The notes: generated from the letters alone by a model not told the origin. A stretch of 32,000 nt of DNA from Geotalea daltonii FRC-32 (GCF_000022265.1 NC_011979.1:2040001-2072000); one strand, 5' to 3'; numbered from the stretch's first letter, positions 1 to 32,000 are shown. Made by a program: numbers and translations.

Positions 1-3000
1 GCTGTGGGAGATGCAGTACGGAAACAAGGACGACCTTGACCGGGCAGTGATGGTCACCACGGCCACCGATGGCTCCAACAACGTGGTTGTCGTCGGTTTC
101 GGCAAGAACAACGCCGTCCCCGGCAACGACGATATTAAAATCGTCAAGTACACCCCGGCAGGCACCATGGCCTGGACCCCGAAGGTGTACGACGGCGGCC
201 GCAACGACTATCCCACCGGTGTTGCCATGGACGGCGCCGGAGACATCTTCGTCACCGGATTCAGCGAAAATGCCCAGGGAAGCACGGATTTCTTCACCGC
301 CAAATACAGCGGCACCAACGGCACCCTGCTCTGGGCCGATACCTATGCCAATCCCGTCGCCGCCGGAGATGCCCGAGCCATGTCCATTGCCGTCGACAAG
401 GCAGGCGATGCCTTTGTAACCGGCTACCTGGTCAACGACCAGACCCCTGCAAATCGCGATTTCTTCACCATCAAATATGCGGGCGCAGCCGATGCGGTCA
501 AGAGGCGGGTGTGGGAAAAACGGTACCAGGGGGCAGGCAACGGCGACGACTGGGGTGTTGCGGTCAAGCTGGATCCAATCGACGGCGCGGTGGTCGTGGC
601 CGGAACATCGTTCGCCACACCCGCCGAAACTGACATCCACCTCATCCGCTATCGTGGTACGGACGGAGAGGTGGTCTGGGAGAGGAACCTGGATCGTTCC
701 GGCAGCTACGAATACCTTTCCGCCATGGAAATCGACTCTTCCGGTTACATCTATGCCGCCGGCAATACCCGCATTGGTCCCCAGGGAGATGCGGGGTACG
801 ATGCCTCTTCCGACATGCTTTCGGTCATCTGGGATTTCGAGGGGACCTTCCTCGGCGCAAAGATCCATGACAACGGGGGCAAGCAGGATGAGGCCAGGAG
901 CATTGCCGTCAACTACCAGGGAGAGGCATTCATCGCCGGCTTCAAACGTACCGCGGTAGGGGATGCCGACTATTCCCTGTTCAAGCACAAGAACGACTAT
1001 ATTCTGGTCCCGGCTCCCTTTGCCGCCGTTGCCCAGGCCGATTACAGCAAAATAAACCTCTCCTGGAGGGAGAATACCGGGGGCACCGGTTTCAGAATCG
1101 AGCGGACCTTTGGGCCGGCCAATGATGCCAGCACCTGGGAAAGCATCGGCACCTTTCCATCCGGAACCCTTACCCATCAGGACACCGGAAGGTCCGCCGG
1201 GGTCAGCTACTGCTACCGCATCGATGCCTTCTCCGGCAGCATCAGCTCCAGAAAGCTGATTACCTGCGTCACCACCACGCTTCCGGCACCGGTCCTCTCC
1301 CCACTCACCGTCGATTCCTCCAGCCAGATCAGCCTTTCATGGAGCAGCGTTCAGGGCAGCACCGGCTATCGCATCGAGCGCAAAACCGGAAGCGGCGGCA
1401 GCTGGGGAGTTGTTGCCGATAAGGGTGCAGGCGAGACTACCCACCAGGATTCGCCCCTGTCGCCGGGCACCACCTATTACTATCGCATCATGACCAACAG
1501 CCCCTCCGGCTATTCCCAGGCAGGCAACGAGAGCAGCGCCATTACCCGACCGGCAGCCCCAACCCTCAATGCCCCCACTGACGGCAACACGGCTAAGAAC
1601 CAGATCGCTCTGAATTGGAACGGGGTGACCGGTGCCGCCGCCTACACGCTGCAATTCAAAACCGAAGGAGGCGCCTGGGCCGATGCCGTCGGTTGTACTG
1701 CCATCACCGGCACCTCCTGCACGGTCAATTCCCTGGTCGACGACACCTTGTATTACTTCCAGTTGAAGGCTGCCAATGCCGGCGGTGATTCCGCCTGGAG
1801 CAACACGGTGCAGAAGTACACCAAGCTGGTGGAACCGACCCTGCTGACAGTGACTCCGGCTTCAACCGGCCAGCTGAACATCGGGTGGACCGACAACACC
1901 GACAAGGAAACCGGTTATGTGCTTGAGGAAGCATACTGCTACGATTCCAACAACAATCCTGCCAACTGCGGCATTAACGGTTGGTGGAGCGGCTGGACTG
2001 CCGTCAACGGTCTGGATGCGGCCAGTCAGCCCTTCCAGCGGAGCGGATTGAATGCAGGTTCAGCATACAAGTACCGCCTGAGAGCGGTTAACGCAAACCA
2101 CGGCAATAATTACTCGGCATACAGCAGCGATGTAGTCGGCTGGACATGGCTCAACCCCCCCACCTTGTCTTCCATCGAGCCCATGACGCAGAATTCGCTC
2201 AAGGCCATCTGGACGGACGTTTCAGGGGAAAACAAATACACCCTGGAGCGGAAGCAGACCTCGACTGGCTCCTGGGCTGAGGTCGCAGCCGCGGCCAGCC
2301 TCGGCGCCAATGTTCTTACCTATACCGACGGCTCTCTTTCCGAGCAGACCGAGTATTGCTACCGAATCAAGGCGACCAACACCTATAACGGCAATGCCGT
2401 TTACAGTACCAACGAGCTGTGCAAGACCACCCCTCTTCCTTCACCAGTTGTTGCGGCGGTGACAGCTCTGTCCACCACCCAGATCAAGATAGACTGGACC
2501 AGTGTCGCCGGCGCCAATGGATACGAGATTCAAAGGGCACAGGGTAATTATCCGGATTCGCCAGGTTATTATATTTATTCCGATTGGACCACTCTGCCGA
2601 AGATCTCCGCCGATCCCCTGGAGCCGGGTGGAACGGCGCATACCTTCACCGATACCGTGCCCAATGTGGGTTATACCTACAGGTACCGCATCCGCGTTAC
2701 CTATGGCGTGTCTGACTTTTCCGGCTGGAGTGCGGAGCCGTACAAATACGCCACAACAGTACCGGCCGCGCCTGCCATGTACACGCCTACCGCCAACTCC
2801 ACTTCCCAGTTGACTCCTTCCTGGGGAAATGTCTACGGCGACACCGGCTATAAGCTGGAATGGAAGGAACGGGTCGGTGGAGACTGTACCGCCGGCACCT
2901 GGAGCGATCCCATATGGGTCGACTCATACAACAACTACTACAGCCACGGCGGACTGAGCCAAGCCACCTGGTACTGCTACCGGGTCAGGGCGACCAACGG

Positions 3001-3970
3001 CCTCGATTCCGCATACAGTAATGTGGTTTCCCAGACGACCCTCCTGCCGGCGCCGGTACTGGAATTGCCGACCGGTGTTACAACCGGCAAAATCGATCTT
3101 TCATGGAACAATATCACCGGCAATATCGGCTATGACATCTATCGCAGCACCGATGGGGTTACCTATACCTACAGGGGAAGTTCTCCACAGGATTACAGCT
3201 ATTACTCCGATACCGGGCTTACTGCCGGGACCCTTTACCATTACCGGGTCTCCGCCAAAAATGCAGGGGGGCTGTCAGCGGCAAGCAATGTCCAGTCGGC
3301 TACCACTACCCCCGCGGCAACCAGCGTCACTCTTAAGGTGGCGTCGCCATGGCAGATCGACCTGGCATGGCCGGTACGCCTGGGGGCCACCAATTACAAG
3401 ATCGACCGGAAAGAAAGCGGCGGCTCGTACAGCGAGATCGAAAACGTTGCCGTATCCTACGAAAAGCTCTACTGCGGCTCTGCCTACCCGACGACCTCCT
3501 GCCAAACCCTGAGCGACAAGGTGGCCGCCTATGCCGCCACGGGGCTCAAGGCGAATACCTCCTACTGCTTCCAGGTCAGGGCCTGGAACAGCACCGGCGG
3601 CGACTCGATACCCAGCACGGAAGCATGTCTGTCCACCCTGAAGCTTGCCGCACCCACATTGTCGGCTGCGCCTGTCACAGGTGCCAGCATCGGTTTGACG
3701 GCTACCTATGACGCCAGTGCCTGCGGCAGCGTCAGTTGCACCGATATTGACGGCTTCGAGCTGGAAGTGAACCTGAACGGCAACTGGATCAGGCTGGCAA
3801 CCATCGCCGGTACCGCCGGCGCCACCTATACCGACCGGGTAGGTGTCGGTCCAAATACCCGGCACGCCTACCGGGCGCGGGTCTTCAAGGGAGGGGAATT
3901 CTCCAACTACAGCGCCGAGGCAGTGACCAGTACTCCGTCACTGACAGCGGCGCCGGATACCTGCCCCTGA
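1..3970 (+). CDS. Large extracytoplasmic/cell-surface protein with N-terminal SBBP-type beta-propeller repeats followed by about ten fibronectin type III-like modules. The 5' end is probably cut by the window edge.
   Basis: The frame is open from base 2 (L-W-E before the first Met at 11). The first ~330 aa carry reiterated D-x-(A/S)-G-x-(I/A/V)-(F/Y/V)-(V/A)-(T/A)-G strands (DIFVTGFS, DAFVTGYL, AVVVAGTS, YIYAAGNT, EAFIAGFK). About 10 modules of ~90 aa follow, each with (I/L)-x-(L/W)-x-W ... GY-x-(I/L)-E/Y-R ... Y-x-Y-R-(I/V) signatures. Stop at 3968-3970. Confidence 0.85.
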   Translation, partial: LWEMQYGNKDDLDRAVMVTTATDGSNNVVVVGFGKNNAVPGNDDIKIVKYTPAGTMAWTPKVYDGGRNDYPTGVAMDGAGDIFVTGFSENAQGSTDFFTAKYSGTNGTLLWADTYANPVAAGDARAMSIAVDKAGDAFVTGYLVNDQTPANRDFFTIKYAGAADAVKRRVWEKRYQGAGNGDDWGVAVKLDPIDGAVVVAGTSFATPAETDIHLIRYRGTDGEVVWERNLDRSGSYEYLSAMEIDSSGYIYAAGNTRIGPQGDAGYDASSDMLSVIWDFEGTFLGAKIHDNGGKQDEARSIAVNYQGEAFIAGFKRTAVGDADYSLFKHKNDYILVPAPFAAVAQADYSKINLSWRENTGGTGFRIERTFGPANDASTWESIGTFPSGTLTHQDTGRSAGVSYCYRIDAFSGSISSRKLITCVTTTLPAPVLSPLTVDSSSQISLSWSSVQGSTGYRIERKTGSGGSWGVVADKGAGETTHQDSPLSPGTTYYYRIMTNSPSGYSQAGNESSAITRPAAPTLNAPTDGNTAKNQIALNWNGVTGAAAYTLQFKTEGGAWADAVGCTAITGTSCTVNSLVDDTLYYFQLKAANAGGDSAWSNTVQKYTKLVEPTLLTVTPASTGQLNIGWTDNTDKETGYVLEEAYCYDSNNNPANCGINGWWSGWTAVNGLDAASQPFQRSGLNAGSAYKYRLRAVNANHGNNYSAYSSDVVGWTWLNPPTLSSIEPMTQNSLKAIWTDVSGENKYTLERKQTSTGSWAEVAAAASLGANVLTYTDGSLSEQTEYCYRIKATNTYNGNAVYSTNELCKTTPLPSPVVAAVTALSTTQIKIDWTSVAGANGYEIQRAQGNYPDSPGYYIYSDWTTLPKISADPLEPGGTAHTFTDTVPNVGYTYRYRIRVTYGVSDFSGWSAEPYKYATTVPAAPAMYTPTANSTSQLTPSWGNVYGDTGYKLEWKERVGGDCTAGTWSDPIWVDSYNNYYSHGGLSQATWYCYRVRATNGLDSAYSNVVSQTTLLPAPVLELPTGVTTGKIDLSWNNITGNIGYDIYRSTDGVTYTYRGSSPQDYSYYSDTGLTAGTLYHYRVSAKNAGGLSAASNVQSATTTPAATSVTLKVASPWQIDLAWPVRLGATNYKIDRKESGGSYSEIENVAVSYEKLYCGSAYPTTSCQTLSDKVAAYAATGLKANTSYCFQVRAWNSTGGDSIPSTEACLSTLKLAAPTLSAAPVTGASIGLTATYDASACGSVSCTDIDGFELEVNLNGNWIRLATIAGTAGATYTDRVGVGPNTRHAYRARVFKGGEFSNYSAEAVTSTPSLTAAPDTCP

Positions 3971-4015
3971 CGGGCGGCGTAAGGAAGTCGATATAAAGCG
4001 TCGGTTGAAAATATT

Positions 4016-4054
4016 ATATTATCCCTTGACGATAATATCTGGTCGGGATACTAT
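4016..4054 (+). promoter_or_regulatory. Sigma70-like promoter for higBA (TTGACG 4026-4031, 17-nt spacer, TACTAT 4049-4054), overlapped by an 8-bp perfect inverted repeat (ATATTATC 4016-4023 / GATAATAT 4031-4038) that could be the operator.
   Basis: The hexamers and spacing were read directly. The palindrome straddles the -35, as is usual for autoregulated TA operons. The -10 ends 6 nt before the higB ATG, and no SD is present. Confidence 0.5.
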
Positions 4055-4060
4055 TTTTCC

Positions 4061-4343
4061 ATGATCAAGTCGTTTAACTGCAAAGAGACCGAAAAGCTTT
4101 TTTTCGGGCGCTTTCCCACGAAGTTGCCGCAAGCGATCCAGCGCTCGGCTGCGATCAAGCTCAAAATTCTTAATGCTGCGACTATTCTTGAGAACTTTGC
4201 GAGTACCTCCTGCTAATCACCTGGAAGCCTTGCACGATGACCGGGAAGGGCAACACAGCATCCGGATCAACAAGCAGTGGCGCATCTGCTTTGTGTGGAA
4301 AGACAGTGATGCCTATAACGTCGAGATCGTCGATTATCATTGA
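4061..4343 (+). pseudogene. higB: HigB-family (RelE/ParE superfamily) toxin interrupted by a +1 frameshift.
   Basis: Frame 0 from ATG 4061 gives MIKSFNCKETEKLFFGRFPTKLPQAIQRSAAIKLKILNAATILENF and then stops at TAA 4214-4216. The +1 frame continues RVPPANHLEALHDDREGQHSIRINKQWRICFVWKDSDAYNVEIVDYH* (stop 4341-4343), which is the canonical HigB C-terminus. Removing one T from the TTT run at 4196-4198 restores a 93-aa HigB. Confidence 0.8.
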
Positions 4344-4354
4344 GAGGTGACATT

Positions 4355-4660
4355 ATGGCAAAACGTGATTTTTCTCCGATTCACCCTGGCGAAATCCTGT
4401 TGACGGAATTCCTGGAGCCCCTGGGCGTTACTCAATATCGGCTGGCCAAAGATATTGGCGTGACGCCACGGCGAATAAATGAAATCGTCCATGGACGGCG
4501 CGCCATAACCGCCGACACTGCACTGCGCCTTGGGCGCTTCTTTAATATGGAAGCACAATTCTGGCTGAATCTTCAGACACATTACGATATGGAGGTGGCC
4601 CTGGAAAACCTTCAGGACCGTCTTGACAAAGAGGTTCATCCACTTTCCCATGCCGCATAG
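4355..4660 (+). CDS. higA: HigA-family antitoxin (XRE-type HTH).
   Basis: MAKRDFSPIHPGEILLTEFLEPLGVTQYRLAKDIGVTPRRINEIVHGRRAITADTALRLGRFF... is a typical HigA HTH. SD GAGAGGTGA lies upstream of ATG 4355, and the gene directly follows the higB stop. Confidence 0.9.
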   Translation: MAKRDFSPIHPGEILLTEFLEPLGVTQYRLAKDIGVTPRRINEIVHGRRAITADTALRLGRFFNMEAQFWLNLQTHYDMEVALENLQDRLDKEVHPLSHAA

Positions 4661-4744
4661 GGGGGCGTCGGATAACAGGATTGACTCCCTTCTACCTAAT
4701 AGAGGAGCCAACCTCACTCCAGTTCGGTAATAAAGGAATGATAA

Positions 4745-5524
4745 ATGGTTGAACTTATCGCCTTTGATGCAGATGACACTCTCTGGCATGACATGCCCTT
4801 ATTTCAATGTTTAGTAGAGAAATTCAAGGCGCTCTTGAGAGAATACCAGTCTGAAGAATTGATCGAAAAGGCTTTGCTTGAAACAGAGGCAAAGAACCTG
4901 AAGCATTTTGGCTACGGGGTAAAAGGCTTTACGCTGTCATTGATCGAAACAGCTTTGGATCTCTCAGAAGGACGTATTTCCCCATCCGTGATACGGGAAA
5001 TCCTGGAACTTGGAAAAGAGATGATGGGGGCACCGGTTGAACTGCTTCCAGGAGCAAAAGAAACAGTCGAAGCTCTTGCAAACAAGCACAAACTGATTCT
5101 TGTGACCAAGGGGGATTTATTTCATCAGGAATCAAAATTGGCCAGATCGGGAATGGGAGATAACTTTTCTGAATTGGAGATAGTCGCAAGCAAAGATAGT
5201 CGTACATATGAAGCAATACTGAAAAAATTCAAGGTCAGGGCAGACCGGTTCATGATGGTCGGCAATTCCATCCGGTCTGATATTTTGCCTGTTTTGGCAT
5301 TGGGAGCATATGCGGTTCACATACCGTATCATGCAGAATGGGCACATGAAACCGTACAGGAGAAGCAAAAGCAGAAATTGAAGTTGGAGAATAGATACAT
5401 CCAAATCGAGAACATTGGCATGCTTCTGCAGGTGGCAATCAAAATCGAGTCGAATCATTTTTGTGCTCAGGCAAGCGAGCAGTCCGAACAATCGGCGGCA
5501 GACGGACAAGCCGCGACGCCTTGA
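4745..5524 (+). CDS. HAD-superfamily hydrolase/phosphatase.
   Basis: Motif [10 protein letters not shown] (DxDxT) lies at the N-terminus. A later LVTKGD and [10 protein letters not shown] (motif IV-like) are present. SD AAGGA lies 8 nt before the ATG. GC is visibly lower than in the neighbours. Confidence 0.8.
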
Positions 5525-5646
5525 ACCGTTGCGGAAGGGCTGAAATTGCCAATGTATCGGATCAATACCTATTCCATGTGCTGGATGCTTCATGCCGAGG
5601 CCTTAACAGTTTCATTAACAAGTGCAACAACATACAAAGGACAAAC

Positions 5647-5985
5647 ATGACGACTTTACCCAAATGCCCCTCATGCAGTTCTGAATATACCTATGAAGAC
5701 GGCGAACTTTACGTCTGCCCCGAGTGCGCCAACGAGTGGGCAAAGACGGCAGCGGAGACCGCAGAGGCCGACAGTGTCGTCCGTGACGCCTTCGGCAACC
5801 TGCTCAGCGACGGCGATTCGGTGACCGTCATCAAGGATCTGAAAATAAAGGGATCGTCATCGGTGGTCAAGGTCGGCACCAAGGTCAGGAACATCCGCAT
5901 TGTATCGGGAGACCACGATATTGACTGCAAGATCGACGGCATCGGCGCCATGCAGTTGAAATCGGAGTTCGTCAAAAAGGCGTGA
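5647..5985 (+). CDS. phnA: PhnA/YjdM zinc-ribbon protein.
   Basis: [31 protein letters not shown] (CxxC...CxxC) is followed by the C-terminal [30 protein letters not shown]...[21 protein letters not shown], characteristic of PhnA. The longer track ORF starting at 5461 has no support upstream of this Met. Confidence 0.9.
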
Positions 5986-5989
5986 ATGC

Positions 5990-6156
5990 CTAGGAGTCTG
6001 TCGGACTTAGGGATCGAAGCGAGAGAAAGGAAAATCGAGGACGGATATTTGGAAATTTGAGAGCGAATAGTGGACCTGTTTGTCGAAAATTTACGGAGAT
6101 CCGGACCGATTTGCCATTTTCGCAGCCGATTCATTCTAAGTCCGACAGACTCCTAG
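5990..6156. repeat. 167-bp foldback element with perfect 21-bp terminal inverted repeats and a degenerate palindromic interior (MITE-like or a long hairpin).
   Basis: CTAGGAGTCTGTCGGACTTAG (5990-6010) is the exact reverse complement of 6136-6156. The arms continue to align imperfectly (shared ATCG, GCGA, AAATCG, CGGAT, AAATTT blocks). The element lies between the phnA stop and the DUF72 start. Confidence 0.7.
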
Positions 6157-6182
6157 CAATCCCCCTTGCCCCGGAGTGACAC

Positions 6183-6884
6183 ATGAACCTCTACGTCGGC
6201 ACCAGCGGATATTCCTACAAAGAATGGAAAGGCACCTTCTACCCGGGGGATCTGCCCGACAGGCAGATGCTCCATTACTACGCCGGGCATTTTCGGGCGG
6301 TGGAGATCAACAACACCTTTCATAGAATGCCCAAGGTGTCGGTTCTGGAAGCATGGGCGAGCCAGGTTCCGGCCGACTTCAAATTCGTGCTCAAGGCGCC
6401 GCAACAGATCACCCACGTGCAGCGGCTGCAGAATGCCGATGATTCGCTGTCCTATCTCCTGGAGGTGGCGGGGGTGCTGGAGGGGCGCCTGGGGCCGCTG
6501 CTGTTCCAGTTGCCGCCGGGCTTGAAAAAGGATCTGCCTAGGCTGGCGGATTTTTTGTCGTTATTGCCGCCCCGGTGCCGCGCGGCATTCGAATTCCGGC
6601 ACGCATCCTGGTTCGTGGATGAGCTTTTCGACCTGCTGCATAAGCATCGGGCGGCGCTGTGCATTGCCGACGCCGAAGGGGATCTGCAGGTGCCCTTTGT
6701 TGCCACTGCCAACTGGGGCTATTTCCGGCTGCGCAGGCCGGACTATGGCGACCATGAACTGAACTGCTGGGTAAAGCGGCTGCGGGAGCAATATTGGGAG
6801 GATGCCTTCGTCTTTTTCAAACACGAGGAAGAGGGAAAGGGCCCACAGATGGCGAAGCGATTCATGGAACTGGCTGAGGGTTAA
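6183..6884 (+). CDS. DUF72 (YecE-like) family protein.
   Basis: The N-terminus MNLYVGTSGYSYKEWKGTFYP and the later FEFRHASWF and FFKHEE motifs are typical of DUF72. SD GGAG lies 6 nt upstream. Confidence 0.85.
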   Translation: MNLYVGTSGYSYKEWKGTFYPGDLPDRQMLHYYAGHFRAVEINNTFHRMPKVSVLEAWASQVPADFKFVLKAPQQITHVQRLQNADDSLSYLLEVAGVLEGRLGPLLFQLPPGLKKDLPRLADFLSLLPPRCRAAFEFRHASWFVDELFDLLHKHRAALCIADAEGDLQVPFVATANWGYFRLRRPDYGDHELNCWVKRLREQYWEDAFVFFKHEEEGKGPQMAKRFMELAEG

Positions 6885-7235
6885 GACGAGGAAAAATTAT
6901 TTATCATTAATGATTTGTGGCCGAAACCGGAATAATATCAAGAACGAGAGGCCCTCAACCTCTTGCAGGAAGGGACACGACGGGCATGCGTCACTGATGC
7001 GTGACGGTTAAAATCAAGATTTTTCAGCAACCTTCTTTTTGTCCGGCAGAACCCCCACTTGTTTATCAATTTGGGTGAGGTAAATTATGTGCAGATTAAA
7101 TTGCTCATAATGATTCCACATCCACCAACCCAACAGGCCCACACTAAGACAAACGATAAAACATGCTGTCCAAAAAAACAGCTGCCTGATCAGGATTTGA
7201 GATGCCGATGCAATTTTCGACGCGGGAGGTGCAGA

Positions 7236-9347
7236 ATGTATAAACGGACCCTGTTTTTGATTTCGATCTGTCTGCTGCTGGCGGGTATCACCGTTTCGGG
7301 ATGTTCAGATGATAGGGGCGATTCCCGGACTGCTTCCGACAATGTCACCAAGGTTTATTACGACTATCTGGCAGAGGGCAAGCATGTGGCGCTTGCGGCA
7401 GCCCAGCCACAATTTCCTGCCAGCGGCGAACTTTATTCCGATAACGCAAGCATCTTTAAATTGTTGCCGGCGAAAGCGACCGCACTGCAAAAAAGCCAGG
7501 CTGAGCCGATACTCACCGACTTCGTCCTTTATTCACCTCCTGCGCCCTTAAGCAAACGGGTAGCATCGACGGTCACTGACGCCCCGTTTTCCTCCGCACC
7601 AGGTATCCCGAGCCTCAAAAAACCGGATGTTATTCCGCTCGCCTGCTCGGGGCTGACCGGCACCGATCTTCGGCTCTGTCTGGACAACCTGGGGGTAAGC
7701 TCGGCCCCAGAGAGCGAGCATGTTTCCCAGCATGACCCGCAATCACTGAGTATCCAGGTGGGGCAATCGATCATCGATGCAATACCCGATAAAAGCATCC
7801 AGTCTCTGACCTCCAACGTTTCCAAAGCGGATCGGGATGCCATACTGGCCAGGCTCACCGATTTCACCAATGATGATTCAGCCCATGCAACCGTCGATAT
7901 GGCCGCGTTCGATCCCTTTGACGAAACTGATTACTCCCTCAGCACGGTAGCCATCTCCGACAATAGCAGTTCTGACATCGATGGTGACGGCGCACTGGAA
8001 CCACATTCGACAATGATCACGGAAATTGTAAAGCCCGTGGCATACAACAGGAATCCGTCTCCAACCCTGGATGCCTGCATCAGCAAGTATGGGGTGGCGA
8101 TCAAGGATCGTTATGTGGTTAAGCTGAGTACCTATGTTCACCTGGACTATCTGAAATCACAGCGACAGGTAATACCCCCGGTGCAGGACGGATCTTCCGG
8201 AAATGCCATCGACATGGAGGCCTCTCTCACCAATTACGAAGCCACCCACAATCTCAGAGCCATCAATCAGGCACTGGACGCGAACATAATCAAGGCAATA
8301 TATGGCTCACCTGCCATATTGCCCGGATCAGCCACTGAATATACCTTCATGTTCCAGTTGGCGCCCGATCTGATCAGTGGAGATTACAAAGAGCTATTAG
8401 GTCAGATATCATCTGCAGAAGATGCTGCTTGCCAGGAAGTTGTCGAGCAGCATATCAATCCCCGTACCGCCATTATCAGCGGCGTCTCCTCGGTAGGCAG
8501 CCGCCTGCAGAAAGGCACCGGCAATTCTCTGAGCGTTTTTTACCAGGTTCCGGCTGCCTTCAGCCGGCAACTGTCCGCCAAGCTTGCCTCGGCTCTAACC
8601 GGTGAGGCTGCTGCGTTGACGGCGGATGATGAGCCCATACGCGACTATTGCATGGTTGACGGCAATGGCCAAAAAGTTGCCGTGGTCGATCCACTGAATG
8701 GGGCCGTCATTCCTGCCTGCGAAAAATTCGATCAGAAGAGCATGGCCAAAATGGCGCTGTTCACCAAAAGCGGCGCCTGTAGCAATAATAAAGATGACTG
8801 GGCTTTTTACTACCCGTCACGGGCACGAACGCCGCGCTTCGGCAGGGGCATCCAGTTCATTCTGACCGAGTGGCTTTTGCACGACCAGGTGGGGGATTAC
8901 AAAAATATCCACTGGTATCAGAGCCATTGGAAGAGCGCCTTTCAGGTGCTGGTGAAAGGGTCGAAATTCGTCGCTGCCACCTATTTCAAAGTCCAACTGG
9001 GAGCGATCAAATATCCAAAACAGGCAGAGGCCACGATAGCTGTCTACATGGTCAATGCCCTTTTCCCACTCATGGGGGACATGCTGGCTAAATCAACCGG
9101 GATGAAGATTGCCGGCGTGGCCTTCTCCATGCCGGCCTATGTGGTGAACTTCTTTCTCGACATGGGTGCTGCCGATGCCGGCAATGCAACCTTCGGCGAC
9201 AAGGTGGCTGCTGGTGCAAAAGGTGCGTTGATCGGTTTTCTCGTCGACCGATTTACCGATGCGGTGGCCCAGATGATCGATGTGGAGGTGACCGGCTGGC
9301 AGGATATTTCCGATGACAGCCACCATGGGTGCTTTCAATTTGATTGA
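7236..9347 (+). CDS. Orphan large lipoprotein (703 aa) with a hydrophobic, small-residue-rich C-terminal region. No domain recognised.
   Basis: SD GGGAGG lies 6 nt before ATG 7236. The N-terminus is MYKRTLFLISICLLLAGITVSGC (signal peptide plus lipobox-like VSGC). The track ORF extension back to 7059 lacks both an SD and a signal peptide. The C-terminal ~130 aa are rich in A/G/V/F segments. Confidence 0.7.
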   Translation: MYKRTLFLISICLLLAGITVSGCSDDRGDSRTASDNVTKVYYDYLAEGKHVALAAAQPQFPASGELYSDNASIFKLLPAKATALQKSQAEPILTDFVLYSPPAPLSKRVASTVTDAPFSSAPGIPSLKKPDVIPLACSGLTGTDLRLCLDNLGVSSAPESEHVSQHDPQSLSIQVGQSIIDAIPDKSIQSLTSNVSKADRDAILARLTDFTNDDSAHATVDMAAFDPFDETDYSLSTVAISDNSSSDIDGDGALEPHSTMITEIVKPVAYNRNPSPTLDACISKYGVAIKDRYVVKLSTYVHLDYLKSQRQVIPPVQDGSSGNAIDMEASLTNYEATHNLRAINQALDANIIKAIYGSPAILPGSATEYTFMFQLAPDLISGDYKELLGQISSAEDAACQEVVEQHINPRTAIISGVSSVGSRLQKGTGNSLSVFYQVPAAFSRQLSAKLASALTGEAAALTADDEPIRDYCMVDGNGQKVAVVDPLNGAVIPACEKFDQKSMAKMALFTKSGACSNNKDDWAFYYPSRARTPRFGRGIQFILTEWLLHDQVGDYKNIHWYQSHWKSAFQVLVKGSKFVAATYFKVQLGAIKYPKQAEATIAVYMVNALFPLMGDMLAKSTGMKIAGVAFSMPAYVVNFFLDMGAADAGNATFGDKVAAGAKGALIGFLVDRFTDAVAQMIDVEVTGWQDISDDSHHGCFQFD

Positions 9348-9390
9348 CCAGGGGAGTAGCAACGATTCCCGTTACAGTAAAATTTGACCC

Positions 9391-9425
9391 GGAGCGCAGC
9401 AGTGACGCTGCTGCGCTCCATTTCC
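9391..9425 (+). terminator. Hairpin terminator after the lipoprotein gene.
   Basis: GGAGCGCAGCAG-tgacg-CTGCTGCGCTCC forms a 12-bp perfect stem (9391-9419). The T tract that follows is weak (ATTTCCC). Confidence 0.55.
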
Positions 9426-9605
9426 CTTCCCATGCCCATTCAGTTCGGCCTCGATTCCGGCTCTCCTTCCTTCTCTCTTCCTTTCTATAAATTGTGTGGC
9501 CCCTCCCTTGTTTGCAACTGCCGACACCCAAGTCACCCTTCGGGCCGCTTCTGTTCAGGCCCGCAAAAGATTGCGGTACGTGGATGAGGCTAGACGGAGA
9601 CCCCA

Positions 9606-10079
9606 TCAAGTATTTTCATAACGCTCGATTCTTACTAAAGCCAAGTCCCCAACCTTCTCAGTTGAAACCTGCAATATGTATGGCATTATTTGATTGGATT
9701 TTTGAATTTGCAGTGAGGTTGAAACCCTGCTGTGTGACTTGCCGGTCGTGAAGGTATCTATGATCCCATCTCTGATCTTGCAACCTTCGCAATGACTATC
9801 TTTCCCGCAGCCGTCTTCTGTAAATGCATAAATGCAGTCAAAGACCTGCCCACCTCTGCGTCCTTCTACTTCATGGAGTTCTTTCCCGAACAACTCAAGA
9901 GCTCGACGGTTTGCCGTTATAACTTGCCTGGGATTTCCCTGCATTAAAAGAGTTGGTACATCGATTGCGTTGATCCATTCACGGCAACTCAACTCATCAG
10001 GTACTTGCTGGGATGATTTTTCACTGATGTCATTTTTAACGGCAATCTTCTCTGCTCCACAACAATTAGTCTGTCTCAT
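9606..10079 (-). CDS. Small PAS-like protein with a C-terminal cysteine cluster.
   Basis: GGAGG-N5-ATG favours the Met at 10079 (MRQTNCCGAEK...). The PAS-like core is LLMQGNPRQVITANRRALELFGKELHEVEGRRGGQVF, followed by C-x10-C-x5-C-x2-C (CIYAFTEDGCGKDSHCEGC). Confidence 0.6.
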   Translation of the reverse strand: MRQTNCCGAEKIAVKNDISEKSSQQVPDELSCREWINAIDVPTLLMQGNPRQVITANRRALELFGKELHEVEGRRGGQVFDCIYAFTEDGCGKDSHCEGCKIRDGIIDTFTTGKSHSRVSTSLQIQKSNQIMPYILQVSTEKVGDLALVRIERYENT

Positions 10080-10323
10080 ATGTGCCTCCATCTATGGAAT
10101 TGACTGCTTCGGCTCTCTTGTGTAACGTGATGGTTCACCTGACACTCGGTCACAAATAGAGTGGCCATACCGTCCTTGAATGAGGTTACACCCTTGATTA
10201 TCTTAAGAATAGAGGCAATAAAGAGAAATGCACAGATGCAACTCGACACTTTTTCGACACCAGCAGTTGAGCGGAAACAGCAACTGTTACCCTGTTATTT
10301 CCCTTGAACTGTATCTGTTTTGC

Positions 10324-11787
10324 ATGACTGCCACGCCGATATATAAATCAAAGAATACAAGGGGGGGCGGAGTGCTGCTCTACGAAGAGATTGTTGCCAA
10401 AGTCCGGGAGATGATTAAGGTGGGTACCTACCTGCCCGGCGAGCGGATACCATCTGTCAGGACCTTGAGCAGACAGATGCGCGTCAGTGTTAATACGGTC
10501 ATGGAGGCTTACCTCCGGCTGGAAAATGCGGGGTTGATCGAGGCTCGCCCCCGGTCCGGCTACTATGTCTGTGCTCCCCAACGGCAGGCGGTATGCCGGC
10601 AGGCAAGCGGCGCCCCTTTGCCCGCCATCGTCCCTAGCCCCGTAACCATAGATGATGCCGCCTTGCAGGTCATGCAAGCCATTGGGAACCCTAAACTCGT
10701 CCCGCTCGGCTCCGGGGTTCCCAACATCGACTTGCTGCCGATTGATCGACTGAACCGAATGCTTGGCTCTGAATCGAAGCGTTTCCCTCTCCAAAGTGTT
10801 GCTTATCCGTCCGCACGGGGGCACAAGCGTTTGCGCACGGAGATTGTCAAGCGATTGCTCGACGCCGGTTGTTCCTTGATGCCTGATGATATCATCATCA
10901 CTTCGGGCTGCGTGGAAGCGACTACCCTCGCGCTCCAGGCTGTCTGCCGCCACGGCGATACCGTTGCCATCGGTTCTCCGGTTTATCCCACATTTCTCAG
11001 GGCGATCGAGTGGATGGGGCTGAAGGTGCTTGAAATCCCCTACAATAGCGAGGGAATGAACCTGGACGTTCTTGACTATGCCATCAGGCAAAACCCGGTC
11101 CATGCTTGTATCACCATCGCCAATTTCAATAATCCACTGGGAAGCCTCTTGCCCAATGAACGCAAGCATCAGCTGGTGGAGCTACTGGCGAAACACGAAA
11201 TCCCGCTGATCGAAGATGATGTTTACGGTGACTTGTGTTTTGGCTCTAATCGTCCCGCCGCCATCAAGTCCTTCGACAAATATGGGCTGGTTCTCTACTG
11301 TTCCTCGTTCTCCAAAACCTTGGCACCTGGCTACCGGGTCGGTTGGATAGCACCCGGTCGATTTTTGGACAAGGTGCTACATTTGAAGACGTTGCTCAAT
11401 ATTGCTACTGCGTCACCGACTCAACTCACCGTGACGGAGTTCCTTACCAACGGAGGCTACGACCGCCACCTGCGGACGCTCCGCAAGGTCTATGCGAGGC
11501 AGATTGCAAAGATGCTGGATGCCGTCGGACGTTATTTCCCCCACGGAACCCACGTCAATCCCCCTGAAGGTGGCTATATTCTCTGGGTGGTGATGCCGGA
11601 CGGATTCGATAGCTTCAAACTCTACGAACTGGCCTTGAATGAAGGTATCAGCATTGCTCCAGGGAACATCTTTACATTAAGTGACAGGTACCGAAATTGT
11701 TTTCGGCTCAATGCCGCGTTATGGTCGGAACAGATCGAACAGGCACTGGAGACTTTGGGGCGGCTGGCAAAAACGTTGATAAAATAA
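10324..11787 (+). CDS. MocR/PdxR-type regulator (GntR winged-HTH fused to a fold-type I aminotransferase-like domain).
   Basis: The N-terminus carries LPGERIPSVRTLSRQMRVSVNTVMEAYLRLENAGLIEARPRSGYYV (GntR HTH). The C-terminal ~350 aa include the aminotransferase-like YCSSFSKTLAPGYRVGW (PLP-lysine motif SxSK). The start is ambiguous: ATG 10324 or GTG 10372. Confidence 0.85.
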   Translation: MTATPIYKSKNTRGGGVLLYEEIVAKVREMIKVGTYLPGERIPSVRTLSRQMRVSVNTVMEAYLRLENAGLIEARPRSGYYVCAPQRQAVCRQASGAPLPAIVPSPVTIDDAALQVMQAIGNPKLVPLGSGVPNIDLLPIDRLNRMLGSESKRFPLQSVAYPSARGHKRLRTEIVKRLLDAGCSLMPDDIIITSGCVEATTLALQAVCRHGDTVAIGSPVYPTFLRAIEWMGLKVLEIPYNSEGMNLDVLDYAIRQNPVHACITIANFNNPLGSLLPNERKHQLVELLAKHEIPLIEDDVYGDLCFGSNRPAAIKSFDKYGLVLYCSSFSKTLAPGYRVGWIAPGRFLDKVLHLKTLLNIATASPTQLTVTEFLTNGGYDRHLRTLRKVYARQIAKMLDAVGRYFPHGTHVNPPEGGYILWVVMPDGFDSFKLYELALNEGISIAPGNIFTLSDRYRNCFRLNAALWSEQIEQALETLGRLAKTLIK

Positions 11788-11817
11788 ATCCCCCGCCATA
11801 GCATTTTTCCCCCCTTA

Positions 11818-12007
11818 TTAATTGGTTTCCATCCGGAAAGGGTTCTTTTCTGCCCTGGCGGCGTCAATCTGGGGGCTTACTTGTGCGACGTACCGATGTA
11901 CGTCTCCGCGCAAGCCATTGATTTCCTTGCCAGAACAAAAAATCCCCTCTTTCCGAATCGGAAACCACTAGTTTCTCATCCGGAGTTTCCGGATGGAAAC
12001 TAATTGA
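11818..12007. repeat. 22-bp inverted repeats bracketing the leader/promoter region of the kinase operon, plus three copies of a TTTCC-N4/5-GGAAA palindrome.
   Basis: TTAATTGGTTTCCATCCGGAAA (11818-11839) matches the reverse complement of 11986-12007 at 20 of 22 positions. The palindromes lie at 11826-11839, 11950-11964 and 11986-11999. There is also a 7-bp stem hairpin, GACGTAC-cgat-GTACGTC, at 11887-11904. Confidence 0.6.
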
Positions 12008-12068
12008 ATCTCCTGCGAAAATGCCGATAAGTAAAGTGGACTTAAACACCGGTGACGGAGGTTGCGAC

Positions 12069-15000
12069 ATGGGGTGGTACGCCAATCTGAAAATAGGCAA
12101 GAAGCTTGCCTGCGGTTTTGCGGTCGTCATCGTTTTTTCCATTCTTATCGGCATCGTCGGCTTCCAGGGCATGCGAAGCATGGACGATACCCTTGATGAA
12201 ATCTACAACAAAAACATGCAGTCGGTCTTCCTGGCCAATCAGCTCTATGTGGAAGTGCTGTACCACTATCGGAGGGTCTACCGCCACGCTTTGGCTCCAA
12301 GCCTGGATGTCAAGGATACCGTTGCGTCACAGACCCAGATAAACGAAAAGACCATCGCCGAGGTTCTTGCCAAGTATCACAAGATGGAGCTGAATGCGCA
12401 GGAGGCGGAACTGGTGGACCGGTTCGAAAAGATCTGGCCTGAATATCTCCTGGTCAAGGAACGGGTCTTCAAGTTGTCCAGGGACAAGAGGGCGCCGGAA
12501 GCGGACGCTATTCTGGAAAAAGACGGGCGGGAGATTTTCAAGAAGCTGGACGACACCCTGGCAGAGCTGATCCGCAGGGAAATGTCCCATGCAAAAGAAG
12601 GGCGGGATCATGCTTCAAACCTGTTTCACTCCCGCATCGGCTGGTTTGTGGCCATGGTGCTGTTTGCCGTAACGACCGGGTTCATCATGGCCTCATACAT
12701 TACCCGGAGCATTGTCCGACCCATAACGGCCATCCTCGATGCCCTCCTCGGTATTTCCGGCTCATCCATGGAAAAATCCCATCTAGCCGAGGCTATCGCT
12801 TCGGGCGACCTGAGCCGCGACCTGCCCGACAGCAGGCCTATCCAGGTTGACCGCTCCTCCATCTCGAAGGATGAGACCGGCGATCTGGTCAGGGCTGTCT
12901 GCAACCTGGAGGAGGCGCAAACCACTCTGGACAGCGCCTTTCGTCAGATGACCAGTTCTCTGCGGCACAACCGCCAGGTGGAGCAGGATCTGGACTGGCT
13001 GAAAACGGGGCAGAACGAGTTGAATGCTTTGCTGAGGGGCGAACAGGCCATGAATGAAATGGCCGAAAAGGTGCTGGCCTACCTGGCCCGATACCTGGAT
13101 TGCGGGGTCGGAACCTTCTACTTTCATGATACGCAGGAGCAGAATCTGCGCATCATTGCCACCTATGCCTTCACCCGGAGGAAAAACCTTAACGACCGTC
13201 TCAATATGGGCGAAGGAGTCGCAGGTCAGGCGGCCAGGGAGCGGAAGATGATCTGCCTCTCTAATGTCCCCGACGATTACCTGGCCATTGCCTCTTCTTT
13301 GGGAGAGGCGGCGCCGCGCAATGTGGTGGTGCTTCCCCTGGTACACGACAATACCCTGCTGGGGGTGGTGGAGCTGGGGGCTTTCCACGGTTTTAACGAA
13401 AGGGAGTTGCAGCTGCTCGATTCGGTAATGGAAGGGCTGGCGGTGGGAATCAGCGTCAACATCTCTCGCCAGAGGGTCAATGAACTTCTGGAACAGACCC
13501 AGCAGCAGACCGAGGAGCTGCGCGTCCAGCAGGAAGAGCTGCAGCAATCCAACGAGGAACTTGAGGAACGTGCCCAGATGCTGGAACAGCAGCGGGAACA
13601 GATTCGGAACAAGAATAAAGAGGTGGAGGAGGCGAGCCGGGAACTGCAAAGGAAAGCCGACGAACTTGAACGGATCAGTGCCTATAAATCGGAATTTCTG
13701 GCCAATATGTCCCACGAGTTGCGCACGCCCCTCAACAGCCTGATGATCCTCTCCCACCTGCTCATGGACAACAAGGAAGGGAACCTGAGCGAGAAACAGG
13801 TGGGGTTCGCCCGCACCATGAACGATGCAGGGAACGATCTCCTGAACCTGATCAACGACATCCTCGATCTGTCCAAGGTGGAGGCGGGGAGGCTGGAATT
13901 CCACTTCGAGGAACTGAAAGTAATCGATCTGCTGGAACCGCTGGAGACCATGTTCAGACCACTGGCCGAGCAGAAGGGGCTTGCTTTCCAGATAAAGACC
14001 GGGGCAGGGGTGCCGGAATGCATCAGCACCGATATGCAGCGCACCCAGCAGATCCTGAAAAACCTCCTTTCCAATGCCTTCAAATTTACCCATAACGGAG
14101 GTGTAGAAGTGCTGGCCGGGATTCCGGCCCCCGGCGAAAATATCCTGCCGGTACCGGCCCTGGCCATTGCCATCAGAGACAGCGGCATCGGCATTTCTGC
14201 GGAAAAACAGGAGATCGTGTTCAATGCCTTCCAGCAGGGGGACGGCAGCACCAGCCGCAAGTTCGGCGGTACCGGCCTTGGCTTGTCCATCTCCCGGCAG
14301 CTTGCACGCGGCATGCAGGGCGATATTACCCTGGCAAGCCGCGAAGGGGAGGGGAGCGTCTTCACTGTTTACCTGCCATTGACCCTTTCGCCCGATAACT
14401 CTTCAACCAAAGCCGTGCCAGATAACTCTGCTCCGATTCAAGGCGCTTCTGCCGCTGGCCCTGCTCCGGTTCGGCCAATACCGGTGCCGTCTGCTGCATC
14501 AACCCTGGCCGATGACCGGGAGAAGCTGCAGAAGGGACAGCGCAGTATTCTCCTCATCGAGGATGATCTCAACTTTGCCCGAATCCTGATGGAGATGGTC
14601 CGGGAACGTGGATTTGCAGCCCTGGCGGCTGCCAATGGCGAGGATGGGCTCTACCTTGCCGACCATTGCCTGCCCGATGCCATCATCCTTGATGTCATGC
14701 TCCCCCATGTGGACGGTTGGGGGGTAATGCGCCTCCTCAAGGAAAATCCCCGCACCCGCCATATTCCCGTCCACTTCCTTACCTGCCTGGAGGACCGGCA
14801 GAAGGCCATGTCCATGGGGGCGATCGGCTTCGTCTCCAAGCCGGTGGACCCGGATCAACTGGCGGAACTGTTCGCCACCATCGAAAATGCCATCTCCCGC
14901 TCGGTACGCAAGCTGCTCATCGTCGAGGATGATCCGGCCGAGTCCAGGGGGCTGGTGGCACTTCTGGAAGGGCGGGATGTGGCGATCAGTGTGGCGGGGA

Positions 15001-15716
15001 GCGGCAAGGAAGCCATCGAGCTGCTCTCGCGGGAAGCCTTCGACTGCATGGTCCTTGACCTGGGCTTGTCGGACATGTCCGGTTTCGATCTGCTGGAGCA
15101 TATCGAGCATGAGGACGAAAAACGGCGCCTTCCGGTCATCATCCATTCGGGCAGGAGCCTTTCCCATGAAGAAGAGCTGAAACTGCGCCGCTACACGGAA
15201 AGCATCATCATCAAAGGGGCGAAAAGCCCCGAGCGGCTGCTTAACGAGGTGACGCTTTTCCTGCATCAGGTGGAGAGTTCCCTGAACCCGGACAAGCAGC
15301 GTATGCTGCGCGCCTCCCTTGACAAGGAAACCATGCTGGAGGGGAAAAAGGTCCTGCTGGTGGATGACGACATGCGCAACATCTTTTCCCTGACCAGCAT
15401 CCTGGCGGAGAAGCACATGGTCGTGGTGGAGGCGGAAAACGGCCGGGAAGCCCTGGCGCGCCTGCAGGAACACCCCGATGTGGACCTGGTGCTGATGGAT
15501 ATCATGATGCCGGAAATGGACGGCTATGAAACCATCAGGACAATCCGCAACGATCCACATTTCAGCAGGCTCAGCATCATCGCCATGACCGCCAAGGCAC
15601 TAAAGGGAGACCAGGAGAAGTGTCTTGAGGCGGGGGCGAGCGATTACATTTCCAAGCCCATCGAGGTGGAAAAACTGCTTTCCTTGATGCGGGTCTGGCT
15701 CTATCAAAAGGGGTAG
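12069..15716 (+). CDS. Hybrid sensor histidine kinase with the order TM, MCP-type four-helix-bundle sensor, TM, HAMP-like region, GAF, Q/E-rich coiled coil, HisKA, HATPase, then three receiver domains.
   Basis: SD GGAGG lies 8 nt before ATG 12069. Recognised elements: TM1 LACGFAVVIVFSILIGIVGF; TM2 IGWFVAMVLFAVTTGFIMASYI; GAF (GEGVAGQAARERKMI...LGVVELGAF); H-box SHELRTPLNSL (His codon 13713-13715); N/G boxes (LLSNAFKFT, DSGIGI, GGTGLGLSI). The three REC domains have acceptor Asp contexts IILDVMLP, MVLDLGLS and VLMDIMMP. Confidence 0.9.
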   Translation: MGWYANLKIGKKLACGFAVVIVFSILIGIVGFQGMRSMDDTLDEIYNKNMQSVFLANQLYVEVLYHYRRVYRHALAPSLDVKDTVASQTQINEKTIAEVLAKYHKMELNAQEAELVDRFEKIWPEYLLVKERVFKLSRDKRAPEADAILEKDGREIFKKLDDTLAELIRREMSHAKEGRDHASNLFHSRIGWFVAMVLFAVTTGFIMASYITRSIVRPITAILDALLGISGSSMEKSHLAEAIASGDLSRDLPDSRPIQVDRSSISKDETGDLVRAVCNLEEAQTTLDSAFRQMTSSLRHNRQVEQDLDWLKTGQNELNALLRGEQAMNEMAEKVLAYLARYLDCGVGTFYFHDTQEQNLRIIATYAFTRRKNLNDRLNMGEGVAGQAARERKMICLSNVPDDYLAIASSLGEAAPRNVVVLPLVHDNTLLGVVELGAFHGFNERELQLLDSVMEGLAVGISVNISRQRVNELLEQTQQQTEELRVQQEELQQSNEELEERAQMLEQQREQIRNKNKEVEEASRELQRKADELERISAYKSEFLANMSHELRTPLNSLMILSHLLMDNKEGNLSEKQVGFARTMNDAGNDLLNLINDILDLSKVEAGRLEFHFEELKVIDLLEPLETMFRPLAEQKGLAFQIKTGAGVPECISTDMQRTQQILKNLLSNAFKFTHNGGVEVLAGIPAPGENILPVPALAIAIRDSGIGISAEKQEIVFNAFQQGDGSTSRKFGGTGLGLSISRQLARGMQGDITLASREGEGSVFTVYLPLTLSPDNSSTKAVPDNSAPIQGASAAGPAPVRPIPVPSAASTLADDREKLQKGQRSILLIEDDLNFARILMEMVRERGFAALAAANGEDGLYLADHCLPDAIILDVMLPHVDGWGVMRLLKENPRTRHIPVHFLTCLEDRQKAMSMGAIGFVSKPVDPDQLAELFATIENAISRSVRKLLIVEDDPAESRGLVALLEGRDVAISVAGSGKEAIELLSREAFDCMVLDLGLSDMSGFDLLEHIEHEDEKRRLPVIIHSGRSLSHEEELKLRRYTESIIIKGAKSPERLLNEVTLFLHQVESSLNPDKQRMLRASLDKETMLEGKKVLLVDDDMRNIFSLTSILAEKHMVVVEAENGREALARLQEHPDVDLVLMDIMMPEMDGYETIRTIRNDPHFSRLSIIAMTAKALKGDQEKCLEAGASDYISKPIEVEKLLSLMRVWLYQKG

Positions 15717-15719
15717 CCC

Positions 15720-16550
15720 ATGGAAGACGACGAGCGGTTCGCCATAGAGAGCGATCTGCTGCTGGAAGCCCTCTACCGCATGTACGGGTACGACTTCCGC
15801 GACTATGCCGAAGCCTCCATCAGGCGCAGATTGAGCGCGTGGCTTGCCGGTTCCGGCTTTTCCAGCCTTTCGGAAGCCCAGGGCAAACTGCTGCGGGACC
15901 GCTCCCTCTTCGACCAGTTCGTGCGGGGCATTACCGTAAACGTTTCGGAGATGTTCCGGGATCCCCTGTTCTTCAAGGCGTTGCGGGAGCAGGTCGTTCC
16001 CCATCTCAAGACATATTCTTTCGTCAAGATCTGGCATGCGGGGTGCTCCACCGGTGAAGAGGTCTATTCCATGGCTATCTTGCTCCAGGAGGAGGGACTG
16101 GCGGGGCGTTACCGGATTTACGCCACCGACATCAACGAGAATGTGCTGGGCAAGGCGCGGGAGGGAATCTATCCTCTGCAGGAGATGCGGCGCTTTACGG
16201 AAAACTATCAGAAAAGCGGTGGCCGCCGGGATTTTGCCGACTATTACACGGCGCGGTACGATCACGCCATGCTCATGCCGGCTCTTAAGAAGGACATTGT
16301 TTTTGCCGCCCATAATCTGGCGGTGGATGCGGATTTCGGTGAAATGAACATGGTTTTCTGCCGAAACGTGCTTATTTATTTCAAGGCTTCCCTGAAGGAA
16401 CGGGTGTTGAGCCTTTTCGACCGGGCCCTCCTGCCGGGTGGATTTCTCTGTCTAGGTACCAAGGAAACCCTGGAAAACCGGGATATATTCGCAGACTACC
16501 ATGAAATCGGGCGGGGTACGCGCATCTATGCCAAGTGCTACAAGTCATGA
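15720..16550 (+). CDS. cheR: CheR-type protein-glutamate O-methyltransferase.
   Basis: There is an N-terminal helical CheR_N-like segment (YGYDFRDYAEASIRRRL). The SAM-binding motif is IWHAGCSTGEEVYSMAILL, followed by YATDIN...ARE GIY. The ATG is 3 nt after the kinase stop. Confidence 0.9.
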   Translation: MEDDERFAIESDLLLEALYRMYGYDFRDYAEASIRRRLSAWLAGSGFSSLSEAQGKLLRDRSLFDQFVRGITVNVSEMFRDPLFFKALREQVVPHLKTYSFVKIWHAGCSTGEEVYSMAILLQEEGLAGRYRIYATDINENVLGKAREGIYPLQEMRRFTENYQKSGGRRDFADYYTARYDHAMLMPALKKDIVFAAHNLAVDADFGEMNMVFCRNVLIYFKASLKERVLSLFDRALLPGGFLCLGTKETLENRDIFADYHEIGRGTRIYAKCYKS

Positions 16551-17121
16551 GAGCCCAAAACGTTTCCGGGTGATTGTCATGGGTGTTTCCACCGGCGGCG
16601 TGCAGGCGCTGAAAAGGGTACTGGGAGGTCTGGCGGCAGACTTTCCCCTGCCGATCCTCATCGTCCAGCACATGAGTCCGGCATCGGGAGACGGCCTGGC
16701 GAAGCTGCTTGATCAGCTGTGTCTTTTGCGGATCAAGGAAGCTGACGAGGAGGAGGTTATGCAAGGGGGATGCGCCTATCTGGCCCCGCCCAACTACCAC
16801 CTGCTGGTTGAAAGCAACGGCAGCCTGTCCCTTTCCGCCGAGAAGCCGGTCAATTTTGCGCGGCCTTCGGTAGATGTGCTCTTTGAATCGGCAGCCGCCG
16901 CTTTCGGCCCGGCGGTAATCGGCATCGTCCTTACCGGTGCCGGCTATGATGGTGGGCGAGGCTTGCTTCGGATCAAGGAACAGGGGGGGATGGCAATTGT
17001 CCAGGACCCGGCAGATGCCGATGCCTCATCCATGCCGAAATATGCCTTGAGCCTTGTGACCGCCGACCATGTGGCAAGGTTGACGGAGCTGCCGGGATTG
17101 CTGACGAGACTGGTATCTTAG
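16528..17121 (+). CDS. cheB: CheB-type protein-glutamate methylesterase, catalytic domain only (no receiver domain).
   Basis: VIVMGVSTGGVQAL (Ser), ILIVQHMSP (His) and RPSVDVLFESAA (Asp) match the CheB catalytic triad contexts. The protein is only ~197 aa. The start is uncertain (ATG 16528 or 16501), and either choice overlaps the cheR 3' end. Confidence 0.85.
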   Translation: MPSATSHESPKRFRVIVMGVSTGGVQALKRVLGGLAADFPLPILIVQHMSPASGDGLAKLLDQLCLLRIKEADEEEVMQGGCAYLAPPNYHLLVESNGSLSLSAEKPVNFARPSVDVLFESAAAAFGPAVIGIVLTGAGYDGGRGLLRIKEQGGMAIVQDPADADASSMPKYALSLVTADHVARLTELPGLLTRLVS

Positions 17122-17167
17122 TGACGGCCGCAACAGGCTGATGGGCAGATAGGAAAGGAGAGCTGCA

Positions 17168-19153
17168 ATGTGGAAACAACCGGTTTCCATTCTACTGGTG
17201 GATGACAGGGAGGAGAACCTGACGGCGCTTGAGGCGCTACTCTCCGATATGGGGCTGGATATGGTCAAGGCTCTGTCCGGCAATGATGCCCTGCGGCTGG
17301 CCCTGAAGCAGGATTTTGCCTTGGTCCTTATGGATGTGCAGATGCCGGAAATGGATGGATTCGAGACCGCGGAACTGATGCGGAGCAACCCGAAGACCCG
17401 GCATCTTCCCATTATCTTCGTTACTGCCGGCATGAAGGATATGAGTTACCAGTTCAAGGGGTATGATGCCGGCGCTGTCGACTATCTGCTGAAGCCGCTG
17501 GAGCCGGCCATCCTGAGAAGCAAGGTCAGGGTCTTTCGCGCGCTGTACACGCAACGCTGTGCCCTGGAAGAGCGCGAGTCCACACTGGAGGCCCTGGTGG
17601 AGGAACGAACCGCCGAACTGGTACGAACGACGGAGAATCTTCAGGAAAGCGAGGAGCGATACCGGAATGCATTCGAGCTGGCAGCGGTGGGTATTGCCCA
17701 TGTTGCGCTGAACGGGCTGCTGGTCAGGGTCAATGCCAGCATGTGCCGTGACCTTGGGTATGACCCTGGCGAATTGCAGAAGCTGACCCTGGCGGAGATC
17801 ACCCATGGGGAGGATCTGGCACTGGACCAGGCCGAGGTGCAGTCACTGCTGTCTGGATGCACCTCCTCCTATGAAATGGAAAAGCGATTTCTCCGCAAGA
17901 ACGGTTCCATCGTTTGGGGGCACATGGCCGTTGCCCTGGCCCGTGGCGAGAGCGGCGAACCGATCCACTACATAACCGTTTTCGAAAACATCACTGCCCG
18001 CAAACAGCTGGAACAACAGCTGCGCCAGGCACAGAAGATGGAGGCCATCGGCCAGTTGGCGGGGGGCATAGCCCACGACTTCAACAATCTGCTCAGCGTC
18101 ATTATCGGCTATGGAAACTTGGCGCAGATGAAAATGGATGCTGATGATCCGCTGAAATGCAACCTGGACCAGATTATTGCCGCAGCAGAAAAGGCTGCCC
18201 AGCTGACCAAGGGGCTTTTGGCCTTCAGCCGCAAACAGGAGATGAAGCAGCAGCCGGTGGAGCTTAACGGCTTGATCGAAAGCGTAACGAAGATCCTCAA
18301 GCGGGTGATCGGTGAGGACATTCAGCTTGAGACCTCTTTTCATGAAGGAACTCTTTTCATCAATGGGGACAGCGGCCAGATCGATCAGGTGCTGATGAAT
18401 CTGGCCACCAATGCCAGGGATGCCATGCCGGATGGCGGGAAATTCACCGTTTCGACGGCTCTGCAGGAAATAGAAGATTCCTTCATCGCCATGCACGGTT
18501 TCGGCAAGCCCGGCGCCTACGCCCTGATCAATGTTTCCGACAGCGGCAAGGGAATGGACCAGCATACCCTGCAGAACATCTTCGATCCTTTCTTTACCAC
18601 CAAGGAAGTGGGCAAAGGGACGGGCCTCGGCATGTCCATAGTTTACGGCATCGTCACCCAGCACAACGGCTATATCAAGGTGTACAGCGAGCCGGACATC
18701 GGCACCACCTTCAGGTTGTATCTACCCTTGATCGAGGACAACCAGGTGGAGGAAGCAAAGTTGTCTCCCGCTCTGCCCAGGGGGGGCACCGAGACCATCC
18801 TGCTGGCCGAGGATGACCAGGCCATCAGGGATATGGAAGTGAGTATTCTGCAGGATTTCGGCTATCTTGTGATGGTGGCCAGGGACGGGCAGGAAGCGGT
18901 GGATATTTTCCAGGAAAACCGCGGCAATATAGATCTGGTGCTCCTGGATATGATCATGCCGAAAAAGAACGGCTCGGAGGCCTGCCGCGAGATCAGGGTG
19001 CTGGCCCCACAGGTGAAGGTGCTGTTCATAAGCGGTTATACCGCCGATCTGATCCAGGAAAAGGGGTTGCTGGAGAAAGGAGTTGAACTGGTTATCAAGC
19101 CGGTTTCCCCTCCCGAGCTGGCGAGAAAGGTGCGGGAGTTGCTGGATCGCTGA
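17168..19153 (+). CDS. Hybrid histidine kinase with the order receiver, coiled coil, PAS, HisKA, HATPase, receiver.
   Basis: SD GGAAAGGAG lies upstream. REC1 is [11 protein letters not shown]...[13 protein letters not shown]...KP. The PAS core is [19 protein letters not shown]...[11 protein letters not shown]. The H-box is [11 protein letters not shown]; N/G boxes are [16 protein letters not shown] and GTGLGMS. The C-terminal REC is ILLAEDDQ...[13 protein letters not shown]. Confidence 0.9.
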
Positions 19154-20180
19154 CGGCTCTCGGTTTCATGTGCAGGAATCCCTTCAACTCCTGCTCGGCA
19201 GCCTGGTAGTCCTCCAGTGACAGGTTGCAGTCCTCCACCCAGTCCCGGTTCTTGTAATAGACCTTGTCATAATAGTTTTTCACCAGCTCGGCCATGAATG
19301 GCTGCAGTTCCCAGCGTTCCAGATGGCCCTCGATCTCGGCGTATTTGTCGCCTCCCAGCCTCTTTTTGATGCGCAACAGGGCCACCGCCATTCCCTCTTT
19401 GAACTCCGGACGGCCGTATTCCCGGATCAGCCTTTCCACCCTGGTTTCCAGCGATGCATGGCACCAGACCTTGGTGCTCTCCTGCATTACTTCGTACATG
19501 TTGCCGGGCAGGGACAGCTTGCCGATCCTTTTGCTCTCACCCTCCACGATGAGCGGCTTGTCCCCGGGCAGTTTGCGCAGGGCGTCCCACAGGAGGCTTT
19601 CGAACCATTTCTGGGAAAGATCCTGGGTAAGCCCCAGTTCGCCGAAGGCTGAGCCCCGATGGCAGGCAAGCCCTTCCAGGTCGATGAAGGAAAAGTCATT
19701 CCGGTCGAGACCGAGGATGAAGGGGGTCTTGCCGATGCCGGTCATGCCGTGGATGACCACCAGCCGGGCGGGGGGCTGGAAGTTCTCGAAACAGGCCAGG
19801 ACCTGGTTGCGGTAGGTCTTGTAGCCCCCCTGGAGCTGGACCGCATCGTAACCGGTCAAATCGAGGATGGCGGAAACGGTCTTGCTTCTCAGGCCGCCGC
19901 GCCAGCAGTAGACGAGGATGGGTCTTCCTGCCGCAAGCCCGCCTATCTCGGCAACCAGCTCGGGAAAACGGGGGGCGGTGAGCTCCAGACCGCGGATGCG
20001 GGCTTCCCTGGGCCCGGTCTGCTTGTAAAGGGTGCCGATCTCCACCCGCTCTTCATTGGACAGGAGCGGCACGTTGACGGCACCGGGGATATGGTCTTCC
20101 TCGAACTCCAGCGGGGTGCGCACATCCACTACCAGATGGCTGTCGAGAAGGGATTGGTTGAAAGTTACGGGTTGCGGCAC
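19095..20180 (-). CDS. selU: tRNA 2-selenouridine synthase (rhodanese domain plus P-loop domain).
   Basis: The rhodanese part is VVDVRTPLEFEEDHIPGAVNVPL and the active-site loop LVYCWRGGLRS. Walker A is HGMTGIGKT. AAGGAG-N6-GTG supports a GTG start at 20180 rather than ATG 20207. The 3' end overlaps the convergent kinase gene by 59 nt. Confidence 0.85.
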   Translation of the reverse strand: MPQPVTFNQSLLDSHLVVDVRTPLEFEEDHIPGAVNVPLLSNEERVEIGTLYKQTGPREARIRGLELTAPRFPELVAEIGGLAAGRPILVYCWRGGLRSKTVSAILDLTGYDAVQLQGGYKTYRNQVLACFENFQPPARLVVIHGMTGIGKTPFILGLDRNDFSFIDLEGLACHRGSAFGELGLTQDLSQKWFESLLWDALRKLPGDKPLIVEGESKRIGKLSLPGNMYEVMQESTKVWCHASLETRVERLIREYGRPEFKEGMAVALLRIKKRLGGDKYAEIEGHLERWELQPFMAELVKNYYDKVYYKNRDWVEDCNLSLEDYQAAEQELKGFLHMKPRAVSDPATPAPFSPAREGKPA

Positions 20181-20259
20181 AGTTATCTCCTTAAAAAAGC
20201 ACCCCATTATAAAGAGCAGGGGACCCTATTGCAAGGAGAAGGAATTTTATGTTGCAGCC

Positions 20260-23037
20260 ATGACTATTGACGATAACGGGATAGAATTGAGCCTGGGTTC
20301 TTTTTCTAACAACCTGCTACGAGAGCAGCGTATGCATCAGATCGCCATTGAAGAATTTTGCCGCAGGCTTAGAACCTCTGCAGACAGCGGGCTTGACCCG
20401 GCTGAGGCTGCCCGGCGCTTGCTGAAGGAAGGGCCCAACGCCCTGGTTCAGCATAAGCGTGAAAATGAGATCATCAAGTTCCTGCGGCAGATGTTCAATC
20501 TCTTTGCCCTGCTCCTCTGGGTCGGGGCAGGGTTGTCCTTTGTGGCGGAGTGGCTGACTCCCGGCGAAGGAAATATCTTTATCGCCATCGCCCTGGTGGG
20601 CGTGGTGCTGATTAACGGCAGTTTCAGCTATTTTCAGCAGCACAAGGCCGAACAGATCATGGCCTCTTTCAGGGACATGCTTCCCCACATGGCGAAGGTG
20701 ATTCGCGGGGGGGAGCTTAAACAGGTCCCGGCGGCGGAGCTGGTCAGGGGGGACCTGATCATGGTGGAGGAGGGGGACCAGGTGCCGGCGGATGCACGCC
20801 TGGTGGAGGTATCCGGCCTGAAGGTGAATAACGCCTCCCTGACCGGAGAGTCGGAACCGCAACTGCGCACCACCTATCCGACCGACAAGCATCTTCTCGA
20901 CAGCCGCAATGCCGTTTTTTCCGGGACCATGGCCCAGGCAGGCCAGGGCAGGGCGCTGGTCTTCGCAACCGGCATGAAAACCCAGATCGGACGTGCTGCC
21001 GACTTGACCCAGGCTGTGTCGGTGCGGGAAATACCCATCCGCAGCGAGATTCACCACTTCACCAGGTTAATTTCCACCATTGCTGTCATCATGGGAGTTG
21101 GTGTCTTTCTCGTCAGCCTGTTCTTTCTGCAAAATCCGATGCTGAGCAAGCTGATCTTTGCCATCGGTATCATCGTTGCCAACGTCCCGGAGGGGCTTCT
21201 TCCCACAGTCACCCTGTCCCTTTCCATTGCTGCCCGACGCATGGCGGAAAACAAGGCACTGGTCAAGAACCTGGAATCGGTGGAGACCCTCGGCTGTACC
21301 ACGGTTATCTGCACCGACAAGACCGGCACCCTGACCTGCAACCGGATGGAGGTAAAGAGGCTTTTTCTCAACGAGTGCATCCACACGGAGGTAGACACAA
21401 ACCTGGAGAAGGAGGAACTGGAAAGGTTCCTGCTGGTGGCAAGCCTTTGCAACAACGCCCATTTGCAGCAGGATGATCGGAACCGGTACCTTGGCGATCC
21501 CACAGAGGGGGCGTTGCTGGTTTTCTGCAGCAGGTTTCAGGATGTGGCTGCCGTGCAGGCAGCCTCTCCCCGGCTCTATGAAGAGCCGTTTACCGCCGCC
21601 ACGAAACTGATGATCACCATCAATAATGTTGATGGAAAACAGATTGCCTGCCTTAAAGGTGCTCCCGATGTGGCAATTTCCATGTGCGACAGTATTCTCA
21701 TCAATGGAATGGCGCAGCCTTTGACGGATAATCATAAAAGGGCTTATCTCGCTGCCTATGAGGAGTTTGCCGGCAAAGGCGAACGGGTGCTGCTTCTGGC
21801 CTATTGTGAGGTTGCGCCCCGTGAAGCATGGGAAAACAAGGATCTGCCATCCGGCGGTTTTATCTTCGTCGGCCTGGTGGGAATGTTCGATCCTCCCCGT
21901 GCCGGTGTCGCGGAGGCGGTGAAGGCTATCCGCAGCGCAGGGGTGCGGGTTATCATGGTTACCGGCGATTACCAGACGACCGCCATTGCCATCGGCCGCA
22001 TGATCGGCATCGTCACCACGCAAACCCCCAGGTTGATTCTCGGCAAAGAGCTTCGTGACATGAGCGATGCCATGCTTGACTGGGAACTGGAGGAGAAGGA
22101 GGTCCTCTTCGCCCGATTGTCGCCCGAACAAAAGCTGCGTATTGTCCAGGCCCTGCAGCGCCACGGCCACGTGGTGGCTGTAACCGGCGACGGGGTCAAT
22201 GACGCCCCGGCGCTGAAGCAGGCTGATATCGGCGTGGCCATGGGGCTTTCCGGGACGGATGTGGCACGGGAGGCTGCGGATATGGTGCTTCTGGATGACA
22301 ACTTCGCCACTCTGCTGCCTGCCATCAAGGAAGGGCGCACCATCTTCGACAACCTGAAGAAGTCCATCGCCTATACGGTCACCCATGCCGTCCCGGAAGT
22401 GGTTCCCTATCTGGCTTTTCTTCTCCTGGGCATTCCCTTGCCGCTGACGGTGATGCTGATTCTTGCCATAGATTTGGGTACAGATATGCTGCCGGCCATT
22501 GCCCTGGCTTCCGAACGGTCCGAGCGTGACATAATGCAGCTTCCCCCGCGCTCCCGGTCGGAGAGGCTGGTGAACGGCCGGCTTATCTTTGTTGCCTACG
22601 GATTTAAAGGGGTGATTGAGGCTGCAGCCGCATTTTTCGCCTACTTCAGTGTTCTCCATGCCGGGGGCTGGCAGTTCGGCATGCCTCTGGCTGCAGGGTC
22701 AGGTCTTTACCCAAAAGCAGTATCCGCTTTCTTTGCGGCAATTGTCCTCTGCCAGATGGCCAATGTCCTTGCCAGCAAAGTCCAGCGCCAGTCGCTGCTG
22801 CAGCAGGGCATTTTCTCCAATTTTCGGCTTTGGTTCGGAATAGGGGTCGAACTGGTCCTGGCGCTGTCGATCATTGAATGGTCGCCGCTGCATCTTCTTT
22901 TCGGCAACGCATCGCTTTCTGCAGGGGAGCTGGTCCTTGCCTGGCCGTTCGCCCTGGCGATTCTTCTTCTGGACGAACTGCGACGTTGGTTGATAAGACG
23001 CAATGTGCGCTGGGTGGTCAGGTTGACTGCAGGTTGA
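20260..23037 (+). CDS. P2-type cation-transporting P-type ATPase.
   Basis: Cation_ATPase_N-like IEEFCRRLRTSADSGLDPAEAARRLLKEGPNAL; TGES; PEGLLPTVT; phosphorylation motif ICTDKTGTLT; MVTGD; hinge VTGDGVNDAPALKQADIGVAMG. The start is ambiguous (ATG 20260 or ATG 20332). The track ORF start at 20032 lies inside selU and is rejected. Confidence 0.9.
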   Translation: MTIDDNGIELSLGSFSNNLLREQRMHQIAIEEFCRRLRTSADSGLDPAEAARRLLKEGPNALVQHKRENEIIKFLRQMFNLFALLLWVGAGLSFVAEWLTPGEGNIFIAIALVGVVLINGSFSYFQQHKAEQIMASFRDMLPHMAKVIRGGELKQVPAAELVRGDLIMVEEGDQVPADARLVEVSGLKVNNASLTGESEPQLRTTYPTDKHLLDSRNAVFSGTMAQAGQGRALVFATGMKTQIGRAADLTQAVSVREIPIRSEIHHFTRLISTIAVIMGVGVFLVSLFFLQNPMLSKLIFAIGIIVANVPEGLLPTVTLSLSIAARRMAENKALVKNLESVETLGCTTVICTDKTGTLTCNRMEVKRLFLNECIHTEVDTNLEKEELERFLLVASLCNNAHLQQDDRNRYLGDPTEGALLVFCSRFQDVAAVQAASPRLYEEPFTAATKLMITINNVDGKQIACLKGAPDVAISMCDSILINGMAQPLTDNHKRAYLAAYEEFAGKGERVLLLAYCEVAPREAWENKDLPSGGFIFVGLVGMFDPPRAGVAEAVKAIRSAGVRVIMVTGDYQTTAIAIGRMIGIVTTQTPRLILGKELRDMSDAMLDWELEEKEVLFARLSPEQKLRIVQALQRHGHVVAVTGDGVNDAPALKQADIGVAMGLSGTDVAREAADMVLLDDNFATLLPAIKEGRTIFDNLKKSIAYTVTHAVPEVVPYLAFLLLGIPLPLTVMLILAIDLGTDMLPAIALASERSERDIMQLPPRSRSERLVNGRLIFVAYGFKGVIEAAAAFFAYFSVLHAGGWQFGMPLAAGSGLYPKAVSAFFAAIVLCQMANVLASKVQRQSLLQQGIFSNFRLWFGIGVELVLALSIIEWSPLHLLFGNASLSAGELVLAWPFALAILLLDELRRWLIRRNVRWVVRLTAG

Positions 23038-23127
23038 CAATAGAGATATCGGTTATAAGATATGAGATGTTTAATTAATATAACTGTTTGGGGCACCGTT
23101 TCAGATGTGTTTTTTCTGATTAACACC

Positions 23128-23156
23128 TTGATCTTAAGCTGTTTACGTGCTATAAA
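23128..23156 (+). promoter_or_regulatory. Sigma70-like promoter upstream of the aldolase gene.
   Basis: TTGATC (23128-23133), 17-nt spacer, TATAAA (23151-23156), in a strongly AT-rich 175-bp intergenic region. SD AAAAGGAGG follows at 23201-23209. Confidence 0.5.
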
Positions 23157-23213
23157 AATCTGATTTTTTTTGTATACATAAAAGTATTTTAAATACCACT
23201 AAAAGGAGGCGAT

Positions 23214-24494
23214 ATGGCAAACGGTTCGGATTTTACAAAAGCACTCGAGATTGGCCGTCCACCCAACGTGGCAAAGCTGTTCCCCAACTCGAAAGCACTG
23301 CTGGTGAGCGGCAAGGTTATAGATAGGGCGATGGGTGCGAAGGGGAATGCCATTGCCCTGGCCGCCAACGGCAGGAATCACTTCGTCATCAGAGGCGTAC
23401 TGCAGGCTGCCCAGCGCGCAAACGCGGCTGTAATTATCGAGATAGCCAAGTCGGAGGGGGGCAGATCCGCCTATTGTCCTGTCAACTACTGGAACATGGC
23501 CCGCCAGGTGGATGCTGTCTGCAACGAACTGGGCATCACCGTGCCGGTGGCTATTCATGCGGACCATTACGGCATCAAGAGCGACAAGGACCTGGCCGAA
23601 GCAAAGGTAGAGGTTCCCACCATGTTCGAGGCAGGCATTACCTCCATTGCCATCGACGCCTCCCATCTTCCCGACGACAAGAACCTGCTGGCCAATATCG
23701 CTATCAACCCGTCGATTCCTTCCTGGGCAGGCCTGGAGACCGAAGTTGGTGAGATCAAGGGGAGTCAGGGCCTTTCCACGGTGCCCGAAGCGCTTTTCCT
23801 TATCCAGGGGCTCAATGCCCATGATATTTTTCCCGACTGGATCGCCCTGAACAATGGGACTACACATGGCCTGGAGGCAAGCGATGCCGGCATTCAGGTA
23901 GGTCTTACCGCCGAGATTCACCATGCCCTGGAAAAATACAAGGTCTCTGGCGCCCAGCACGGCACTTCGGGCAACAGCTCGGACAGGTTGCGCGAGATTG
24001 CCAGGAAGACTGCCACCACCAAGGCCAACGTCGCCACGGCGCTGCAGATGATTTCCTGGGGCCTTGAAGTAAACGATTACGGCAATGCACAGCTGGACGC
24101 CAACGGCAACTTCATCAAGGTAAAGGGCGAAGGCGTCACCGAGGAGATGTGGGTGGAAATGGTTGCCTATGCCGAATCCAAGGGCTGGAAAAAGGGAGAC
24201 TACAAGAGCCTTAACCTGCCATTCGAAAATAAACTTCTGGCTCAGCCGAAAGAAGTCAGGGAGAGAATGGCCAGGCGGGTGGAAGATTTTGCCTACAAGA
24301 TGATCACCGAAGTTCTGAACTCGCAGGATACGGCGCAGCTGGCAATCCAGGCCATCCTCAAGGCGGGCTCCTACGATGTGGGCGCCAAGATTGGCCGTAT
24401 CGAAGACCCTGCCCAATGGACCGAGGGCAAGATCGTTGAAAGGGCGGCTACAATCGGCGGGGACAAGGGACCGTCCGGAAATTTCGACGACTGA
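23214..24494 (+). CDS. fba: Class II (metal-dependent) fructose/ketose-bisphosphate aldolase, long form (426 aa).
   Basis: Blocks resembling the PF01116 family appear in order: AIALAANGRNHFVIRGVLQAAQRANAAVIIEIAKSE, VAIHADH, TSIAIDASHLP, ETEVGEIKG, ALNNGTTHG, SGAQHGTSG. There is a strong SD. Confidence 0.85.
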   Translation: MANGSDFTKALEIGRPPNVAKLFPNSKALLVSGKVIDRAMGAKGNAIALAANGRNHFVIRGVLQAAQRANAAVIIEIAKSEGGRSAYCPVNYWNMARQVDAVCNELGITVPVAIHADHYGIKSDKDLAEAKVEVPTMFEAGITSIAIDASHLPDDKNLLANIAINPSIPSWAGLETEVGEIKGSQGLSTVPEALFLIQGLNAHDIFPDWIALNNGTTHGLEASDAGIQVGLTAEIHHALEKYKVSGAQHGTSGNSSDRLREIARKTATTKANVATALQMISWGLEVNDYGNAQLDANGNFIKVKGEGVTEEMWVEMVAYAESKGWKKGDYKSLNLPFENKLLAQPKEVRERMARRVEDFAYKMITEVLNSQDTAQLAIQAILKAGSYDVGAKIGRIEDPAQWTEGKIVERAATIGGDKGPSGNFDD

Positions 24495-24520
24495 TCTTTG
24501 TCGGCCGAAGTTAAGTCGAT

Positions 24521-24635
24521 AAAAGCCCCCATCTGCAGTACAAGCCCTAATCGTGAGACATGAGGTGTGTATACCCACATGTGGCAGGAGACAAGATAAG
24601 GGCAGTGCTGCAATTTGGGGGCTTTTCATGTCTTT
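24521..24635 (+). terminator. Unusually long (~106 nt) imperfect hairpin followed by a T-rich run. It could be a structured terminator or a small-RNA element.
   Basis: AAAAGCCCCCA (24521-24531) pairs with TGGGGGCTTTT (24616-24626). Inner pairs are TGCAG/CTGCA and GCCCT/AGGGC. The apex contains the perfect palindrome CCACATGTGG (24574-24583). CTTTTCATGTCTTTTG follows. Confidence 0.5.
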
Positions 24636-24701
24636 TGCTTATGGAACTTTCATCACTGTTATGCTAACTTGCCCCTATGACTGATTTTAAGGAGGTAGAC
24701 G

Positions 24702-25070
24702 TTGGTAAACAATCGCAATTTTTCCCGTGTGAGCTTTGCCATCGATGCTTTGGTAACCCAGGCGGAAATCACCATCAAAGGCGAAGTGAGGAATATCAGC
24801 TTGCAGGGGCTGTATATTGAAACCGATGGGAAGCTTGATGCCGGTCTCCCGGTGGATGTCTCCATTCAACTCAGTGGTACGACGCCGGAAGTGGCGATCA
24901 AGGCGACCGGCAGTGTTGTCAGGATCGATGAAAACGGCGTCGGCATAAAATTCAGCAAAATAGATGTGGATTCTTTTGCTCACCTGCGCAACGTCGTCTC
25001 TTATCAGTGTGGGGATGGAGACAAGGTTATCGGTGAATTTTTCAAGTACCTTGATGGTCAGAGCAAATGA
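24702..25070 (+). CDS. PilZ-domain protein (c-di-GMP receptor).
   Basis: AAGGAGG-N6-TTG start. The RxxxR motif (RNFSR) lies at the N-terminus and the (D/N)xSxxG motif (NISLQG) ~25 aa later, as in canonical PilZ domains. Confidence 0.8.
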   Translation: MVNNRNFSRVSFAIDALVTQAEITIKGEVRNISLQGLYIETDGKLDAGLPVDVSIQLSGTTPEVAIKATGSVVRIDENGVGIKFSKIDVDSFAHLRNVVSYQCGDGDKVIGEFFKYLDGQSK

Positions 25071-25119
25071 TCGGATGCCATGGGCTTGGCCCGAGCAGGG
25101 AAAGCCTAAGGATGCTGAA

Positions 25120-25902
25120 ATGACAATGCTGGAAATTCCCTTACTAAAGGCCTGGTTTGCCGAGTATTGCCGTTCTTTCGCTTCTTCGGATCAAGAGAAA
25201 CAACGGAACTTTTCTCTCAAGGAATACCACACCCACAAGGTCTGCGAAAACATTCGGTCTATTACGCTGGGTGAATCGCTTAGCCCGGAAAAGCAGGACA
25301 TTGCCGAGATCATTGCTCTCTTTCATGATCTGGGGCGTTTTGAACAGTACCGCCGCTACAAGACGTTCAAGGATAGCGACTCCATAAATCATGCTGCCCT
25401 AAGTGCCGATATTCTTCAGGAAAAAAATGTGCTTGCCGCCCTCGCCAACGCTGAACGGGAGCTCATCCTGAAGTCCGTTCGGCTGCACAATGTCTTTAGC
25501 ATCCCGCAGAACCTGACTCAGGAAGAAATCCTGTTTTTGAAGCTGATCCGTGATGCCGACAAACTTGATATCTGGCGTGTTTTCATAGACTTTTATGCTT
25601 TGCCGGAGACTGAGCGTGCCTCGGCGGCTGGACTCGGCTTTCCCGACCTTCCCGAATACTCTCCTGAAGTGCTGGCAACTCTGAACAGCAGGCGCATGGT
25701 GAGCCTGTCCATGCTGAAGACTTTGAATGACTTCAAGCTACTGCAGCTTTCCTGGGTCTTCGACCTGAACTTCACTACCTCGTTCAGAATATTGCAGGAG
25801 CGGGCTTATATAGACCATCTCTCGGCAACATTGCCGAAAGACGAGAGAATCCTGGATGCCGTGGTCACCCTCAAGACATTTGTTCATGAAAGATTGACAT
25901 AG
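25120..25902 (+). CDS. HD-domain metal-dependent phosphohydrolase.
   Basis: The H...HD...H...D pattern is present: YHTHKV, IALFHDLGRFEQ, INHAAL, RLHNV, IRDADKLDI. AAGGA-N7-ATG lies at 25120. An alternative ATG is at 25075. Confidence 0.75.
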   Translation: MTMLEIPLLKAWFAEYCRSFASSDQEKQRNFSLKEYHTHKVCENIRSITLGESLSPEKQDIAEIIALFHDLGRFEQYRRYKTFKDSDSINHAALSADILQEKNVLAALANAERELILKSVRLHNVFSIPQNLTQEEILFLKLIRDADKLDIWRVFIDFYALPETERASAAGLGFPDLPEYSPEVLATLNSRRMVSLSMLKTLNDFKLLQLSWVFDLNFTTSFRILQERAYIDHLSATLPKDERILDAVVTLKTFVHERLT

Positions 25903-25924
25903 TCTGTACTTTTGGAGAAGTAAT

Positions 25925-26212
25925 ATGAAATTTTTCAATCTGCTTATTCTGCTGCTTTTGTTTTCCTCGGTGGGGACTAGCTTTGCCGACTGCATATGTA
26001 AACAGCCGCCAAAACCGGAGCTGCCATCGGATCGAGCCGACGCCAGGGAGATGGAAAAAGCCGGCAAGGACGTGGACCAGTACAACAAGGAGATGAAAGG
26101 CTACCGGGGCTGTATTTTAGCCTGTCTGAACAAGGCGGACAATGATCTGGCCGGAGTGATCTCTGGATGGAACTATGCCGTTGAAAGATTCAATGCAGAA
26201 AAAAAGCAATAG
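25925..26212 (+). CDS. Small secreted protein (95 aa) with four cysteines. No family recognised.
   Basis: SD GGAGAAG is present. The signal peptide is MKFFNLLILLLLFSSVGTSFA. The mature part has C-I-C and C-ILA-C. Confidence 0.6.
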   Translation: MKFFNLLILLLLFSSVGTSFADCICKQPPKPELPSDRADAREMEKAGKDVDQYNKEMKGYRGCILACLNKADNDLAGVISGWNYAVERFNAEKKQ

Positions 26213-26262
26213 AAACAGGTTGGTCCGCAAGCAATACAGCTGATAACACAAGGAGTAAAAAA

Positions 26263-27228
26263 ATGAAAAAAACAGCGAGAATAATGGCAGTCTTTGCAGT
26301 TCTTTCGCTTCTGACAGTGACCTTCATGGAATCCGCAGCCGATGCCCGGATTGGGGGAGGTCGTTCCAGTGGAAGTCGTGGCTCGCGCAGCTATTCCGCG
26401 CCTGCCAGCCCATCCACCAGGACCAGTCCTTATCAGACCAGTCCATCGAATCCAGGGGCCGGAACATATTCCCGTTCCCCATACCAGCAGCAACCGGGAG
26501 GCGGCTTCTTACGCAGCATGGCGGGCGGGATCATGGGGGGAATGCTCGGCGGCATGCTCTTCAGGAGTCTGGGGTTCGGCGGAGGTGGAGCTATGGGGGG
26601 CGGCGGTATCGGACTTTTCGAGATCCTGCTTCTGGCCGGTATCGGCTATCTCATCTATCGCTTTGTAAAAAAAAATCGTGAAACTGCCCCAGCCACCTAT
26701 GGACAGACAGGATATCAAGGGGGGACGGTGACTCCCATTTCCAGCGGCAGTGGCTATGAGGCAGTTCAGCCTGCGTCCGATGACTTGACTACAGGGCTTT
26801 CCCATATCCGGCAGATGGACCCCTCCTTTGACGAGCAGCGTTTCAACGATGGGGTCATGGACATGTTCTTCAAGGTTCAAGGGGCCTGGATGAATCGGGA
26901 TCTGTCACCGGTGAACGGAATTTTCACCGATGAGATGAGGCGTATCCTGCAGGAGGATGTGGAACGGCTCCTGCGCGACAGGCAGGTGAACCGGCTGGAA
27001 AATATCGCCGTGCGCAATGTGGAGATTGCCGAGGTCTGGCAGGAATCGGGGCAGGATTTCATAACAGCCCAAATTTACGCAAACCTGCTGGATTATACCA
27101 CCGACGATACAACGGGAGCGGTTGTCTCCGGCAGCAAGACCGATCCGGTAAAATTCGAGGAATACTGGACTTTCACCAGGCCGGTGGGGAACAACCAATG
27201 GCGGCTTTCGGCGATTAACCAGAAGTAA
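26263..27228 (+). CDS. Tim44-like domain protein with a signal/TM segment, a low-complexity Ser/Gly/Arg/Pro linker and a Gly-rich TM region.
   Basis: AAGGAG-N7-ATG start. The N-terminus is MKKTARIMAVFAVLSLL and the Gly-zipper stretch is GGIMGGMLGGMLFRSLGFGGGG. The C-terminal ~150 aa (FDEQRFNDGVMDMFFKVQGAW...ENIAVRNVEIAEVW...WTFTRP...WRLSAI) fit the bacterial Tim44-like fold family. Confidence 0.75.
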   Translation: MKKTARIMAVFAVLSLLTVTFMESAADARIGGGRSSGSRGSRSYSAPASPSTRTSPYQTSPSNPGAGTYSRSPYQQQPGGGFLRSMAGGIMGGMLGGMLFRSLGFGGGGAMGGGGIGLFEILLLAGIGYLIYRFVKKNRETAPATYGQTGYQGGTVTPISSGSGYEAVQPASDDLTTGLSHIRQMDPSFDEQRFNDGVMDMFFKVQGAWMNRDLSPVNGIFTDEMRRILQEDVERLLRDRQVNRLENIAVRNVEIAEVWQESGQDFITAQIYANLLDYTTDDTTGAVVSGSKTDPVKFEEYWTFTRPVGNNQWRLSAINQK

Positions 27229-27244
27229 CCGCCGGTAAAGGTAT

Positions 27245-27291
27245 GAAAAAAGGGAGAACGGCTGAATGCCGTCCTCCCTTTTTCTTTTTTT
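27245..27291. terminator. Bidirectional rho-independent terminator between convergent genes.
   Basis: GGGAGAACGGC-tgaat-GCCGTCCTCCC (27252-27278) pairs at 10 of 11 positions. It is flanked by an A run (27245-27251) and TTTTTCTTTTTTT (27279-27291). Confidence 0.85.
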
Positions 27292-27303
27292 GCAGAGCTT
27301 GCT

Positions 27304-28476
27304 TTAGAGGCCGAATTGGGTGCAGACACCGCTCAATTCAGAGAATGAGGAATAAGTTTTCGTTGGCTGACCTGTGACGGCAACGGTAACGCCGGTCGAG
27401 CTGAAGGTGATGGTCGTGTTGTCATTGACGGTCATTACGCCTGCCGTGCGGTCATCCTTGATTGGAGTAATGGTTTTTATGGCGAACGTACCATCGATGC
27501 AGGTTGAAGGGGTGCTCTGGATGGCGAAGGTGCCGTTTACGCTGTAGGTACCTGTTGAGAAATATCTGTCGACACCGAAGTTCTGGAAGGTGACTCCCAC
27601 CGAACGCTCCTGGTTGTAAACACCGTTGACGAGGGTGTATTCCTTGTCGACAAAAGATCCACCGGTGATGTCTACTGAGTAAATGCCATTAATGAATTCA
27701 TAGCTTGTTTTGAAATTGGAGATAATGGTCTCGTACTTTGTTTTTAATACATAATCTTCTTCAGTGTATGTGCCGTTCAGGGTGGCAGAAATTGCACCGG
27801 TCGTCGTATTAGCTGTGAAACCGGTCATGGTAAGGATACTTCTGTCTTCGGACTCTTTTACGCTAGATGTGGTGTCGGCATAGAAGGTGGTAGTGAAGGG
27901 ACTTGAAGCTGAACCGATGCTGTAGTTGGCACTGACGGTGTTGCTGGTGTTGGAAGTACCGCTGACAGAGATGGTGCCGTTTAACTGAATGGAACCAAAA
28001 CGGCAGTTACTATAGTCGATACTTGCGCCTGATTCACTGCTTGTTATGGTGGCGGTGCCGGTGGTGCAGAGTGAAGCACTCATATCCGTAGTTGCTGCAA
28101 CAGTTTTGGCGGTGCCATTGCGCCAGTTGATGACGGCATTGAGCGGCGCGGCATCATTTGCCAATCGCTGCATCCACAGGTTGATGGTGGTGCCTTTAAC
28201 CGCGCTGGTTTCCTTGCTAAGGCCGCTAGTGGTGCCGAAAGCCAGTCCCTGGAAGCTACTTGAGCTGCTGCCCATGTCGTAACCACCCTCTGTGACAGCC
28301 ACTCCGGACAATGCTGCTTTGGCGCCACTGTCAGCACTGACTATGGCAGTGGGTTGCGAAGAAATGGCCGGGGCTGTAGTGGCGCCGGTGGTGGTGCCGC
28401 TGCTACTGCTCCCTCCACCGCCACAACCTGCAACCAGTAGTGCCAGAGCAATTGATGCAAAAATCCGCTGTTTCAT
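27304..28476 (-). CDS. Ser/Thr/Gly-rich lipoprotein (390 aa). No domain recognised.
   Basis: AAGGAG-N5-ATG lies at 28476. The N-terminus is MKQRIFASIALALLVAGCGGGGSSSS (classic lipobox LVAGC). The remainder is beta-strand-like and T/S/N-rich. Confidence 0.75.
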   Translation of the reverse strand: MKQRIFASIALALLVAGCGGGGSSSSGTTTGATTAPAISSQPTAIVSADSGAKAALSGVAVTEGGYDMGSSSSSFQGLAFGTTSGLSKETSAVKGTTINLWMQRLANDAAPLNAVINWRNGTAKTVAATTDMSASLCTTGTATITSSESGASIDYSNCRFGSIQLNGTISVSGTSNTSNTVSANYSIGSASSPFTTTFYADTTSSVKESEDRSILTMTGFTANTTTGAISATLNGTYTEEDYVLKTKYETIISNFKTSYEFINGIYSVDITGGSFVDKEYTLVNGVYNQERSVGVTFQNFGVDRYFSTGTYSVNGTFAIQSTPSTCIDGTFAIKTITPIKDDRTAGVMTVNDNTTITFSSTGVTVAVTGQPTKTYSSFSELSGVCTQFGL

Positions 28477-28583
28477 ACATTCTCCTTTATTCATTAAATT
28501 GAATGTACGCAAATTAACACATCAGATTGAAAAGTAAAATTAAAATATTAAATACCTGCAACAGTATTGTTAATACAAGATGG

Positions 28584-28970
28584 TTATTTTTTTACCATAA
28601 CCCGCGTCATGCCTGAAAGGGCGCCACTGGCGAAGGCGATAAGCCAGAGGCTGTAAATGGTGAGGCTTACGCGGTGAAAGGTGCGGTTGATGACCTCGGC
28701 GCGGTTGAGGCAGGAGGCGATCAGCGCCAGAAGGAAATGGAAAGCCATGCCGGCCAGTGAAGAGATGCCTGAGATGTTGTGCCATTCGGGCGCTTTTCCG
28801 TAAGCCATGGCAAAGAAATTCATTTGCCGGGTGCCCAGGTAGTCGAAAAAGAGGCCGATGCCGAAAACCAGCAGGTGTTTGCGGTGCAGACCTTCCCGGC
28901 GGCCGCTGAAGACCGCATAGGTGTAAAAGATCAGCGCCAGATTCATGAATATTACTGCTTTGGCAAGCAT
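28584..28970 (-). CDS. Small integral membrane protein (128 aa, about 4 TM segments).
   Basis: MLAKAVIFMNLALIFYTYAVF..., LLVFGIGLFFDYL, ISSLAGMAFHFLLALIASCL and LTIYSLWLIAFASGAL are hydrophobic helices. The start lies 16 nt downstream of the trmL stop on the same strand. The track ORF extension to 29234 overlaps trmL and is rejected. Confidence 0.65.
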   Translation of the reverse strand: MLAKAVIFMNLALIFYTYAVFSGRREGLHRKHLLVFGIGLFFDYLGTRQMNFFAMAYGKAPEWHNISGISSLAGMAFHFLLALIASCLNRAEVINRTFHRVSLTIYSLWLIAFASGALSGMTRVMVKK

Positions 28971-28986
28971 ACACTGCCCCCTGTTT

Positions 28987-29463
28987 TTATTTGCCTTCCA
29001 GGCTGCCGGTCTGACGCAATGCTTCGTAAAGTACGATGCCCGCAGAAGTTGACAGATTGAGACTGCGCACCTTGCCGAAAATGGGGATACGTACGGACGT
29101 TGCCGGGTTTGCCTCGATAAGGTCTTCGGGCAGGCCCTTGGTTTCCTTGCCGAAGACGATGAAATCCCCGCACCTGAATTCCAGTTCCACGTATGTCTTT
29201 GCCACCTTTTTACTGGTGTAGATGAACCGTCCATTGGGGTAAGCAGCTTTCAGTGTATCCAGGTCCGGCCAATAGTGTATTTCCACCTCGCTCCAGTAAT
29301 CCAGACCTGCCCTTTTCAAGGTCTTATCATCGGTGGAAAAACCGAGTTTGCCCACCAGGTGCAGTATGGTTCCTGTCGCTCCACAGAGGCGGGCGATGTT
29401 GCCGGTATTGGGGGGAATTTCCGGTTCCACCAGCACGATATTGAAAGATTCATTTTTAACCAT
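28987..29463 (-). CDS. trmL: tRNA (cytidine/uridine-2'-O-)-methyltransferase TrmL (SpoU/TrmH family).
   Basis: [42 protein letters not shown] and [26 protein letters not shown] are TrmL (YibK) hallmark blocks. The start is taken at the third Met (29463), with GGGAG 7 nt upstream. Confidence 0.85.
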
Positions 29464-29545
29464 TTCCATACTCCCGTTGCCGGTCTTGCAAATTTTCATT
29501 TCTGGGGATATGATGCAGCCTCATTTTCAGTATCTGGAGGTCCGT

Positions 29546-30736
29546 GTGAGAGTCCCTGACAACAAAGGACATTTTGGTCAGTTCGGTGGCAGATATGTTT
29601 CTGAAACACTGATGCCGGCCCTGCTCGAGTTGGAGCAGGCATATAAATATTATAAAAAGGACCGAAAGTTCAAGGAGGAATTCGCCTATTACCTGCACCA
29701 GTATGTGGGGCGACCTAATCCACTCTACTATGCAGAAAAATTGAGCAAGAAACTGGGTGGCGCTAAAATCTACCTGAAGCGCGAAGATCTTAACCATACC
29801 GGAGCCCATAAGGTCAACAATACAATTGGCCAAGGGCTTCTGGCACGACGCATGGGGAAAAAAAGAGTTATTGCTGAAACCGGTGCGGGGCAGCATGGTG
29901 TTGCCACGGCAACCATTGCTGCTCTTTTTGATATGGAATGTGAAGTATTCATGGGAGAAGAGGATATTCAGCGGCAATCTCTGAATGTTTTCCGCATGAA
30001 GCTCCTCGGCGCCAAGGTTACGCCGGTCACTGCAGGCACTGCCACCCTGAAGGATGCCATGAACGAGGCTATGCGGAACTGGGTTACCCATATCCAGACC
30101 ACCTTTTACGTGATCGGCACCGTTGCCGGCCCCCATCCTTATCCGCTGATGGTCCGTGACTTCCAGTCCGTCATCGGCCGTGAGGCGAAAAAACAGCATC
30201 TGAAGGTTGAAGGAAAGCTGCCCGACTACCTTGTGGCTGCCGTTGGCGGGGGAAGCAACGCCCTCGGCCTGTTTTATCCATTTATGGACGACATGGATGT
30301 AAAAATGGTGGGCGTTGAGGCTGCCGGCTATGGAATAGCCTCTGGCAAGCACGCGGCACCGTTGTGTGCCGGGACCGTCGGGGTTCTACATGGTAACAAA
30401 ACCTACCTGCTCCAGGATGAATTCGGCCAGATAGCCCATGCCCATTCCATTTCCGCAGGCCTTGATTATCCCGGAGTCGGTCCTGAGCATGCCTGGCTGA
30501 AGGATTCCGGGCGTGCGGAATACGTGTCGGTAACCGATGATGAGGCACTGGAAGGATTCAAGCTCCTGACCAGGGAAGAGGGGATCTTGCCTGCACTGGA
30601 GTCATCCCACGCCATTGCCCATGTCATTAGACTGGCACCGACCCTTCCCAGGGAAAAGACTATAGTGGTCTGTCTCTCCGGCAGGGGGGATAAGGACATC
30701 CATACCGTTGCCGATGTGATGGGTGTTGAGTTGTAA
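29546..30736 (+). CDS. trpB: Tryptophan synthase beta chain.
   Basis: [39 protein letters not shown] (PLP lysine), [13 protein letters not shown] and GGGSNALG are present. GGAGG-N5-GTG at 29546 gives an N-terminus typical of TrpB. Alternative in-frame ATGs lie at 29510 and 29513. Confidence 0.85.
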
Positions 30737-30792
30737 AATATTGTTTTGTTGTTGTAACTAGCTGAAACTACAACTAAAGTCCAATTTTTGCT

Positions 30793-30821
30793 TTGACATA
30801 CGGAAATTTTTATTATATAAG
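30793..30821 (+). promoter_or_regulatory. Candidate orphan sigma70 promoter in the trpB-downstream spacer.
   Basis: TTGACA (30793-30798), 17-nt spacer, TATAAG (30816-30821). Confidence 0.35.
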
Positions 30822-30827
30822 GTGACA

Positions 30828-30882
30828 CCCTGCCATAATGACAGGTGAGAGAAAAAGGACCCGGTGAGTGGGTCCTTTTGGC
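30828..30882 (+). ncRNA. Candidate ~55-nt small RNA: 5' hairpin, A-rich linker, terminator hairpin.
   Basis: It lies downstream of the promoter-like site. Hairpin 1 is CACC(C)TG / CAGGTG (30826-30847). The linker is AGAGAAAAA. The terminator is AAAGGACCC-ggtgagt-GGGTCCTTT plus TTTTG (30854-30880). No ORF is present. Confidence 0.3.
30854..30880 (+). terminator. Rho-independent terminator (may also serve trpB).
   Basis: 9-bp stem AAAGGACCC/GGGTCCTTT, 7-nt loop, U-run. Confidence 0.7.
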
Positions 30883-30911
30883 GTTTAAATGGGGGGAGGA
30901 AAAATTGCGGC

Positions 30912-30939
30912 TTGCAAATAAACGTGAATCTATTATAAT
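30912..30939 (+). promoter_or_regulatory. Sigma70-like promoter for the SLT lipoprotein gene.
   Basis: TTGCAA (30912-30917), 16-nt spacer, perfect TATAAT (30934-30939). This implies a leader of ~120 nt. Confidence 0.5.
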
Positions 30940-31067
30940 GCACTAATAATGAGGATGGATTAATTCTCAAATCCAAAGAAAGGAGATTTTGGCCGGAAAC
31001 GATACTGGAAATTCTGAGGGTCGCATGGACCAGCCGGCAAAGCCTGATAAAACCGACACTCTTTATT

Positions 31068-31715
31068 ATGAAAAAAACTATCTTGATTTTGGCAGCAATG
31101 CTTCTCATGGGGGTATCGTGCGACAAGTCTCATGTAAACCAGGCTCAAGCGCCTGTTGTTGGCGGAGACACGGAGCTCGATCGCGAGATTCGCAAGGTGA
31201 TGGAAAAAGGGATAAATCTGGAGGAAAGAAGGCGCCAGGTCCCCGCCATAGCCGCGGCCTTTGCCCGCCGGACCAATCCGGAGCGGGCACGCTGGCTGGC
31301 CGCGCTTTGCTACTTGAAAACGCTTGGGACTTCATTCATGCCGATGGATTTGGCAGAAATTGCCTTGGCAGAGACAGGCAACCATAGACTTTCGGCAAGG
31401 GCCGTGTCCCATAAAGGCGCCCTTGGCGTATGGCAGCTGATGCCATACAGGGCAAGGAGCCATGGCTATGAGCCTGAAGACATGGCTGACGATGAAAAAT
31501 GTGCCGCTGCTGCAGTTCGAGAACTGCTGAGCAAGATGGATATGGCCAAGGGAGACCTGGTCAGGGCAAAAAAACTATACTGCGGGGTGGGGCCGGCTGC
31601 CAATGCTTATGAGGCCAAGCGCCGCCAGTTCCGCAGGGAAATTCTCGATGAGCTGGGTAAATTAGGGCTCAAAGAGGCAGTGGTAAAGCAATATAAGGCA
31701 GAACAGCCTTCATAA
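31068..31715 (+). CDS. Lytic transglycosylase (SLT-domain) lipoprotein.
   Basis: The N-terminus is MKKTILILAAMLLMGVSC (lipobox). The SLT catalytic context is LAEIALAETGNH...SHKGALGVWQLMP (E...S..GA.G..QLMP). Confidence 0.75.
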   Translation: MKKTILILAAMLLMGVSCDKSHVNQAQAPVVGGDTELDREIRKVMEKGINLEERRRQVPAIAAAFARRTNPERARWLAALCYLKTLGTSFMPMDLAEIALAETGNHRLSARAVSHKGALGVWQLMPYRARSHGYEPEDMADDEKCAAAAVRELLSKMDMAKGDLVRAKKLYCGVGPAANAYEAKRRQFRREILDELGKLGLKEAVVKQYKAEQPS

Positions 31716-31759
31716 CCGGAATACGAATCCGGTGTTGCTGACAATCTGAATGTGCTATG

Positions 31760-31794
31760 CTGGGCGGGTCCGAAAGGATCCGCCCAGTCTTTTT
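31760..31794 (+). terminator. Rho-independent terminator.
   Basis: CTGGGCGGGTCC-GAAA-GGATCCGCCCAG forms a 12-bp stem (one G-U pair) with a GAAA tetraloop, followed by TCTTTTT. Confidence 0.85.
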
Positions 31795-31809
31795 GAAAGA
31801 GAAAATTAA

Positions 31810-32000
31810 ATGAATGTTATAGATGTCGTTGGTCTGGAAAAGAGTTTCGGTGCCAGGAAGGTCATTGACCATATCACTTTTGCCATTGGGGAAGATGAAA
31901 AGATCGGTCTCATCGGCAGAAACGGTGCCGGTAAATCAACCCTGCTCATGATCCTCGGGGGGCTGGAGGATAGTGAAGGCGGAGTTATAGCCACTAAACG
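31810..32000 (+). CDS. ABC-F-type ATP-binding protein, N-terminal fragment (runs off the window).
   Basis: My own translation from ATG 31810 is MNVIDVVGLEKSFGARKVIDHITFAIGEDEKIGLIGRNGAGKSTLLMILGGLEDSEGGVIATK, with Walker A GRNGAGKST. It is open to the window end and is absent from the ORF track because it has no stop. Confidence 0.8.
   Translation, partial: MNVIDVVGLEKSFGARKVIDHITFAIGEDEKIGLIGRNGAGKSTLLMILGGLEDSEGGVIATK

Follow-up and report, generated by a model that had tools for sequence, protein, structure and literature searches.

A CfcA-type kinase-CheR-CheB gene cluster in Geotalea daltonii and a candidate methyl-accepting helix in its sensor kinase

Chemotaxis-type methylation enzymes encoded next to a sensor kinase have been described in pseudomonads, where the cluster known in Pseudomonas putida as cfcABCDE goes by bmsA in P. 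alkylphenolica and by 3082-3079 in P. brassicacearum and specifies, in the same order as found here, a hybrid sensor kinase, CheR, CheB and a REC-containing hybrid kinase (PMC4951495, PMC8175716). The kinase CfcA has been described (bioRxiv 10.1101/2024.11.25.625174) as having a periplasmic sensor between two transmembrane (TM) helices, with GAF, the kinase core and three receivers after it. A chemotaxis role for P. putida CfcB and CfcC (CheR3/CheB3) was ruled out in work cited in PMC4951495, and an unpublished remark in that paper states that the CfcA-dependent crinkly phenotype persisted in mutants of the other cfc genes. By gene order and domain plan, the Geotalea daltonii locus analysed here is a CfcA-type kinase-CheR-CheB cluster, and thus one case of a widespread and previously named type of two-component locus, with methylation enzymes of the chemotaxis kind encoded beside a sensor kinase. 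The cluster is therefore not new, being already known as cfcABCDE/bmsA; the point made about the substrate in an earlier note on this DNA stands, as the accessible literature identifies none for CheR and CheB of the Pseudomonas cfcABCD/bmsA cluster.

In the window, that is, the whole 32-kb stretch analysed, ORF calls place four closely spaced genes on the plus strand: a kinase gene (K1), cheR, cheB and a second kinase gene (K2). As the earlier note had described, cheR starts (15720) 3 nt past the end of K1 (15716), cheB overlaps cheR (by 50 nt if it starts at 16501, by 23 nt if at 16528), and K2, its start preceded by AAGGAG, begins 46 nt after cheB. Promoter and terminator scans of the locus gave results at or below chance, so the operon-like packing proposed in the note is upheld in its spacing, which is the sole argument for an operon. 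Pfam searches across all large ORFs of the window returned no MCPsignal, CheW or CheA domain, nor did phmmer searches in which E. coli Tar, CheW, CheA, CheY and CheZ were compared with all window ORFs of 70 aa or more; the claimed absence of CheA, CheW, CheY and an MCP signalling domain from the 32 kb is thus borne out. Over the four proteins, the HMM scan that the note had suggested found 4HB_MCP, GAF, HisKA, HATPase_c, Response_reg, CheR and CheB_methylest.

K1 (12069..15716, plus strand, within an ORF open from 12021) is a CfcA-type membrane hybrid sensor kinase, whose start at 12069 is supported by a GGAGG that precedes the ATG by 7 nt; residues are numbered here with the ORF opening at 12021 as the origin. 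Its domains run in the order TM, four-helix-bundle (4HB) sensor, TM, HAMP-like linker, GAF, coiled coil, HisKA/HATPase and three REC, all on the plus strand. The periplasmic sensor (12084..12620; Pfam 4HB_MCP_1, E=8e-29; TarH, 1e-9) has on either side one of exactly two hydrophobic peaks in the hydropathy profile, TM1 (12105-12173) and TM2 (12636-12704). The MCP-like sensor seen in the note is well founded in these parts, but its HAMP portion, a linker with an insertion (12705..13040), scores below threshold (19.3 bits against a cut-off of 25), with a bona fide HAMP at the equivalent position in homologues. There follow, again as described, a cytoplasmic GAF domain (13047..13451; GAF_2, 5e-20), the coiled coil, a kinase core (13686..14384) comprising HisKA (13686-13889) and HATPase_c (14031-14384), with the phospho-accepting His565 (13713-13715) within DHp helix 1, and three receivers (14529..15713; aa 837-961, 977-1101 and 1107-1231; Pfam Response_reg in three stretches), the boundaries of which are our own segments placed on the ORF by phmmer. 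An MCP signalling hairpin is absent from K1, MCPsignal reaching 17.6 bits in the coiled coil against a cut-off of 34.6, amid dozens of chance coiled-coil matches.

This plan is that of CfcA, a likeness drawn from the published description of CfcA (PP_3761) and from its H-box; the K1 H-box, FLANMSHELRTP, is the same as the ANMSHEL of P. putida CfcA, taken from a primer sequence (PMC4951495). The two kinases differ in their periplasmic sensor, 4HB_MCP in K1 and CHASE3 in Pseudomonas CfcA (bioRxiv 10.1101/2024.11.25.625174), and homologues of K1 carry dCache or CHASE3 in place of 4HB. We therefore treat the sensor type (4HB, dCache, CHASE3) as a variable rather than a defining feature of the family, and the MCP-like sensor, which the earlier note had made part of the module's logic, as incidental to it. 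MCP methylation sites lie outside the sensor domain.

To judge from their sequences, both enzymes look active. The cheR gene (15720..16550, plus strand; Pfam CheR_N plus CheR) encodes a protein-glutamate O-methyltransferase with invariant SAM-binding and catalytic residues (R37, F79-R80, G112-E113-E114, D137 and C214-R215-N216-V217), but without the Gly-rich loop with which the E. coli enzyme binds the pentapeptide. Its identity is 52-69% with cluster CheRs from other phyla and about 30% with E. coli CheR, and its NCBIfam equivalog score, 95 against a cut-off of 435, marks it as a divergent, cluster-specific subtype. The cheB gene (16528..17121, plus strand; alternative start 16501) encodes a receiver-less methylesterase/deamidase with Pfam CheB_methylest only, and the start of a 97%-identical Geotalea CheB corresponds to 16528. 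The Ser/His/Asp contexts reported earlier (GVSTGG, VQHM and TGAGYDG) align with those of the T. maritima CheB catalytic domain (3SFT), the triad is invariant in 25 homologues, and the receiver is absent, as it is from 80/80 related CheBs; among more than 6500 homologues, each of the 120 listed is a short protein (about 190-240 aa) with CheB_methylest as its one domain. For cluster CheR and CheB taken together, 52-69% identity is kept across phyla, against about 30-35% to the E. coli enzymes. Taking away the receiver domain of CheB activates the catalytic domain.

K2 (17168..19153, plus strand) is a receiver-first hybrid kinase in which Pfam finds REC (17168-17557), PAS (17618-18022), HisKA/HATPase (18023-18757) and a second REC (18773-19150); the description as a REC-PAS-kinase was correct for the first three and overlooked the C-terminal receiver. 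The N-terminal REC is of a specific type that accompanies cheR and cheB (at least 90 bits in 68/80 and 54/80 loci), and is found fused to HK, fused to GGDEF(-EAL) or stand-alone, in several loci as a separate gene between cheR and cheB. Related loci end in REC-GGDEF-EAL or REC-GGDEF proteins resembling P. putida CfcR, a REC-GGDEF-EAL response regulator; no such protein is encoded in the 32 kb, where the receiver-first K2 has a PAS-kinase output instead, and cfcR is likewise unlinked to its cfc cluster in P. putida. Rather than lying between two hybrid kinases, the locus is better read as a kinase, CheR, CheB and a dedicated receiver, the output of which is here a second kinase. The constant parts of the cassette are a GAF-coiled coil-HK-REC3 kinase, CheR, REC-less CheB and this K2-type receiver with variable output.

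The Q/E-rich coiled coil singled out in the earlier note proved to be the best-conserved part of the aligned GAF-to-DHp region. Invariant and near-invariant columns concentrate there, and R..(5)LL..(5)Q..EL..Q.EEL...NEEL is (near-)invariant against a mean column identity of 45% for the surrounding region. The nearly invariant heptad motif, LLxxTQxQxEELxVQQEELxQxNEELEE (SRQRVNELLEQTQQQTEELRVQQEELQQSNEELEERAQMLEQQREQI in K1; 13464..13604, plus strand), is by its conservation and register a candidate methyl-accepting helix, with EE pairs in consecutive heptads at E498/E499 (13512-13517), E505/E506 (13533-13538) and E512/E513 (13554-13559), and a further pair at E515/E516 (13563-13568). Copies of the motif are duplicated at 14-, 21- or 28-residue steps, and the distance from the motif Asn to the phospho-His is 47, 54, 61, 68, 75, 82, 89 or 110, that is, 5 mod 7 in 121/121 homologues. 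AlphaFold2, run on alignment A5 (mean pLDDT 85.6), predicts a single unbroken helix at aa 460-583 (13398..13769, plus strand; segment positions 131-254, along which block pLDDT is about 85-94), which spans the last GAF helix, the motif and DHp helix 1 including His565. In a search of 1.84 billion proteins the motif pattern matched 2025 representative clusters, and of the 145 motif-bearing representatives that were classified, 132 have a GAF domain ahead of the motif. Each EE pair is followed by L-R/Q/E, where the MCP consensus has small residues; [ASTG]xx[EQ][EQ]xx[ASTG] has 0 matches in K1 (1.3 expected by chance; 7 in Tar), and the swapping of E and Q that typifies MCP sites is seldom seen at the paired positions. 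The coiled coil is nonetheless a concrete candidate methyl acceptor, and its paired-glutamate run the likely methylation site of the cassette.

Comparable neighbourhoods, which had been suspected in other genomes, occur in at least 10 phyla, with loci from Desulfuromonadota, Rhodocyclaceae/Burkholderiales, Bacteroidota, Nitrospirota, Firmicutes, Chloroflexota, Planctomycetota, Hydrogenedentota, Deinococcota and Alphaproteobacteria, and also on plasmids. All 54 well-flanked loci found via REC-less CheB have cheR, 44 a K1-like GAF-coiled coil-HK-REC3 kinase and 51 a REC-first protein (the 9 without K1 among them), while an MCP is present in 2/54 and CheA/CheW in 0/54. The converse sample, independent of CheB, consisted of 50 metagenomic loci fetched by the motif pattern alone and with at least 2.5 kb downstream; cheR was found in 39/50 (78%), cheB in 34/50, an MCP in 3/50 and CheA/CheW in 1/50. 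The arrangement without CheA, CheW and MCP is thus conserved and no accident. In related Geobacter-type loci, kinase-less sensor-HAMP-GAF proteins that end just past the motif are encoded between K1 and cheR.

We take the best explanation, to which we give a probability of roughly 0.55, to be that the motif helix of K1 is methylated by CheR, and demethylated and deamidated by CheB, and that this tunes the output of K1. The four-helix bundle would sense a periplasmic signal, and GAF possibly a cytoplasmic one, and the signal would travel along one long dimeric helix to the kinase core. His565 would then be autophosphorylated and the phosphoryl group passed via the K1 receivers to the dedicated K2-type receiver, which in G. 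daltonii would control the second PAS-kinase. We infer that CheR methylates the stacked pairs E498/E499, E505/E506 and E512/E513, perhaps also E515/E516, and that CheB, presumably always active, reverses this methylation and could also deamidate conserved glutamines at its flanks; as this CheB lacks a receiver, feedback, if any, would act through conformation-dependent access to the sites, not through CheB phosphorylation. Charge neutralisation may alter helix packing or stability just upstream of the phospho-histidine and shift the kinase/phosphatase balance, which would provide the kinase with a gain that resets slowly, much as methylation of MCPs does for CheA. In favour of K1 methylation we counted synteny, the converse test, motif conservation, the register, the unbroken helix, the Tar parallel, the NEEL arrays of CheB-CheR fusions described below, the kinase-less motif proteins, the intact active sites and the non-chemotaxis genetics of CheR3/CheB3. 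Against it we counted the absent MCP consensus, the rare E/Q interchange, possible cross-talk with MCPs encoded elsewhere in the genome, the crinkly phenotype kept in other cfc mutants, some loci with cheR and no cheB (e.g. D. deserti), the 11/50 K1-like kinases that conserve the motif with no cheR within reach, and the 9/54 cheR-cheB-K2 loci with neither a K1-like kinase nor EEL heptads within 10 kb; the two of these examined, L027 and L064, have a CHASE4-PAS kinase nearby.

The enzymes might instead modify another member of the cassette, such as K2 or its receiver, a K1 receiver or the kinase-less GAF-coiled-coil protein, with the K1 motif as a docking or dimerisation element. We consider this unlikely, although no partner of cheR and cheB is as constant as the K2-type receiver (68/80 loci; a REC-first protein in 51/54), which in several loci is a stand-alone gene between them, and the motif is retained in kinases without a neighbouring cheR. 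The linkers between REC and kinase in K2-like proteins share no common conserved acidic heptad pattern, the single match of K2 to the loose MCP methylation consensus is at chance level, and the CheB-CheR fusions, which have NEEL arrays, match neither of two K2 REC queries; to our knowledge, no CheR has been found to act on a receiver domain. Somewhat less probable still is that CheR and CheB serve conventional chemoreceptors encoded elsewhere, the kinases merely timing their production or sharing the operon. By domain and active site these are ordinary enzymes, K1 lacks the MCP consensus, and in one metagenomic locus (L122) a K1-like kinase and cheR are followed directly by REC-GGDEF, cheA, cheW and an MCP. 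Geobacter-type genomes have many MCPs elsewhere, and relatives several che clusters, so cross-talk is possible in this organism. Yet MCPs (2/54 and 3/50) and CheA/CheW (0/54 and 1/50) are rare at such loci, the cluster enzymes resemble one another far more than those of E. coli (52-69% against about 30-35%), CheR has no pentapeptide-binding loop, and the P. putida enzymes were reported, in the work cited above, to have no chemotaxis role. The cassette is moreover abundant in Bacteroidota, which, as far as we know, mostly lack CheA/MCP arrays.

A plain signalling helix, that is, a polar-core coiled coil that sets the DHp register while CheR and CheB act otherwise or are relics, is the least probable of these readings. 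Strict register and a predicted continuous helix would be selected for anyway, and one assay found no phenotype for cfc mutants other than cfcA. The motif is also kept without nearby cheR in 11/50 loci, so methylation is not required to explain its conservation. Such a helix, however, leaves unexplained the invariance of Glu-Glu, Gln-Gln and Asn specifically over about ten phyla, the adjacency of cheR in 78% of such kinases, the same kind of array in unrelated CheB-CheR fusions, and two enzymes with intact, strongly conserved active sites.

Methylation of the K1 helix, the preferred reading, can be set beside three known arrangements. S-helix linkers of sensor kinases and cyclases are parallel coiled coils with a polar core that join a sensory domain to the DHp in fixed register, and the K1 linker probably resembles them in these respects; the specific QQEEL...NEELEE signature, its tandem expansion and its genomic tie to CheR/CheB are not known as properties of S-helices in general. 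CheB-CheR fusions with PAS domains, which we take to be the architecture listed by KEGG as K13924, likewise place CheB and CheR outside any che cluster, and two of them (L005, 10647-13682; L134, 8041-11085) carry in cis an xEEL heptad array (NEELQST repeats; NEELQxT) that adjoins a sensory domain. They differ in that one polypeptide carries both enzymes as well as the array, which precedes PAS_10, not a kinase; neither has GAF, and HisKA/HATPase was detected neither in L005 (Pfam) nor in L134 (phmmer queries). Their enzymes share only about 30% identity with CheR and CheB of the window, no more than the E. coli enzymes do, and we know of no function for these fusions.

The E. coli Tar/Tsr adaptation system likewise pairs a SAM-dependent CheR with a Ser-His-Asp CheB, and Tar, like K1, has its Glu/Gln pairs set heptad after heptad along an extended dimeric helical region; the EE pairs of K1 (498-499, 505-506 and 512-513) share heptad columns over three turns, as do EQ/EE/EQ of Tar (295, 302 and 309), and in both kinds of helix length changes are multiples of seven residues. 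Unlike the MCP system, the cassette has no MCP signalling hairpin, CheA or CheW, and its CheB lacks the N-terminal receiver of chemosensory CheB, hence phosphorylation feedback. The proposed acceptor has neither the MCP consensus nor a C-terminal pentapeptide, and would be a parallel coiled coil running into a HisKA kinase, where that of MCPs is an antiparallel four-helix bundle.

The four co-directional genes of the cluster lie on the forward strand at the coordinates that the earlier note had read from the sequence, as confirmed by ORF calling. They encode a sensor hybrid kinase, K1 (12069-15716, with GGAGG 7 nt ahead of the ATG at 12069; the longest form of the ORF starts at 12021), CheR (15720-16550, after a gap of 3 nt), CheB (16528, or alternatively 16501, to 17121, overlapping the 3' end of cheR by 23 or 50 nt) and a second hybrid kinase, K2 (17168-19153, with a 46-nt gap ahead and AAGGAG upstream). 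Pfam assigned 4HB_MCP_1/TarH, GAF, HisKA, HATPase_c and three receivers to K1, CheR_N plus CheR to CheR, CheB_methylest and no other domain to CheB, and REC, PAS, HisKA, HATPase_c and REC, in that order, to K2. Hydropathy analysis places exactly two hydrophobic segments in K1, one on each side of the four-helix bundle, while a HAMP match stays below threshold (19.3 bits against a cut-off of 25). Neither Pfam nor phmmer, the latter using real E. coli Che proteins (from locus L081) against all window ORFs of 70 aa or more, detected an MCP signalling domain, CheA, CheW, CheY or CheZ in the 32 kb, in agreement with the absence of cheA, cheW, cheY and MCP signalling domains claimed previously. Promoter and terminator scans of the window were at or below shuffle expectation.

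The remaining window products with Pfam assignments are an fn3-rich surface protein, HAD, PhnA/YjdM, DUF72, GntR-aminotransferase, rhodanese, P-type ATPase, PilZ, HD, Tim44-like, SpoU, PALP and SLT proteins, and three long ORFs have no family at E<=0.01: 7059-9347 (+), 23199-24629 (-) and 27304-28512 (-), of 762, 476 and 402 aa. The rhodanese-domain ORF (19095-20207, reverse strand) is convergent with K2, and its 3' end overlaps the last 59 nt of K2. About 5.5 kb downstream of K2, a PilZ-domain ORF (24702-25070) and an HD-domain ORF (24964-25902) overlap; both may be related to c-di-GMP, a point of interest given the c-di-GMP outputs of related clusters. The window DNA is 93-97% identical to that of Geotalea toluenoxydans JCM 15764, whose locus (L001) carries about 6.9 kb of extra DNA right after K2 (L001 12640-19575 against window 19147-19174), coding for RHS-repeat proteins. 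There are 37 alignment gaps over the cluster in that assembly, where K1 and K2 are split into several ORFs; these breaks are probably sequencing errors.

Both modification enzymes look active from their residues. The CheB triad contexts GVSTGG, VQHM and TGAGYDG can be aligned with the catalytic domain of T. maritima CheB (3SFT) and are invariant among 25 homologues, and the window CheR keeps R37, F79-R80, G112-E113-E114, D137 and C214-R215-N216-V217, all invariant in the alignment with E. coli CheR. The glycine-rich beta-subdomain loop with which E. coli CheR binds the receptor pentapeptide is missing from the window CheR, and an NWETF-like tail is found at the C-terminus of neither K1 nor K2. 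Both enzymes fall far under the NCBI cut-offs for the chemotaxis equivalogs, and the cluster enzymes share 52-69% identity among Geobacter-type, Bacteroidales and Firmicutes loci.

The arrangement is widely conserved. A search of species genomes with an alignment of receiver-less CheBs yielded 80 loci, spread over Desulfuromonadota, Rhodocyclaceae/Burkholderiales, Bacteroidota, Nitrospirota, Firmicutes, Chloroflexota, Planctomycetota, Hydrogenedentota and other groups; we called their ORFs and searched these with the window domains and the E. coli Che proteins. The CheB lacks a receiver in all 80, and cheR is adjacent in 76; the other four have none in the gene table, three of these contigs ending just upstream. 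In 54 loci the flanks extend for 6 kb or more on the upstream side and 2.5 kb or more on the downstream side. Every one of these has cheR, 51 have a REC-first multidomain protein and 44 (plus the frameshifted L001) a GAF-coiled coil-HK-REC3 kinase, while an MCP occurs in 2 and CheA or CheW in none. Genes for CheR and receiver-less CheB that neighbour hybrid kinases number in the thousands. K1-homologous kinases are also found on megaplasmids of Deinococcus, Rhizobium, Ensifer, Azospirillum, Methylocystis, Novosphingobium, Paraburkholderia and Streptomycetaceae.

The constant parts of the cluster are the GAF-coiled coil-HK-REC3 kinase, CheR, receiver-less CheB and one particular receiver type. 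The periplasmic sensor is not constant: it is 4HB_MCP in the window, most Geobacter-type loci and the Rhodocyclaceae locus L007, dCache in Bacteroidales loci, and CHASE3 in Pseudomonas and one motif-bearing representative. The MCP-like look of the K1 N-terminus, which the earlier note had pointed out, is therefore incidental. The constant receiver is the N-terminal REC of K2, which reaches 90 bits or more (median 153) in 68/80 loci of the first set and 54/80 of the second. It is found ahead of kinase or GGDEF(-EAL) domains, or as a free-standing protein encoded between cheR and cheB, and the receiver-first gene of related loci encodes REC-HK-REC, REC-PAS-GAF-PAS-GGDEF-EAL or REC-GGDEF. With the receiver type constant and the outputs variable, K2 is best read as the receiver-first output protein of the system. 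The stand-alone form, a 160-aa receiver, occurs between cheR and cheB in L121, L128, L141, L143 (12733-13203), L144, L147, L152 and L161; the five scored (L121, L128, L141, L143 and L152) are of the K2 N-terminal type (134-152 bits; other receiver queries give about 30-65 bits on the same domain) and not of the CheB type.

Between the GAF domain and the H-box, every K1 homologue carries LLxxTQxQxEELxVQQEELxQ[ST]NEELEE. Aligning 25 diverse GAF-to-DHp segments (mean column identity 45%) showed invariance or near-invariance at R483, L489, L490, Q496, E499, L500, Q503, E505, E506, L507, N511, E512, E513 and L514 (numbered from the start at 12021). Searching proteins with the GAF-coiled-coil segment returned short fragments only, which served just to build alignments. 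The motif occurs in two or three tandem copies in Bacteroidota, Firmicutes and Planctomycetota. Across 121 proteins its Asn lies 47, 54, 61, 68, 75, 82, 89 or 110 residues from the phospho-His, all equal to 5 modulo 7, and in 103 of them the last copy is 54 residues upstream. AlphaFold2 (K1 aa 330-640, mean pLDDT 85.6) predicts a single unbroken helix from aa 460 to 583 that includes both the motif and His565. The K1 heptads QQTEELR / VQQEELQ / QSNEELE resemble SRTEQQA / SALEETA / ASMEQLT of E. coli Tar, which surround the methylation sites Q295, E302 and Q309, and the acidic/amide pairs of the two proteins share the same two heptad columns over three turns. A match of the coiled coil to MCPsignal (17.6 bits) was dismissed as generic to coiled coils, and no solved-structure relatives of the coiled coil were found beyond ordinary DHp helices.

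Searched against 1.84 billion proteins, a profile of the 46-residue motif matched 2025 representative clusters at E<=1e-3, of which 412 also passed E<=1e-10. Of 145 representatives classified among the best 150 hits, 132 have GAF directly ahead of the motif; 110 run on into a kinase, and 35 end right after the motif or continue into PAS domains. Kinase-less examples include P0322 (4HB-GAF-motif-stop) and P0192 (dCache-HAMP-GAF-motif-stop). Kinase-less proteins also lie between K1 and cheR in the Geobacter-type loci L006 (6834-9185), L008 (6785-9151), L010 (6831-9185), L011 (6816-9197), L013 (1718-3184 and 7849-9168), L086 (11898-14252) and L102 (8143-10506). Such sensor-HAMP-GAF-motif proteins end a few residues past the motif, most of them between a K1-like kinase and cheR; they might serve as additional methyl-accepting inputs, or pair with the kinase coiled coil as heterodimers.

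Conversely, when metagenomic loci were fetched with the motif pattern alone, 50 kinases had 2.5 kb or more of sequence downstream, and of these 39 had cheR and 34 had cheB, while an MCP was nearby in 3 and CheA/CheW in 1. At a single locus, L122 (7798-18477), a motif kinase and cheR are followed directly by REC-GGDEF, cheA, cheW and a 4HB MCP; this locus may combine the kinase cassette with a genuine chemosensory cluster. A second architecture is provided by CheB-CheR fusions (L005 10647-13682; L134 8041-11085) consisting of CheB_methylest, CheR_N, CheR and PAS_10, with PAS_4 in addition in L005. Their enzyme domains are about 30% identical to those of the window, no closer than those of E. 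coli, and five to six tandem NEELQxT heptads immediately precede PAS_10. In L005 the fusion gene adjoins a separate cheR-cheB pair.

Taken together, anatomy and association suggest, with a probability of about 0.55, that CheR and CheB methylate and demethylate the K1 helix. K1 would pass periplasmic, and possibly GAF-sensed, signals along a long parallel coiled coil into the DHp; CheR would methylate the stacked Glu pairs, and the receiver-less CheB would remove the methyl groups and might also deamidate the conserved Gln-Gln. Neutralising charge 54-68 residues ahead of the phospho-His would then bias the kinase/phosphatase equilibrium. E. coli CheB is activated by removal of its receiver, so the window CheB is expected to be always active, and feedback would have to come from conformation-dependent availability of the substrate. 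The earlier proposal that glutamate methylation acts directly on a sensor kinase is partly supported, and its underlying observation is confirmed.

Several observations count against this model, and some suit other substrates. In nine of the 54 cheR-cheB-K2 loci, a kinase of this type is lacking and EEL heptads are absent within 10 kb. That another cassette component is the methyl acceptor we consider unlikely; K2 was rejected for this role, having no conserved acidic heptads in its linkers. In L027 (9138-14636) and L064 (8961-15067), cheR-cheB-(REC-HK-REC) trios stand beside a CHASE4-PAS kinase without EEL heptads, which has a C-terminal receiver in L027 only. That the enzymes serve MCPs encoded elsewhere is a little less likely still. 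The host genus has MCPs elsewhere, and the MCP methylation consensus finds no match in K1 versus seven in Tar; on the other side stands the near absence of MCPs from the related loci. Plasmid 2 of D. deserti (L162 6838-16172) encodes, in this order, a motif-bearing 1644-aa kinase, CheR, a REC-kinase and a diguanylate cyclase. Deinococcus is non-motile, which would make this locus a useful test case for an MCP-independent substrate. It has no cheB, and cheR without cheB, seen at some other loci too, also counts against the model.

A purely structural motif is the least probable of these alternatives. It would account for retention of the motif in 11 of the 50 kinases, those without cheR within reach, but not for the cheR next to the other 39. 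E/Q interchange at the paired positions is rare, which is a further point against methylation of K1. The first EE pair looks degraded (QQNEL, QQKQL) in some kinases with no cheR found on the contig (the flanks of L107 and L114 being too short to judge); we set this aside as evidence, given that it involves five closely related metagenomic sequences only and other cheR-less kinases retain QQEEL. Finally, in one assay, P. putida mutants of the other cfc genes kept the CfcA-dependent phenotype (PMC4951495), which also weighs against methylation of K1.

More tentatively, at slightly less than even odds, the QQEEL...NEELEE cassette may be a portable methyl-accepting module marking a second, MCP-independent class of CheR/CheB substrates. 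If so, it would have been placed ahead of histidine kinases, added to sensor-GAF proteins that lack a kinase and, in the form of NEEL arrays, joined to CheB-CheR-PAS fusions, and would provide adaptation, or memory, for ordinary two-component and c-di-GMP signalling in at least 10 bacterial phyla, including lineages without chemotaxis arrays. Reversible glutamate methylation is the textbook memory device of chemotaxis, seen as a property of chemoreceptor arrays; were conserved Glu pairs on a signalling helix its target here, methylation-based sensory adaptation would extend to two-component systems generally. Our analysis names four residue pairs (498/499, 505/506, 512/513 and 515/516) and a 47-residue peptide, and P. 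putida, with cfcA/cfcB/cfcC, offers a tractable model, so that the question can be tested directly.

Clusters of this type are already known, widespread and named. In P. putida cfcABCDE, cfcA encodes a hybrid kinase and cfcD carries a receiver, and cfcB/cfcC, which belong to a set of three CheR/CheB pairs, play no part in chemotaxis (PMC4951495); the same cluster is present as 3082-3079 in P. brassicacearum and as bmsA in P. alkylphenolica (PMC8175716). In Pseudomonas the cluster controls c-di-GMP and biofilm formation, CfcA phosphorylating the REC-GGDEF-EAL protein CfcR. The published Cfc, BmsA and P. brassicacearum work that we found identifies no methyl acceptor of CfcB/CfcC. In bioRxiv 10.1101/2024.11.25.625174, CfcA is described as having its periplasmic CHASE sensor flanked by two TM helices, with GAF, the kinase core and three receivers after it, a plan that K1 shares with a different sensor. 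The window system is a new member of this cluster type, with a 4HB sensor and a PAS-kinase output, and to what is known of such clusters we add a specific, testable candidate for the methyl-accepting site and evidence that heptad arrays of one kind go with CheR/CheB in two architectures unrelated to each other.
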